Shown here piece after piece: positions 1-64,000 of a stretch of 64,000 nt of DNA. Each line of letters begins with the position of its first letter. Within the stretch, counting starts at the first letter, position 1. A program made the position numbers and the translations under genes. The stretch covers positions 32,001 to 96,000 of the forward strand of contig CAVSQW010000014.1 in NCBI GenBank assembly GCA_963730185.1, written 5' to 3'. Below the pieces are notes generated by a model, which worked only from the letters and a program-made list of their open reading frames with translations, was not told the DNA's origin and searched no databases. This stretch comes from an uncultured Gemmatimonadales bacterium. GTDB taxonomy: Bacteria; Gemmatimonadota; Gemmatimonadetes; Gemmatimonadales; GWC2-71-9.

Positions 1-369
1 TGGAGCGCCGTGAACGTACAGCGGATCGCGGCGTTGGAGCGGGAGGGCCGGGTGCATCCGGCTGGCCGGACGGCCTTGCAGGCCTGGAAGGGACGCCCCT
101 CGGGCTACAGCTACGAGGAGCGAGACCAGGCCCGGCTGACGCCGGCCCAGGAGAAGGCGTTCCGGGCCGACCGGCAGGCGTGGAAGTACTTCCAAGATCA
201 GGCGCCCTGGTATCGCCGGACGGCCACCTTTTGGGTGGTGAGCGCCAAGAAGGAAGCGACCCGGGAGCGGCGCCTGGCCGCCCTGATCGCTGCGTCGGCC
301 CGGGGCGAGCCGATCAGGCCCCTCAGCCGGAAGAAGCCGGCCTCCGGCCCGGGCCAGCGGTCGCCGTAA
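1..369 (+). CDS. YdeI/OmpD-associated (bacteriocin-protection) family protein, 5' partial
   Basis: WS..N..R...L..EGR...AG and AWKYFQ.QAPWYRR...FWV.SAK.E.TR.RRL patterns; the frame is open from the window edge. Confidence 0.8.
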   Translation, partial: WSAVNVQRIAALEREGRVHPAGRTALQAWKGRPSGYSYEERDQARLTPAQEKAFRADRQAWKYFQDQAPWYRRTATFWVVSAKKEATRERRLAALIAASARGEPIRPLSRKKPASGPGQRSP

Positions 370-427
370 TTCAACGGGTTATGGGCTCTCGGCCTCAGGC
401 CGGCCGCCGCCCCACTATCTTTCCTCC

Positions 428-910
428 ATGTCCTGGCCTGCCGACGACGAGCTCGAAGTGCTGGTGGCCCGGTTCCGCGACCGAAGCCTGCCCGAGCTCG
501 AATGGACCCACCAGGCCCATCTAGCCGTCGGGGCCTGGCACGTCCATCGCCTGGGGCGGCAGGCGATGGACGCGGTTCGCGAAGGGATCCTTCGGCTCAA
601 CGAGGCCCACGGGACCGCCAACACCGACGACGGTGGCTATCACGAGACGATTACCCGGGCCTACCTCGTTCTGATCGCCGCGCACCGCGCCGGGCTCCGC
701 GAGGCCGCGACCTCGGGCGAGCTGGCCCGCTCGGTCCTGGCCGGCCACCTCGCCGCGCGGGATGCCCTGCTGACCCACTATACCCGAGCCCGTCTGATGA
801 GCACGCCGGCGCGACGGGCGTGGCTGGGGCCGGACCTGAGGCCGCTCCCGGCCGAGGCCGGTGTCGACCCGTCCGCCCCCGAGGGGTCAATGGAGCGGAG
901 CGTGGCGTGA
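428..910 (+). CDS. Conserved hypothetical protein (WTHxAHL / GYHETIT motifs)
   Basis: ORF with typical codon bias; His-rich conserved-looking motifs; GTGA overlap with the next gene. Confidence 0.7.
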   Translation: MSWPADDELEVLVARFRDRSLPELEWTHQAHLAVGAWHVHRLGRQAMDAVREGILRLNEAHGTANTDDGGYHETITRAYLVLIAAHRAGLREAATSGELARSVLAGHLAARDALLTHYTRARLMSTPARRAWLGPDLRPLPAEAGVDPSAPEGSMERSVA

Positions 911-3315
911 TCGCGGACACTCGCCGTTCGTGGGGCCGTTGGACCATCCCGCTGCTCGCCCTCCTCGCCGCCTCGACGTCGTCCGCTCTCGCCCAGCAGG
1001 CGGGCGAGGTCCGGATCAGCGGCTACGTCCGCTCGGCGGCCTCCGGCGAGGTGGTGCGCTATGCCCAGCTCTGGGCCGATGCCGGGGGCCCCCGGGTGGA
1101 GAGCAACCAGGACGGATTCTTCGTCCTGGCGCTCGCTCCCGGCCTCCACGTCATCCAGATCCGGGCGGTGGGTTTCGACCCGCTCACCGACACCGTCAAC
1201 GTCCGACAGCCGCTGGTTCGCGATTTCCAGCTCACGCCCCGACCGTTCGAGCTCGACGAGGTGACCGTCTCGGGCCGCAAGGACAGCTCGGACATCGATC
1301 CCGGCACGACCGAGATGAGCACCCTCCGGCTCGACATCAAGACGGTCAAGCTGGTACCGGTGGTGCTGGGGGAGCTCGATCCGATTCGCACGCTCACCCT
1401 CCTGCCCGGGGTGAGCACCATCAGCGATTTTTCCACCGGCTTCAGCGTCCGGGGCGGGAGTGCCGACCAGAACCTCATCCTGCTCGACGAATCGACCATC
1501 TACAACCCGTCGCACGTCTTTGGGTTCTTTTCCGTCTTCAACGGCGACGCCGTGGACGACGCCAAGCTCTACAAGGGTGCCATCCCCGCTCGGTTCGGCG
1601 GCCGGCTCTCGTCGGTGCTCGACATCCGGCAGCGGGAGGGGAACGACCGGGAGTTCGTCGGCAACGCCACGATCGGCCTTCTGTCCAGCCGGCTCTCGGC
1701 CGAAGGTCCGTTGCCGGGGCGGCGCGGGTCCTACCTGGTGGCCGGGCGCCGGACCTACGCCGACCTTTTTCTCAAGCTCTCGAGCAACCCGGACCTGAAC
1801 CAGAACACGGCCTACTTCTACGACCTGAACGCCAAGGGCACGCTGAAGCTCGGCTCGACCGGCACCCTGATGGTGTCGGGCTACTTCGGTCGCGACCGGT
1901 TCAAGGTGAAGGACCGGTTCGGTGCCGGCTGGGGCAACAAGTCCGGTACGCTCCGCTGGAACCAGGCCTTCGGCCAGCGGCTGTTCTCGAAGGCCACCCT
2001 GAGCGTCTCCAGCTACGACTACGGACTCGACTTCCTCGGCACCGGGCGAGACCTCTCCTGGACGTCGCGGATCGGGAGCGCCGACTTGAAGATCGGCGAG
2101 GCCTTGCACCTGACCAACACCAGCACCCTGGAGTTCGGGGGCCAGGTCACCAGCCAGGACATCCGTCCGGGGAGCATCCGGCCAGTCGGCGACTCGCCGG
2201 TCAACCCGCTCGACCTCCAGCCCCGGTACGGGCTGGCGCCGGCGCTCTACCTGAGCCACGACGTCGAGCTCTCGCCCCGGATCTCGCTGAGCTACGGGGT
2301 CCGGTTGGCCGGGTTCGTGCGGCGTGGGGCGGCCACGATCTATCGGTACGCCGACGGCGCCCCAATCGTCTACGACCCGGGGCTCGGTCGCTACGAGCGA
2401 GGCCGGATCGTCGACAGCACTCGCTACGGCGCCGGCGAGACCATCACCCCGTCGTTCGGGCTCGAGCCCCGGGCGTCGGTTCGCCTCGGTCTCAGCCGGA
2501 GCTCCAGCCTCAAGGCGAGCTACACCCGGACCCGCCAGTATCTCCACCTGGTCTCCAACACCAACTCGCCCACCCCGGTGGATATCTGGGAGCCGATCGG
2601 TCCCTACCTGAAGCCCCAGGTGGGCGATCAGGTGGCCCTGGGCTACGCGGGGTCCTGGAACGGCGGGGCCTACGAGCTCTCGGTCGAGGCCTACTACAAA
2701 TGGCTCTCCCGCGTCACCGACTTCATCGACGGCGCCGACATCGCGCTCAACGACCGGCTCGAGACCGAGATGCTCCAGGGAACGGGGCGGGCCTACGGGC
2801 TCGAGATCTACGCCCGCAAGCAGACCGGCCGGCTCACCGGATGGCTGAGCTACACGCTGGGCCGGTCGGAGCGCCGCCTCCAGGGCATCGCGCCCGGTGA
2901 CCCGGGCGTGAACGGCGGCCGGTACTATCCCGCGCCCTACGACAAGACCCACGACCTGTCGGTGGTCGGGCTCTATCCGCTGAGCCGGAAGTGGACCCTC
3001 GGTGCCACCTTCGTGCTGACCAGCGGGTTGCCGGCCACCTATCCGGTTTCGCGGTACCGCTACAACGGCTTGGTGGTGGTGGAGTACGGCCCCCGGAACG
3101 CCGCTCGGCTCCCGATCTACCACCGGCTCGACCTGACCTTTACCCGGCACGCCGGCCGGCATCAGTTGCAGGTCGGGGTCTTCAACCTCTACAACCGCTT
3201 CAACGCCCAGTCGATCTCGTTCCAGCAGTCGGACGCCAATCCGCTCCTGGTCGAGGCCGTCCAGACGTCGATCTTCGGGATCGTGCCCAGTGTCAGCTAC
3301 TCCTTCGCCTTCTGA
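907..3315 (+). CDS. TonB-dependent outer membrane receptor with N-terminal carboxypeptidase-regulatory-like domain
   Basis: Signal peptide, plug motif (LPGV...FSVRGG..DQNLILLD; YKG.IPARFGGRLSSVLDI), C-terminal aromatic beta strand; GTG at 907 overlaps the upstream stop. Confidence 0.92.
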   Translation: MIADTRRSWGRWTIPLLALLAASTSSALAQQAGEVRISGYVRSAASGEVVRYAQLWADAGGPRVESNQDGFFVLALAPGLHVIQIRAVGFDPLTDTVNVRQPLVRDFQLTPRPFELDEVTVSGRKDSSDIDPGTTEMSTLRLDIKTVKLVPVVLGELDPIRTLTLLPGVSTISDFSTGFSVRGGSADQNLILLDESTIYNPSHVFGFFSVFNGDAVDDAKLYKGAIPARFGGRLSSVLDIRQREGNDREFVGNATIGLLSSRLSAEGPLPGRRGSYLVAGRRTYADLFLKLSSNPDLNQNTAYFYDLNAKGTLKLGSTGTLMVSGYFGRDRFKVKDRFGAGWGNKSGTLRWNQAFGQRLFSKATLSVSSYDYGLDFLGTGRDLSWTSRIGSADLKIGEALHLTNTSTLEFGGQVTSQDIRPGSIRPVGDSPVNPLDLQPRYGLAPALYLSHDVELSPRISLSYGVRLAGFVRRGAATIYRYADGAPIVYDPGLGRYERGRIVDSTRYGAGETITPSFGLEPRASVRLGLSRSSSLKASYTRTRQYLHLVSNTNSPTPVDIWEPIGPYLKPQVGDQVALGYAGSWNGGAYELSVEAYYKWLSRVTDFIDGADIALNDRLETEMLQGTGRAYGLEIYARKQTGRLTGWLSYTLGRSERRLQGIAPGDPGVNGGRYYPAPYDKTHDLSVVGLYPLSRKWTLGATFVLTSGLPATYPVSRYRYNGLVVVEYGPRNAARLPIYHRLDLTFTRHAGRHQLQVGVFNLYNRFNAQSISFQQSDANPLLVEAVQTSIFGIVPSVSYSFAF

Positions 3316-4168
3316 GCGTCGGCGGCGGATCGCCGGCGCCCTGGCGCTCGGGGCGATCCTCCTGGGGACCGGGTGCACTCGGGTCGTGGACGTCTCGGTC
3401 GACGAAGGCCCGACCCTGCTCGTGGTCGAAGGGCGGATCGAGCTGGGCGATTCCCTGCAGCGGGTCCGACTGACCACCACCGACCTCTTCTCCAGCCCGA
3501 ATCTGCCGCCCGCGGTGACCGATGCCACCGTCCGGGTCACCGACGACGAGGGACTCCGGAGCGGCTTCGCGCCCGATCCCCTCGATCCCGGCGTCTACGT
3601 CTCTCGGCTCCGCCCCCTGCCCGGCGCGACCTATACCCTGACGATCGACTATCACGGCGAGCGCTACCAGGCCGTGAGCACGCTGGTGACCGGTCCACCC
3701 ATCGACTCACTCTATTTCGTGTACCAGGACCAGGGAATCGCCCAGGGCGATTCGGGGTTCCGGGCGGCGATCGACTACACCGACCCGGCCGGGGTGAGCA
3801 ACTACTACCTCTGGGAGCTGTACGTCGACGGGGTCCAGCGGGTCAAGGTCGATCCCGGAAACCGCTTCCGGGTGATCAGCAAGGACGAGTTCTACGACGG
3901 GGGACGGGTGATCGGCTACCAGCCGTTCGACGAGGAGGTCGTCGACCCGGGGCAGCAGGTGCTGCTCCGGCAGGTGGCCATCTCCGAGGACGTCTACCGC
4001 TACCTCTTTGCCCTCTACGAACAGACCCAGGGGGGAGGGCCCTTCTCCACTCCGCCGGCCTCCCTCCGCGGCAACGTGGCCAACCTCACCGACCCATCCC
4101 ACCCGGCGTTGGGATACTTCTACGCCGGGGACGTCTCGGAGCGGACCGCCACGGTGCCGGCCCGCTGA
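3290..4168 (+). CDS. DUF4249 family lipoprotein (TonB-receptor partner)
   Basis: Lipobox LGTGC, LVVEG, DPAG..NYY and GNV.N....ALGYF motifs; start position approximate. Confidence 0.82.
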   Translation: MSATPSPSERRRRIAGALALGAILLGTGCTRVVDVSVDEGPTLLVVEGRIELGDSLQRVRLTTTDLFSSPNLPPAVTDATVRVTDDEGLRSGFAPDPLDPGVYVSRLRPLPGATYTLTIDYHGERYQAVSTLVTGPPIDSLYFVYQDQGIAQGDSGFRAAIDYTDPAGVSNYYLWELYVDGVQRVKVDPGNRFRVISKDEFYDGGRVIGYQPFDEEVVDPGQQVLLRQVAISEDVYRYLFALYEQTQGGGPFSTPPASLRGNVANLTDPSHPALGYFYAGDVSERTATVPAR

Positions 4169-4192
4169 GCGCGGACCGGCGCCGAGGCCCGC

Positions 4193-4627
4193 CTAACGCT
4201 CCAACCCGACCAGGACGGTCCGGCCGGTGGTCGCGGCCTGCTCGGCCGCCCGGGCGAAGGCGTCCCGCATTGCCGTCTGGCCTTCGGCCAGCGCCACGTA
4301 GAAGTCGGGCTCGAGCGTCGAGGCACTGGTCCCACTCGCGGCCGCGCAGGTGACCTTGATCGACATCGGGGTGTAGATCCCGAAGGTCAGGAAGCCGACC
4401 AGCCCATTGACGAAGCTCTGCTGGGTCTCGACCCGGGCGATCCCGCCGGGGCACTGTGACGCGGTCGACACGGTTTCGGGCGGAACCAGACCGTAAACCC
4501 AGGCCGACGCAAACGGCTTCTCGATGGTGACCGTGGATGGGGTGGCCCCCGTTTCGATGGTGGCGTGGAAGCACCCGCCGGAGAGAAGAAGGAATCCTGC
4601 CAGGGCCAACCGGGTCGTTGCTGCCAT
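4193..4627 (-). CDS. Bor/Iss-like lipoprotein with C-terminal extension
   Basis: Lipobox SGGC, then GLV...CP.G.A.VET.QSF.NGL...LT.GIYTP...V.C; GGAGG SD before ATG 4627. Confidence 0.75.
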   Translation of the reverse strand: MAATTRLALAGFLLLSGGCFHATIETGATPSTVTIEKPFASAWVYGLVPPETVSTASQCPGGIARVETQQSFVNGLVGFLTFGIYTPMSIKVTCAAASGTSASTLEPDFYVALAEGQTAMRDAFARAAEQAATTGRTVLVGLER

Positions 4628-4827
4628 GTCGCCTCCTGGGTGGGGTCGAGAGCGCCAGATTGGCGTCTTGCGGTGCGATCCGGCCGCCGGCGAGGCAAAT
4701 CCAATGCCATCGCCGGCAACATCCATAAACCGGTGTGGCGTAACCTATCCGCCACCGGGCCGGCTCGCCATCCGGCGGGGGAGTGTCCGACTTCGAGGAC
4801 AGCCTGTCCCCGACGGGAGACATTCCC

Positions 4828-5409
4828 TCAGGCCGCCGGCGGCTCCGTCGAACCGTGGGCCTTGAGGACCTGGTCGTGGGCCGCCGGTCGCTCGAATCGG
4901 GGAGCGGCGTTGTAGGCCTCCGACTGGCCGGGCGGGATGCTCAGGTGTTGCCAGTCACTTCCCCGGCCGGTCTTGGCCAGATACACGATCTGGCCGACGT
5001 GGTAGGCCACGTGGGCCAGCGATCGATGCAGTGCCTCGTGGACCAGGAGCCCCTGCCGGCGGATGGTCACGGTCCTGGTGAGGTCGGCGTCGTCGAGGGT
5101 GGCGAGCGTCCGGAGCAGCACGGCCCAGCCGTGCTCCCACTTCTCCAGCAGCTGGGTTCGGGTCACCGGCCGCGGGGCGAACTCCCCCTCGCGGTGCCGC
5201 CACGGCTTTTCCCCGTCGCTGGTCAGGAAGTCGGTGAACCGCGACGCCAGGTTGCCCGAGAGGTGCCAGACCAGGACCGCGATGGAGTTGGCGGTCGGGA
5301 CCGGCGCCGTCGTCAGGGCGGCGTCGTCGAGTTGGGCCATCGCGGCCTCGCCGAGAGCCCGATAGCGGAGATACTCGGCCCGGATCGAGCCGACGATCGA
5401 GGTGGTCAC
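4828..5409 (-). CDS. DUF1572 / DinB-superfamily protein
   Basis: NSIA.LV.HLSGN..SR.TDFL.SDGEKPWR.R..EF and H.AYHVGQIV motifs. Confidence 0.88.
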   Translation of the reverse strand: MTTSIVGSIRAEYLRYRALGEAAMAQLDDAALTTAPVPTANSIAVLVWHLSGNLASRFTDFLTSDGEKPWRHREGEFAPRPVTRTQLLEKWEHGWAVLLRTLATLDDADLTRTVTIRRQGLLVHEALHRSLAHVAYHVGQIVYLAKTGRGSDWQHLSIPPGQSEAYNAAPRFERPAAHDQVLKAHGSTEPPAA

Positions 5410-5412
5410 GCG

Positions 5413-5952
5413 CTACCTCCTTTCGACCAGCGCATGGAGCTTGAGCATGGTGGACCAGTTGCGGCTGGTGACGGCGCTACGAAGGGTCCGCTCCACCGCC
5501 TTGGCGAGCGGACTGTCGGTGATGCTCTCCGGGCACCAGAGGTAGGCCACCCGCCGTCCCAGCGCGATCGCCTCCGGCGACCAGTCCTGGCGGGCCAGCG
5601 GCTCGAGCGCGGCGCGATCGGCGGATCGGGCCGGCACCGCGACCAGGAGCCGGCTGGGATTGGTGGCCACTTTCGCAAGCGGGTTCGCCGCGACCGCGCC
5701 GGCCACGTCGGCCGCCGAGAGGATCGTGACCCGGCTGGATACGCCGAGCCCCTGCTCGATCGCCCGCTCGAGGCGGGCGGCGTGGTCGCCCCCCAGACCG
5801 GCCGGCGCGTCGAACACCACATTGCCGGTGGCGAGCAGGGTCCGGACGTCGGTATAGCCCAAGTTGGTGACGAGCGCTCGGAGGTCGGTCATGCCGATCC
5901 GCTTGGCGCGGCCGACGTTGATGCCGCGGAGGAGGGCCACGTGGCGGCCCAC
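5413..5952 (-). CDS. DUF1697 family protein
   Basis: VALLRGINVG, V.T...GNVVF, T.RNW.T..KL. Confidence 0.9.
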   Translation of the reverse strand: MGRHVALLRGINVGRAKRIGMTDLRALVTNLGYTDVRTLLATGNVVFDAPAGLGGDHAARLERAIEQGLGVSSRVTILSAADVAGAVAANPLAKVATNPSRLLVAVPARSADRAALEPLARQDWSPEAIALGRRVAYLWCPESITDSPLAKAVERTLRSAVTSRNWSTMLKLHALVERR

Positions 5953-5956
5953 CGGG

Positions 5957-6460
5957 TCAGCCTCCCCCGCCGGCGCCCGGCGATCGCAGCCGGAAGTCGG
6001 TCGTGAGACCGGTGCCGTTCCGATTGCCGGCGCGGGAGCTCAGGGTGTAGGCGGTGTCGGTGACCAGCCGGAGCGCCCGCTGGTCGAACAGGAGCCGTGG
6101 CGTGCGGAGGGTGTCGCCGATCGGGGTGATGGCGGTAACGCCGCCGGAGAGCTGCACCGAATCGCCCCCGATCCGGAGCTCGCCGCGAGGGGCCGTCAGG
6201 GTCGAGACCAGCTGGCCGTCGGCCGAGAACGCGCTCAGCCGGATCTGGCGGAGATCGGCGCTGAGCGTACTCTGCGCGACGAAAACGGAGTCGGCGGTAA
6301 TCACTCCCCGGCGGCCGCCGTCGTGGGTCAGGGCATAGCTGGCGCCGAGGATCACCTGGTCGGCCCGGGCGGCGGTTGGATTGGCCGAATCGACCGGCGC
6401 GCCGACGCAGGCGGCGAGTACGCCGGCCAGCACCATCGACACGCGGCCGGGCGCGGTCAC
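5957..6460 (-). CDS. LptC-like beta-jellyroll lipoprotein
   Basis: Lipobox LAAC; ADS..V, LTA..G, V.L.G.V......GDTL.T..L..D, G.G..TD pattern typical of LptC. Confidence 0.6.
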   Translation of the reverse strand: MTAPGRVSMVLAGVLAACVGAPVDSANPTAARADQVILGASYALTHDGGRRGVITADSVFVAQSTLSADLRQIRLSAFSADGQLVSTLTAPRGELRIGGDSVQLSGGVTAITPIGDTLRTPRLLFDQRALRLVTDTAYTLSSRAGNRNGTGLTTDFRLRSPGAGGGG

Positions 6461-6540
6461 CCGCGGGGCTCGGCCGGGGTCGGGGTCGAGGTCGTCCCCA
6501 GGGTGGCGGTTCCCGCTCCGATCTCGATTCGTCGTGGCAT
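6457..6540 (-). CDS. Possible 27-aa small ORF coupled to the lptC-like gene (or its frameshifted N-terminus)
   Basis: GGAG SD, ATG 6540, MPRRIEIGAGTATLGTTSTPTPAEPRG, TGA overlapping the GTG of the next gene. Confidence 0.35.
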   Translation of the reverse strand: MPRRIEIGAGTATLGTTSTPTPAEPRG

Positions 6541-6672
6541 TGGCGTGCTCCAGGCTCCGTCCTGGCTGGAAGGTAGAGGTGCCGCGATCCCGCAGCCAGA
6601 GCGCGCGAGCGACGGTCTCGACGGCGGGCAGGTGGGCGAGGCCGAGGACTGCGCTTCGGACCCGGATCGAAT

Positions 6673-7914
6673 TCAGTCGGCCCGGCGGAACACGAGGGCG
6701 GCGTTGATCCCGCCGAACCCGAACGAGTTGCTGAGCATGAACTCGGGGTCCGCGTCGGCGCCCTCGCCGGGCGAGAAGTCGAGGTCGCAGGCGGGGTCGG
6801 GCTCGGCCAGGTTGACCGTCGGCGGGAACCACTGTCGCGACGAGGCCAGGGCGCAGATGGCGGCCTCGAAGGCACCGCTCGCCCCGAGGGCATGCCCGTA
6901 GTACCCCTTGGTGCCGCTGATCCTCACCCGGGTGGCATAGTCCTGGAAGACGGTCTTGATGGCCAGCGTCTCGGTCGGGTCGTTGAGCGAGGTCGACGAT
7001 CCGTGGGCGTTGATGTAGCCCACCTCGGTCGGCCCGAGGTGCGCTCTCCGGAGTGCCATCGCCATGGCGCGGGCCGCCTGCCGCCCGCCGGGCAGCGGAG
7101 CGGCCATGTGGTAGGCGTCGTTGGTCTGGCCATAACCCACCACCTCGGCGTAGATCTTGGCGCCCCGGGCCACGGCCCGGCTCCGCTCTTCCAGCACCAG
7201 CACGGCGCCGCCCTCTCCCATCACGAACCCGTCACGATCGCGGTCGAAGGGGCGGCTGGCGGTGCCGGGGTCGTCGTTCCGGGTGGACATCGCTCGGATC
7301 AGGGCAAAGGCACCGAAGGTGAGCGGCGCCAGCGGCGCCTCCGACCCGCCGGCCAGCATCAGGTCGGCTTCGTCGCGCTGGATGGTCCGGAAGGCCTCGC
7401 CGACCGCGATCGCCCCGGACGCGCAGCTCATGCCGTTGGTCATGTTCGGGCCGGTGATCCCGAAGTCCATCGCCAGGTTGGCGCTCGAGGCGCCGGCGAA
7501 CACGGTCAAGGCCACGCCGGGATCGACGGTCCGAATCCCGCCTTGGAGATAGCGGGTGTGCTGCTCCTCGCCGAGCGCGACGCCTCCCAGGGCGGTCCCC
7601 ATCATCACCCCGACCCGGTCGCGGTCCTCGTGGGTCAGGTCGAGCGCCGCGTCGTCGAGCGCCATGGTGCCGGCGGAGAGCGAGAACTGCGAGCAGCGAT
7701 CGAGGCGCTTGGCCCGCCGAGCACCCAGGAACTCGACCGGATTGAAGTCGTTGACCTCGGCCGCGATCCGGCTCCGGAAGGGCTCGGGGTCGAACCGGGT
7801 GATCGGGCCGACGGTCGACTTCCGGGCGCGAAGTCCCTCCCAGAGGCCCTCGACGCCCACGCCGATCGGCGTCACGGCGCCGATCCCGGTGATCACCACC
7901 CGCCGCTCAGTCAC
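6673..7914 (-). CDS. fabF: Beta-ketoacyl-ACP synthase II-like ketosynthase (FabF/KS-alpha family)
   Basis: RRVVITGIG, catalytic SCASG, INAHG and GHALGA (Cys-His-His triad), C-terminal SNSFGFGG.NA. Confidence 0.9.
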   Translation of the reverse strand: MTERRVVITGIGAVTPIGVGVEGLWEGLRARKSTVGPITRFDPEPFRSRIAAEVNDFNPVEFLGARRAKRLDRCSQFSLSAGTMALDDAALDLTHEDRDRVGVMMGTALGGVALGEEQHTRYLQGGIRTVDPGVALTVFAGASSANLAMDFGITGPNMTNGMSCASGAIAVGEAFRTIQRDEADLMLAGGSEAPLAPLTFGAFALIRAMSTRNDDPGTASRPFDRDRDGFVMGEGGAVLVLEERSRAVARGAKIYAEVVGYGQTNDAYHMAAPLPGGRQAARAMAMALRRAHLGPTEVGYINAHGSSTSLNDPTETLAIKTVFQDYATRVRISGTKGYYGHALGASGAFEAAICALASSRQWFPPTVNLAEPDPACDLDFSPGEGADADPEFMLSNSFGFGGINAALVFRRAD

Positions 7915-8371
7915 GGCTCGCCTCCGCGTAGCGCTTGATGCCGGCCAGCGTACGGGACGCAATGCCGTGGACGAAGACCGGGCCGATCACCCACTCCGCC
8001 GCGGGGCGGCGGATCAGCGGCCACGCCGGGCCGTCCCAGTCGTGAATCAGCTCGACGTGGGTTCCCCCGTCGTTCGCGGTGAGCCGCCAGACCACGTCCA
8101 TGCCTCGGGTGACGCCCCGGATGTGCCGGTACCGGACCTCGCGCGCCGGCCGGTCTACGACCATCTCCGACACCCACCAGGTCGGATACCGGACCGGGCC
8201 GAACGGCCGCCAGGCCGCCATCTCGACCACGCCTTCGACCGGGCTGGTACGGTCCAGGATCTTCACCCAGCGATAGTGGGCCAGCAGTGCCGGCCAACGC
8301 TCCACCTCGGCCGCCAGCGGAAAGACCCGCTCCGGCGGCGCGGCGATCTCGATCTCGTCGACAATTCGCAT
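7907..8371 (-). CDS. SRPBCC/START-fold polyketide cyclase/aromatase-like protein
   Basis: I.I.APPERVF.LA..VERWP..L.HYRWV, W.S, Y.H..G.T.GM.V.W; ATG overlaps the upstream stop. Confidence 0.85.
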   Translation of the reverse strand: MRIVDEIEIAAPPERVFPLAAEVERWPALLAHYRWVKILDRTSPVEGVVEMAAWRPFGPVRYPTWWVSEMVVDRPAREVRYRHIRGVTRGMDVVWRLTANDGGTHVELIHDWDGPAWPLIRRPAAEWVIGPVFVHGIASRTLAGIKRYAEASRD

Positions 8372-9090
8372 CACCCGTCCGTCCGCCAATAGGCCACGAC
8401 CCGGGCCAGGGGGCGCTTCATGACCGTCGCCTCGATGCCCTGGTGCGCCAGGAGGCGGGCCAGCCCTTCGGCGCGAAAGCCCCGCCGTATGGAGATCACG
8501 CCGTCCTCTCGAGTTGCTCGATCGAACCCAAGGACAATCGAAGCCGCCCGATAGCCCCATGCCGCCGGTTCCGACGGGCGGAGGTCCGCGATGACGACCC
8601 CCAGGCGCGACACCCGCGTTGCCTCGCGGGCCAGGGCGCCGACCCCGTCGGGACAGAGGTGGTGGGCCACTTGGCTCGCCACGGTGACGTCCACGGAGCG
8701 ATCGCGGAGCGGCAGCCGGAGCCCATCCGCGAGCACCGTCCGGAGACCCTGTCCCGACGCGGCGCGGGCGACGACCGGGTGTCGCTCGATGCCGAGCCAG
8801 TCGACCGCGACGCCCCGGGCTCCGAGCCAGGTACGAACCGCGGCCGGGATGTCGCCGAGACCGGGGCCGATGTCCAGGAGGCGGAGCCGGGCCGGCGGCG
8901 GGCACCGGTCCAGGAGCGCTCCGAGCCCGAACCGGACCGCGGCCGTCCCGCCGAAGAGCCGGTTGGCCCGGCCGATGTTCCGGATCGAGCGGAGCACCTG
9001 CGCCGGCGGGGCGTCGAGATCGTCGAGCAGCTCCTGGCCGGGGGGTGGGGGCGCCGTGGTCGGGGAGGGCAGGGATTTCTCGTCGCTCAG
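8371..9090 (-). CDS. Class I SAM-dependent methyltransferase (type often linked to type III PKS loci)
   Basis: ELLDD...I.R.NR.FGG N-terminus, LLDIG.G.GDI SAM motif, D....S..AHH, DG..SI.R.F; no clear ATG/GTG start, so the 5' end is approximate. Confidence 0.82.
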   Translation of the reverse strand: MSDEKSLPSPTTAPPPPGQELLDDLDAPPAQVLRSIRNIGRANRLFGGTAAVRFGLGALLDRCPPPARLRLLDIGPGLGDIPAAVRTWLGARGVAVDWLGIERHPVVARAASGQGLRTVLADGLRLPLRDRSVDVTVASQVAHHLCPDGVGALAREATRVSRLGVVIADLRPSEPAAWGYRAASIVLGFDRATREDGVISIRRGFRAEGLARLLAHQGIEATVMKRPLARVVAYWRTDG

Positions 9091-9563
9091 GCGAGGTAGT
9101 GGTAGCCGCCGCGGAAGTAGAGGAGCGGGCGGCCGTCGTGCACGCTGCCGCCCACCACCCGGCCGACGACCACGGTGTGGTCGCCGGCCTCGAACAAGGC
9201 GTGCCGCTCGCATTCCAGGGCGGCGATCACCCCGTCCAGCACGATCCGCCCGCCTTCCGTCCGGCGGTAGCCCACGCCGTCGAATCGCCGACGGGCGGGC
9301 CCGGCGAACCGCCGCGACAGCGCCTCCTGGTTGGTCTCGAGCACGTTGATCGCGAAGGTGTCCGCCTGCGAGATCAGCTCGTGGAACTCGGAGGCGTGGT
9401 CGATGTTGACCGAGACGAGCGGCGGGTCGAGCGACACCGAGGTGAAGCTGTTGGCGGTCATCCCCGCCGGCGAGCCGTCGCCGGCGACGGTGGTGACGAC
9501 CACCACCCCGGTGGCGTAGCGGCCGCAGAGCTGCCGGAACTGGGACGAGTCGACGTCGCTCAT
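9087..9563 (-). CDS. Flavin reductase-like protein (HpaC/NtaB family)
   Basis: ATGV.VVT, GMTANSFTSVSLDPPLV, GDH, PLLYFRG.Y. Confidence 0.92.
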   Translation of the reverse strand: MSDVDSSQFRQLCGRYATGVVVVTTVAGDGSPAGMTANSFTSVSLDPPLVSVNIDHASEFHELISQADTFAINVLETNQEALSRRFAGPARRRFDGVGYRRTEGGRIVLDGVIAALECERHALFEAGDHTVVVGRVVGGSVHDGRPLLYFRGGYHYLA

Positions 9564-9576
9564 GAATCCCCGTCGG

Positions 9577-10788
9577 TCAGAGCATCATCGCGGCCAGGAA
9601 CCCCGGCCGGAGGACATGGCTGGCGGGGACGAAGTCGCCCGTCACCCCGATCAGGGTATGGGCCAGACCGCGCCGCTCCAACCGGCCGACCGCCCGGTCG
9701 AAGAGCGCCGGCGCGAGCATGCCGTAGCCGATCATCCGTTCCACCGTCCACTTGCCCAGGAAGGCCCGGCGCCGGGCGGCGGGGTAGCCGTCGAGGCGGA
9801 GCGGACCCCCGCGGCCGGCTCGGAGGGCCTCGTCCGCCAGATCGGACGCCAGGGCGGCACCCCGGAGCGCGGCGCAGATGCCCTCCCCGGTGAAGGGGTC
9901 GAAGAAGTCGGCGGCGTCGCCCACCAAGACCGCGCCGGGGATGATAACCCGTGCCGACCGGGCCGCGAACGGTCCGGTCACCAGCACCCGCCGTACCACC
10001 CGGTCCGGGTCAATCCGGTCGCGGAGCGCAGGGAAGCTCCGGAGGGTCCGGTGGAAGAAACCCGTGGGGTCGCCGCCGGCCGTTCGGGCCAGGTGGGCCG
10101 GTACGATCGCGGCGACGTTGACCAGACCACCCCCGACGGCGTTGAGGCCCACGTATCCGGCGTCGCCCACGTGCATCTCGGCGCTGCTGGTCATGCCCCG
10201 AACGCCGGCCAGATGCGCCACGAAGCCGAACCGGGCCGGGGCGCCGTACCGCCGCCCCCCCACCTCGCGCGCGGCGACCGAGTGGAGTCCGTCCGCTCCC
10301 ACCACCAGCCGGGTCTCGATCCGGTGGGTCCGACCCTCCCGCTCCAGCACCGCGCCCCGAACCGCACCCCGGTCCCGGGTCAGGGTCCGGAGCCGGGTCC
10401 GCTCGACCACCCGAACCCCGGCCGCCCGGGCCGCGTCCACCAGGATCGCGTCGAGCGTGATCCGCCGGAGCGAGAGCCCGGTCGGGCGGAACGGTGTTAC
10501 CCCGGCCCGCGCGAACGTGCCCGTCAGCTCCGAGCCGCGGGGCCCCAGCACGCGGGCTCCGGAGAGCGGCGCGCCCCCCGCCGCCTCGACCGCGGGCAGA
10601 AGCCCCAACTGGTCCAGCTGCCGGAGGGTCTCCGGGCTCATGTACTCCGAGCACGGCTTGTCGCGGGGAAAGGTCGCCCGATCCACGGCCAGCACGTCGT
10701 GGCCTGCCCGCGCCAGACGGATCGCGGTCGCCGCCCCCGCCGGTCCGAGGCCGGCGACGAGCACGCCGGCCCGCGAGGGAAACGTCAT
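9577..10788 (-). CDS. FAD-dependent oxidoreductase, geranylgeranyl reductase family
   Basis: G.GPAG Rossmann motif, FPRDKPC.E, VGADG, LVGDAA.F.DPFTGEGI. Confidence 0.88.
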   Translation of the reverse strand: MTFPSRAGVLVAGLGPAGAATAIRLARAGHDVLAVDRATFPRDKPCSEYMSPETLRQLDQLGLLPAVEAAGGAPLSGARVLGPRGSELTGTFARAGVTPFRPTGLSLRRITLDAILVDAARAAGVRVVERTRLRTLTRDRGAVRGAVLEREGRTHRIETRLVVGADGLHSVAAREVGGRRYGAPARFGFVAHLAGVRGMTSSAEMHVGDAGYVGLNAVGGGLVNVAAIVPAHLARTAGGDPTGFFHRTLRSFPALRDRIDPDRVVRRVLVTGPFAARSARVIIPGAVLVGDAADFFDPFTGEGICAALRGAALASDLADEALRAGRGGPLRLDGYPAARRRAFLGKWTVERMIGYGMLAPALFDRAVGRLERRGLAHTLIGVTGDFVPASHVLRPGFLAAMML

Positions 10789-11195
10789 CCGAGCCGGGTG
10801 TAGTCGACACCCTCGAGCGTGAGGGTCGTGTTGCCCGTGTCGGGGAAGCTGTACGGCAGCGACGCCGTGTCCCCGGTATCGGTGTAGGTCACCTCGATCG
10901 AGGACTGCCCGACCGTGTAGGTACAATCGCGGGCGACCGTCTGCGGCACCCCGACCGAGATCGACGTCGTCGTTCGCTGGAAGTGGCAGGTGCCGCCCTG
11001 ATCGAACTGCCAGGTCGTGACCCACTCCTGCACGTCGGTGTCCACGGTCACCACGATGTCGGCCTGCCAGGTGCCGACCACCGGGGTCGGCGCCGAGGAA
11101 TGGCCGGTGGGGTTGTCGCCCGGGGCCGTGAGGTCGATGAAATCGCGGGGCTGCCCGGCACAGGCGCCCAGGAGGAGCGCCGCTACCAAAGCCAC
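10785..11195 (-). CDS. Hypothetical lipoprotein (lipocalin-like beta barrel)
   Basis: Lipobox LGAC, VVGTW motif, beta-rich with a Cys pair; overlaps both neighbours. Confidence 0.6.
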   Translation of the reverse strand: MALVAALLLGACAGQPRDFIDLTAPGDNPTGHSSAPTPVVGTWQADIVVTVDTDVQEWVTTWQFDQGGTCHFQRTTTSISVGVPQTVARDCTYTVGQSSIEVTYTDTGDTASLPYSFPDTGNTTLTLEGVDYTRLG

Positions 11196-11956
11196 CAGAC
11201 CGCGGCGAGCGCGGTCATGAGGCTCGTACTGAGCGCGTTGACGCCGTCGTTGTCCAACCATGTTGCACCTCGCTCGTGTTGGGCGGTCGTCCCGCAGCGA
11301 TGAATGCGTCGCTCGGTCGGCACCGCGCATTGCGGGCACCGGTACCGCCCCTGGACGCTGGCCCCGAGCACCGAATCCAGCAGCATCCCGGCGAAGCCGA
11401 GCGCCACCGTGGTGAGATACAGGGACCGACTTCCGCCACCAACGAGGGTCGCGGCGATGGCGACCAGGGCGGCGCCCATGAGCCCGCCACTCGTCCCGAA
11501 CCAGGAGACGCCGCCGCTGGTTCCCGGCGGCACCACCCGGCCTCTGAGGATATCCCGGGGCGGCCTCGGGCTCAAAGCCCCGAGGCTGGTGGCCCACGTA
11601 TCGGCCGACGCCGTGGCCAGCCCGACCGCGACCAGCTTGAGCCCCAACCCCGGCACCAGGGCCTCCGCCAGCGCGCCGAGGGCCGCGGCACCGCCGTTGG
11701 CGAGCACCTGCCAGTGGTCCCGGGTCTCGTCCTTGGGATCGACCGCCGATGGTCGACTGGCCGCCGCCAGCCGCCCCACGGCCGTGCTGGGCCCGAAGAA
11801 GAAGGCCAGCACCAGACCCCCGGGCCAGCCGGTTTGCCAGAGGATCAATGTCCCCACGGCCGTGGCCGCCACGGCGCCCGAGCGGGTGAGGGCGCGGGTC
11901 GCGATCCCGAGCAGCGCGACGAGGGCGGAGACTCCGAGGGCCAGTCCAATCGACAT
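11183..11956 (-). CDS. DUF92 (TMEM19/VTE6-like) membrane protein
   Basis: R...QVLANGG, ADTWATS.G, GTSGGVS..GT, DS.LGA.VQ..Y.C..C....E...H.CG, WLDND.VN. Confidence 0.9.
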   Translation of the reverse strand: MSIGLALGVSALVALLGIATRALTRSGAVAATAVGTLILWQTGWPGGLVLAFFFGPSTAVGRLAAASRPSAVDPKDETRDHWQVLANGGAAALGALAEALVPGLGLKLVAVGLATASADTWATSLGALSPRPPRDILRGRVVPPGTSGGVSWFGTSGGLMGAALVAIAATLVGGGSRSLYLTTVALGFAGMLLDSVLGASVQGRYRCPQCAVPTERRIHRCGTTAQHERGATWLDNDGVNALSTSLMTALAAVWWLW

Positions 11957-12039
11957 GACTCAATCTTAACGCCCTTTGTCTGCCTGATTTCCGTCCTTAA
12001 CTTGCTCGCCGTGTATCCCCATGTCCGGAGGCGCGTGGC

Positions 12040-12660
12040 TTGACCCCGTCCGCGCACGCCATTGTTCCGCTCGCGCTGCTCGAAGCGATCCGGAACCTCG
12101 ATACGCCCATCGACGACGGTCTCGCCGAGTTGGCGGTCGAGACCGTCTCGCGGCGTCTGGGCATGAGCACCACGGTGGCCGCCCAGATCGCGCGCTATCG
12201 CGAGGCGGCGGCCAAGGACGGGTCGGTGGGGGTGGACGAGGCGGTGCAGGTGTTCCGGCTGGTGGGGAGGCGCGGCGACGCCGCCCTGGTGTACGCCGAC
12301 GCGGGCCGGCGGGCCGCCCGCCTCGCCGCCGGACGAAGAAAGCGCCCCGGCGGGCCGCTCGGCTTCCTGCTCCCGCGCGCGTTCCGACGCCGGCTGGGCG
12401 AGCGCCGGGCCGAGCGGATCGCGACCCGGGTGTTCGGTCTGGCCCTGCACCGCGAGGGATCGGCGGTGGCGCTCCGGCTCGACGAGTCCCTCGCGACCCG
12501 GGCCGGGTACGCCGACCCGGGCTGTCTCTTCTATGGCGCGCTGGTGAGCGAGCTGCTCCGCGTCACCAGCGGATTCGAAGGCGCCATGGCCCACGAGCGC
12601 TGCGTCGCCAAGGGCGACCGGGCCTGCGAGTGGCGCGCCGTCGAGGCCGAGCAGTGGTGA
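12040..12660 (+). CDS. V4R-domain protein (BchJ/XylR-sensor-like C-terminus)
   Basis: C..YG...ELL and HE.C.AKGD..CEW; GGAGG SD before TTG start. Confidence 0.7.
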   Translation: MTPSAHAIVPLALLEAIRNLDTPIDDGLAELAVETVSRRLGMSTTVAAQIARYREAAAKDGSVGVDEAVQVFRLVGRRGDAALVYADAGRRAARLAAGRRKRPGGPLGFLLPRAFRRRLGERRAERIATRVFGLALHREGSAVALRLDESLATRAGYADPGCLFYGALVSELLRVTSGFEGAMAHERCVAKGDRACEWRAVEAEQW

Positions 12661-12676
12661 ACCACACTCAACCAGG

Positions 12677-13855
12677 GTGGCGACGATGAAGAGCCTGGAC
12701 CGGGCCGGCATCCGTACCGGCCTCGAGGCCGCCGGGGCCGACGGCTGGCTGTTGTTCGACTTCAAGGGCACCAACCCCGTGGCCCTCCGGCTCCTGGGGC
12801 TGGCGCCCGGAACCCGGCGAATCTTCGTGTACGTGCCGCGCGAGGGCGAGGCGGTGGCGATCGCCCATAAGATCGAGCTGGGCTCGGTCGAGGGGTTCGA
12901 GGGGAAAGTGCTGCCGTACGCCCGCTGGGAGGAGCTCGACGCCGCCCTCGCCGCGACGGTCCGCGGCAAGACGGTCGCCATGGAGGTCTCGGCCCGCGAC
13001 GCCGTGCCCTACCTCGACCGGATCCCGAGCGGCGTGGTGCAGCTGGTCGAGGCCGCCGGCGCCACCATCGTCTCGAGCGCGGCCCTGGTCACCCGGCTCA
13101 CCGCCGTCTGGCAGCCGAGCGAAGCTCGCGATCACATCGAGGCCGCCGAGATTCTGGCCCGGGTGGCCAAGCGGATCATGGCCGAGGTGATTCAGGAGGC
13201 CGGGCGGGCGACCGAGGCCGGGGTCCAGGCCCGGGTGATCGAGGCGCTGGAGCGGGACGGCCTGGCGGTCAATCGCGACCACCTGCTGCCGATCGTCGGC
13301 TTCGGGCCCAACGCCGCCAACCCCCATTACGAGCCGGTCGCCGGACGGGACCGGACCCTGGCCCCGAACGAGGTGGTCCTGATCGATCTCTTCGCCGGCA
13401 AGTCTCTCGAGACTGTCTTTGCCGACCAGACCTGGATGGGCTTCAGCGGGTCCCAGCCGCCGGATGAGGTCGCCCGGGTCTGGACCATCGTCCGCGATGC
13501 CCGGGACGCCGCCCTGGATGCCGTGTGGGACGCGGCCCGCGCCGGACGTCCCATAAGAGGGTACGAGATCGATCGGGCGGCCCGGGGCGTCATCGAGGCC
13601 GCTGGCTACGGCGACTACTTCGTCCACCGGACCGGCCACTCGATCGACCTCGACCTCCACGGCTCCGGCCCGCATTGCGACGACTACGAGACCCGGGACG
13701 ACCGCGAAGTCATTCCCGGTGTCGGATTTTCGGTCGAGCCTGGGATCTACTTGCCCGGGCGCTTCGGAGTTCGGAGCGAAGTGAACATTTACTGGGCCCC
13801 GGAGGGCCCACGGGTGACGCCGGCCGAGCCACAGCGGGAGCTCATCCTGCTCTGA
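12677..13855 (+). CDS. M24 family Xaa-Pro aminopeptidase
   Basis: NPHY, LIDL, AD.T, HRTGHSI, FSVEPGIY, GVRSE metal-binding motifs. Confidence 0.92.
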   Translation: MATMKSLDRAGIRTGLEAAGADGWLLFDFKGTNPVALRLLGLAPGTRRIFVYVPREGEAVAIAHKIELGSVEGFEGKVLPYARWEELDAALAATVRGKTVAMEVSARDAVPYLDRIPSGVVQLVEAAGATIVSSAALVTRLTAVWQPSEARDHIEAAEILARVAKRIMAEVIQEAGRATEAGVQARVIEALERDGLAVNRDHLLPIVGFGPNAANPHYEPVAGRDRTLAPNEVVLIDLFAGKSLETVFADQTWMGFSGSQPPDEVARVWTIVRDARDAALDAVWDAARAGRPIRGYEIDRAARGVIEAAGYGDYFVHRTGHSIDLDLHGSGPHCDDYETRDDREVIPGVGFSVEPGIYLPGRFGVRSEVNIYWAPEGPRVTPAEPQRELILL

Positions 13856-13903
13856 CGGTCGGGGAACATCCCGGCGTCGGATCCGGTCGTCACGAGGAAA
13901 GGG

Positions 13904-15274
13904 ATGCTGGCGGCACTTCTACTCGCCTCGCTGGTCCAAGGTCCGGATACCGCGCTCGCGCTCCGCGCGGTCCGGTTCTATCGGGCCGATCCGACCCAAT
14001 CCAGTGGCCAGACTCACGTCACCGCGATGCTCCGAATTCCCGAGAACCTCCCGGTCCCGGGTGATCGCGGCCAGGTGAGCCTGACCCTGTCGGTCCGGGT
14101 CAAAGGGCAGGACGGGGGCACGCTCTATGAGCAGTCCTGGCAGAAGCGCACCGCCGTTCCCTATCCCCGGGGCGATGCCGACCGGCTCGACGTTTTTCGG
14201 TTCACCCTCGGCCCCGGGTCCTACCGGCTCGAGGCGAGCGTGCTGGACTCCGTGTCGGGTCGCCACTCCGAGGTGTCGGTGCCGATCACCGGCTACGCCG
14301 CCCAGCCCCAGGCCTCCGACCTGTTGCTCAGTCCCTGGGTCCGGAAGGTGGCCCGGATCGACACCGTCCCCCAGCCGGGGGAGTTCCGCCGGGGCGGGCT
14401 GATCGTGGCCATTGCGCCCGACGTGGTGGTCGGCGGGCCAAGCGCGTCGGTGGCCTACATGTTCGAGACCTACTCCGGCACCCCGCTCGAGGGCTCGCTG
14501 TCGGTCAACGTGGTGGACGAAGCGGGGGAGATCCGGCGCCGGACCGGCCCGACCCCGGTCAAGGTGGCCGCCGGGATTGGCCTCTTCACCGGACAGATCG
14601 ACGTTGGGACCCTCGGCGCCGGCGAGTACCAGCTGGTCGCCAACCTCGACCTCGGCGGGCAGGCCGTGACCCGGACCGCCCGCTTCAACCTCGACCCCGC
14701 GGCCGGCTCGACGCCGGCGGCCCTGAGCGACGACGCCTACTTCGCCCAACTCTCCGGGCGGGCCCTCGACGACGCCTTTGCGCCGCTCGAGGTGATCGCG
14801 CCGGCCGGCGTGCTGGCGGCCTGGCCGGTCGACGGCACCGACGCCGCCAAACGCAGGTTCCTGGTCAATTTCTGGAAGCCCCGCGACCCGACGCCGGAGA
14901 ACGGCAACGGGCGCCGGGCCCAGTTCTACGATGGCGTCCGCTACGCCAACACCTTCTACGGCGATCGGGCCCGGCGCCTGGCCGGATGGCAGTCCGATCG
15001 GGGGCGGATCTTCCTCCGCGAAGGGCTGGCCACCCAGGTGCTCCGCCGCGACAAACGGGGGAACGTGCCGGCCTACGAGGTCTGGCGCTATTTCGATCGG
15101 GCAAACCGCTACTACGTGTTCGTCGACCGGGGCGTGTTGGGCGGGGTCGTGCTGGTTCGGTCCAACGATCCGAAGGAAGAGGGTGAGCGGCGCTGGCAGG
15201 AAATGCTCTCGCCGGAAGGACTCCGGGAAGTGGTGGGGATGCTAGGACGTTCGGTGCTGACGCCGGCTCAGTGA
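13904..15274 (+). CDS. GWxTD domain-containing secreted protein
   Basis: FW..RDPTP, YAN..Y, GWQSDRGRIF, YEVW.Y; signal peptide. Confidence 0.85.
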   Translation: MLAALLLASLVQGPDTALALRAVRFYRADPTQSSGQTHVTAMLRIPENLPVPGDRGQVSLTLSVRVKGQDGGTLYEQSWQKRTAVPYPRGDADRLDVFRFTLGPGSYRLEASVLDSVSGRHSEVSVPITGYAAQPQASDLLLSPWVRKVARIDTVPQPGEFRRGGLIVAIAPDVVVGGPSASVAYMFETYSGTPLEGSLSVNVVDEAGEIRRRTGPTPVKVAAGIGLFTGQIDVGTLGAGEYQLVANLDLGGQAVTRTARFNLDPAAGSTPAALSDDAYFAQLSGRALDDAFAPLEVIAPAGVLAAWPVDGTDAAKRRFLVNFWKPRDPTPENGNGRRAQFYDGVRYANTFYGDRARRLAGWQSDRGRIFLREGLATQVLRRDKRGNVPAYEVWRYFDRANRYYVFVDRGVLGGVVLVRSNDPKEEGERRWQEMLSPEGLREVVGMLGRSVLTPAQ

Positions 15275-16242
15275 CCGAGGTGGCTCACCGGGGCGGCCAG
15301 CGGCGCCCCCTGGTCCGGCGCGCCCTGGTCGGCGGCCGAGAGCTGGATCAGCTGCGGCGCGGGCTCGCGGTGGCCGAACGGGAGGGCGTGGTCGATTCCC
15401 ATCGCGACGAACAACAGGGCCAGATAGAGCAGGGAGTACTTGTACATCTTCCAGGCGGTTGGCGTGACGCCCGGCTCCCGCAGCAGGCGCACCGAATACC
15501 AGAGCAGCCGTCCGCCCAGCGCCGCGGCCGCGAAGCCGTAGAAGAGGCCCTGCTGTCCCGAGATGGTCGGGAGCAGCGTCAGCGGCAGCAGGAGCAGCGA
15601 GTAGGCCACCATCTGGAGCTTGGTGTGCCGCTCGCCCTTGACCACCGGGAGCATAGGCACCCCGGCCTTGGCGTATTCGCCCTGCTTGATCAGCGCCAGC
15701 GCCCAGAAATGGGGCGGCGTCCAATAGAAGACGATGGCGAAGAGATAGACCGCCGCCATATCGATCCGACCGGTCATGGCCGCCCAGCCGACCAGGGGCG
15801 GAAACGCGCCCGCCGCGCCGCCGATCACGATGTTCTGGGGCGTGGACCGCTTGAGCCAAAAAGTGTAGATGAAGACATAGAACAGGAGCCCCGCTAAGGC
15901 CAGCCAGGCGGACAGCGGGTTCACCAGGTTCCAGAACAGCGCGAACGACACGCCTCCGAGGCCGATCCCGAAGCAGAGCGCCGCCGCCGGCGTGACCCGC
16001 CCCGACGGCACCGGACGAGTCTTGGTCCGGCCCATGAACTGGTCGATGTCCCGGTCGAACCACATGTTGATGGCGTTCGCGCCGCCGGCCATGAGATAGC
16101 CAGCCAGCGTCACCCAGAGCAGAAGCCCAAGTGAAGGCAGCCCCCGGTCCGTGATGAACATCGGCGCCAGGGTAGTCAGCAGCAGGAGCGAGATGACGCG
16201 CGGTTTCGTGAGCGCGATCAGATCACGGACAATCTTCGCCAT
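15268..16242 (-). CDS. cyoE: Protoheme IX farnesyltransferase (heme o synthase)
   Basis: LTKPRV, N...DRDID..M.RT..RP.PSG, LKR.T.QNIVIGG.AGA.PP..GW, WTPPHFWAL. Confidence 0.95.
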   Translation of the reverse strand: MAKIVRDLIALTKPRVISLLLLTTLAPMFITDRGLPSLGLLLWVTLAGYLMAGGANAINMWFDRDIDQFMGRTKTRPVPSGRVTPAAALCFGIGLGGVSFALFWNLVNPLSAWLALAGLLFYVFIYTFWLKRSTPQNIVIGGAAGAFPPLVGWAAMTGRIDMAAVYLFAIVFYWTPPHFWALALIKQGEYAKAGVPMLPVVKGERHTKLQMVAYSLLLLPLTLLPTISGQQGLFYGFAAAALGGRLLWYSVRLLREPGVTPTAWKMYKYSLLYLALLFVAMGIDHALPFGHREPAPQLIQLSAADQGAPDQGAPLAAPVSHLGH

Positions 16243-16361
16243 CGGACCCGGTCGAGTGACATGGAGTGGCGGGCACCCGGCCAAGCCTGGTAGTCCCGCC
16301 GAAGAAAGGTCAATATAATGCCCCGTCGGCCATCCGTCCCCCCGAACCAGCGAGACGCCGC

Positions 16362-17726
16362 GTGACCACCCCGGAGCCGGCCGAACGTCTACCCCGATCC
16401 GTTGGGCTTTTCTCCGCCATCACGGTCATCGTCGGGATCACGATCGGCTCCGGCATCTTCCGGGTCCCGGCCCTGGTCGCCACCAAAGTGACCCAGCCCG
16501 GGGCCATGCTCCTGGTCTGGGCGCTGGGCGGGATGCTGGCCCTGTTCGGGGCCTTGACGCTGGCCGAGCTGGCCGCGATGTACCCCCGCTCAGGTGGGGT
16601 GTTCGCCTACCTGGACGAGGCCTTCGGGCCGATGCCGGCGTTCCTCTTCGGCTGGTCTCAGCTGGCGGTGGTCCGCGCCTCGGCCCTGGGCGGGATCGCG
16701 ACCGTGTTCGCCGAGTACCTGGGGTACTTCACCCACTTCTCGCCCCTCCAGATCCGGATCGCGGCGGCCGCGACCATCCTGGTCGTCGCGGCCATCAACT
16801 ATCTCGGGGTCCGACACGCGGCCCGGGTGGTCGGCGTGGCGACCGTGGCCAAATACGCGGGGATGGTCGGGCTGGTGCTGCTGGCCTTCGCGGTGGGCCA
16901 GGGCAGCTGGGCCAACTTCTCCTCGTCGGCAGGGGCGAGCACCATCGCCACCCCGCCGATGCCGGTGACCTTCTCGGCCATCTTCGCCGCCCTGGTGTCG
17001 GTGATGTGGGCCTACGACGGCTGGGCCGACCTCTCTTACATGGGCGGTGAGCTCAAGAACCCGAGCCGGAACTTTCCCCTGGCCCTGATTGGCGGGACGG
17101 TGGCCATCATCGCCATCTACCTCCTGCTCAACGCGGCCTACATCTATCTGGTGCCCGTGGCCGAGATGGCCCAGCCCAGCTCGGCCATCATCGCCACCCG
17201 GGCCGCGGAGCGCATCCCCCTGCTTGGTGGGGCGGGCGGGGCGGTCATCGCCGCCATCGTCATGGTGTCGTGCTTCGGGACCCTCAACGGCTCGATGCTC
17301 ACCAATCCCCGGATCTTTTTCGCCATGGCGGACCGGGGGCTCTTCTTCAAGGGCGTGGCGCGGGTGTCGCCCCGCTACACGACGCCCTCCGTGGCCATCT
17401 GGCTGGCCGCCATCCTCGGCGTCGCGTACGTGATGTTCAATGACTTCCAGCAGCTGGCCGACCGGTTCGTGCTCGGGATCTGGCCCTTCTACATCCTGGC
17501 GATCCTCGGGGTCTTCGTGCTCCGGAAGCGGGCCCCGAACGCGGAACGGCCGTACCGGACCATCGGCTACCCCGTGGTCCCAATCGTCTTCTTCCTGGCC
17601 GCCACCGCCATGGTCGTCAATGCCCTGATTACCGACCCGGTGAACACCGGCATCACCTTCCTGATCATCGGGGTCGGCATCCCCGTGTACTACGCTGCTT
17701 TTCGGGGCCCCCGGGCGCCCGCCTGA
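16362..17726 (+). CDS. APC-family amino acid permease
   Basis: IGSGIF, ELAAMYP.SGG, WAYDGW, many TM segments; TATAAT at 16314-16319 upstream. Confidence 0.92.
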   Translation: MTTPEPAERLPRSVGLFSAITVIVGITIGSGIFRVPALVATKVTQPGAMLLVWALGGMLALFGALTLAELAAMYPRSGGVFAYLDEAFGPMPAFLFGWSQLAVVRASALGGIATVFAEYLGYFTHFSPLQIRIAAAATILVVAAINYLGVRHAARVVGVATVAKYAGMVGLVLLAFAVGQGSWANFSSSAGASTIATPPMPVTFSAIFAALVSVMWAYDGWADLSYMGGELKNPSRNFPLALIGGTVAIIAIYLLLNAAYIYLVPVAEMAQPSSAIIATRAAERIPLLGGAGGAVIAAIVMVSCFGTLNGSMLTNPRIFFAMADRGLFFKGVARVSPRYTTPSVAIWLAAILGVAYVMFNDFQQLADRFVLGIWPFYILAILGVFVLRKRAPNAERPYRTIGYPVVPIVFFLAATAMVVNALITDPVNTGITFLIIGVGIPVYYAAFRGPRAPA

Positions 17727-17776
17727 TCTCACCGCCCCCCCCGGCCACCGAGGCCCGGGGAAGTCGCCCGAAGGCA

Positions 17777-17805
17777 ACGCGGGGGGCCGGTTGGGCCCCC
17801 CGCGT
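17777..17805. terminator. Hairpin between convergent genes (putative bidirectional terminator)
   Basis: ACGCGGGGGGCC-ggttg-GGCCCCCCGCGT, perfect 12-bp stem. Confidence 0.7.
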
Positions 17806-17826
17806 CGTTGGTCGGAACCGGTCGGA

Positions 17827-20800
17827 TCAGAACGTGTAGCGAGCGCTCAGCAGCAGCTTGTATCGCGAGCTGTTGGCGATCACCCCATTCCGGCTGGTCA
17901 TGTTCATCAGGCTGTACTGGCCCCGATCGTTGGCGACGTCGTACCCGGTCTGATTGAGGATCGCCTGATTCTCGAACCCGGTCGTGGAACGCACCACGCC
18001 CCAGCTCGACTTGAGCAGGTTGGGCAGGTTGAAGACGTCGAGCGAGACCTCCAGCGCCTGTCCCTTCATCGTCGAGAAGAGCGACCCCATCTCGACCACC
18101 TTGGTCAGCCGGGCGTTGATGAAGCTCTGCCAGGGGCCGCGGCAGGCGTTCCGATGGAGGAGCGTGCCGCGCGCCTTGTCGAGACAGGGCTCACTGCTGA
18201 TGTAGTCGTTCAGCGTGGTCCAGTCCGACGGGGTCCGGAGGGTGATGTCCGAGGCGCTGGTTGGGACGTAGATCGGGTCGTTTCCGCTCAGCCCGTCGCC
18301 GTTGGCATCGTTGTTCACGGTGTAGGTGAACGGCGTCGAGGAGGCCCCAACGTACGTCAGCGAGGCCTGGAACCCGAGCGGGATGTTGAAGATCCCGGTG
18401 AGCGCGATCTTGTTCGGCACGTCGAAGCACGAGGTCGCGAGCGGCCGGTCGGCCAGCAGGCCCTCGAGGACCGCGAACCGGAGGTTCGAGTTCGAGATGC
18501 TCGACGTCAGGCACTCCCGGTCCTTGGTGCTCGAGTGGGTGTACCCGGCGTTGAACGAGACGCCCTCGCTGAACCGCTTGTCGAGCTGGAAGGTGGCCGA
18601 GTACGACCGGTCACCGCTCGAGTTCGACTGCCGGATCACGTCGTTGGCCGTGGTGGTGATCCGGGTCGGCCGGATGGTCGACGCGATCCCCGACCCGTTC
18701 GGCGTTCCCGGCGTGCCGTACTGACTCCGCCCGCCCTCGCCCGACTCGGTCCGCTGCACGCCGACCAGATTGACGTCGTTCAGGTAGAACTGGTTCAGGG
18801 TCCGGGTGTAGAGCAGGTCCACCGTGCCGACCATGTTCCAGGGGAGCTTCTTGTCGAAGCCCAGCGAGCCGCGGAGCGTCTGGGGGAACTTGAAGTTGTG
18901 GTCGAAGTACACGATCGACGGGGTGGGCGGATTGGCCGACCCGCCGCCGGCGCACGAGGTCGGCTGGTTGGCCAGCTCCGGCGTGAAGGTCGGGATCGCG
19001 GCGCCGTTGCACGACAGCAGTGCCTGGGTCAGGCCCGAGTTGGCGTACGCGTTCGCGACCCAGACGTAGGGCGGTCGGCCGCTGAAGACGCCCACCCCGC
19101 CGCGGAGCAGGGCCGACTGATCGCCCTTGATGTCGAAGTTGAAGCCGAGTCGGGGCGAGATCAGCCAGGCCGTGCTGAAGTCTGACGTGTTGACCACGTC
19201 GGTCGTCCCGTCGTTGTGGGTGAAGTTGACCGCCGCGAGGTCCGGGTTCGCGTCGGGCTTGGTCGGCAGCAGGGGCTTGTCGACTCGAAGCCCGTAGGTC
19301 ACCGAGAGCTTGTCGGTCACGCTCCAGACGTCCTGGGCGTAGAGGCCGAGCTGGTTCACCTTGAACTCTGCCAGCGGGCCGTTCTCCCGGAGCGGAAGGG
19401 CGATCTCGTAGTGGTTCGGCGTCCCGGCGTAGAGGTCCGCCGCGCTGGCGAAACCCCACACCCCGTAAGAGCCCGGGAAGAACTGATCGTAGAACTTGAA
19501 GAACTCGTTGTGGGTGCCGACGGTGATCAGGTGCGAGCCTCGCCCGAAGGTGAGGTTGTCGGTCAGCTCGTACACGTCCTGCTTCAGCACGTTGCCCTGC
19601 GAGAACCGCTCGGCGCCGATCGCCACGGCGCTCCCGGTGCCCACGAAGATCAGGGGGGTGTTCATCCCCGGATTCCGGAGATCCCGAATCCGCTGGTAGC
19701 CGAGCAGGAGCTCGTTGGTGAAGCCGTTCCCGAGGACCGCGTTGTAGCGGACCCGGGCGGTCCGGGTGGTGTTGTTGATCGTGTAGCCCGCGTTCCCGAG
19801 CTCATAGCCGCTTCGGAAGCCGGAGAACGAGGAGCTTCGGATCAGGCTGCCGTCGCTCGCCTTGACGTCGTTGTAGGAGATCTCGATCTGGCTGCTGGGG
19901 CTCAGCTGCCCGTTGACCTTGACGAAGATGTCGTGGTCCGGCGAGTCGCGGTTGACCTGGCCGGCCGAGCCGGGATCGCCCAGGCCGTTGGCCGTGGCCC
20001 AGTTGGCGACGCTGTCGGCCTGCGCCAGGGTCACGCCGAAGGCGCCCTGGTCGATGGTGTTGTCGCCCTGGAGATACTGCGAGAACGGCGACGACCGGCT
20101 CTTCCAGTCGCCGGCGGCGAAGAACTGGAGCTTGTTCCGGATGATCGGGCCGCTCAGGGTCGCGCCGTACTGATACTCGTGGAAATCGGTCAGGATGTCG
20201 CTCCCCAGCGGGCCCCGGTCCACCGAGTCGCGCTGGAAGCTCTGGTTCTGGCCGAAGAAGAAGGCCGAGCCATGGAAGGTGTTGGTGCCCGACTTGGTGA
20301 TCGCGTTGATGAGGCCGCCGGTGAATCCGCCCTGGCGGACGTCGTACGGCGCGATCAGGAGTTGGAACTCCTTGATCGCCTCGAGTGAGATCGGTCGCTC
20401 GCTGACCTGGCCGCCCGGCGTGCCGGTCGAACCCAAGCCGAAGAGGTCGTTGTTCACCCCGCCGTCGATCTGGATGTTGTTGAACCGGTTGTTCTGTCCG
20501 GCGATCGAGTTGCCGTTGGTCTGGGGCGAGATGCTGAGGAGGTCGGTGAAAGTCCGCGAGAGCGTCGGCAGGCGCCGGATGAATGAATCCGAGACCGCCA
20601 CCGCCGGCCCGGTCCGGGCCCGCGAGAGGAGCGGGTTGCCCTCGGCCGTCACGGTCAGCTCGCTCAGGGTCACCGTCGTCGGCACCATCCGCACGTTCAT
20701 GGTGACGACCTGACCGAGCGTGACCCGGGCGACCGGTTCGGACGCGGGGCGATAGCCGATCGCCCGGACGTCGAGGGTGAAGGGGCCGCCGGGGGTGACG

Positions 20801-21030
20801 TTCTCGATCGCGTACTGGCCGTTGGGTCGCGACGTAACGCGGTACTGGAGGCCGGTCTCGGTGTTGACGAGGGTGACTACCGCCGCCGCGATGCCGTGCC
20901 CGGCGCTATCCGTGACCTGCCCTCGGACGGCGCCGGTGGTGACGCCCTGGGCTCGGGCGCTGGCCGGAAGTACGCCCAGGACGAGCACCACCGCAGACAT
21001 GCGGGCCGCGAATTGCCTCAGTCGCTTCAT
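17827..21030 (-). CDS. Oar-like TonB-dependent receptor
   Basis: Signal peptide, carboxypeptidase-regulatory-like domain, GQNNRFNNIQIDG, PYDVRQGGFTGG.INA.TKSGTN, SPR.GFN.D, C-terminal RYTF. Confidence 0.93.
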   Translation of the reverse strand: MKRLRQFAARMSAVVLVLGVLPASARAQGVTTGAVRGQVTDSAGHGIAAAVVTLVNTETGLQYRVTSRPNGQYAIENVTPGGPFTLDVRAIGYRPASEPVARVTLGQVVTMNVRMVPTTVTLSELTVTAEGNPLLSRARTGPAVAVSDSFIRRLPTLSRTFTDLLSISPQTNGNSIAGQNNRFNNIQIDGGVNNDLFGLGSTGTPGGQVSERPISLEAIKEFQLLIAPYDVRQGGFTGGLINAITKSGTNTFHGSAFFFGQNQSFQRDSVDRGPLGSDILTDFHEYQYGATLSGPIIRNKLQFFAAGDWKSRSSPFSQYLQGDNTIDQGAFGVTLAQADSVANWATANGLGDPGSAGQVNRDSPDHDIFVKVNGQLSPSSQIEISYNDVKASDGSLIRSSSFSGFRSGYELGNAGYTINNTTRTARVRYNAVLGNGFTNELLLGYQRIRDLRNPGMNTPLIFVGTGSAVAIGAERFSQGNVLKQDVYELTDNLTFGRGSHLITVGTHNEFFKFYDQFFPGSYGVWGFASAADLYAGTPNHYEIALPLRENGPLAEFKVNQLGLYAQDVWSVTDKLSVTYGLRVDKPLLPTKPDANPDLAAVNFTHNDGTTDVVNTSDFSTAWLISPRLGFNFDIKGDQSALLRGGVGVFSGRPPYVWVANAYANSGLTQALLSCNGAAIPTFTPELANQPTSCAGGGSANPPTPSIVYFDHNFKFPQTLRGSLGFDKKLPWNMVGTVDLLYTRTLNQFYLNDVNLVGVQRTESGEGGRSQYGTPGTPNGSGIASTIRPTRITTTANDVIRQSNSSGDRSYSATFQLDKRFSEGVSFNAGYTHSSTKDRECLTSSISNSNLRFAVLEGLLADRPLATSCFDVPNKIALTGIFNIPLGFQASLTYVGASSTPFTYTVNNDANGDGLSGNDPIYVPTSASDITLRTPSDWTTLNDYISSEPCLDKARGTLLHRNACRGPWQSFINARLTKVVEMGSLFSTMKGQALEVSLDVFNLPNLLKSSWGVVRSTTGFENQAILNQTGYDVANDRGQYSLMNMTSRNGVIANSSRYKLLLSARYTF

Positions 21031-21206
21031 CGGTTCTCCTCAAGATCCTCAAATAAATGGGCTGTCGATCCGGGCCAAACCGCCGTCGGATCGGCGTAAA
21101 TGTCGTCCCGGTTCCGGCGGGCCGCAAGCACCAGAACAGGCGACGATCCAAGATCCCGAGGGTCGATCATGAAACGGTCACGTTTGGGACACGAATGGAC
21201 GGTGCC

Positions 21207-22283
21207 TCAGGTCCTCACTCGGGCCAGGAGCCAGATCCCAACCACCCCGAAGAAGAGGTTCGGGATCCAGGCCGACAGCGTGGGGTCGACCAGGCCGGTC
21301 GCGCCGACCGCTTTGGAGAGATTGATCAAGAGCAGGTACAGCACCGTGGTGCCCATGCTGATCGCGATCCCCCAGGCCGCCCCGGCCCGCGGGTTCGACA
21401 CGGCGAGCGGTGCGCCGAACAGGACGATCACGATGCACGCCGCGGGCAGCGCCAGCTTGATGGCGAGATCGACCTGGAGCTTCTTCACGTCGTTGCCGGA
21501 ACGGTCCAGCGTCCGGATGTACTCCGCCAGCTCCGCGTACGCCATCTCTTCGGGGCGCTTGGGCTCGATCAGGAGGGACCGGGGGGGCTCGTCGAACGAG
21601 GCCATCGTCAGCTTGGTGTACGCGAAGGTCTCGGTCTTGGTGCTGTCGCCCAGGAAGTGGCTGGACCCGTTGATCAGCTGCCAGCGGCCGGTCGAGTCGT
21701 TCCACTTGGCGCTGTCCGCCCAGATGGCCAGGTTCGGAAACCCGGCCCGGGCGCTGGGGCGCTCCAGCAGGACCATCTGCGCCGTCTGGCGACGGGTGTC
21801 GAGGAGCCGGATCGAGTACACCCATCCGTCGTCGGCGCGGTAGACGAAGTTGTACCGGGTGGTCTGGTTTCGGGCCACCCGCTCCTTTTCGAGCTCGAGC
21901 TGCCGCGCCGTCGCTTCGGTGGCCACCTCGCTGATCCAGAAGGTCGCCCCGGCGGAGAGCAGGGCGGCCACGAAGAGCGGGAACATGAGCCGGTGGAAGC
22001 TGACGCCGCCCGCCTTGGCGGCGGTAAGCTCCGAGTGGCGGCTCAGGGGCCCCACCGTGAACACCGTCGCGAAGAGCGCGGCGGCCGGAAGCATCTGGGC
22101 CACGTTCCAGGGCAGCGCGAAGACGCCGCTCAAGGCGATCGCTCCCGGGGTCAGGCCCCGGTCGAGCAGCCGGTTGAGCTTGTCGGTGAGGTAGACCAGG
22201 ACCGAGACGACCGGCAGTCCGATCCCTGCCAGCAGGAAGATCTTGAGCCACTGGGTCAGCACGTAGCGGGAGAGAATCCGCAT
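21207..22283 (-). CDS. lptG: LPS export ABC permease LptG
   Basis: IL.RY, SEL.A.KAGGVS, 6-TM plus periplasmic domain, W.PN; paired with lptF. Confidence 0.85.
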   Translation of the reverse strand: MRILSRYVLTQWLKIFLLAGIGLPVVSVLVYLTDKLNRLLDRGLTPGAIALSGVFALPWNVAQMLPAAALFATVFTVGPLSRHSELTAAKAGGVSFHRLMFPLFVAALLSAGATFWISEVATEATARQLELEKERVARNQTTRYNFVYRADDGWVYSIRLLDTRRQTAQMVLLERPSARAGFPNLAIWADSAKWNDSTGRWQLINGSSHFLGDSTKTETFAYTKLTMASFDEPPRSLLIEPKRPEEMAYAELAEYIRTLDRSGNDVKKLQVDLAIKLALPAACIVIVLFGAPLAVSNPRAGAAWGIAISMGTTVLYLLLINLSKAVGATGLVDPTLSAWIPNLFFGVVGIWLLARVRT

Positions 22284-22295
22284 CGATCGGCCCGC

Positions 22296-23843
22296 TCAGC
22301 TCCGCGCCCGGCGGCGAAGTCGAAAGAAGGCCTTCACCGACTCGATCAGGTCGGCCGCGTCGCCGCCCCGGGTCGAGCCGAATTCGCGGCGGACCTTGAA
22401 GAGCCCGAAGACGCCCGCCAGGAAGACGACCGCGTTGGGGAACCACATCGCCAGGGCCGGACTGACGAGATCGCGGTCGGCCAGGCTCTCGCCGGCGGTC
22501 AGGCTCACGTAGAAGATCGCGAAAATGGTGAGTCCGCCGCCGATCACCAGGCCCATCCCGCCCCGGGGAAATCGGAGGGCCAGCGGGACGCCGATCAGGA
22601 CGAAGGTGAAGCAGGCCACGCTGATGGTGTACTTCTTGTGAATCTCGACCCGGAACGCGTCCGCAGCCCGCTGGGCGGAGATCGCTTCCTGGCGGGCGGT
22701 CACCACCTCGGTCAGGCTGGACACGATCGCCCCGGGGGCCGGAACGCCGGCGTGGGTCGCCGTGTCGATCACCACCGGCGCCGCGGCCTTCGCCTGGACC
22801 GCGGGCGGGGGGGGCGGGGGTGGTGGTGGCCGCTGGACCGGCCCCTGCGCCTCGGCCACCTCGGGGAGGATCAGGCGCCCGATCGCCCGCTCGAGCTTCC
22901 GGTAGAGGCCGCAGTGCGGCGCCACCGCGCTGTCGGGCTTGACCACGGGCAGCCCGGAGTGCATCAGGCCCATCAGGGCCCGAAGGTCCGTGTCCACCAG
23001 GAGCCGGCGGGTCGCGGCGGCTCGCACCGCGGTACGCTCCGACGCCGTGACCCGGTCCATCATCTCGCAGGTGGTCATCTCACGGTCGCCCCGCTCGAAG
23101 TTCTCGAGGTTCCGGTGGAGGAAGTTCTGGACGTCCCGGACCCGGACCGTGTTCTGGGTGAAGCGGGTCACCTGGATCCGGCCGGGCTCCACCGTCTTGA
23201 ACTCGTTGACCCGGCCGTCGAAGAGTCGGAAGATCAAGTCGGTCTGCTTCTCGTTGAACGCCATGATCCCACTGTCGGCGTAGATCACCCGGCGCCCGTC
23301 GCTGATCCCGAGGTCGTAGACCTGCACGTCGCGGAGCCGCCCCGAGCCCGGGAACACCCGGCTCGCCCAGATGTAATAGGGCTGGAGCTCGTTGATCGCC
23401 TGCTCCCGCATCTGGAAGGCCGGCTTCTTGTGGCCGATGTCGCTCTGGAGGTTCCGGAGTCGGGCGTTGGTCCGGGGCAGGATCTGATCGACGAAGATGA
23501 AGTTGGTCAGGGTGAGCGCGAGGCCGGCCAGGAGCGCGGGCCGGAGCATCTGCGCCACGCTCACCCCGTTGGCCCGCATCGCGGTGATCTCGTTGTCGGC
23601 GCCGAGCTGGCTGTAGCCGTAGAGGACCGCCACCAGCACGGCCATCGGCAGGGTGAGGGCAATGATGAACGGAATGCTCAGGACCAGCACCTCGGCGATG
23701 ACCTGCCAGGGAAGGTCCTTCCCGACCAGGTCGCCGAACCGCTTGGCGAGGGTGTTCATCATCAGGAGGCCGGTCAGCGCCCCAAGCGAGAACAGAAAGG
23801 GGCCGGCGAGCGACCGGAAGATGTGTCGGCGCAGGAGGCGCAT
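22296..23843 (-). CDS. lptF: LPS export ABC permease LptF with a large insertion
   Basis: LP.AVL.A.L..Y..L.ADNE.TAM.A.G.S, VEIHKK..IS.AC, W.PN. Confidence 0.85.
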   Translation of the reverse strand: MRLLRRHIFRSLAGPFLFSLGALTGLLMMNTLAKRFGDLVGKDLPWQVIAEVLVLSIPFIIALTLPMAVLVAVLYGYSQLGADNEITAMRANGVSVAQMLRPALLAGLALTLTNFIFVDQILPRTNARLRNLQSDIGHKKPAFQMREQAINELQPYYIWASRVFPGSGRLRDVQVYDLGISDGRRVIYADSGIMAFNEKQTDLIFRLFDGRVNEFKTVEPGRIQVTRFTQNTVRVRDVQNFLHRNLENFERGDREMTTCEMMDRVTASERTAVRAAATRRLLVDTDLRALMGLMHSGLPVVKPDSAVAPHCGLYRKLERAIGRLILPEVAEAQGPVQRPPPPPPPPPAVQAKAAAPVVIDTATHAGVPAPGAIVSSLTEVVTARQEAISAQRAADAFRVEIHKKYTISVACFTFVLIGVPLALRFPRGGMGLVIGGGLTIFAIFYVSLTAGESLADRDLVSPALAMWFPNAVVFLAGVFGLFKVRREFGSTRGGDAADLIESVKAFFRLRRRARS

Positions 23844-23950
23844 CCGGGAAAAAGAGCAGGGCGGGGGAGGGCGGGCAAGGCTGCCGGTGGGCCCGCTCGG
23901 CCCCCCGGCCTCACGTTGCTCCGCCTGAGCGCGGTGCTTACGTTGAGCCG

Positions 23951-24862
23951 ATGACTCTCCGCCTGGCTCTCCTGAGCTCGCTGTTGGTCGGATGCCAAAA
24001 CGCCCCGCCGCCGGCCAAGGAGTTCGACGGCCCAGCCGCCCTCGCCTACGCTCGAACCCAGGTCGACTTCGGTCCCCGGGTGCCCGGCACCCCGGGCCAT
24101 CAGCAGATGACCTTGTGGCTCGACAGTCTGCTCCGGACCCGATCCGATACCGTCGTCGTGCAGCGATGGACCCACCGAACCGAAGACGGTGACTCGCTCC
24201 CGATGGTGAACTTCATCGCCCGGTTCAACCCGAGCGCGACCCAGCGGCTGCTGTTCGTGGCCCACTGGGACACCCGTCCCCGGGCCGACGCCGACACCGG
24301 GGCCAAGGTCCACCGGCCCATCGCCGGCGCCAACGACGGCGCCTCCGGCGTGGCCGTGCTCATCGGGATGGCCGACGCCCTCCGGAAGACCCCTCCCACG
24401 ATCGGCGTCGACCTCCTCTTCGTCGACGGAGAGGACTACGGCTCCTTCGAGGGCGATCAGGCCGACGTGCTGATCGGCGCCAAGTATTACGCCGCTCACC
24501 AGCTCCCCGGACCGAAACCGACGTTCGCCGTGCTGCTCGATATGGTCGGCGGCCGGGCGACCCAGTTCCAGAAAGAAGGTTACTCCGTGGTCGCCGCGCC
24601 CGACGCGGTCGACCTGGTCTGGACCACCGCCGAACGCCTGGGATACGGCAACGTGTTCCTGCCCGAGAACGGCGGCTCGGTGACCGACGACCACATCCCT
24701 CTCCAGAAGGCCGGGATCCGGGCCATCGACATCATTCCCGACATCCCCAATGGCTACCCGCCCTGGCACACCCAGGCCGATACCATCGACAAGCTGTCGG
24801 CGGATGCCCTCAAAGCCGTGGGCGACGTGATGCTCGCCGTGGTCCGGCTTCAGGGACGATAG
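23951..24862 (+). CDS. M28 family peptidase / glutaminyl cyclase-like lipoprotein
   Basis: Lipobox LVGC, FGPRVP, AHWDTRP, GANDGASGV, DGEDYG, DM.G, DDH.P, WHT..D. Confidence 0.9.
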   Translation: MTLRLALLSSLLVGCQNAPPPAKEFDGPAALAYARTQVDFGPRVPGTPGHQQMTLWLDSLLRTRSDTVVVQRWTHRTEDGDSLPMVNFIARFNPSATQRLLFVAHWDTRPRADADTGAKVHRPIAGANDGASGVAVLIGMADALRKTPPTIGVDLLFVDGEDYGSFEGDQADVLIGAKYYAAHQLPGPKPTFAVLLDMVGGRATQFQKEGYSVVAAPDAVDLVWTTAERLGYGNVFLPENGGSVTDDHIPLQKAGIRAIDIIPDIPNGYPPWHTQADTIDKLSADALKAVGDVMLAVVRLQGR

Positions 24863-24979
24863 CCGCAAGTACCCACCAAAGAACGACTTATTCTCCGGCC
24901 GCAGTGATTCGCGGAATTCGGATCCTCGCTGCATAAAGCGGGTTCGGTGGCGGGACTGCGGGCGGGCCACCTTGGCACC

Positions 24980-25717
24980 ATGGAAACCCGAGAACGCAAC
25001 GCCCTGCTGCTACTCCTCGGACTCGGGATCGCCGGTCACGGCGTTCGGCTCCTGAGTCCCCGATCCGATGGCCCGCCTGCAGCTCTCGCCGGGCTGGCCG
25101 AGGCACCACCCAACGACCTCGATCGTCATCGGGCCGCCGGCGCTCGGCTGGCCCGCCCGCTAGGCAGGGGCGAACGGGTAGATCTCAACCACGCCTCCGC
25201 CCAGGAGCTCGGCCGACTTCCCCGGGTCGGGCCGGCGCTGGCCCGGGCGATCGTGCGGGCTCGAGACGAGGCGGGGGGCTTCGTCTCCCTGGCGGAGGTC
25301 GATCGGGTTCCGGGTGTCGGACCGGTGCTCCTCCGATCGATCGACAGCCTGGTCACGCTCGGCGATACGATTCGCGCTCGGGCCCGGCGTCCGGCCGCCG
25401 GGCGTGCCGGTCGGGGCCGGAATCGGGCCCCGTCGCCGACCGCCGGGCCGCCCGTTCGGGTGATCGACCGGCGTAATCTGCCGGTCATTCAGGGGAACCC
25501 ACGAGCTGACCGGTCCGGACCCACTCCAATCAACGTCAACTCCGCATCGTTAGAGGAGTTAACGACGCTCAAGGGCATTGGCCAGGCTCGTGCCAGGGCC
25601 ATTGTGGCATATCGCCAAGGCAACGGGCCATTCGCGTCGGTTCAGGACCTGGAAAAAGTGCCCGGTCTGAGTCGCCGTCTGGTACGTCAACTGGCGCCTC
25701 AAGTTACGGTCCGGTGA
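24980..25717 (+). CDS. comEA: ComEA family DNA-binding protein with two helix-hairpin-helix domains
   Basis: VDLN.AS..EL..LP.VGP..A..IV and INVNSAS.EEL..LKGIG..RA.AIV.YR..NGPF. Confidence 0.85.
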   Translation: METRERNALLLLLGLGIAGHGVRLLSPRSDGPPAALAGLAEAPPNDLDRHRAAGARLARPLGRGERVDLNHASAQELGRLPRVGPALARAIVRARDEAGGFVSLAEVDRVPGVGPVLLRSIDSLVTLGDTIRARARRPAAGRAGRGRNRAPSPTAGPPVRVIDRRNLPVIQGNPRADRSGPTPINVNSASLEELTTLKGIGQARARAIVAYRQGNGPFASVQDLEKVPGLSRRLVRQLAPQVTVR

Positions 25718-25840
25718 GCCGATAGCTCGTTTTGGCACCGGTTTGGAAACAGGGGGTCCCGTCCCCCAGGCTGGATCGGCGCAAATCCTTGCAAAGGGGA
25801 CTGATCCTCCGTTTCTGAACGCGGGAGCGCTCGAAACCCG

Positions 25841-27579
25841 ATGGCCAGCGTAGCGGTGACTCCAGGAATTGGCGACCGGCTGGGCGAGATTCTCCTTTCG
25901 GAGAACCTCGTCACGCGGGAGCAGTTGACGCAGGCCCTCACCGAGCAGAAGTCGTCGGGGCATCGCCTGGGCTACGTGCTGATCAAGCTGGGGCTGATCC
26001 CGGAAGTCGAGATCACCAAAGTTCTGGCCCGGCAGCACCGGATGCCGGCGGTCGATCTGACTCGTTTCGAGGTCGACGGCAAGATCCTCAAGCTCGATTC
26101 CGGCCGACGTCGCCCGGAAGCACGTCGTCCTGCCGCTCAAGCGCGAGGGCCGGACCCTGACGGTGGCCATGGCCGATCCGTCGGATAACGGCCTGCTGCA
26201 GGACCTCAAGTTCATCACCCGGTTCGATCTTTTCCCGGTGCTGGCGGGTGAGTACACCCTCCGGAACCTGATCGAGAAGTACTACGACGCGAGCGACCAG
26301 TCGGCTCAGCTCCAGGACATCCTCAAGGACATGGAGGGTCTCGGGCTCACCGACGATCTGGAGCGGTCGACGACGACGAAGACGACGAACAGGTCGGTCA
26401 GGCGGAGATCAACGACGCGCCGGTCGTCAAGCTGATCAACGGCATCCTGACCGATGCCGTGAAGCGGGGCGCCTCCGACATCCACATCGAGTGCTTCGAG
26501 CACGAGATGCGGGTTCGGTACCGCGTGGACGGCGTCCTTCAGGAGGTGATGAAGCCGCCCATCCGGATGAAGGCCGCCTTGATCTCGCGGATCAAGATTC
26601 TCTGCGGCCCTGAACATCGCCGAGCGGCGGGTGCCGCAGGACGGCCGGCTCAAGCTGAAGATGGGTAACCGGGTCATCGACTTCCGAGTGTCGACCCTGC
26701 CCGTGTCTGTTCGGCGAGAAGATCGTGCTCCGAATCCTCGACAAAGGCAATCTGACGCTCGATCTGACCAAGTTCGGTTTCGAGATCAAGGCCGAGGAAG
26801 ATCTGATGCGGGCCATCCTGAACCCGTACGGCATGGTGCTGGTCACCGGCCCGACGGGTTCCGGTAAGACGACGACGCTGTACTCGCGCTTTCAGCCGGA
26901 TCAACACGATCGACACCAACATCATGACCGCGGAAGACCCGGTCGAGTACAACCTGATGGGCATCAACCAGGTCCAGGTGCGCAACGGAGATCGGCCTGA
27001 CCTTCGCCGCCGCGCTGAGGGCGTTCCTCCGGCAGGATCCCAACATCGTCATGATCGGCGAAATCCGGGATCTGGAGACCGGGCAGCATCGCGATCAAGG
27101 CCGCGCTCACGGGCCACCTCGTGCTCTCGACCCTCCACACCAACGACGCGCCCAGCACGATCACCCGAATGATCGACATGGGGATCGAGCCCTTCAACGT
27201 GTCAGCGCCGTCAATCTGGTCGTGGCCCAGCGGCTGGTCCGCCGGATCTGCGCCCACTGCAAGACGACCCACCGGTACAAGGACGACGAGCTCAAGGCCC
27301 TGGGCACGGATCTTGACGCCGCTCGAGCCCTGGTGTTCCAGAAGGGTACCGGCTGCGAAGCGTGCTACTGGCACGGGCTATCGGGGCCGGGCGGGTCTCT
27401 ACGAGGTGATGGCCATGACCCACGAGCTGCGGCGGATGATCCTGCGGGGGGCGTCGGTGGCCGAGTTGCAGGAGCAGGCCGTCAAGGACGGCATGCTCAC
27501 GCTGCGGATGGACGGGCTCAAGAAGATCGAAAAGGGCGTGACCACGCTCGAGGAAGTCGTCAAGGAGACTTCGGCATGA
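25841..27579 (+). CDS. pilB: Type IV pilus assembly ATPase PilB (multiple apparent frameshifts)
   Basis: MshEN-like [53 protein letters not shown], CxxC, spread over several frames. Confidence 0.88.
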
Positions 27580-28790
27580 CGGATCTCAATCTCGCGACGG
27601 AAACCGGCTCGGTGGTCTCGTCCTCGTCCGACGGCCGGACCCGGCTCAATCTCAGGGCCCTGCTTCAGGAGATGATCGACAAGGAGGCCAGTCCGACCTG
27701 CACGTTACCGCGGGGGAGCGGCCGAAGCTCCGGGTGGACGGCGACATCTGCGACTCGTCGGTGGACCACATTCTGAGCCCGAAGGACACCCTGCAGCTGG
27801 CCTATTCGGTGTTGACCGAGGCGCAGAAGAAGCGCTTCGAGCTGGAGGACGAGCTGGACTTCTCCTTCGGGATCCAGAACCTGGCCCGGTTCCGAGGCAA
27901 CGTATTCAAGCAGCGGGGCTGCGTGGCCATGGTGCTCCGGATGATTCCCTTCAGCGTCCGGACCTTCGACGACCTCGGGCTGCCGGCGATCGTCGCCAAG
28001 CTGGCCGAGCGGCCGCGGGGCCTGATCCTGGTGACCGGTCCGACGGGGTCGGGTAAGTCGACCACCTTGGCCGCGATCATCGACAAGATCAACAAGGAGC
28101 GGCGGAGCCACATCATCACGGTCGAAGACCCGATCGAGTTCATCCACCGCCACCAGAGCTGTATCGTCAATCAGCGGGAGATCGGGACCGACACCAAGAG
28201 CTTCTCCAACGCGCTCAAGTACGCGCTCCGAGAGGATCCGGACGTCATCCTGGTCGGCGAAATGCGGGATCTCGAGACGATCGCCTCGGCGCTCACCATT
28301 GCCGAGACCGGTCACCTGGTCCTCGCCACCCTGCACACCAACTCGGCCGCCGAGTCGATCAACCGGATCATCGACGTCTTCCCGCACAACCAGCAGTCGC
28401 AGGTTCGGGCGCAGCTGGCCTTCGTGCTCGAGGGCGTCGTCACCCAAGGGCTGCTCCAGCGCTCCCGGGGCAAGGGCCGGGTCATGGCCTGCGAGATCAT
28501 GGTCGCGACGCCCGCCATCCGGGCTCTGATCCGCGACGACAAGATCCACCAGATCTATTCCGCGCTCCAGTCGGGCAAGAAATACGGGATGCAGACGATG
28601 GACGACGCGCTCTACCAGCTGTACATGAACCGGGACGTGACCAAGGAAGAGTGCCTCCGGGTCTGCCCCGAACAGAACGAATTCTCCGGATGATCGGCGA
28701 GCGTCCGCTCGACGATAAGCCGATCGGCGAAGTGCCAACGCGAGCGAAACGGATCTCGGCGCTAACGCCGAACGCGAGGTCGGGGAGGCA
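27576..28790 (+). CDS. pilT: Twitching motility retraction ATPase PilT (frameshifted near both ends)
   Basis: [53 protein letters not shown]; end approximate. Confidence 0.88.
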
Positions 28791-28792
28791 TC

Positions 28793-29997
28793 ATGGCCGT
28801 CTACGAGTACACCGCGAAGAACGCCACCAACGGGCAGATCCTGAAGGGCACGCTCGACGTGCCCACCCGGGACGAGGTGATGGCGTATCTGAAGCGGAAC
28901 CGGATGATCCTGGTAGCGTCCGGGAGCAGCCGAAGCAGTTCTCCTTCAAGCTTCCCGGCAAGGGAATCAAGACCCGCGACCTGGTGATCTTCACCCGACA
29001 GTTCGCGACGATGATCAACGCCGGCCTGCCGCTGGTCCAGTCGCTCAACATCCTGGCCCAGCAGACCGAGAACGCGAGCCTCAAAGAGGTCGTGAAGCAG
29101 GTGGTGTACGACGTCGAGGCCGGTAACACCCTGGCCGACGCGTTCCGGAAGCACCCCGAGGCGTTCCCCGACCTCTACGTGAACATGGTGGCCGCCGGCG
29201 AAGCGGGCGGTATCCTGGACACGATTCTCCTCCGTCTCGCCACCTTCCTCGAGAAGAGCGACGCCCTGATCCGGAAGGTCAAAGGCGCGATGGTCTACCC
29301 GGCCGTGATCATCTCGGTCGCGGTGATCGCCATCGCCGTACTCCTCATCTTCGTGATTCCGACCTTCGAGAGCATGTTCGCCTCGGTGAACATGGATCTC
29401 CCGCTCCCCACCAAGGTGGTGATCGGGGCCTCGAAGCTCCTGATCGAATGGTGGTGGGCGATCCTGCTCGCGATCGGCGCCGGCGCCTTCGGCTTCCGTC
29501 AGTACTATGCCACGAACGACGGCCGGAAACAGATCGACGGCGCCCTGCTCAAGTCACCGGTCCTCGGCGACTTGCTCCGGAAGTCCGCCGTGTCCCGGTT
29601 CACCCGGACGCTCGGCACCCTGATCTCGTCCGGCGTCTCGATCCTCGACGGCCTCGAGATCACGGCCAAGACGGCCGGCAACCGGGTCATCCACGACGCC
29701 GTGATGCAGTCCCGGGCCTCGATCGCCGGCGGTGAAACGATCGCCGGGCCGCTCCAGACCTCGGGCGTGTTCCCGCCCATGGTGATCTCGATGATCGCCG
29801 TCGGCGAGCAGACGGGCGGCCTCGACGAGATGCTGTCGAAGATCGCCGACTTCTATGACGCCGAGGTCGACGTGGCGGTCAGCGCCCTGCTCTCCCTCAT
29901 GGAGCCGATCATGATCGTGGTGCTCGGCGTCATCGTGGGCGGCATGGTGGTCGCGATGTACCTGCCGATCTTCGACATGGTGAACGCGGTCCAGTAG
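28793..29997 (+). CDS. pilC: Type IV pilus inner membrane platform protein PilC (frameshift near 28915)
   Basis: FTRQFATMI.AGLP, AGE.GG.LD, YP, F.RTL.TL..SGV, GE.TG.LD.ML, AMYLPIF. Confidence 0.92.
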
Positions 29998-30025
29998 GAC
30001 GGACCGACCGCTGGACGGGGGACGG

Positions 30026-30058
30026 ACGGGGGGCGCTTCGGCGTCCCCCGTTTCGTCT
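30026..30058 (+). terminator. Intrinsic terminator after pilC
   Basis: ACGGGGGGCGC-TTCG-GCGTCCCCCGT stem with a cUUCGg loop, followed by a T-containing tail. Confidence 0.7.
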
Positions 30059-30079
30059 TCCGGGGCGGCCGGCCGGTTG

Positions 30080-30128
30080 TGTTGACTTTCGACACAAGCC
30101 GGCGGTATAGTATTGTCGGAAGCCGACA
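30080..30128 (+). promoter_or_regulatory. Sigma70 promoter overlapped by two palindromic operator boxes (putative PadR sites)
   Basis: -35 TTGACT (30082-87), 18 bp spacer, -10 TATAGT (30106-11); boxes TGTTGA-ctt-TCGACA and TGTCGG-aag-CCGACA. Confidence 0.7.
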
Positions 30129-30144
30129 CCGTACGGGAGCCGCC

Positions 30145-30480
30145 ATGCCTCAACCGTCCGCCAGCGACGTCCTCCGGGGGACGCTCGATCTCCTGATCCT
30201 CAAGACGCTCGTGGCCCAACCGCTTCACGGGTGGGGCATCAGCCAGCGGATCCAGCAGATCTCCGAGGAGTTCCTCCAGGTCGGGCAGGGGTCGCTCTAT
30301 CCGGCGCTCCAACGGCTCGAGCAGCGGGGGCTGATCGACAGCGAGTGGCTCCGGACCGAGGAGAACCGCCGGGCCCGCTACTACCGCCTCACCGCGGCCG
30401 GTCGGCAGGCCCTTGTCCAGGCGACAGAGGGCTGGCGGCGCTACGTCCGCGCGGTCGAGCTCATTCTGGGCGCCGGCTGA
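30145..30480 (+). CDS. PadR family transcriptional regulator (Acidobacterial type)
   Basis: GTLDLLILKTL...P.HG.GI, GSLYPALQRLE..GLI..EW...ENRRARYY.LT. Confidence 0.93.
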   Translation: MPQPSASDVLRGTLDLLILKTLVAQPLHGWGISQRIQQISEEFLQVGQGSLYPALQRLEQRGLIDSEWLRTEENRRARYYRLTAAGRQALVQATEGWRRYVRAVELILGAG

Positions 30481-30493
30481 GGACGGGGGCGTC

Positions 30494-33111
30494 ATGGACC
30501 GATTGCGGGGTTGGTGGAGGCGGATCGAAGCGTTCCTCTGGCGGGGACGGGCCGAGGCCGCGATGGAAGACGAGGTCGCCTTTCACCTGGCGATGGAGGA
30601 GGAGCAGCTCGAGGCCCGCGGCCTGAGCCCGGCCGAGGCGCGGCGCGCGGCTCGGCTGGCTTTCGGCGGGGTGGACCGGTTCAAGGAAGGAGTGCGCGAC
30701 GCTCGCGGCTTCCGGTGGATTGACGATCTCGGTCGTGACGTTCGGGATGCCTTCCGAACCCTCCGGCACGCGCCCGGCTTCGCCTTGGCCGCGGTCCTGA
30801 CCCTGGGCCTCGGGATCGGGAGTGCGGTCACGGTCTTCGGCGTCGTCGACGCCGTCCTGGTCCGGCCGCTCGCCTTTCCGGACCCCCAGCGGCTGGTCCA
30901 CGTCTGGGAGACCACTCCGGACGGCGCCGACTTCACGACCTCCGAGCCCAACTTCGTCGACTTCGCCGGCCGGAACCGGAGCTTCGAGGACCTGGCGGCC
31001 TACCGGGTCGATCACCGGAGCCTGACCGGGAAGGGGGAGCCAGAACGGTTGACCGTGCTCGCGGCCAGCCATTCGATCTTCCCGACGCTCCGGGTGGCGC
31101 CGGTCCTGGGCCGGGCGTTTTCGGCCGACGAGGACCGTCCCGGGGGTGACGACGTCGCCCTGCTCGGCCACGCGTTCTGGGTCCGGGCGTTCGGCGGCGA
31201 CTCCGGCGTGCTGGGGACGACGCTCGCGCTCGATGGCGTGCCGTTCACGGTGATCGGCGTGGCGCCGGACCACTTTCCCTTGGTCGACGCCGACCTCTGG
31301 GTGCCGCTGGCACCCCACCCGGCCGGCGACCGGGGCGATCACTGGCTGGACCTGGTCGGCCGGCTCCGCCCGGGCGTCACCCTCGGGCAGGCCACGGCCG
31401 ACCTGGACCGGGTTTCCGCCGAGATCGCCCGGATCGACCCCGCCGTCGCCGGTTGGCGCACCCGGATGGTGGGCCTCACCGAGTGGGCGGTGGGGCCCAA
31501 ATTCCGGCGGGTCGGCGGGCTCCTCTTCGGCGCGGTGGGCTTTCTCCTCCTCATGACCTGCGTCACGGTGGCCACCTTGATGCTGGCGCGGGGCCTGGCC
31601 CGGCGCACCGACCTTGGGGTCCGGGTCGCGCTCGGTGCCGGGCGGCGACGGGTGGTTCGCCAGCTGCTGGTCGAGAGCCTGGTGCTCGCGGCGCTCGGCA
31701 CGGGCCTCGGGCTCCTGGCGACGGGGGCGGCGCTGGCAGCGGTTCGGGCGCTGGGCGTGGGTCTCGTGCCTCGCCTGGCCGAGGTGAGGCTCGACGCACG
31801 GGTGCTCGGGTTCGCACTCGGACTGACCCTGGTGACCAGCCTGCTTTTCGGCCTCCTCCCGGCGGTCCAGTCGTCGCGGGTGGACCTTCGCGAGACCCTG
31901 GGCGGTGCCCGGGCGGGTCCCCCTCGGAGCCATCGCCGCATTCACGAGACCCTCGTCGCGCTCCAGGTGGCGCTGGCGATGGTGTTGCTGGCCGGCGCGG
32001 GACTCATGATCCGGAGCCTGGTCCGGCTGGGACGGGTCGATCCGGGATTCGGCACGGATCATGTCTGGACGGTGCCGCTTTCGCTCCCGCCGGCCCGCTA
32101 TCCGAGCGAGCGACAGACGGCCCAGGGGTACGATCGCCTGATCGGACGGGTGCGGTCGATCCCAGGCGTGGTGGCCGTCGGGGGCACCAGCGTGCCGCCC
32201 TTCGGCGACCTCAATCTGGTGAACGACGTCACCCCGGAGGAGCGGGCCACCGAGGTCCGTGAGTCGGGCTACCTCCGCGCGGGCTGGCGGATCGTGACGA
32301 CGGGATACTTCGAGGCGGCCGGGATCCCCCTGCTTCGGGGGCGCCGGTTCACCGACGCGGATCACGAAGGGCAGCCCGAGGTCGCGGTCATAACCCGGAC
32401 GCTGGCCGAGCGGCTCTGGCCGGGCCGGGACCCGATCGGCCGCCGTCTCTACTGGGGGGCACCACCGGGGCGCTTCGGACCGTGGTCGGCGTCGTCGGCG
32501 ACATTCGCGACCTCGATCTGGAGGCCGACCCACCGCCGGTTCTCTTCCTCTCGGCCGACCAGGTGGTCTGGTCCGATCTGACCCTGCTGGTGCGGGCGGC
32601 TGGCTCCACCGATCTCGCCCAGCCGATCCGGGAGGCCGTCTGGGCGGTCGATCCCAGCCTGCCGGTTCCCGATGTTCGGCGCGTGGCCGACCGGCGATCG
32701 GCGGCCCTGGCCGAGCCGCGGTTCGGGACCGCCCTCGTCGCCGGGTTCGCGGCGCTTTCCCTGGTCCTGGCCACCGTGGGGCTCTATGGGGTGCTCGCCT
32801 TCGCCGTGGTGCGGCGGAGCCGCGAGATCGGAGTCCGGCTCGCCCTCGGCGCTCGACCGGGCGCCGTGATGGCGATGCTGGTTCGGCGGGGCATGGTCGT
32901 GACCGCGATCGGGATGGCCGTCGGCCTCGCGGCCGCGCTGGCGCTCACCCGTTTCCTGGAGGAAGCGCTCTACCAGACGCCCGGGACGGACCCGTTGACC
33001 TACCTCGTCGTGGTCGCCCTCTTCGGCGCGGTCTCGCTCCTCGCCACCTGGCTCCCGGCTCGGCGGGCGATGGCGGTCAATCCGGTGGAGGCACTCCGGA
33101 GCGGGGACTGA
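30494..33111 (+). CDS. ADOP-family duplicated MacB/FtsX-like ABC permease (frameshift in G-run near 32457)
   Basis: E..FHL....E.....G.S..EARRAA..AFG leader, two MacB-PCD/FtsX halves, REIGVRLALGA, PARRA..V.P.EALR. Confidence 0.9.
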
Positions 33112-33172
33112 CCGCCCTGGGGATCGCGACGGATTGCCTTGGCGGTCGGCCCTCCTCCATCTTATCGGTGCC

Positions 33173-33835
33173 ATGACCGAGCGCCGATTTTCCGAGGACG
33201 AGGCCGCCGAGATTTTCGCCCGGGCGGCCGAGGCCGAGCAGCCCGGCCGGTCGCCGACCGCGCCTCGCGAGGGGATGACCCTGGCCCAGCTTCAGGACAT
33301 CGGGCAGGAGGTGGGCATCGCTCCGGATCTGGTGGCCCGGGCTGCCCGTTCGGTGGCTCTGGCGCCTCGGCCTCCGCGGACGTTTCTGGGCCTCCCGATC
33401 GGCGTGGGCCGGACGGTCGACCTGGGCCGCCGCTTCAGCGACGAGGATTGGGAACGGCTGGTGATCGACCTTCGGGAGACGTTCGATGCCCGAGGCACGG
33501 TCCGAACCGACGGATCGCTCCGCCAATGGACCAACGGTAACCTCCAGGCGTTGCTGGAGCCGACCGCTACCGGACACCGGCTCAGGCTGAAAACCACAAA
33601 CGGGGCTGCCGCCGTCTGGATGCGGACGGGTCTCATGATGTCGGGCTTCTCCGCCTTGCTGGCGGGGGTGGCGTTGATCGGCAGCCAAGCCGCCGGACGC
33701 CTGACCGGAGCCGGATTTCTGGCGGTCGTCGGGGTCGGGATGTTCGTAGCCGGCGCCCTCCGTCTCCCGGGTTGGGCCAAGCGGCGGCAGCAGCAGATGG
33801 ACGCGCTGGCCGACCGGCACGCGATAAATCCTTGA
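33173..33835 (+). CDS. Hypothetical membrane protein
   Basis: RRF.EDE..EIF.RAAE, G.TLA.LQ.I..EVGI, two C-terminal TM helices. Confidence 0.7.
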   Translation: MTERRFSEDEAAEIFARAAEAEQPGRSPTAPREGMTLAQLQDIGQEVGIAPDLVARAARSVALAPRPPRTFLGLPIGVGRTVDLGRRFSDEDWERLVIDLRETFDARGTVRTDGSLRQWTNGNLQALLEPTATGHRLRLKTTNGAAAVWMRTGLMMSGFSALLAGVALIGSQAAGRLTGAGFLAVVGVGMFVAGALRLPGWAKRRQQQMDALADRHAINP

Positions 33836-33877
33836 CCCGCGGTAGGTTGGCGGAGGCGGGTGACCGTCGGCGCCGGG

Positions 33878-34333
33878 TCAGTCACGGCGGTCGCGTTGAT
33901 TCGGGAGCCCCATGATCGTCGCCTGCATGGCCGCGATCGTCCGCTCGCCGCCGGCCGATCGAGCGACCATTTCGGCGGTACACACCGATAACGTCCGGCC
34001 GGCCCGGAGTACCCGGGCGGTGGCGACGAACTCCGTTCCAGCCGCCGGGGCCAGCAGATTGATCTTGTACTCGACCGTGAGGACCGCCATGCCTTCAGGC
34101 ATCATCGAGTAGGCCGCGTACCCGCAGGCGCTGTCGAGGGCCGCGCCCACGACGCCGGCATGGAGGTACCCATGCTGCTGGGTGAGGTCGTCGCGGAAGG
34201 GAAGCCGAATCGAGACCCGGCCCGGCTCGACCGAGAGCAGCGTCGCGCCGATTGTCTCCATGTAACGCTGACGCTCGAATGACGACCGAATCCGACCGGC
34301 GGTGTCAGCGCCCCCAGTGTCGTTACCTGCCAT
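33878..34333 (-). CDS. PaaI family thioesterase
   Basis: QQHG..H.G.V..ALDSACGYAA, LTVEYKINLL.PA. Confidence 0.9.
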   Translation of the reverse strand: MAGNDTGGADTAGRIRSSFERQRYMETIGATLLSVEPGRVSIRLPFRDDLTQQHGYLHAGVVGAALDSACGYAAYSMMPEGMAVLTVEYKINLLAPAAGTEFVATARVLRAGRTLSVCTAEMVARSAGGERTIAAMQATIMGLPNQRDRRD

Positions 34334-35357
34334 GGATCGCTCTGGAGTGCTCGCTGCTGGATCCCGACACCAGCTCGTGGATCGCCGCGACGACGAAGGC
34401 TGGATCTTCCAGGTGAATGTTGTGCCCCGATTGGGGAGCAAACCGGACCCGGCCCCGGCTCGACAGCGCGGCGAGGTCGGCCTGCAGCGCCTTCCGCTCC
34501 CGCTCGAGGCTGTCGGCCGGGATGCTCATTCCATCCGGGTAGCCGCCGGTCGTCCGGCCGAGGACGATCAGCGGCAGCGAGTCGAGGGTGGCGCGATTGG
34601 CGAGGCGCTCCTGGTGCATCCGGGCGAGTTCTTCGGGCGACCAGTCAAGCTCGGCTCGAGTGGCCAGTTGCAGGAGCGGCTGTCCTTCGGCCCAGCGCCA
34701 GCTCTCCTTCGCGCCGGCCGGCAATCGGTCGAGCGGTGGCTCGAGCGGCTCCGCCTCGGCCGGCGGTGCGGCGGCGGCCATCGCCTGGGCCGAGTCGATC
34801 AAAGCGACGTCGAGCCCGATCCGCGGCTCGGGAAACGGTCGGCCGGTTGCCCCGTCGCGAATCCGGTGGACATCGCCACCGTAGACGACCCGCTGGTCCT
34901 CGTGGACCGCGTCGACCAGCACCATCCCGGCCACCTCGCCCCGGTAGCGTCGGGCAAATCCCCGCACCACGAGCCCGCCGTATGACTGGCCGACGAGCAG
35001 AAACGGCCCGGCAACCCCCGCCCGGGACAGTGCGGTGTGGAGTTCGAGAGCCAGCTGGTCGAAGGTCCGCGGCCGGGTGCCGGGCTCGCTCCAGGCATAG
35101 CCGCCCCGATCGTAGCTGCAGACCCGGGTGAATCCGGCCACTTCGCCCTGCACCAGCGCCCAGATCGCGGCGACGTCGCCGGTCCCGGCTTCGAGCAGCA
35201 CGGTTGGGCGGCCCCGCCCGCGGCAGTCGAGGTGGAGCCGCTGGCCGCCGAGGTCGATCAGGGCGCCGGACGGGACCGGCGCGCCGCCTCCCCGCCGACA
35301 GCCGAGGGCCAGCAGCGAAACTGTCATCTGAGAAGCCAACCGGACGATTCGATTCAT
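34323..35357 (-). CDS. Alpha/beta hydrolase (lipoprotein)
   Basis: LHLDC.G.G.PTV, YDR.G..WS, GQSYGG nucleophile elbow, SGHNIH.E.P. Confidence 0.88.
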   Translation of the reverse strand: MNRIVRLASQMTVSLLALGCRRGGGAPVPSGALIDLGGQRLHLDCRGRGRPTVLLEAGTGDVAAIWALVQGEVAGFTRVCSYDRGGYAWSEPGTRPRTFDQLALELHTALSRAGVAGPFLLVGQSYGGLVVRGFARRYRGEVAGMVLVDAVHEDQRVVYGGDVHRIRDGATGRPFPEPRIGLDVALIDSAQAMAAAAPPAEAEPLEPPLDRLPAGAKESWRWAEGQPLLQLATRAELDWSPEELARMHQERLANRATLDSLPLIVLGRTTGGYPDGMSIPADSLERERKALQADLAALSSRGRVRFAPQSGHNIHLEDPAFVVAAIHELVSGSSSEHSRAIHGR

Positions 35358-35606
35358 GCAGGCCCTACGGACCGGCGGGGGCCAGGTTGCGGCGGTGGGC
35401 CCCTGGCCCTGACCCACCTCGTGTCCTAACGTGGCGCCAGGCCGAGTTGCCAATCGTCAGCTGCTCGAGTCGGTGGCACTGCTCTCGACCGCCCTCGATG
35501 GGGGTTTGCGGGAGATCCGGGGCGGGTAGACACAGGAGCCGTGGTCGGGATATTCGCCTGCCGGTCGAGAGTCCGGTCTGCCCGGAGGCGTCCTCACCAG
35601 GATCCG

Positions 35607-38370
35607 ATGAGCCGATTCGGCCGCGTCCTTCGCGCCGCTTCGACCGACGCAGCCGGGGTGGCAACGGCCGGTGACTGGTCGCTGGGGCCGGCCGAGGGAC
35701 GGAACACGGTGGTGGCCACCGTCGCCGGACTCGCCCGCAACACGGTCATGGTGCCGCCGCCGGAGCCGATGGTGGAAGTCGCTACCACCACCGGAACGAG
35801 CACGGCGGTCGCGCCGAAGCGGACGGGCGGCCCGGATCGCCGTTTGACGGCCTCACGGTCGTGGTGCCCGCGTCCGCCGTGACCGGTAGCGCCGACTTCG
35901 CCCTCTCGACCCGGTCGAGCCTCGGCGTGTCGCTGCCCGAACCGACTTCCTCCGCCAGTGCCATCCGCGCGCCCGCTCCGGCCCCGACCGCGGCCCTGGC
36001 AGTCGCCCCGGTTTCGCCCCTGCTCCCGCTGCTGACCCTGCAGGTGACGGGGCCCCAGATGGCGAGCCAGGACGTGGCGATCACCCGTCACCACCCGGCT
36101 GTTCGACTGGCACCTTCACGCCGCCGTCGGCGGGGCGCCCGCGGCGGGCGGCCAGGTCAGCTATACCCTCACCCTGGCGGTGTTTTCGATCGCGCCGGCG
36201 AATGCCCCGTTCAACCAAGTGGCCTCCGTCCCGTACGTCTCGCCCTTCCGGTTCGGGGTGAACACCTTCGAGTTCGCCGACTTCTCGACCGCGATCGCCA
36301 CCCGGAACGACGCCGGAATGGTGATCGCGGCCTACGGCGCCTACTCGATCGTGAGCCAGGGCATCTACGACACCAACAGCCGGGCCCTCGGCGTTCCGGC
36401 GAGCAACTCCCGCAACATCATGCTCACGTCCGGCCTGAGTAAGGACTTCGCGGCGTGGATCGGCCCCCAGGCCGGGGCCCGGATCGCCTCCTACTACGCG
36501 GCCGATCCCGCGGGGTACATGAGCGGGATGGGGAATGCGCTCTACTACTCGCTGGTGGGGCAGCAATACCCGACGCCGCTGCTGCTGACCGACGGCCAGC
36601 ATATCCGGATGGTGCTGGTGACGGAGTGGTCGCCAGGCGGCTCGTATTTCGGAGTCTACGACCCGGCGGTCCTCGGCCCGAATAGGCTCGGGTGGACTAC
36701 GGCCGGGATGACGCCGTACCATGACCCCTACGACCCGACGATCGTCTATACCATTCCCTACACCCATCAGGACATGAGCGCGGCCCTGTGGTACGCCTCC
36801 TATACGGGACTCCAGGAGACTCTTCTGCCGCCGACCCAGCCGGAGCCGTACTCCGCCGTCTGGCCGGTCAGCCACATCCGCTCCTGGGACGTGATCCACT
36901 CCCAGCCGAACCGTTACGTCAGCCCCGATACCATCTTCATGGTGGGCGACACGACCCGGATCTGGTACTCGATGCCGCAGTACCGGTTCGCGCCGCAGAG
37001 CACCCTGCCCATGGGCACGGATGGGCTCCAGGGCGCCGACGTGTACCAGTGGACCGGTACCCGATGGCTGCCTAACGTCAATCTGTGGGGATCCAGCACC
37101 TTCCTCGACGTCGCGACGCAGGGGACCGGCGGCCGCTCGCTGGCGATGAACCTCGGCGTCAGTCTCTGGATGTTCGAGGGAGGCGGCACCTGGAAATCGT
37201 GGCTGGCCTTCCAGCGGATCGACGTGGTCAAGTTCGCCGTTGACGTCGATGCCGCGGTGGTCGGAGCCCAGGCGACGGCGTTCTCGGTGACCCAGCCGGG
37301 CGGGCCGGCCCTGCCGACGGATGCCCGCTACCGGTGGGATTTTGGTGACGGGACCGCGGTGGTCACGGTGGCGGCCCCCGGGACGGTGACCCATACCTTC
37401 CCCGGTGCCGGACCGTACCAGGTGACCCTCGACATTCTCCATGCGTCGGACCCACTCGCGGTCCTGGCCCGGGTGGTCACGACCTATCAGCCGCCAGTCA
37501 CCCGGATCACGCCCCGCGACACCTCCTTCTTCACCGATTCTCTGGCGACCTTCGCCGTCGTCAACGGAGGCACCCATCCGCCGACCGCCGTTTATCACTG
37601 GACGTTCACGGAAGGTGGGGTGACCGATGTCGTCGACCTGGTCGGTGACACCACGGCGGCCTATACCTTTACCCGCCCGGGCACTTACGCCGTCGTGGTC
37701 GAAGTCACCGACGCCTTGGGCGCGCCGCTCGGGCGCGACAGCACCAGTGCCATGGTCGATGATGCTCTCCCGGCCTGGATCTTCACCTCGCTCTACGTCC
37801 AGTTCAACACCCAGTTCACCACGCCGGTTGCCAGATTCGACCAGCAGATCTGCTATCAGTGCTGGAGAACCGACAGCCTCATGTGGGTCCGGATTCAGAG
37901 CGGTGCGAACGAAGCGGGACTGGTCCACCTCCCCGTCGCCACGGCCACCGGTCGGAAGGGGCTTGACTTGCTCGAGGGGACGAAGATCACCCGGGCCCGG
38001 CTCGCGACCAACTGGATCTCGCTCGGCAGGATTGAGCGGAACCCCGCCCGCCGCCGGGATGATCACCAACCACTGGGTGATCGAATCCCACCAGCCGTTC
38101 CGGCTGAGCCAGGCGGACGGGACGCTCAACGAGTTCTACTCGGAGTCCGGCAGCGTGACCGACGGCTCGATCACCGGTACGAGCTGGCAGGTGGCGAACC
38201 CCAACCTCGGCTTCCCGCACAACCTCCGGCAGGCCGACGTCACCTTCACCGGCGACACCGCCACCGGGACGATGACCTACGTCTACCGCCTCGTTCTCAA
38301 CGGACCCGGCAACGTGGAGACCTGGCGCAGCGTGGCGACGATCACCTTCACCGCGCAGCGGGTCCGGTAG
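35607..38370 (+). CDS. Large secreted multidomain protein (Ig-like, ZU5-like, papain-like fold, two PKD domains); frameshifted and possibly internally deleted
   Basis: TDAAGVAT..WSLG...G.NTV.ATV (Ig-like), FDGLTVVVPA.A, YRWDFGDG..H.F...G.Y.VTL (PKD); pieces lie in the frames of ORFs 35541, 35861, 36180 and 37627. Confidence 0.6.
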
Positions 38371-38505
38371 CTTCGTCCCGGACCTCGGCAGGGGGGCGGT
38401 CCCGCCATCCGGCAACTCGCCCCCGGATTCCGGCCGTTCGCCACAAATCCTTGATCCGCAGTAGGTTGGCGGAAACTCCCCCGGCGGGCGGATCGTCGTC
38501 CCTGC

Positions 38506-40341
38506 ATGCGAATCTCACTCCTGCCGACCGCCTTGACCGCGCTCCTGGCCGGCTGCGGCCCCGGCTCGCCGTCCTCGACATCCCCTGGTCCGACCGCGAT
38601 GTATCGGGGCGATCCGACCCACTCCGGCGTCTACGAGGCCACCCCTGGAGCCGAGCTGATCGGGCTCCAGTGGCGGTTCGAGACCGGCGGCGGGGTCGTC
38701 TCCTCTCCCGCCGTGCTGGGCGACACGGTCTGGATCGGAAGCGGCAGCGGTTGGCTCTATGCGCTCGACCGGCGGACCGGGCGGCCGCGATGGAAGGTGG
38801 ACCTGGGGAGTCCGGTCGCCTCGTCCCCGGCGGTCGGCGGAGGCCGGGTGATCGTCGGCACCAGGGACGGTCGCTTCTTCGCCGTTCGGTCCGGTGACGG
38901 GAGCCGGATCTGGTCGTTCGACACCGGTCCGGATCGGCCCTTCCCTTGGGGGCGGGAGAGCGGCGACCAGTGGATCGCGTCGGCGGTGCTGAGCGGCGAC
39001 CTGGCGGTGATGGGCGCCGGTGACGGTAAAGTCTACGGGGTCGACGCCGCGACGGGCTCCCGCCGGTGGTCGGCCGAGACGGAGGGACGGATCAGGAGCA
39101 CGCCGGCGATCGCCGGCGGGAGGGTCTTCGTCGGATCGGCCGACGGGTGGCTCTATGCCTTCGACCTGGCGACCGGACGCCGGCTCTGGCGGTTCGAGAC
39201 CCTGGGGGCGTCGCTCGAGAGCGGCAACTTCGGCTTCGACCGGCGCACCATCCAGAGCTCGCCGGCGGTGGCCGGCGGCACGGTCTACTTCGGCGCCCGC
39301 GACGGCCTCGTCTACGCCGTCGCGGCCGACTCGGGCGGGCTCCGTTGGAAGTACGATCAGAAGGTGTCGTGGATCAACACCTCACCGGCGGTCGACGGCG
39401 GGGTGCTCTACGACGGGAGCTCCGACGCCCAGTTCGTCCAGGCGCTCGACACCGAGACCGGTCGCGAGCTCTGGCGCACCCCGGCCGGCGTTACCTGGTC
39501 GTCGCCCGCCCTCGCGCGGGGGCTGCTGTTCATCGGCGACGGCGAAGGGCGGCTTCGCGCCCTCGATCGCACCACCGGCGCGATCCGTTGGACCTTCCAG
39601 ACCGAAGGCGGGATCTTCGGCGCGCCGGTGCCCACCGGGGATCTGGTGATCGTCGGGAGCCTGGACGGCGGCGTCTACGCCCTCCGGACCGGCGCCACGC
39701 CGGTGGACCGGGTGGTCTTCGCCGACACGTCGGGCTGGCGGAAGCCGGCGCCGGGGACCCGGGCCCTGATCGTGAGTCTGGTCGCCCGGGGATATCGGCC
39801 GGTGGGTGGGGACTCGCTCGCGGCGTTTCTCGAAGCTCGGGTCGCCGATCGGGCGCCGAGCGTGGTGGTCGTGGCCACCTACGACTTGCCGGCGAACGTG
39901 GTCACGGAGCCGCTCGCCGAGTCGGTTCTCCGGCGCTACCTCGACGCTGGCGGCAAGGTGGTGTGGCCCAATCGCTATCCGCCGCTCCTCATCCCCCGCG
40001 ACCTGGCCACCGGCAAGCTGGCCGGCGGGTTGGAGGCGTTCCACTGGGACCGTCCGGGCCGGTTGCTCGGGATGGACATGGCCGGCGGGATCTTCGATCG
40101 ACGCATGGTGGCCGCCACCGCGGAGGGTGAGCGCTGGGGCGTCTCGGGCCACTGGCTCGACACTTGGGGCATCGCGCCCGCCGAGGTGACCGAGGTCCTC
40201 GGCCGCGACGACTGGGGGCTGGCGGCCACCTGGGTCAAGTCGTTCGGCGGTGCGCCGGGGACGGGGTGGGTCCGCTCGCCGTTGGACGATCCGGCCACCG
40301 CCTATCGGATGGCCGAGTACCGGCCGGAAGGCGAGCGTTAG
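38506..40341 (+). CDS. PQQ-type beta-propeller lipoprotein with extra C-terminal domain
   Basis: Lipobox LAGC, repeated W.F.T...SSPAV..G.V..GS.DG..YA.D..TG...W. Confidence 0.88.
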   Translation: MRISLLPTALTALLAGCGPGSPSSTSPGPTAMYRGDPTHSGVYEATPGAELIGLQWRFETGGGVVSSPAVLGDTVWIGSGSGWLYALDRRTGRPRWKVDLGSPVASSPAVGGGRVIVGTRDGRFFAVRSGDGSRIWSFDTGPDRPFPWGRESGDQWIASAVLSGDLAVMGAGDGKVYGVDAATGSRRWSAETEGRIRSTPAIAGGRVFVGSADGWLYAFDLATGRRLWRFETLGASLESGNFGFDRRTIQSSPAVAGGTVYFGARDGLVYAVAADSGGLRWKYDQKVSWINTSPAVDGGVLYDGSSDAQFVQALDTETGRELWRTPAGVTWSSPALARGLLFIGDGEGRLRALDRTTGAIRWTFQTEGGIFGAPVPTGDLVIVGSLDGGVYALRTGATPVDRVVFADTSGWRKPAPGTRALIVSLVARGYRPVGGDSLAAFLEARVADRAPSVVVVATYDLPANVVTEPLAESVLRRYLDAGGKVVWPNRYPPLLIPRDLATGKLAGGLEAFHWDRPGRLLGMDMAGGIFDRRMVAATAEGERWGVSGHWLDTWGIAPAEVTEVLGRDDWGLAATWVKSFGGAPGTGWVRSPLDDPATAYRMAEYRPEGER

Positions 40342-41177
40342 GCATCCGCCCGCCGTCCGGCGATCGCCCGTTCCAGGAACTGCCGACGGCCCCGGGCCAC
40401 CCGGAGCCGGGTGCCGGTGTCCAGCTCCACGGCCCAGTCGCCATGGCGGGTGGGGACCACCGCGCTGACCCGGGCGATCGCCACGATCGCCGATCGGTGG
40501 ATCCGCACGAACCGCTCGGGGTCGAGCCGGGCCTCGAGGTCGGCGAGCCGCTCCCGAACCCGGTGCACCTCGCCCCGGGTGTGGACCCGGACGTAGTTGT
40601 CGTCGGCCTCGAGGTGATCGATCTCCGCCACCGGCAGGAGCCGCACGGCGTCGCCGATCCGGAGCGGGAGCCGGTCGGGAAGGGATCCGGCCGGGTCTCC
40701 GGCTGGCCGGCGGAGCTCGAGCCACTGCCCGATCAGCACGATGGTGCCGTAGACGATCAGAGCGAACGGGCCGTAGAAGGTCACCCCGTCCAGCAGGTCG
40801 CGCCCCAGCCCCGGCAGTTCCAGCCTGCCGGGGCCGGCGTGTCCCGGAATCCGGATCAGCAGGTTGATCGCCACCACGAAACCCGCGCCGAGGACGAGGT
40901 GCAGGGCCGCGTGGCGCCAGGCTCGCCCACCGCGGAGGGGCCACCGCGCGACTGAGCGGATGATCGCGGGCGTCGCGGCCGCCCAGCACGCCAGGAGAAC
41001 CAGCTTGGCGGCCAGGTCGGGCCAGATCGGGGCGGCCGAATGCCGGAGGCCCCGTAGCACGAACGCTTGGGCGATGACCACCCCGGCGATCCCGGTCCAG
41101 ATCAGCGTGCTGGCCCGGGCCAGTCGTCTCCCGCCCGCCGTCGTCGGGGCGGGGCGGGTGGCGGTCAGGGCGCGCAT
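40338..41177 (-). CDS. Membrane-anchored LytTR DNA-binding protein
   Basis: N-terminal TM helices; C-terminal I.H.EA.DNYV..H, LE.RLDP..F.RIHRS.IV. Confidence 0.85.
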   Translation of the reverse strand: MRALTATRPAPTTAGGRRLARASTLIWTGIAGVVIAQAFVLRGLRHSAAPIWPDLAAKLVLLACWAAATPAIIRSVARWPLRGGRAWRHAALHLVLGAGFVVAINLLIRIPGHAGPGRLELPGLGRDLLDGVTFYGPFALIVYGTIVLIGQWLELRRPAGDPAGSLPDRLPLRIGDAVRLLPVAEIDHLEADDNYVRVHTRGEVHRVRERLADLEARLDPERFVRIHRSAIVAIARVSAVVPTRHGDWAVELDTGTRLRVARGRRQFLERAIAGRRADA

Positions 41178-41323
41178 GGCCGGGGCGCGGGTGGGCGGGG
41201 CTCGATCATCGACCGAACACTATCCGGTGCCGGCGGTCGGGCAAGGCGCCGAGCCGGTGGTCCGGCCCGGCTTTACGATCCGGCTCCGCGACGTGGCCCG
41301 GGGCCGGCCGTCGAAGCTCCGAC

Positions 41324-42886
41324 TCACCGGCGGAGCGAGAAGGTGGGCGAAAACGGTCCGATCGGGGTCCGGACCCACCAGTCGCCGGTCCTGGCCCGCT
41401 CGGCGAGGGTGGTAAACCGGTAGTCGTAGCGGGTCGCCCGGATTGCCCGCGGTGGATGGTCGGGAAAGGGGTTGCCCGCCAGCAGTCCCAGCACCGACGG
41501 CGAGCCCTCGAGCAGGCGCGCCATCAAGGACGGGAACCAGGAGGTGCCCCGGTAGCCCGCCAGGGCCGCGAACCACATCTGCCAGTCGAGCCGGGGCTGA
41601 TAGGGCTCGACGAAGGCCGGCCTCCGGGCCGGGTCGCCGGGCTGGTAGCGGAACGGATAGGGCCTCCAGGTCTCGCCGCCGTCGTCGCTCCCCTCGATCA
41701 CGATCTCCTCGCGGGTGGTGGTCATGACCCGGAAGAGACCGTAGGTGTTCACGCTCCGGAGCGGGTCCACCAGGGCCAGTGGCGCGCTCCGGCCGACGGG
41801 CGGGACGAAGGTCCCGATCAAGGTGAGCGTGCCAAGCCCCAGGAGCCCCAGGCCGAGGCCCGCCGCCCACCAGGTTTGCGGGGCCGGTTCTGGTCCGGGG
41901 CCGGGGGCAAGCCTCGTGGTGAGGCGCCGGGGCAGGATCCTGCGCCAGGCGTCGTCGTCGAGGAGCGTCGCCGCGAGGGCCACGGTGAGCAGGTTGAAGA
42001 ACGCGAAGTTGCCGGTTCCGACTATCAGCGCCTGCAGGAACACGATCCCGACGAAGGCCAGCCGTCGCCCGACCGGGCCGAGCCAGATCAGCAGCGGCGC
42101 CCCGAGCTCGAGCGCGAGGGTTCCCGCCACCGACCAGCGCCTGAGCCACTCCGGCGTGTGGGCGGCGTACCAGGCCGTCCAGGTCGGGAGCGGCTGGGTG
42201 AAGAAGTGGAAGTCGAGCGCCGTCAGATGCCGCCAGGTCGGATCGCCGCTGGTGAGCTTCACCGCCCCGGACTCGAACATTAGCCGAAAGACCAGCCACC
42301 AGACCAACAGCATCGCGAGGGCCGGCGGCTCGGTCTGGCGGAGGCGGGGGCGCACCCTGCCGGGCGCCAGGAGAACAGCCAGCATGCCGGCCTCGAGGAG
42401 CAGGGCATCCCACTGGAACGCCAGGAAGTCCTGGCCGACCACGACCAACGAGAGATAGAGGACCCAGAGGAGCGCGAGGGTCGCGGCCGGCCAGAGGTCG
42501 AGCACCAGGAGGATCGAGAGGACGGCGCCGGCGCCGGTGGCGAGGCGAAGCGCCGTCGCGCCGCTCCCGAGCCAGAATACGGTGGGGAGGTAGTAGTAGG
42601 CCCGGGCCCCCAGCTGTTGGTGGGCGGCGCGCAGGTAGTCGCCGGCGGGGAGGATGCCGTCCGGGCCGATCAGGCCCCGAACCTGAACCGCCAGCGAGAC
42701 GAACGCGACGAGGTAGACCAAGCCGAGCGCCCGGAGGAAGACCCATCGCCCGAGGGCGTATCGGCGGCCCGCGGTCTGGCTCGTGGCCCGGCCCGCGAGC
42801 CGGGCGACCCGGCCCGCGAGCCGGGCGACCCGTCCCGCGAGCCGGGCGACCCGGCCCGGCCAAGGCTCGACTACGGGGAGCGGCAC
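41324..42886 (-). CDS. Lipase maturation factor (LMF1) family protein
   Basis: FLR.LG.VY..AF.S, GLIG..GILP, FQWD.LLLEAG, FR.MFESG.VKL.SGD..W, TQPLP, YGLF..MT..R.EI, PYQPRLDWQMWFAAL; start approximate. Confidence 0.9.
   Translation of the reverse strand: MPLPVVEPWPGRVARLAGRVARLAGRVARLAGRATSQTAGRRYALGRWVFLRALGLVYLVAFVSLAVQVRGLIGPDGILPAGDYLRAAHQQLGARAYYYLPTVFWLGSGATALRLATGAGAVLSILLVLDLWPAATLALLWVLYLSLVVVGQDFLAFQWDALLLEAGMLAVLLAPGRVRPRLRQTEPPALAMLLVWWLVFRLMFESGAVKLTSGDPTWRHLTALDFHFFTQPLPTWTAWYAAHTPEWLRRWSVAGTLALELGAPLLIWLGPVGRRLAFVGIVFLQALIVGTGNFAFFNLLTVALAATLLDDDAWRRILPRRLTTRLAPGPGPEPAPQTWWAAGLGLGLLGLGTLTLIGTFVPPVGRSAPLALVDPLRSVNTYGLFRVMTTTREEIVIEGSDDGGETWRPYPFRYQPGDPARRPAFVEPYQPRLDWQMWFAALAGYRGTSWFPSLMARLLEGSPSVLGLLAGNPFPDHPPRAIRATRYDYRFTTLAERARTGDWWVRTPIGPFSPTFSLRR
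42787..42858. repeat. 21-bp tandem repeat, about 3.4 copies
   Basis: Unit CCCGGCCCGCGAGCCGGGCGA with one mismatch in copy 3; encodes (GRVARLA)x3 in the LMF frame. Confidence 0.9.
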
Positions 42887-42902
42887 CAGGCGATGCCTCG
42901 GC

Positions 42903-44207
42903 TCAGGGGTCCAGCACCCGTCCCCGGTGCACCACGAACGCGATCGCCCGGGTGTTCCGGATGTCGGCCGTCGGATCGGCGCGGAGCACCAGGAGATCGG
43001 CCGCCTTGCCGACGGCGATGGTGCCATGGCTCGCCTCGAGACCGGCCGCGCGGGCCCCGTTGGCCGTGGCGGCGAGGAGCGCCTCGGTCGGGGTGAGGCC
43101 GGCGTCGCGCACCAGGAGCTCCATCTCGTCGTGGACGTGTGGAAGTCCGGTCGGTCCGCCCATGTCGTCCGTGCCGGCCACCAGCGCCACCCCGGCCAGG
43201 TACGCCGCCCGGGTCAGGTCGGCCGCGAGGCGGGCTCGCCGCCGATTGGCGACCGAGGAGTCGTGTTGGAGCGAGAGCTGGTAGACCCAGAGTGTCGGAT
43301 CGAGCATCACGTGCCGCGTCGCCATCTCGGCGAAGAGGCGGCGGAGCGCCGGATCGTTGGGCGACACGTCGGCCCCCACCTGGCTCCGGTGTTCGTAGGT
43401 GGGAAGATCGGTGACCGTCTCCCAGGCAAGGTAGAGGGCGTGCGAGAGGACGTCGGCCCCGGCGGCCACCAGCTCCGACGGGCGGGCGGGGAAGAGGGTC
43501 GCATGGGCCCAGACCCGGAGCCCCTGGCGATGGGCCTCGGCGATGATCCGGCCGGCCAGCCGGCCGTCGAGGGCCGCGTACAACTTGACGCCGGTGACGC
43601 CGGCCCCTGTCGCCTCCGCCACCGCCTGGGGCAGGTCGGTCGTGTCGGTCACGGCCCGGGCCCAGGGTGCGGTCCCGATCGGAACGCCCGCGCTGGTCGC
43701 CTGGATTCTGGGATCATTGAAGAAGTAGGGTCCGGCGAAGATCGCGGCATAGTGAATCCACGGGGCCTCGATGTCGCCCATCTGGGCGTCGCGGCTGAGC
43801 GAGGCCAGGACCCGGGCGTCGCCCGCCATGTCGCGGACCCCGGCCACGCCGCCTTTCAGGGCCGCGCCGAGCCGACCCAGCACTTGGTCCCGTCGGTCCG
43901 GACCGCTCGGGTCGGTGGCCAGGTGGACGTGCGCATCGATCAGACCGGGAAGCACCCAGAGGCCGGTGGCATCTCGGCGCTCGGCATTATCGGGAAGGGG
44001 CTGGGCGCCGTCCGGGAACACGGCGGCGATCCGGCCGTCGCGCATCACGATGGTGGTTCCTAACCTGGGTGGCGCGCCGGTGCCGTCGAAGAGGGTGGTG
44101 CCGGTCAGGGCGAGGGCACCGGTCGGCGGCGTCTGGGCCGCCAGCGTCCCCCCGCCGACCACTGTGAGGACGCAGAGGAAGGCCTGCCCCGCCGTCGGCA
44201 GTCGCAT
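42903..44207 (-). CDS. Secreted amidohydrolase family protein
   Basis: PGLIDAHVH, VKLY, AH, SH, AGTD, T.N.A, G.I.VGK.ADL. Confidence 0.9.
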   Translation of the reverse strand: MRLPTAGQAFLCVLTVVGGGTLAAQTPPTGALALTGTTLFDGTGAPPRLGTTIVMRDGRIAAVFPDGAQPLPDNAERRDATGLWVLPGLIDAHVHLATDPSGPDRRDQVLGRLGAALKGGVAGVRDMAGDARVLASLSRDAQMGDIEAPWIHYAAIFAGPYFFNDPRIQATSAGVPIGTAPWARAVTDTTDLPQAVAEATGAGVTGVKLYAALDGRLAGRIIAEAHRQGLRVWAHATLFPARPSELVAAGADVLSHALYLAWETVTDLPTYEHRSQVGADVSPNDPALRRLFAEMATRHVMLDPTLWVYQLSLQHDSSVANRRRARLAADLTRAAYLAGVALVAGTDDMGGPTGLPHVHDEMELLVRDAGLTPTEALLAATANGARAAGLEASHGTIAVGKAADLLVLRADPTADIRNTRAIAFVVHRGRVLDP

Positions 44208-44369
44208 GGGCGCTCCGGATCGTGGACGTGGTCCCCGAATGAAAGCGGCCGCGGCGAGCCCGACAACCCCGGCCCGTTCCGGGACCGGCCCGGCGGATTA
44301 GCTTCCACCCGACGGACCCGCCCACCGCCCCGGCTGGGCGCGACCTCCCTCGAGCCCGGGAGCACCCCG

Positions 44370-45026
44370 ATGGCGACCCCTCCCAATCGCGGTCCCGACC
44401 GCCGCACCTTCTTCGCGACCCTGACCGCCGTGGCCGGCGCCCTCTCGCTGCCGCTCGGCTCGGCCGAAGCCCTTCCCCGATCCGACGAGTGGGATCTCCG
44501 CTGGCTCGAACGGCTGACCGGCAAGCACAAGCAAGTGTTCGACATTGGGAAGATGGAGGACGGCGACAACCCGCTCAGGACGGTCCGGAATTACCTGAAC
44601 GCGATGCGGGACGTGCTCCGTCTCCCGGATTCGGACCTCAACGCCGTGGTCGCGATCGCCGGGAGCGGCTTTCCGATCAACGCGGGCCACGAGCTCTGGG
44701 GCGCCTACGGGGTGGGAGAGAAGTGGAAGATCAAGGATCCCGGGACGGGTGAGTGGTCCACCCGCAACGTCTTTCTGGGTGACGGCCCCGACGCCAAGCG
44801 CGACGACAGCGTTACGGCGCTCCAAGCCCGGGGAGCGATCTTCTGGCAGTGCAACAACGCGCTCAACGGGGTCGCCGGATGGCTCGCGCACGACTCCGGA
44901 CACCCGGTTGCTGAGGTCCGGGCCCAGTTGGTGGCGGGCCTCAATCCGGGGGTGATCGTGGTGCCGGCTCACACGATGATGATCGGGATGGTGCAGGAGC
45001 GGGGCTGCACCTACGAGAAGCTCTGA
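44370..45026 (+). CDS. Tat-exported DsrE-like protein
   Basis: RRTFF twin-arginine signal, LQ.RG..F..CNNAL, VIVVPA, QE.G..Y. Confidence 0.65.
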   Translation: MATPPNRGPDRRTFFATLTAVAGALSLPLGSAEALPRSDEWDLRWLERLTGKHKQVFDIGKMEDGDNPLRTVRNYLNAMRDVLRLPDSDLNAVVAIAGSGFPINAGHELWGAYGVGEKWKIKDPGTGEWSTRNVFLGDGPDAKRDDSVTALQARGAIFWQCNNALNGVAGWLAHDSGHPVAEVRAQLVAGLNPGVIVVPAHTMMIGMVQERGCTYEKL

Positions 45027-45069
45027 TCGCGCCGCGGAACCCCGTCGAATCGGAGCGGGTACGGCTCCC

Positions 45070-46083
45070 ATGCCGATCCTCCTGGCGCTCGTCGCGGGGC
45101 TCCTGAGCACCTCCCCTCGACCGGCGGGAGCGCCGGTGCTGGTGGTCGCCAATCCGGACGAAAGCACCGTCTCGGTCGTCGACGTCCGCGCGGCCAGGAT
45201 CCTCGCGACGCTGCCCACCGGGCAGGCGCCGCGCGAGGTGACGGCGTCACCCGATGGACGGTGGGCGGTGGTGACCGATCAGGGCACGGCGGAGGGCGGG
45301 AGCTCCCTGACCGTCGTCGATCTCATCACCCTCACGGTGGCCCGCCGGATCCGGCTCGACGGCCACCCTCGTCCCTCCGGCATTCGCTTTCTTCCCGACA
45401 ACCAGACCGTGGTGGTGATCTCGGACGCCGACGGCTCGGTTCTGCTGGTCGGCATTCCGTCCGGACGGATCCTCCGGATCGTTACCACCGAGCAGGCGGG
45501 GAGCCGGTGGGTGGTGACGCCCCGAGACGGACGCCGGGCCTACACGGCTACCCCCGGCTCCGGCTCGGTCTCGGTCATCGATCTGGGGGGTCCGGGCGTA
45601 CCCCGCACGCTGGCGGTCGCTCCGGGAATCGAGTCGATCGCGGTGAGCCCCGACGGAGCGGTCGTGTGGGTCGGGAGCAACCAGACCGGGCGGATCTACG
45701 TTATCGATGCGGCCCGATGGACCGTGGTCGACTCGACCGCCGCCACTGGCCGCCCTGGTCGGATCGCCTTTTCACCGGACGGCAGTCGGGTGTTGGTTGC
45801 CGATCCGGCCGCCGACGAGGTCCGGCTCTTCGACGCCGGTCGCCGCGAGCTGCTCGCTCGGATTCCGGTGCCCCCCGGCGAGGTCGGGAACGGGTCTCCC
45901 GCGAGGGGCCCGGCCCGACCGGCGGGACTGGCCTTCGGGCCTTCGGGCCGGACCGCGTGGGTGAGTCTGGCCGGCGTGGCTCAGATCGCGGAGGTGGATC
46001 TCGTGGCCGGCGCCGTGCGGCGCTACCTCCCGGCGCGGGCGGGGGCGGCGGGGCTGGTCTATACTGAGCGCCCGCCTGCATAA
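45070..46083 (+). CDS. YVTN/YncE-type beta-propeller protein
   Basis: Repeated V.N....VSV.D / SPDG blades; signal peptide. Confidence 0.82.
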   Translation: MPILLALVAGLLSTSPRPAGAPVLVVANPDESTVSVVDVRAARILATLPTGQAPREVTASPDGRWAVVTDQGTAEGGSSLTVVDLITLTVARRIRLDGHPRPSGIRFLPDNQTVVVISDADGSVLLVGIPSGRILRIVTTEQAGSRWVVTPRDGRRAYTATPGSGSVSVIDLGGPGVPRTLAVAPGIESIAVSPDGAVVWVGSNQTGRIYVIDAARWTVVDSTAATGRPGRIAFSPDGSRVLVADPAADEVRLFDAGRRELLARIPVPPGEVGNGSPARGPARPAGLAFGPSGRTAWVSLAGVAQIAEVDLVAGAVRRYLPARAGAAGLVYTERPPA

Positions 46084-46094
46084 CCCGTTCCTGT

Positions 46095-47176
46095 TCAGCC
46101 CGAAGCGCCCGACTTGGCCGGCTCCGGCTGCTTGAAGAGGTGGAGCGTCTGGGTCGGGTAGGCGAACTCGATTCCCCGGTCGCCGAACTCTCCGAAGAGC
46201 CGCAGGTTGATCGCCTGCTGAATGTCCATGTAGGTGCTGTAGTCCGGGCTCAGCACGTAGTAGACGGTCTCGAAGTCGAGCGAGAAGTCGCCGAACTTCT
46301 GGAAGTGAGACCGATCGAAGCGGACCTTGTCCTGGGCCTCGACCGCTTCACGGATGATGCCCGGGATCTCCGCCAACCGGTCTTTCGGGGTCTCGTAGGT
46401 CACTCCAACCGTGAACGCGATCCGCCGCTCGGCCATCCGGCCGTAGTTCCGGATCCGGCTCCCGAGCAGGTCGCTGTTCGAGAAGACCAGCTGCTCGCCC
46501 GACAGGCTCCGGATCCGGGTGGTCTTGAGGCCGATGGCTTCGATGCTTCCCAGGAACTCGCCACCGACGTTGATGAAGTCACCCAGCACGAACGGCTTGT
46601 CGAGCACGATGGCGAGCGAGGCGAAGAGGTCGCCCAGGATGTTCTGGAGCGCCAAGGCCACGGCTATGCCGCCCACGCCCAACCCGGCGACCAGCGCCGT
46701 GACATCTACGCCCACGTTCTGGAGCGAGAGGAGCAGGACCACCGACCAGATCAGCAGCTGCCCACGAAGCCGAGGGCGGACATCGTGGTGACCGCCGAGG
46801 GGTCCCGGCTCATCGTCTCCTTCCGGTACGCGCCCAGCCAGGCCCGAAGCGTCGCGGCGGCCCAGATTCCCACCTGCACGATCGCCGCGATGATGGCGAA
46901 GGCGTCGACGCCGCCGCGCACCCGAGGCGGCAGGTCCAGCAGATTCGACCCGACCTCGAGCGAGATGGCCAGGAGGAACAGCGCCTTGGTCTTCGACATG
47001 GCGTGGACGATGATGTCGTCCCATGCGGTGTCGGTGCGCTCCGCCAGCTTGCCCAGCCGGCTCGAGACCACCCGCAGGATCACCCGCACCGCGATCCACG
47101 CCGCGACCGCGGCGGCGAGCGCGATCGCCCAGGCGCGCACCTCGTTGCCGAACAACACCCGATCGAGAACCTCCAT
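46095..47176 (-). CDS. MscS family mechanosensitive channel (frameshift near 46758)
   Basis: L.AGLG.GGIAVALALQ..L.DLFAS, KPF..GDFI, IGLKTTRIRSL.GEQL..SN, FAYPTQ; N-terminal TM half in the adjacent frame. Confidence 0.9.
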
Positions 47177-47387
47177 CAACGCCTCCGTTCCGTGAGCGTG
47201 AGCTTGCGCAAGCAAGGCCGCGGGTCCGGTGGCGTCAAGTCTCGGTTAGTTGTGCAGGCGCCCGACCGGCGATCGTCTCTCTTCGTGAATCGGGCGAGTC
47301 GTGGTTCCGATACGACCTGCGGGCGGCGGACGGCCGACAACCGACCGACCCCACCCGGGACGAACAACCGAGAAGGGTGAGTCGAGC

Positions 47388-48309
47388 ATGCGATATGTGC
47401 CTCTCAGACTGGCGGCCTTGGCGCTCGCCGCGACGGCGGGACTCTGGGGTTGCTCCGACAGTAGCGGCCCGGGCAGCGGCAACGGGCCGCACCTAACGGT
47501 CCGGCTCACGGACGCCGCCGGTGACGTCCAGATGGCGGTGGTGACGATCTCGGAGGTGTACCTGCAAGGCCCGGATGGGAAGGTCACCCTGAGCTCGACC
47601 CCGATGACGACCGATCTGGTGAGCCTGGCGGACAGCACGACGGTGCTGGTCAACGCCGCCACCGTCGCCGCGGCCGACTACAGCGAGCTCCGGTTCGTGA
47701 TCACGGGTGGATACCTGCAGGTGGATGATGGCAACGGCGGCAGCGAGATCTACGCCTCGTCGGCGGATTACGCCGGCTTGCCCGCCGGCGCGGTCGTCAC
47801 CGGCCAGCTCCAGATGCCGAGTCTCGGGACCTCCGGCCTCAAGGTGGATTTCGCCGACCAGACCGCGCTCGCGATCAGTGCCGACGAGGACCTCCTGGTC
47901 GACTTCGACGTGTCGCAGAGCTTCGGTCACCAGGCGGGCAATTCCGGGATGTGGGTTATGCATCCGGTGGTCAAGGGCGCGACCTTCACCGCGGCCGGAA
48001 CGGTGACCGCCACGCTGGAGCTCGCGGCGGGCGTCACGTTGCCCACGATCGCCGGGACCGCGGTAACCCTGGCCGACTTCCAGGCCGACCTCGACGGCGA
48101 GGTGGAGCCGTTCACCGACGGGGACGGCGACGGGGTGTACGAGGCGCAGTTCCGATTCGTGGTGCCCGGGGAGCTATTCGCTTAGCCTTCAGGGGCCGGC
48201 CGGGCTGACCATCGGCACGACGCCGTCCTTGCCGGTGTCGCTCGACGTGGCGGCGGGCGCCAACGTCACCTCGGCGCTGACGTTGACCTCCGCGCTGGTG
48301 ACCCCCTAG
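47388..48309 (+). CDS. DUF4382 lipoprotein (frameshift in G-run near 48170)
   Basis: Lipobox LWGC, V.LTDA, PS...SGLKV, DFDV.QSF..AGNSG..V.HPV. Confidence 0.8.
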
Positions 48310-48330
48310 CCAGCCGCGACGTCCCCCAAG

Positions 48331-48372
48331 ACGACGGGCTCCTCGATCCCTCGGGATCGGGGAGCCCGTCGT
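48331..48372. terminator. Long hairpin between convergent genes
   Basis: ACGACGGGCTCCTCGATCC-ctcg-GGATCGGGGAGCCCGTCGT, 19-bp stem with one G-U pair. Confidence 0.75.
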
Positions 48373-48383
48373 TCGTGGGGGCG

Positions 48384-49091
48384 TCAGTCGATCGGCTCGA
48401 CCCGGGTTCGGAAGCTCCCGTCGCCGACCCGCTCGATCACGACCGCCTTGGCGTCACCCGGAGCGAAGACGATCCCGGTGACCTGGGCGACCACGGTCTT
48501 GGTGCCCCGGCGGGTGTAGGTCACGTCCAGCGAGCCCGGTGGGAAGTACAAGAAGCTGGAGTAGGTCGCAACCTGGGTCTCCAGGACTGCCTTCGGGGTC
48601 AAACTCGCGATGCTGGTCCCGGACGGGGTGACGTAGACGTCCACCAGGGACTGCGCGCTCGCCGACGAATCGGCCACATGCTGAGGTACGTCGGGGGCAC
48701 TGATCAGGCGGAGGTTGGCCTGGTCGGTCCTGGCGAGCCCGGTATCGACGGCGACGGCCAGATCGACGCCGGCGCCCTGCTGGCTCAGCACGAGCATCGT
48801 GTTCGACCCGTCGGCGAGCGTGAGGCTCCGGGTGGCGAGCGCGCTGCTGCCTGCCATCACCCGGACCGTCTGGTCGCCAGCGTCGAGCTGGAGTGCCGCC
48901 GTGACGTTGCCGTACCCGACCCCATGAATCACCTGGCCGCCAACGTCGAGGTCGACCGATCCGACGGTCGTGGCCGCGTTGAAGAGCTGAAGCCGGGCCG
49001 ATCCCGAGGGGGCCGGAAGGTCGGTGGTCGAGCTGCATCCGGCCAGGAGGGCCAGGGTCCAGGCCAGCCGCCGGTAGGGGGTCGATCGCAT
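48384..49091 (-). CDS. DUF4397-like lipoprotein
   Basis: Lipobox LAGC, A.L...NA.....VD..V and A.LR.I.A..VDVYV repeats. Confidence 0.75.
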   Translation of the reverse strand: MRSTPYRRLAWTLALLAGCSSTTDLPAPSGSARLQLFNAATTVGSVDLDVGGQVIHGVGYGNVTAALQLDAGDQTVRVMAGSSALATRSLTLADGSNTMLVLSQQGAGVDLAVAVDTGLARTDQANLRLISAPDVPQHVADSSASAQSLVDVYVTPSGTSIASLTPKAVLETQVATYSSFLYFPPGSLDVTYTRRGTKTVVAQVTGIVFAPGDAKAVVIERVGDGSFRTRVEPID

Positions 49092-49236
49092 TGGGGTTAC
49101 TCCAGGTTCCGCTGGTAGGGTCCGGACTCGTGATGGGTGATCTCTTCAAGAGACCCCGGCCGGGCCCTTCGGGTCACATCGAAGTTGGGGTGCCTCGCTT
49201 GCGCCGGCTCCCCCGGCGGCCCCACTTTGCGCCACC

Positions 49237-49695
49237 ATGACCGGATCCGGCATGCTCGCCTTCTCGATCATCCTCGCGCTGGTGCTCGGCGCCGGGCTCT
49301 CGACCCAGGTCGGGGTGAACGCCTCGCTTCGGAGCGCGCTCGGGCACCCGGTGTACGCCGCCATCGTCAACTTCTCGGTCGGCCTCACCGTGCTCGTCGC
49401 GCTCACCCTGGCGGCTCGCATCGGGCGGCCTCCGGCCGGCGCGATCGCGCGGACCTCGTGGTGGATGTATTTCGGCGGGGTGATCGGCTCGATGTACGTG
49501 TTCGGAGTCATCGTGCTGGCGCCAAGACTCGGGGCGGCCGTGTTGATGAGCCTGGTGGTGACCGGTCAGCTGCTCGCGGCTCTCCTCCTCGATCACTTCG
49601 GCGTCCTCGGCTTCCCGCAGCACACCATCAGCCCGGTCCGGGCGGTCGGCGCCGTGCTGCTGGTGATGGGCGTCGTACTGGTCCGGCGAGGTTGA
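49237..49695 (+). CDS. DMT superfamily transporter (YdcZ/DUF606)
   Basis: Q..VN..L, A..NF.VG, WW...GG..G, P.LG, GQL...L.LDHFG. Confidence 0.88.
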   Translation: MTGSGMLAFSIILALVLGAGLSTQVGVNASLRSALGHPVYAAIVNFSVGLTVLVALTLAARIGRPPAGAIARTSWWMYFGGVIGSMYVFGVIVLAPRLGAAVLMSLVVTGQLLAALLLDHFGVLGFPQHTISPVRAVGAVLLVMGVVLVRRG

Positions 49696-49698
49696 CCC

Positions 49699-50088
49699 AT
49701 GGGCGCCACCCTTCGGCAAGCGCTCCTCGTGGGGGCGGGCGGTTTCCTGGGCTCGGCCTTCCGATTTCTGCTGGGCGGTTTCGTGCACCGGTTCACGCCG
49801 GCCTCCACCTTTCCCTACGGTACCTTGACCGTGAACGTCCTGGGGTGCCTGGCGATCGGATTCCTCGGCGGGATGCTCGAGCTCCGTCAGGCGCTCGGCC
49901 CTGGGGAGCGGCTCTTTCTGGTGGTCGGCGTGCTGGGCGGGTTCACCACCTTTTCCTCATTCGCCTACGAGACGCTCGGCCTGGTCCATGGCGCCGACTT
50001 CGGGCGGGCCCTGGCCAACGTCGGGGCGTCGGTCGTCCTCGGGCTCAGCGCGGCATGGCTGGGGTATGCCGCGGCCCAGGCGCTCTAG
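49699..50088 (+). CDS. crcB: Fluoride channel Fluc/CrcB
   Basis: GG..GS..R, FP.GTL.VN..GC, G.LGGFTTFSSF..E. Confidence 0.95.
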   Translation: MGATLRQALLVGAGGFLGSAFRFLLGGFVHRFTPASTFPYGTLTVNVLGCLAIGFLGGMLELRQALGPGERLFLVVGVLGGFTTFSSFAYETLGLVHGADFGRALANVGASVVLGLSAAWLGYAAAQAL

Positions 50089-50100
50089 CGGGAGGTTCCC

Positions 50101-50445
50101 ATGACGCTACCTCGGGAAGGCACCCTGCTTCGGATCTTCATCGGCGAGAGCGACCGCCACGAAGGCGCTGCGCTCTACGAGTGGCTGGTGCGCGAGGCTC
50201 GGCGGCGCGGGTTGGCCGGGGCCACCGTGCTCCGTGGGCTCGAGGGGTTCGGCGCCCACAGCCGGCTGCATACGGCCCGGGTGCTCCGACTCTCGACCGA
50301 CCTGCCGATCGTGGTGGAGATCGTCGACACCCGGGAGAAGATCGAGGAGTTTCTCCCGGTGGTCGACGGCGCCATCGGTGAGGGTCTCGCCACCCTGGAG
50401 CGGGTCGAGGTCCGCTTCTACCGGAGCGGGGACAGGGCTGAGTAG
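50101..50445 (+). CDS. DUF190 (PII-like) protein
   Basis: LLRIFIGESD, GLAGATV.RG.EGFG, LS.DLP.V.EIVD; typical crcB neighbour. Confidence 0.9.
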   Translation: MTLPREGTLLRIFIGESDRHEGAALYEWLVREARRRGLAGATVLRGLEGFGAHSRLHTARVLRLSTDLPIVVEIVDTREKIEEFLPVVDGAIGEGLATLERVEVRFYRSGDRAE

Positions 50446-50877
50446 CCAGCTCGCGGGGGCCGAAAACGCGTCGCCCTCGGAGGGCTGCTCAGGTGGGGAG
50501 GTGGGTCTTCCAGGCTTTCCTCCGGCGATTCGCCTCTCGCAGCAGGGCCCGCGCGGTCCGGCGGAGCGCGACCCGCGGCCAGGCCAAATCCGGCCGGGGG
50601 CGCCGAACGGCCGGCGAATCGCGGGGGAGTGACGTGCCTAACCGAAGGTTCCGTCACGGCTTCGACGACGGGTAGCGGGAAAGCCGCCGGGGTTGGGCGA
50701 TCGTTGCACCCCGCCGATTCCGGTTGCCGCCGTCGTTGGCCCCGACCTTGCCGGGCGGCGGGTGAGGAAGCCGAATTTTCGCGGGATCCGGCCAATGGGG
50801 GGTGCGAAATGCCGGATAGGCTTATCTTTGTCTCCTTCGGGGGAAGGTCCATCCAAATGACCAGGGGGAAGAACACA

Positions 50878-51489
50878 ATGAAGCGGTTGGCCAGGCTCAC
50901 GGGCGCCGTCGCGCTGATGGCGGCCACGGCAGTCGCGGTACCGCAGTCGCTCAGCGCGCAAGGCAAGAAGCTCGAGATCAGTGGCTTTGCCGGCTGGTAT
51001 CTGCCCACGAACAAGGATGCCATGCAGCTGGCGCCGTCGAACCAGGACGCGGCCCGGCGAGGCTCGCTCGCCTGGGGTGGCCGGCTGACTGTCTGGACGG
51101 CCAGCCGCCTCGGCTTCGAGTTCACCGGCGGCTTTTCGCCAGCCCGGGTCCGGGTGGGGTCGACGGTCGGCATTTTCCCACACAGCACCAAACTGACCTT
51201 CGGTTCCGCCAAGTTGGCACTCAAGCTGACCCCGGGCGACCCCAAGTTGGGGGTCACCATCAGCGGCGGCCTCGCCGGGCTCCACTACGGGAAGACGGTG
51301 GCCGATCCGACCAAGTCCGAGACCAAGTTCGGCGGGGTCGGTGGGTTGGGGCTTCGCCTTCGGCTGGCCGACGCGCTCCATCTCCGGGGTGACATCGAGG
51401 ACTACTTCTACAGCGGGCAGTTCGGGAACGCCTCCAGCAAGCTGGTCGGTGACCTGATGCTGACGGGCGGTCTCTCGATCGGGTTCTGA
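50878..51489 (+). CDS. Small outer membrane beta-barrel protein
   Basis: Signal peptide, alternating beta strands, C-terminal GLSIGF. Confidence 0.75.
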   Translation: MKRLARLTGAVALMAATAVAVPQSLSAQGKKLEISGFAGWYLPTNKDAMQLAPSNQDAARRGSLAWGGRLTVWTASRLGFEFTGGFSPARVRVGSTVGIFPHSTKLTFGSAKLALKLTPGDPKLGVTISGGLAGLHYGKTVADPTKSETKFGGVGGLGLRLRLADALHLRGDIEDYFYSGQFGNASSKLVGDLMLTGGLSIGF

Positions 51490-51507
51490 TCCCGGGCTGG
51501 ACCTTCG

Positions 51508-51545
51508 CGGCCGGGCTGGAGCGTCCGCTCCCGCCCGGCCGTTTC
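51508..51545 (+). terminator. Putative intrinsic terminator
   Basis: CGGCCGGGC.GGAGCG / CGCTCC.GCCCGGCCG stem followed by TTT. Confidence 0.6.
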
Positions 51546-51556
51546 GCTTGCCTGGC

Positions 51557-51584
51557 TTGATAGGGTAGGGGGGTATGCTATATT
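51557..51584 (+). promoter_or_regulatory. copA promoter with CsoR-type G-tract operator
   Basis: -35 TTGATA, extended -10 TGcTATATT; spacer region reads ATAGGGTAGGGGGGTAT, a G-tract flanked by ATA/TAT as in CsoR/RcnR operators. Confidence 0.65.
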
Positions 51585-51602
51585 CCAACGCAGGAGGCTC
51601 CC

Positions 51603-53873
51603 ATGCCTGACACAATCACCCGAGAAACCCTGACCTTCCCGGTCGGCGGGATGACCTGCGCGGCCTGCCAGGCCCGGGTCCAGCGCGCCCTCGAGAAGAC
51701 GGCCGGCGTGAGCGGTGCCGCGGTCAATCTTATGCTCCAGAACGCCACGGTCACGTACGACCCGGCCCTCGCCAACCCCGACGGGCTGGTCGAGGTGGTC
51801 CGCGACTCCGGGTACGAAGCGGCGCTGCCCGTCCCGAGCCAGACCATCGCCGAGGAGCAGGACGAGCTCGATCGGAGTCGCGAGGCCGAATACCGCGATT
51901 ACCTCACCCGAGCGCTGGTCACCATCTCGCTGGGCGTCCTGGCGATGGCGGCGATGCCGTTCGCCATGAACCAACGGGTCCGGTACGCGCTGCTGGTGGT
52001 GACCCTCTTCGTGATGGTCTGGGCCGGTCGCGACTTCTACGTCAGGGCCTGGGCGGCGCTCCGGCACCGGACCAGCAACATGAACACCCTGGTGGCGTTG
52101 GGGACCGGCGCGGCGTTCGGGTTCAGCGCCGCGGTCACGCTGGCCCCCGGCTTTTTCGCCGCCAGGGGGATCGAGGCCGAGGTCTACTACGAGGCCGTGA
52201 TCCTAATCCTCGGCCTCCTTCTCCTGGGCCACGCCCTCGAGGCGCGGGCCAAGCGTCAAACCGCGGTGGCCCTTCGGAAACTGATCGATCTGGCGCCCAA
52301 GGTGGCACGGGTTCGGCGGGACGGGCGCGAGCTCGAGCTGCCGATCGATCGAGTCTTGGCGGGCGACGTGGTCCTGGTACGTCCCGGGGAGAGCCTTCCC
52401 GTCGACGGGCAGATCGTCCGCGGGGCGAGTGCGGTCGACGAGTCGATGGTCACCGGCGAGCCCCTCCCGGTGGAGCGGACGGTCGGTGACCGGGTGATCG
52501 GCGGCACGGTCAACCGGACGGGCGCCTTCGAGCTCCGGGCCACGGCGGTCGGCGCCGACAGCGTGCTGGCCCGGATCGTCAAGCTGATGCGCGACGCCCA
52601 AGCCACCCGGGCGCCGATTCAGCGACTGGCCGATCAGATCAGCGCGATCTTCGTCCCGACCGTGATCGGGCTCGCCGTGCTGACCTTCGTGATCTGGTAC
52701 GTCGCGGTGGATACCTCGCCTCTGGTCCGGGCGCTCACGGCCGCGATCTCGGTGCTGATCATCGCCTGTCCCTGCGCGATGGGGCTGGCGGTGCCGACTG
52801 CCATCATGGTGGCCACCGGCCGCGGCGCCGAGTTGGGGGTGTTGATCAAGGGGGGCGAGGCGCTCGAACGAGTGCGCACCCTCCAGGCGATTCTGCTCGA
52901 CAAGACCGGCACGGTGACCGAGGGCAGGCCGGCGGTGACCGAGGTGCTGCCCGCCGCGGGCGTCGAGGCCGATCGGGTGCTTGCTCTGGCCGCCGGGCTC
53001 GAGCGGCTTTCTGAGCATCCGTTGGGCGAGGCGATCGTCCGGGCGGCCGCCGATCGCGGGATCGAGTTGGCGGCGGTGGACGCTTTCCGGTCGCTCACCG
53101 GGTTGGGCGCCACCGGTCTGGTGGGCGAGTCCCTGGTCGTGGTCGGCAACGCCCGGATGCTGGGCGAGTTCTCGCTCGATCCCGCCCCGTTCGCCTCGGT
53201 CGCCGAAGGGCTCACCGGCGAGGGGAAGACCGTGGTGTACGTCGGGGCCGACGGCGAGCTCCTGGGCCTGCTGGCGATCTCCGATCCACCTCGGGCCACC
53301 TCGCGCGCCGCGGTGGCCCGGCTCCGCCGGATGGGGCTCGAGGTCGCGATGGTGACGGGCGACCAGCCGCGGACGGCGGCGGCGGTGGCCCGCGAGGTCG
53401 GCATCGAGACGGTCGTTGCCGGGGTGCTGCCCGAAGGCAAGCTGGCGGAGATCGAGCGCCGGCAGGCCGGGGGCCAGGTCGTGGCGATGGTGGGCGACGG
53501 GATCAACGACGGCCCGGCGCTCGCTCGAGCCGACCTGGGCCTGGCCATGGGGTCCGGCACCGACGTGGCCGTCGAAGCCGGGGACATCACCCTGATGCGG
53601 CCGGACTTGAACGCGGTGGCCGACGCGATCGCCCTCTCCCGGGAAACCGTGCGGATCATGCGCCAGAATCTGTTCTGGGCCTTCATCTACAACGTGGTCG
53701 GCATTCCGATCGCGGCCGGAGTGCTCTATCCCGTGCTGGGCCTGACCTTGAACCCGGTGATTGCCAGCGCGGCCATGGCGATGAGCTCGGTGAGTGTGGT
53801 CACCAACTCGCTCCGACTCCGTCGCTTCGATCCGAGAACGGTGGGCGCGCCCCGCCAGGGGAGAACCTCATGA
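51603..53873 (+). CDS. copA: Cu(I)-translocating P1B-type ATPase
   Basis: GMTCAAC HMA domain, TGE, CPC, DKTGT, SEHP, GDGIND, YN (TM7), M..SS (TM8). Confidence 0.95.
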
Positions 53874-54220
53874 CCGGTACCGAAACGCCGATCCCGGCTG
53901 CCTGCGGGTGCGGGGCTGGGACCGATCCCGAGAGTCGAAAGCCGGTGGCCGTCGATCCGACGATCAAGGAGCGAAACCAGAAACGGCTCCGGCGGATCGA
54001 AGGGCAGATCCGCGGGCTCCAGCGGATGGTGGACGAGGATCGCTACTGCCCCGACATCATGATGCAGATTGCGTCCGCCCAGCAGGCACTTCGGTCGGTG
54101 GGGCGAGAGCTGATGCGGAACCACCTCAAGCACTGCGTCGCCACGGCGGTGAAGACGAGCGACGCCAAGGCCGACCAGATTTTCGAGGAGCTGCTGGAGC
54201 TGGTGTACTCGTCGAAATAG
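53870..54220 (+). CDS. csoR: CsoR family copper-sensing repressor
   Basis: [12 protein letters not shown]....RYC.DI..Q, NHLKHC (Cys/His/Cys ligands); ATGA overlap with copA. Confidence 0.9.
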
Positions 54221-54371
54221 TGATTGGTGACTCGTGAGTAGGGAATTAGGGAATAGGGAGTGAGTAGGGAAAGGGGGTACGGAGACGAGAGCGATCGTCG
54301 ATTGACCACCCCTACTCACTCCCTACTCCCTACTCACTCCCTATCCACCATTCACGACTCACCACTCACTA
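54218..54371. repeat. Inverted array of heptamer tandem repeats (TRGKGAR-like, STRR type)
   Basis: Left arm TAGTGAT TGGTGAC TCGTGAG TAGGGAA..., right arm reverse complement TAGTGAG TGGTGAG TCGTGAA TGGTGGA TAGGGAG... Confidence 0.85.
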
Positions 54372-55109
54372 GTCATTTCCCCCCACCAGCAGCCTCACCA
54401 GGTCAGACCCTTTACCGTCGCTGGCCTTGAGGGAGACGCCGCCGTCGTTGGCGTCCAGCTGGAAGAGGGCCTTGCCGTTCTCGTCGCGGATGTCGATCAG
54501 TGCCCGGCCGTCGCCGGCGTGGATGCTCACGGTGCCGCGCTGGTGCTTGCCGTGTCGGACGTCGAGGTCGAAGCTGGCCTGGCCGTCGACCGACTTGCCG
54601 TCGTTCGAGGTCAGATCGGCTTTGAGGCTCCGGACGTCGGAGCGCTCCAGCCGGCGGCGGTCTCGCGACGACACGTAGAGCGGCCGCACCAGGTCTCCCG
54701 GCTGGAACTCGACTTGGCCGATCTGGGTGAGGTTCTCGTCGTCGACGTCCGAGGGCGAGACGCACCGGAACCGGGCGTCGTCCTTGGGACGGGACATCCC
54801 GTCGCCTGCGATGCCGCAGTCCTTCAGATTGCCGGCGGCCGCAGCGTCGTCGAGCGTGACCATCAGATGGACGGCCTCGGTGCCCCACGACCCGTCACTG
54901 TTCACGTTGACCGCCCGGACCTCACCGATGCGCTTGCCGTCCAGCCGGAACCGAAGCACCCCGAGTGGGCCGCGCAGGGCTTCGGCGACCGGAGTTGCGG
55001 CCGCCGTCTTGAGCTCGTGCAAGCCCTTCTTGCCCAAGGTGATGCCGGTCATCCCCACGCCAAATACCGCCAGCGCGCCGGCGCCGATTCCGAGCCAGTA
55101 GCGGTTCAT
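54369..55109 (-). CDS. Hypothetical membrane-anchored periplasmic protein
   Basis: GGAGG SD, N-terminal TM, beta-rich C-terminus. Confidence 0.7.
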   Translation of the reverse strand: MNRYWLGIGAGALAVFGVGMTGITLGKKGLHELKTAAATPVAEALRGPLGVLRFRLDGKRIGEVRAVNVNSDGSWGTEAVHLMVTLDDAAAAGNLKDCGIAGDGMSRPKDDARFRCVSPSDVDDENLTQIGQVEFQPGDLVRPLYVSSRDRRRLERSDVRSLKADLTSNDGKSVDGQASFDLDVRHGKHQRGTVSIHAGDGRALIDIRDENGKALFQLDANDGGVSLKASDGKGSDLVRLLVGGND

Positions 55110-55204
55110 CTCGACCTCCCCAAAGATATGGAGCGAGCGACCCACCCCGGTCCGCTCAGCCCGACACTACGAGCCTGAGCGCGTCCAGTTTCAGAGTGAG
55201 ACGG

Positions 55205-55606
55205 CTACTCGTGGCCTTTCGGCCGGAGCGCCAAGTCCATCGCCAGGAAGAGGGTCTTCGACACCGGATAGAAGAGCAGGGGCATCAAGAGGACCAGCCC
55301 CGCGCCCCCGTACATCAGGCCGTCCCAGGGTGGATCGGGCCAGGTGGTGACCACGACGGCCAGGCCGAGGGCCACCACCGCCAGCTCGGCCACCACGATG
55401 TTGAGCATGTAGGCGCCCACGATGTAGCCGCTCTCGCGCCGTTCGAATTCCAGACCACATCGGGGGCAGTGGTCGACCATCCGGAACCATCCCCGGAAGA
55501 GGCCGCCCTGCCCGCAGTTCGGGCAGCGGAGGCGGATCGCCCGCCCGACGAGGCGGGCGGTCCGGGCCACCGATGGCCGGTCGGGAGCGGGTCGGTCAGC
55601 GGCCAC
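55205..55606 (-). CDS. DUF983 family zinc-finger membrane protein
   Basis: RCPNCG.G.LF..WF.M...CP.CG..F.R.E.GY..GA, YP.SK.L..A.D. Confidence 0.85.
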   Translation of the reverse strand: MAADRPAPDRPSVARTARLVGRAIRLRCPNCGQGGLFRGWFRMVDHCPRCGLEFERRESGYIVGAYMLNIVVAELAVVALGLAVVVTTWPDPPWDGLMYGGAGLVLLMPLLFYPVSKTLFLAMDLALRPKGHE

Positions 55607-55614
55607 GGTTGCCG

Positions 55615-56256
55615 AGGTAGATAGCCGAGGCCGGCGTGCAGGTGGAGCGCCGCGTTCGGGACGTTGGCGTGGCCGTCGAGGACGGGGACCTTGATGTACG
55701 AGGCCGAGACCCGGGCATCGAGGCTCAGCACGAGCCCGTCGACCAGCGGGAACTCGCGGGTGGCCATGGCGATGATGCTGCCGCCGCTCAGATGGTATCC
55801 GCCGACCCCGTTGTCGTGCCGGTACTCCTTGCCGCGGATGGTGCTGATGGGAAAGGTGACCACCGGTCCGGCGCCGACGCTCCAGGTGAAGTGGTCCCGT
55901 CGAAACGCCCGGCTCAGGCTGAAGATGTTGAAGCCGTTGGTGATCCGGAACGTCCCAACCTCTGACGGCGGGTTGTCGAGATAGATCTTGTGGTGGGTGT
56001 GGTCCACCCGCCACCCGTGGTTGCCCTTCCAGTATCCGATCCGCCAGGCGTAGTACCAGGTCGGCCGGGTGGGCTGGGTGGACCAGTGGGCGGTAAAATG
56101 GAGATCCGGCTGGCCAGCCTGGGTGATGGTGATCGGCAACGGGGCGCTCACCGACGAGCCGAAGAACAGCTGGGCTTCGAGTCGACGTTGAGCGGCGGCT
56201 GGTCGCACGACGAGCGCGCCGAGCCCGATCAGAAGCAGGGAGGGATGTCGGATCAT
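55615..56256 (-). CDS. Outer membrane beta-barrel, LpxQ (lipid A oxidase)-like; 3' end uncertain
   Basis: Signal peptide, P..YY..R.G, H.K.Y, F.IT.G.N, G.G.V...P, terminal AGLGY; the annotated frame runs on to 55315 into DUF983. Confidence 0.55.
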
Positions 56257-56329
56257 GGCGAGAATGATAGAAGCGGGTGGCTCGTCCCGGCACGTTGCCG
56301 GCCATTTGGCGTCCCGGTATACTCAAAAA

Positions 56330-57211
56330 ATGTCTTCAAAGTTCTGGGGCGCGGTCGGGGCGGTGCTGCTGACGTCTGCGTGCGCGGCGCCTCCGGCCGC
56401 GCCGAAGCCCGATTCCGCCATGGTGGCGACGGCGGCGCCGGCGGCGTTCCGCGTGCCGGACGATGGCGAGATCCCATCGGGTCCGCTCGGCCAGTCGATC
56501 CGGCGGGGTCGCGCGATGTTGGCCGCGACCGGTGACAGTCTTCCGGCCAACGTGGGCAACGATCTCCGCTGTCTCAGCTGCCATCTCGACGCAGGAACCC
56601 GGCCCGGCGCCTCACCTTGGGTCGGGGTCTACAGCCGGTTCCCGCAGTATCGGTCCCGAGGCGCCCGGGTCATCACCATTGAGGACCGGGTGAACGGGTG
56701 TTTCCAGCGGAGCATGAACGGCAAGCCGCTCGCGGTGGGCGGCCGGGACATGACGGACATCGTGGCCTACCTCGCCTTTCTCTCGCGGGGGATTGCCCCT
56801 CCGGGCGAGGTGCCGGGGCAGGGCTTTCGGAAGGTCGGTCCACTCCCGGGCGACTCGGCCCGCGGCCACCTGGTGTTCGTGGGCCAGTGCGTTCGCTGCC
56901 ACGGTGCCGACGGCGCGGGGTTGCCCAACCCGGACCCGAAGGCCGAGCCGGCGCGGTATCCGCCGCTCTGGGGCCCCCGGTCGTTCAACATCGGCGCGGG
57001 CATGGCCCGGCTCCGGACGGCCGCCTCGTTCATCCGCTACAACATGCCGTTCGATCGTCCGGGCACGCTGACGGACCAGGAGGCGTACGACGTCGCCGCA
57101 TACCTGGTCTCGCGGCCGCGGCCGGATTTTCGGGGCAAGGAGAACGACTGGCCTCGCGGTGACGCCCCGCCCGACGCCGCCTATCGGACCAAGGCTCGGA
57201 AGGCGCGGTGA
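56330..57211 (+). CDS. tsdA: Diheme cytochrome c thiosulfate dehydrogenase/tetrathionate reductase TsdA (lipoprotein)
   Basis: CLSCH and CVRCH heme motifs, RVNGCFQRSMNG catalytic Cys, PPLWG..SFN.GAGM, NMP. Confidence 0.85.
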   Translation: MSSKFWGAVGAVLLTSACAAPPAAPKPDSAMVATAAPAAFRVPDDGEIPSGPLGQSIRRGRAMLAATGDSLPANVGNDLRCLSCHLDAGTRPGASPWVGVYSRFPQYRSRGARVITIEDRVNGCFQRSMNGKPLAVGGRDMTDIVAYLAFLSRGIAPPGEVPGQGFRKVGPLPGDSARGHLVFVGQCVRCHGADGAGLPNPDPKAEPARYPPLWGPRSFNIGAGMARLRTAASFIRYNMPFDRPGTLTDQEAYDVAAYLVSRPRPDFRGKENDWPRGDAPPDAAYRTKARKAR

Positions 57212-57212
57212 G

Positions 57213-57608
57213 TTAGTCGCGGCCCTTCCAGCGCTCGATGGCCCGGCGCTGCTTCTTGGTTGGGCGGCCGGCGCCCTCGTAGAAGATCGGATTCTGCAAC
57301 TTGAGCCGCTCGGCGAGCGCCTGCCGGGCGGCTTTGCTTTCGGGGGTTTCCTGGTAGAGCCGGGCCGCTTCGGCGGCCGAGCCCCGGCGTTCGGCCAGAC
57401 CAGTGACGGTGACCCGGTGGTGGTAGGGACCGAGGCGGAGGGCGACGTGATCGCCGACCCGGATCGGCTTGCTCCGTTTGGCCGCGCCATCGTTGACGTC
57501 CACCCGGCCGCCGTCGACGGCCTCGGCCGCGAGCGTGCGGGTCTTGAAGAACCGCGCCGCCCAGAGCCAGGTGTCCAGGCGGACACGGTCCGGAGGGGGC
57601 CCGCGCAT
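57213..57608 (-). CDS. hslR: Ribosome-associated heat shock protein Hsp15 (S4 domain)
   Basis: RLD.WLWAARFFKTR.LA, RR..A.EA..LY.ET, GRPTKK.RR. Confidence 0.92.
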   Translation of the reverse strand: MRGPPPDRVRLDTWLWAARFFKTRTLAAEAVDGGRVDVNDGAAKRSKPIRVGDHVALRLGPYHHRVTVTGLAERRGSAAEAARLYQETPESKAARQALAERLKLQNPIFYEGAGRPTKKQRRAIERWKGRD

Positions 57609-57611
57609 CGG

Positions 57612-58334
57612 TCAGATCCGGCTCCGGGCGGGGGCGTAGCCCAGGGCGCCGTTGAGCCAGCGAACCAGCGGTGCCAGTCGCTCGAAGTCCCGGCGGAGGG
57701 TCGCGACCAGCCGGCGCGACCCGACCTGTGCGTCGGTCAGGGGGGCACCGGCCGTGAACGACTGGAACTTGAGCCAATCGGCCGCCGGGTGGTCGGGCGC
57801 GAAGCCGCGGGGGGGCCGGGTCAAACGGGCGCTCGGGTCGAGTGGGCCGAACCGGCGCCGGAACGCGGGCGTCATCACGATTCGTTCGAGCGCCTTGGGA
57901 TGCTCGGCGATCGCCTCGCGGATCCGGGTCAGGGGGCCTCGGGCCGGCATCCAGATGCCGCCGGCTACGAAGCAGGCGCCGGGCTCGAGGTGGAAGTAGA
58001 AGCCGGCACCGCCGCCGTCGGCATCCTGGCCGACTTTCTTCCCCGCGTCGCGGTGATAGAACCAGCACCCCGCCTGGGTCTTGTAGGGCGACTTGTCGGG
58101 GGAGAACCGGATGTCGCGATTGATGCGAAACATGGAACGGCGAGGGTCTCCGACGATCTCGGGTGTGACGCTCGCGAGCTCCACGTCCATCGCCTCGATC
58201 AGCGCCCGCATGGGGTGGCGGACCTCGCCCTCGTAGATCGGCCGGTTGGCCTCGAACCAGGGCTTCTTGTTGTTCCGGGCCAGGCCCCGGAAGAAGCGAA
58301 ACGCAGCGGGGCGGAACCCCGTGAACTCGGCCAT
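57612..58334 (-). CDS. DUF2461 (TIGR02453) family protein
   Basis: F.F.R.L..NN.K.WF..NR..Y, FRINRD.RFS.DKSPYKT, Y.H..P...F..GG.W.P. Confidence 0.9.
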   Translation of the reverse strand: MAEFTGFRPAAFRFFRGLARNNKKPWFEANRPIYEGEVRHPMRALIEAMDVELASVTPEIVGDPRRSMFRINRDIRFSPDKSPYKTQAGCWFYHRDAGKKVGQDADGGGAGFYFHLEPGACFVAGGIWMPARGPLTRIREAIAEHPKALERIVMTPAFRRRFGPLDPSARLTRPPRGFAPDHPAADWLKFQSFTAGAPLTDAQVGSRRLVATLRRDFERLAPLVRWLNGALGYAPARSRI

Positions 58335-58415
58335 CTCGACCCCCGTCGACCGTGGTATGCGACCCGAGAGGGAATTAAGTTGCGGAGACCCTCGTGAGCC
58401 AGACCTAACGCCTCG

Positions 58416-60135
58416 ATGACCGAATCCGCCCCGCCGGAGGTCCACCCCACGCCGCCACCCGGCGCGCCGGGGGGCGTGGGCGGCGGCCTGCCCGACGCGC
58501 GCGTCGGGCTGCCCAGTTTCCAGACGCTGCTCCGCTGGCTCCTGCTCGGGCGGACGGTGCTGGCCGTCACGACGCTGGTGCAGGCGGCGTTGGCCCTCCA
58601 GGCCTCGGAGGAGTTCGCCTTCTTCGCGATCATCACGGTGGTGCTGGCCCTGGCGGTGACTGCCTACGGGGCCTACACCGTGTTCGTCCGCCGGATTCGG
58701 CCGGGCCTGGGCTTCCTCCAGAGCCAGGCGGCGATGGACCTGCTGCTGGTCACTGCGTTGGTTCATTTCGCCGGCGCGCACCAGAGTGGCTGGGCCGCGC
58801 TCTACGTGCTGGTCATCGCGATGTATGCGCTCCTGATGCCGCTCCGTTCGGGGCTGGTCATGGCGCTCTTCGGCGCGACCCTCTTCCTGGCCGACGCCAC
58901 GTTCGCCCAGCCCACCCGCCCGCCGGCGGCCGGGCTCTGGGGCCAGGTGGCGGTCTTCACCATCGTTTTCGTGGTCGTGGCCTTTCTGGGGCAGCGACTC
59001 CGGGCCGCGGCGGCCGAGCAGTCGCAGCTCGAGACCGAGCTGGAGCAGGTCCGGCTCGAAGCGGACGAGATTCTCCGGAACATCCGTTCCGGCGTCATGA
59101 CGGTCGACGGGCGAGGCAACCTGGCCTTCATCAATCCGACGGCCGAGCAGTTGCTGGGCCTCAGCGCCGACCAGCTGGGCGAGCCGATCATGGCCGACCT
59201 GGCGCGGCGGGCCCCCGAGCTGCACGGGGCGGTCCAGGTGGCGGATCCAGCGCCGCCGCCGGCTGGCCCGGGCCGAGGGGCGGGTGATCCGCCCCGACGG
59301 GCGCTCCTTTCCGATCGGCCTGAGCACCACGACCTTCGAGCGGGAAGCGGAGCCGTTGCCGTCGGTCACGGCGATCTTCACCGACATCTCCGACCTCCAG
59401 CATCTCCAGGAGCTGCACCTCCGGGCCGAGCGCCTCGAGGCGGTCGCCGCGCTCTCCGCCTCGCTCGCGCACGAGATCCGGAATCCGTTGGCGTCGATCC
59501 GAAGCGCGGTGGAGCAGCTGACCCGGTCGTCGAGCGCCGACGCCGACGAGCGGCTCCTGGGGGAGCTGGTGCTCCGGGAGAGCGATCGGCTGAGCCGGCT
59601 GCTGGGCGAGTTTCTGGACTTCGCCCGGGTGCGGGCGAACAAGTTCCAGGTGGTGAATGTGCGGGGCATCGTCGACGACGCGGCCCGCCTGGTCCGCGAG
59701 CATCCCGACTGCGCCCCCGGGGTCCGGGTCACCGTGGAGGGGGAGCCGCTCCTGATCCAGGGCGACGAGGACCTGCTCCACCGGGTGGTGTGGAACCTGA
59801 TGCTGAACGCCGCCCAGGCGCTGAAGCCGAAGGGGAACATCCGGGTGGTCGTGGACCAGCCCAACGCGGCCGACTTGCCCCGAGGCGCGGAATTCGACCC
59901 GGCCGTCCGGCTCCGGGTCATCGACGACGGTCCCGGGATCGACCCGGACCTGCGGGAGCGCCTGTTCCAGCCCTTTGTGTCGGGGCGCTCGGGGGGAAGC
60001 GGCTTGGGTCTTGCAATCGTCCAGCGCGCGGTCGAGGCGCATCGAGGGCTGGTGCTCGTCGACTCTGCCCCGGGGCGGGGGACTACATTTACCATTCTGC
60101 TCCACGCGAAGGCTCCGACGGAGGACGCCGCATGA
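58416..60135 (+). CDS. pilS: PilS-like PAS sensor histidine kinase (frameshift near 59243)
   Basis: N-terminal TM bundle, PAS (IL.NI.SG..TVD..G...F.N), AHEIRNPL.SI, NL..NA.QA, DDGPGI, F.PF, GSGLGL. Confidence 0.8.
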
Positions 60136-61511
60136 CCCAACAACCCTCGATTCTCATCGTCGACGACGAGTCGGGGATTCTGGACACGCTGCGAATTCTG
60201 CTGCGCAAGGAGGGCTTCGAGGTCACCACCGCCCAGGGCGGGAAGGCCGGCCTCGAACAGATCCGCTCGGGCAATCACGACATCGTGCTCACCGACGTCC
60301 GGATGCCGCAGGTCAGCGGGCTCGACATCCTGCAAGCCGCCAAGGACCAGGATTCGATGACCCCGGTGATCCTGATGACGGCTCAGGCCTCGCTGCAGAC
60401 GGCCGTGGCCGCGGTGAACGCCGGCGCCTTCTACTACGTCCAGAAGCCCTTCTCCAACGACGAGCTGCTGGTGATCCTGCGCCGGGCCTGCGAGTACCGG
60501 CAGATCCGGGTCGAGAACCGGCTCCTCAAGCAGGACATCCGGCGCCGAAGCGACCGGCCCACCGTCTCCCGGCCGATCGGCAAGTCGCGCCGGTTCATGG
60601 ACTCGCTCCGGCTGGCGGAGGTGGTGGCCCCGACCGATTCGACGGTCCTGATCCAGGGCGAGAGCGGGACCGGCAAGGAGGTCATTGCCCGGTTCATCCA
60701 CAACTCGTCGACCCGGGCCGATGGGCCCTTCCTCTCCATCAACTGCGGCGCCTTGCCCGAGAACCTCCTCGAGAGCGAGCTCTTCGGCCACGTGAAGGGG
60801 TCCTTTACCGGGGCGGTCCGTGACAAGCAGGGCCTCTTCGCGGCCGCCCGGGGCGGCACCTTCTTCATGGACGAAGTCGGCGAGATGCCGCCCTCGCTCC
60901 AGATCAAGCTCCTCCGCGTCCTTCAGGAGCGCGAGGTGATTCCGGTGGGTGCCACCGAGGCGATCCCGGTGGACGTCCGGATCATCGCCGCTACCAACCG
61001 GGACGTCGAGGAGGAGGTCCGCCGGGGTCATTTCCGGTCGGACCTCTTCTATCGCCTGAACGTGATCGCGCTGGAGCTGCCGCCGCTCCGGGAGCGGCGG
61101 GACGATCTGGTCCTGCTGATCGACGCCTTTCTGGGCGACCTGGCGGCCGAGCGCGAGTCGGCGCCCAAGGCCCTGTCGTCCGAGGCCCTCGACGCGGTGA
61201 TGGTGTACGACTGGCCGGGCAACGTCCGGGAACTCCAGAACGCGCTGGAGCATGCCGTGGTGCTCAGCAAGGCCGACGTGATCGAGCCGGGCGCGCTGCC
61301 CGAGCGGATCACCCGGCGTCGGAAGGAGCCGCTGGTGGCCGAGCGCTCTTCGCCCAACCCGTCGCTGGAGGTGATCGAGCGGGCCTACATCATGTGGGTG
61401 CTCCAGGCCGAGGGCGGCAACAAGACCCGGGCGGCGGAGGTGTTGGGGATCGATCCCTCCACCCTCTATCGGAAGCTGTCCCGCTACGAAGAGCAGGCCG
61501 CGAATGCCTGA
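60132..61511 (+). CDS. pilR: Sigma-54-dependent response regulator (PilR/NtrC family)
   Basis: Receiver (VDDE, D.RMP, KPF), GESGTGKE, SELFGH.KGSFTGA, WPGNVREL, HTH; ATGA overlap with the kinase. Confidence 0.85.
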   Translation: MTQQPSILIVDDESGILDTLRILLRKEGFEVTTAQGGKAGLEQIRSGNHDIVLTDVRMPQVSGLDILQAAKDQDSMTPVILMTAQASLQTAVAAVNAGAFYYVQKPFSNDELLVILRRACEYRQIRVENRLLKQDIRRRSDRPTVSRPIGKSRRFMDSLRLAEVVAPTDSTVLIQGESGTGKEVIARFIHNSSTRADGPFLSINCGALPENLLESELFGHVKGSFTGAVRDKQGLFAAARGGTFFMDEVGEMPPSLQIKLLRVLQEREVIPVGATEAIPVDVRIIAATNRDVEEEVRRGHFRSDLFYRLNVIALELPPLRERRDDLVLLIDAFLGDLAAERESAPKALSSEALDAVMVYDWPGNVRELQNALEHAVVLSKADVIEPGALPERITRRRKEPLVAERSSPNPSLEVIERAYIMWVLQAEGGNKTRAAEVLGIDPSTLYRKLSRYEEQAANA

Positions 61512-62229
61512 GTCGGTGGTCCCGGGCGACGCGGCCGGCGCCGAGACCCTGGAGATCATGGCCGCGGCGCCCAGGTTCAACGCCTGGATGTACGCGACCG
61601 TGGCACCCTACCTGGGCCGGCGGGTCCTGGAAGTCGGCTCAGGGATCGGCAACATGTCGGCCCACATTCTCGGGGCCGACCCCGAGCAGCTGGTGCTCAC
61701 CGATACCGACGCCTGGTATCGCGACCAGCTCCGCCAACGTTTCGAGGGGCGGGCCGAGGTCCGGGTCGATCATCTGACTCTGCCCGATCCGACGGCCCGC
61801 GCTCGGTTCGCCGACGACCGGATCGACACCATCATCGCCCTCAACGTGGTGGAGCACATCGAGCAGGACGTGGCCGCCCTTCGGACCATGCGCGAGGTGC
61901 TGGTCGACGGCGGACGGATCGTGATCCTGGTCCCGGCGCTCCAGGCCCTCTACGGCGAGATGGACCGCGAGCTGGGCCACTTCCGGCGCTACAGTCGGCG
62001 GAGCTTGACCGACACCTTCGCCCAGGCCGGGTTCCGGGTGGATCGGATGACCTGGTTCAACCGGGCCGGCGTGCCCGGCTGGTGGTTCAACGGCCGGGTC
62101 CGCAAGGTCAAGCGGATCCCGGTCGACCAGCTCCGGACCTTCGACGCCCTGGTGCCGCTTTTTCGGATCGAGCGCTTCCTGCCTCTTCCCTTCGGACAGT
62201 CTCTCATCGCGGTGGGCTCCCCGGCATGA
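61504..62229 (+). CDS. Class I SAM-dependent methyltransferase
   Basis: [20 protein letters not shown]...LY..MD...GH.RRY. Confidence 0.88.
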
Positions 62230-62942
62230 TCGATCTGCCCAAGCTGAGCGTCATCGTCCCGGTCTACAACGAGAAGGCCACCCTCCGAGCGGTGATCGAC
62301 CAGCTGCACGCCGTGCCGCTCCCGATGGAGATCATCGCGGTCAACGACCGGTCCACCGACGGCAGCGACGCCATCCTCGACGAGCTCAAGGAGCAGGGCT
62401 TGGTCGACGTCCTGATCCACCAGCCGGTGAACCGCGGGAAGGGGTGCGCCATCCGGACCGGCATCGCCGCCGCCACCGGCGACGTGGTGGTGATTCAGGA
62501 TGCGGACCTGGAATACGACCCCAACGAGTTCGGCCGGTTGGTGAGTCCGATCATGGAGGGCAAGGCCGACGCGGTGTTCGGCTCTCGGTTCCTGGGCGGC
62601 GACCACCGGGTGCTCTATTTCTGGCACTCGATCGGCAACCGGCTGCTCACCCTGGTCTCCAACATGTTCACGAACGTCAACCTCACGGACATGGAGACCT
62701 GCTACAAGATGGTTCGGGCGCCGATCATGAAGTCGTTGATCCTCACCACCGACCGGTTCGGGTTCGAGCCCGAGCTCACCGCCCGCCTGGCCCAGGCCCG
62801 GGCCCGGATCTGGGAAATCCCGATCTCCTACTCCGGCCGGACCTACGAGGAAGGCAAGAAGATCGGCTGGAAGGACGGGGTGGCGGCGTTCTTCCACATC
62901 GTCCGGTTCAACCTGTTCCCGCCGAAGCGCCCCCGGACCTGA
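62226..62942 (+). CDS. GT2 polyprenol-phosphate glycosyltransferase (DPM1/GtrB-like)
   Basis: [45 protein letters not shown]. Confidence 0.92.
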
Positions 62943-62943
62943 G

Positions 62944-64000
62944 ATGGCCCAGGCGACGGGCGTAGGGTCGATCGGCCGGCGCCTGGCGGTCGGCCTGCTG
63001 GTCGTCGTCGGGCTGCTTCCCCTCGCCAACTGGATTCCGGGCGGTCACGAGAGCCCGACCTACCCGTCCGAGCTGAGCGGCTGGCTCTCAGGGACCGCGA
63101 TCGTCGTGGGGGTGGGTCTGGTGCTCGCCCTCGCGTCGCGTCGATTCCCGACGCTCTGGCGGCCCGGCGTGGCGGGCCGCTTGGTGGCCCGGGCCGATCC
63201 GTCCGACGGACGGGCCCTCCTGGTGGTGGCCCTGGTGGCGCTGGCGGCCTACCTGACGGCGGCCTGGCTCACCTTCGACGCCCGGCCGCTTCTGATCGAC
63301 GAGGTGGTCCAGACCCTCCAGGCCCGGATGTACGCGACCGGGCATCTCTGGCGGCCGGAAGGCGCCGACCCGGCATTCCGGAGCATCATGCACATGGTCG
63401 AGCACGACGGCAAAGTGTTCGGCCATTTTCCGCCGGGTGGCCCGCTTTGGCTCATCCCCGGCGTGGCGCTCGGGGCCAGCTGGCTGATGGTGCCGCTGGC
63501 CGGGGCGCTCGCGGTGGTGGCGTTCGGGCTGGTGCTTCGGCGGGTCGAGCCCAGCCCCGCCATTCGGGGTGGCGCGGTGCTTCTGTTCGGGCTGGCGCCG
63601 TTCTCCGTTTTCATGGCCGGCTCGCACATGAACCACACCACCGTCCTGATGTGGCTCCTCTTCTTCGTCGCGGCCCTGGTCCGCCTGATCGACCAGCCCG
63701 GCCGTCCGGCCCTGGCGATCGGCGCGGGGCTGGCCCTCGGGATGGCGGCGATCACCCGGCCGGCCGAAGCGCTGGCCTTTGGCGCGGCCGGCGGGATCTG
63801 GATCCTGAGCCGGGCGGTTCGCCGGCCCCGGGAGTGGACGGCGGCGATCGTGTTGATGGGTCTGGCCGCCCTGGTGCCCGTGGCGGGCATGATGGTGGTG
63901 AACCTGGAGACCACCGGCGGCCTGCTTCGCTCCGGCTACCAGATGCTCTGGGGCGACAACGTGGGACTCGGATTTCATCCGGCGCCCTGGGGTCCACCGC
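62944..64000 (+). CDS. GT-C fold membrane glycosyltransferase (ArnT/PMT-like), 3' partial; absent from the ORF track
   Basis: ATG 62944 opens a frame to the window end: multiple TM, LIDE...QAR motif, FPPG.P, S.M.H, TRP.EA. Confidence 0.75.
   Translation, partial: MAQATGVGSIGRRLAVGLLVVVGLLPLANWIPGGHESPTYPSELSGWLSGTAIVVGVGLVLALASRRFPTLWRPGVAGRLVARADPSDGRALLVVALVALAAYLTAAWLTFDARPLLIDEVVQTLQARMYATGHLWRPEGADPAFRSIMHMVEHDGKVFGHFPPGGPLWLIPGVALGASWLMVPLAGALAVVAFGLVLRRVEPSPAIRGGAVLLFGLAPFSVFMAGSHMNHTTVLMWLLFFVAALVRLIDQPGRPALAIGAGLALGMAAITRPAEALAFGAAGGIWILSRAVRRPREWTAAIVLMGLAALVPVAGMMVVNLETTGGLLRSGYQMLWGDNVGLGFHPAPWGPP

Follow-up and report, generated by a model that had tools for sequence, protein, structure and literature searches.

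The locus described here raises the question of what a stand-alone ketosynthase (KS) does when it is encoded apart from the fatty acid synthesis genes and directly behind a cyclase-like protein. The window, a 64,000 nt stretch of contig CAVSQW010000014.1 from an uncultured Gemmatimonadales bacterium, holds seven consecutive genes on the minus strand. From first to last they encode a DUF92 integral membrane protein (11183..11956; 257 aa; PF01940, E 4e-55), a small lipoprotein (10785..11195; 136 aa, with an LLGAC lipobox read in the sequence), an FAD-dependent enzyme (9577..10788; PF01494), a flavin reductase (9087..9563; PF01613, HpaC/FerA-like), a SAM methyltransferase (MT; 8371..9090; PRK06202-like, E 3e-24, below the cut-off), an SRPBCC protein (7907..8371; PF10604/PF03364) and the KS (6673..7914). 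Spacing between successive reading frames is −13, −4, +13, −4, −1 and −8 nt, and the co-oriented, coupled arrangement described in the initial annotation was confirmed. The MT probably starts at a CTG codon, and a scan for promoters and terminators gave no signal exceeding that of shuffled sequences.

The gene order recurs in three families of the order and in another 80 loci, far beyond chance, as the earlier proposal predicted for relatives. The seven genes are real and coupled, but they are not one fixed unit, and that part of the proposal was rejected. What is conserved is the SRPBCC-KS pair together with the FAD enzyme and usually the MT. The SRPBCC gene lies directly upstream of the KS in 78/78 loci, the FAD enzyme gene is present in 65/65 and the near-core MT gene in 66/74, with one genus having SRPBCC-KS in 8/8 and the MT in 0/8. 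The flavin reductase (63/65 loci), DUF92 (heading the operon in 49/54 Gemmatimonadales loci) and the lipoprotein (16/54) are Gemmatimonadales or lineage-specific extras, and neither the flavin reductase nor DUF92 was seen in operons of Paenibacillus or of other orders. The order MT-FAD-SRPBCC-KS recurs in other orders of the class (L119–121, L125 and L129) and in Paenibacillus (19/19 loci). MT-SRPBCC and FAD-SRPBCC fusion proteins exist as well, and an FAD-SRPBCC fusion gene sits directly upstream of a KS from the operon KS clade. The system was found in 138 of 201 sampled Gemmatimonadota genomes; named isolates include Paenibacillus sp. BIHB 4019, with the four-gene form at locus L239 (CP016808.1), and P. 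catalpae has an SRPBCC homologue. Searching plasmids with the SRPBCC protein returned no match. One locus with many frameshifts (L146, in G061) was left out, and the MT sequences diverge too far for their alignment to serve in the locus scan.

In the available parts of PMC10896814, PMC6836626 and PMC8086630, the hidABC operon for hierridins in Cyanobium and the planctomycete mtr-fdo-t3pks operons are described as an MT and an FAD oxidoreductase followed by a ring-forming synthase. The MT-FAD-SRPBCC-KS form has an identical gene order (PMC10896814, as far as its available text goes), and in both cases there is no ACP in the operon, but the type III PKS (T3PKS) is missing and an elongation-type KS plus an SRPBCC protein is found instead. 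No T3PKS was present in 54 loci of the window's operon type, and the only PF00195 match in the genome is weak, partial, away from the operon and FabH-like (E 1e-4). Gemmatimonadales differ further from hidABC in adding the flavin reductase, DUF92 and sometimes the lipoprotein or a B12 radical SAM gene. By sequence comparison, the MT and FAD enzyme are homologous to T3PKS-associated tailoring enzymes, at 25–32% identity for the MT (E 1e-5 to 1e-20) and 27–34% for the FAD enzyme (E 4e-5 to 7e-28), as measured against T3PKS-linked genes of other bacteria. T3PKS-linked FAD enzymes nest among the KS-type FAD enzymes in a quick tree. Homologues of the window MT adjoin a T3PKS in Sphingobium, Deinococcus and P. 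cellulosilyticus, its plasmid matches also lie beside T3PKS genes, and 16/20 Paenibacillaceae T3PKS loci have an MT homologue, 15 with the FAD gene too.

The initial annotation suggested that such MT and oxidoreductase pairs might alternate between the two kinds of synthase, and this turned out to be the case. Among 201 Paenibacillaceae genomes, 25 carry the SRPBCC type and 87 the T3PKS, and the two are mutually exclusive, with an overlap of 0 against 10.8 expected (hypergeometric P 1.9e-7, where kin among the 201 are not independent). An rpoB tree built from 60 genomes chosen for carrying one system or the other shows 6 label changes between systems, at least 5 of them forced; given that choice of genomes, a paired-trait test is circular and is not counted as evidence. 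Closer to the window, four relatives lack the KS and three of these, from the same genus, carry MT-FAD-T3PKS. Exclusion in Gemmatimonadota is not absolute, since G030 carries both systems, and in G209, G132 and G224 the MT-FAD pair is present and no synthase of either kind was found. A swap of the synthase in place at one chromosomal site was rejected, as 20 KS-type and 21 T3PKS-type Paenibacillus loci have no flanking gene in common at ≥45% identity. Together with the low identity between the MTs, this indicates that whole operons, rather than single genes in place, have been exchanged.

The KS has the full Cys-His-His triad noted earlier (Cys164, His304 and His341) and, like the housekeeping FabF (KAS II), the basic residues that bind ACP and the GFGG/Asp265/Asn404 gate. 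Identity to FabF is 44–48%. The gate aspartate, Asp266 in the operon KS, is kept in 20/20 sequences and Asn404 is kept too. As described in the available part of PMC7138838, the chain-retaining KSalpha has Asn at that position, and KSalpha-style iteration inside the pocket is therefore not indicated. In 20/20 sequences the acyl pocket is bulkier than that of FabF (G107→Ala, I108→Leu and I138→Phe, E. coli numbering). Family scans place the KS with FabF/KAS II and not with KAS III. The phylogeny called for by the initial annotation, run on sets holding no DarB sequence, put the operon KSs in a monophyletic clade of their own outside FabF, both in a quick LG+G4 tree of 53 rows (99 SH-aLRT) and in a mixture-model tree of 33 rows (96/98). 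The quick tree makes this clade sister to KSalpha plus chain-length factor (CLF) (96 SH-aLRT), whereas in the mixture-model tree it is joined by a long-branched aryl-polyene-type KS, and support (92/87) is limited to the separation from FabF/NodE. As the two trees disagree, the sister placement is not firm.

In sequence and fold comparisons alike, the SRPBCC protein matches type II PKS aromatase/cyclases best, and these outrank other SRPBCC structures. Its closest solved relatives are TcmN, WhiE and BexL, with the helix-grip fold giving a TM of 0.77–0.80 against TcmN/WhiE, and the match to 1t17, which we take to be Coq10-like, is much weaker (E 2e-4). Five of the seven TcmN pocket residues in the published description, as far as it is available (W28, F32, W65, S67, R69, M91 and W95), are kept as W26, W66, S68, M91 and W95, the changes being F32→Leu and R69→Met. 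Of the residues given as essential in TcmN (Y35, R69, R82, W108 and Q110; available part of bioRxiv 10.64898/2026.02.27.708631), just the Tyr is retained, as Y33, with Met70, His83, Leu108 and His110 replacing the others. A predicted complex of the KS dimer with the SRPBCC protein scored 0.00 and speaks neither for nor against their interaction.

We propose, at a probability of about 0.6, that the KS and SRPBCC pair does the job of the T3PKS in hierridin-type operons, leading to a methylated, hydroxylated alkylresorcinol or alkylquinone lipid. With a T3PKS-type MT and flavoenzyme present, and a KS and cyclase-like protein in the place of the T3PKS, the operon probably directs the synthesis of phenolic membrane lipids along a route not described so far. 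Acyl-ACP and malonyl-ACP would be borrowed from a separate fab operon, such as that found in relatives. A dedicated ACP was found in 0/54 loci, including 5 kb upstream, using a fab-operon ACP as query, and none was called in L239 or L240; ACP-less DarAB clusters are likewise thought to borrow primary acyl-ACP (PMC6836626, available part). The homodimeric KS would then carry out about three non-reducing extensions of the acyl chain, probably releasing it between rounds because the Asp266/Asn404 gate is kept. The SRPBCC protein may shelter the poly-β-keto chain and close and aromatise a single ring, with an alkylresorcylic acid or 5-alkylresorcinol as the product. By analogy with characterised homologous operons, this ring would be methylated by the MT and hydroxylated by the FAD enzyme, with reduced flavin supplied by the flavin reductase where present. 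The FAD enzyme has a geranylgeranyl reductase (GGR)/halogenase/hydroxylase fold. It scores 117.6 bits against TIGR02032, below the 158.8 cut-off, and its best PDB matches are halogenases and a geranylgeranyl reductase; the WxWxIP motif of flavin-dependent halogenases is absent from its translation. Such a KS-SRPBCC operon was not found described in the literature searched, nor is one mentioned in the available part of PMC13685256.

More tentatively, the operon could represent a proto-type II PKS, in which a homodimeric KS from near the base of the KSalpha/CLF split uses the cell's ACP and, together with a single TcmN-type cyclase, makes single-ring aromatic lipids, a third route beside the T3PKS and DarAB. 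The operon KS belongs to the same structural family as aromatic type II PKSs and has the KSalpha-type residues A108, P194, I206, S306 and N311, and the SRPBCC protein is most like their cyclases. In contrast to those systems, the operon has no CLF or ACP (one KS per operon locus and no other KS in the 81.8% complete assembly), its KS has the Asp gate and lies outside the KSalpha clade, and its cyclase lacks Arg69 and Arg82. If this reading is true, the operon would serve as a living model of what preceded the KS-CLF duplication, found in most Gemmatimonadales and traded against the T3PKS in Paenibacillus.

We regard it as rather unlikely that the KS is instead an elongase specialised in some unusual, non-aromatic type of fatty acyl chain, with the SRPBCC protein as a Coq10/RatA-like lipid or quinone carrier and the MT and FAD enzyme modifying the chain or an existing quinone. 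The FabF gate, a KS score just over the FabF cut-off, the loss of the TcmN catalytic arginines, the resemblance of the FAD protein to GGR/MenJ families and the automatic JGI name of many SRPBCC homologues, RatA, are all in keeping with an elongase. However, it leaves the T3PKS exclusion and the common MT-FAD pair unexplained, the aromatase/cyclase matches outrank other SRPBCC structures, and gene calling next to the KS in the Paenibacillus and G226 operons gave neither a reductase nor a dehydratase.

Distinctly unlikely is a DarB/DarA-like reaction, a single head-to-head condensation of a β-ketoacyl and an enoyl thioester, aromatised to a dialkylresorcinol and tailored by the MT and FAD enzyme; the fold of DarB is FabH-like. 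A single condensation would suit a KS from which the product leaves after every round. A ketosynthase and aromatase pair with no ACP is also the architecture of some DarAB, BrtCD and StlCD clusters, but DarB is described as a separate, non-elongating class that lost elongation (both from the available part of PMC6836626), whereas the operon KS, a member of the FabF/KSalpha family, is of the elongation type with a Cys-His-His triad and travels with HidA/HidB-type tailoring genes. No DarA or StlC entry was found among the SRPBCC matches by sequence or fold, and the T3PKS operon that alternates with the KS operon makes monoalkylresorcinols.

It is very doubtful that the KS takes a short primer to give a small orsellinate/orcinol-type aromatic head, to be tailored by methylation and hydroxylation and prenylated afterwards, with polyprenyl diphosphate provided through DUF92. 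The bulkier acyl pocket and the position of DUF92 at the head of most Gemmatimonadales operons would fit this, and the DUF92 protein VTE6 is linked to kinase activity, but the KS-type operon showed no neighbouring prenyltransferase, and DUF92 was not seen in the operons of Paenibacillus or of other orders. For the same reasons, the link to isoprenoid phosphate metabolism made in the initial annotation found little support.

No ACP, FabD, PlsX or second KS was found anywhere in the assembly, which extends the earlier observation that no ACP or fabD lies near the operon; the assembly is 81.8% complete and this absence, a result of its incompleteness, says nothing about the pathway. The concern that the KS might be the genome's only FabF-like copy is literally true of this assembly, from which the entire fab operon is absent, but relatives carry both genes: 39/40 have a second FabF-like copy, 42–50% identical to this KS type, that sits in fab operons (6/6 loci tested) and scores 592–652 bits against 490–520 for the operon KS clade. 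Although the operon KS is the sole FabF-like gene here and narrowly passes TIGR03150 (505.9 bits, cut-off 493.75), the reading of it as a housekeeping FabF moved out of the fab operon is rejected with near certainty given these second copies, the trees that separate the two, the likewise missing PlsX, FabD and ACP, and its own locus, pocket and constant position behind an SRPBCC gene.

If the T3PKS-replacing route is correct, it would be an unrecognised bacterial route to aromatic lipids, annotated as 'fabF' and missed by type II and type III PKS rules, in an abundant soil phylum whose chemistry is little studied. It bears on how a homodimeric FabF-like ancestor gave rise to aromatic type II PKSs and on whether short poly-β-keto chains can be controlled by a cyclase instead of a CLF, and the named isolates that carry the operon make direct testing possible. 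Beside the operon, a divergent V4R-like gene on the plus strand (12040..12660) is a conserved neighbour in 52/54 loci and at most a candidate member of the pathway.

The operon runs from 11956 to 6673 on the minus strand and holds seven ORFs, in 5′ to 3′ order DUF92, a lipoprotein, an FAD-dependent enzyme (FAD), a flavin reductase (FR), a SAM methyltransferase (MT) with a probable CTG start codon, an SRPBCC cyclase-like protein (7907–8371) and a ketosynthase (KS, 6673–7914). Successive gaps are −13, −4, +13, −4, −1 and −8 nt, so the initial annotation of seven co-oriented ORFs that overlap or nearly abut was correct, as was the full Cys-His-His triad it gave the KS (Cys164, His304 and His341). 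By the names that databases give to its nearest homologues, the window belongs to Gemmatimonadales. Divergent from the operon on the plus strand are a V4R-like gene (12040–12660), present in 52/54 Gemmatimonadota loci, and an M24 peptidase (12677–13855), which together with the V4R-like gene adjoins the operon in most relatives. An LptC-like gene (5957–6433, minus strand) follows the KS in this genome only and was not found at that spot in the relatives' loci. Some relatives carry aquaporin-type or cytochrome c assembly genes after the KS (L046:9399-10067, L051:3170-3934, L039:2645-3328 and L044:9528-10226).

Gene order was surveyed in the best 80 of 560 confirmed GTDB loci, all from Gemmatimonadota and, being the best matches, close kin. 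In these the KS directly follows SRPBCC in 78/78 loci with enough DNA, accompanied by FAD (65/65), flavin reductase (63/65), MT (66/74), DUF92 (49/54) and less often the lipoprotein (16/54), while neither an ACP nor a type III PKS (T3PKS) was found in any of 54. Across 201 Gemmatimonadota genomes (G179 included) SRPBCC occurs in 138, MT in 137 and T3PKS in 8. Other orders of the class have MT-FAD-SRPBCC-KS (L119-121, L125 and also L129), with no matches to flavin reductase or DUF92 in those loci. When 1.84 billion representatives were searched with a profile, 414 relatives came up at E 1e-10; the named ones among the 20 looked up were Paenibacillus and Chloroflexota, the latter known at the level of the sequence match. 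Paenibacillus sp. BIHB 4019 has the operon MT-FAD-SRPBCC-KS, as do 19/19 further Paenibacillaceae loci. Fusions also occur, of MT with SRPBCC in one protein and of FAD with SRPBCC, followed by KS, in locus L240. A small ferredoxin gene (L240:7741-7992) precedes the latter fusion, in the place held by flavin reductase in other lineages. Four relatives have a B12-binding radical SAM gene, between DUF92 and FAD in three and beside a displaced MT in the fourth (L045:8047-9537, L050:3719-5176, L069:3738-5201 and L154:6825-8387), possibly providing an extra methylation step.

MT homologues adjoin a T3PKS and an FAD enzyme in Sphingobium indicum, Deinococcus psychrotolerans and P. cellulosilyticus, the three plasmid matches opened out of 27. 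Of four relatives lacking the KS, three from the window's own genus have MT-FAD-T3PKS and the fourth has neither. Among 201 Paenibacillaceae genomes, SRPBCC occurs in 25, with its MT in the same 25, and T3PKS in 87 (E 1e-15); the two never occur together against 10.8 expected (P 1.9e-7 assuming independent genomes, though they are in fact related). A looser T3PKS search of the 25 gave only partial matches of 21–32 bits in 13, four barely above the Pfam cut-off; at least two adjoin housekeeping fabF and so are probably FabH. The 20 Paenibacillaceae T3PKS loci opened (19 genomes) held both MT and FAD in 15, MT only in one and neither in four. The initial annotation's statement that the MT and the FAD enzyme accompany T3PKSs, and the alternation between T3PKS and KS plus SRPBCC for which it suggested a test, both found support in this family. 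An rpoB tree covering the 25 KS-type genomes in full and 35 of the 87 with a T3PKS, but none of the 89 that have neither, shows six changes of label, at least five of them forced by well-supported branches. No flanking genes common to the two operon types were found, and for both MT and FAD the genes of the two types fall for the most part into separate lineages that are weakly resolved, so whole operons are exchanged.

The pattern has exceptions. Genome G030 has both systems, its second operon (L148:4198-8185) reading cis-prenyltransferase, unknown gene, T3PKS and MT. G189 and G140 have an orphan SRPBCC without a KS orthologue, G189 having MT-T3PKS instead; the orphan loci (L124:4379-4831 and L127:4420-4863) are flanked by a DUF4126-like gene and a sigma factor. 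MT-FAD operons occur in G224, G209 and G132 (L144, L145 and L147), with no KS-SRPBCC or T3PKS found genome-wide. A further exception is SRPBCC-KS without MT in one genus (8/8 genomes), where, as in G084, the order is DUF92-FAD-FR-SRPBCC-KS (L139-L143). Separately, Paenibacillaceae loci L411, L416 and L420 have T3PKS-MT-FAD followed by a FabF-type KS outside the window-KS clade.

The operon is real and probably works like the hierridin (hidABC) type without belonging to it, as it has no T3PKS; with no chain-length factor (CLF) and no ACP it also lies outside aromatic type II PKS. At the level of titles and abstract openings, with most subscription papers and supplements out of scope, no description of a KS plus SRPBCC operon with these tailoring genes was found; clusters of this kind might appear in the supplements of PMC10896814, PMC8086630 or PMC13685256. 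The genes, residues, trees and distribution are direct observations. For the chemistry we infer, with a probability of about 0.6, a route in which acyl-ACP and malonyl-ACP would be borrowed, a homodimeric KS would perform roughly three extensions without reduction, SRPBCC would close and aromatise the ring, and methylation and hydroxylation would follow as proposed for HidA/HidB (PMC6836626). Part of this, a single methylation, was demonstrated with the Gimesia enzymes in a study that did not settle what their FAD enzyme does (PMC10896814).

WhiE-ORFVI, TcmN and BexL rank highest for SRPBCC in profile and fold searches alike (E 1e-12 to 1e-6 by sequence; TM 0.77–0.80, model pLDDT 87.9). SRPBCC retains W28, Y35, W63, W65, S67, M91 and W95, but R69, R82, W108 and Q110, described as essential for TcmN (bioRxiv 10.64898/2026.02.27.708631), are replaced by Met, His, Leu and His, and His32, Arg34, Arg55, His83 and His110 are invariant in 19 Gemmatimonadota rows. 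This suggests a relative whose catalytic residues differ, as might suit a cyclase that closes a single ring. A non-aromatic lipid with SRPBCC acting as carrier is an unlikely product; DarAB-like chemistry is slightly less plausible, and a short aromatic head destined for prenylation less so again.

We rejected the KS as housekeeping FabF, a highly improbable reading: the window's assembly has no other FabF-like gene, but relatives have a separate fab-operon copy and the KS falls in its own clade with lower TIGR03150 scores (490–520 bits vs 592–652 for the second copies). PlsX, FabD and ACP are likewise not found in this assembly, which is 81.8% complete and has only distant FabH and FabG paralogues, so the likeliest explanation is a fab operon left unassembled. 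A KS orthologue (59–80% identity) is present in 36 of 40 relatives and a second copy with 42–50% identity to the window KS in 39 (three partial). The genes plsX, fabH, fabD, fabG and acpP surround the second copy in 6/6 loci scanned, all six genes being submitted and matched in four loci and the submission one gene short in each of the other two. The distinction the initial annotation drew between this KS and the housekeeping fab operon is thus upheld by second copies and trees, although the separate operon itself was seen in relatives and not in the window's assembly.

Twenty operon KSs (14 Gemmatimonadota, five Paenibacillaceae and one other) form one clade outside FabF with 99 SH-aLRT; under a mixture model, a subset of 11 rows gave 96/98. 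A sister relationship to KSα plus CLF appeared in one of two trees only, an aryl-polyene-type KS joining the clade in the other. Reference KSs for these trees came from plasmid records, were classed by their annotation and neighbours, and included no DarB. In E. coli FabF numbering, basic residues at 65, 68, 69, 127 and 206, positions among the FabF ACP contacts (PMC7138838), are kept in most or all clade rows. The clade shares Ala107, Pro193, Ser305, Asn310 and mostly Ile205 with KSα (4 rows), Phe138/Ala201 with CLFs (4 rows), and carries Leu108. It also retains GFGG, Asn404 and Asp265. Asp at this last position is linked to enzymes that let their substrate go from one condensation to the next, and Asn to KSα, which holds on to the chain (PMC7138838), so Asp265 counts against iteration inside the pocket.
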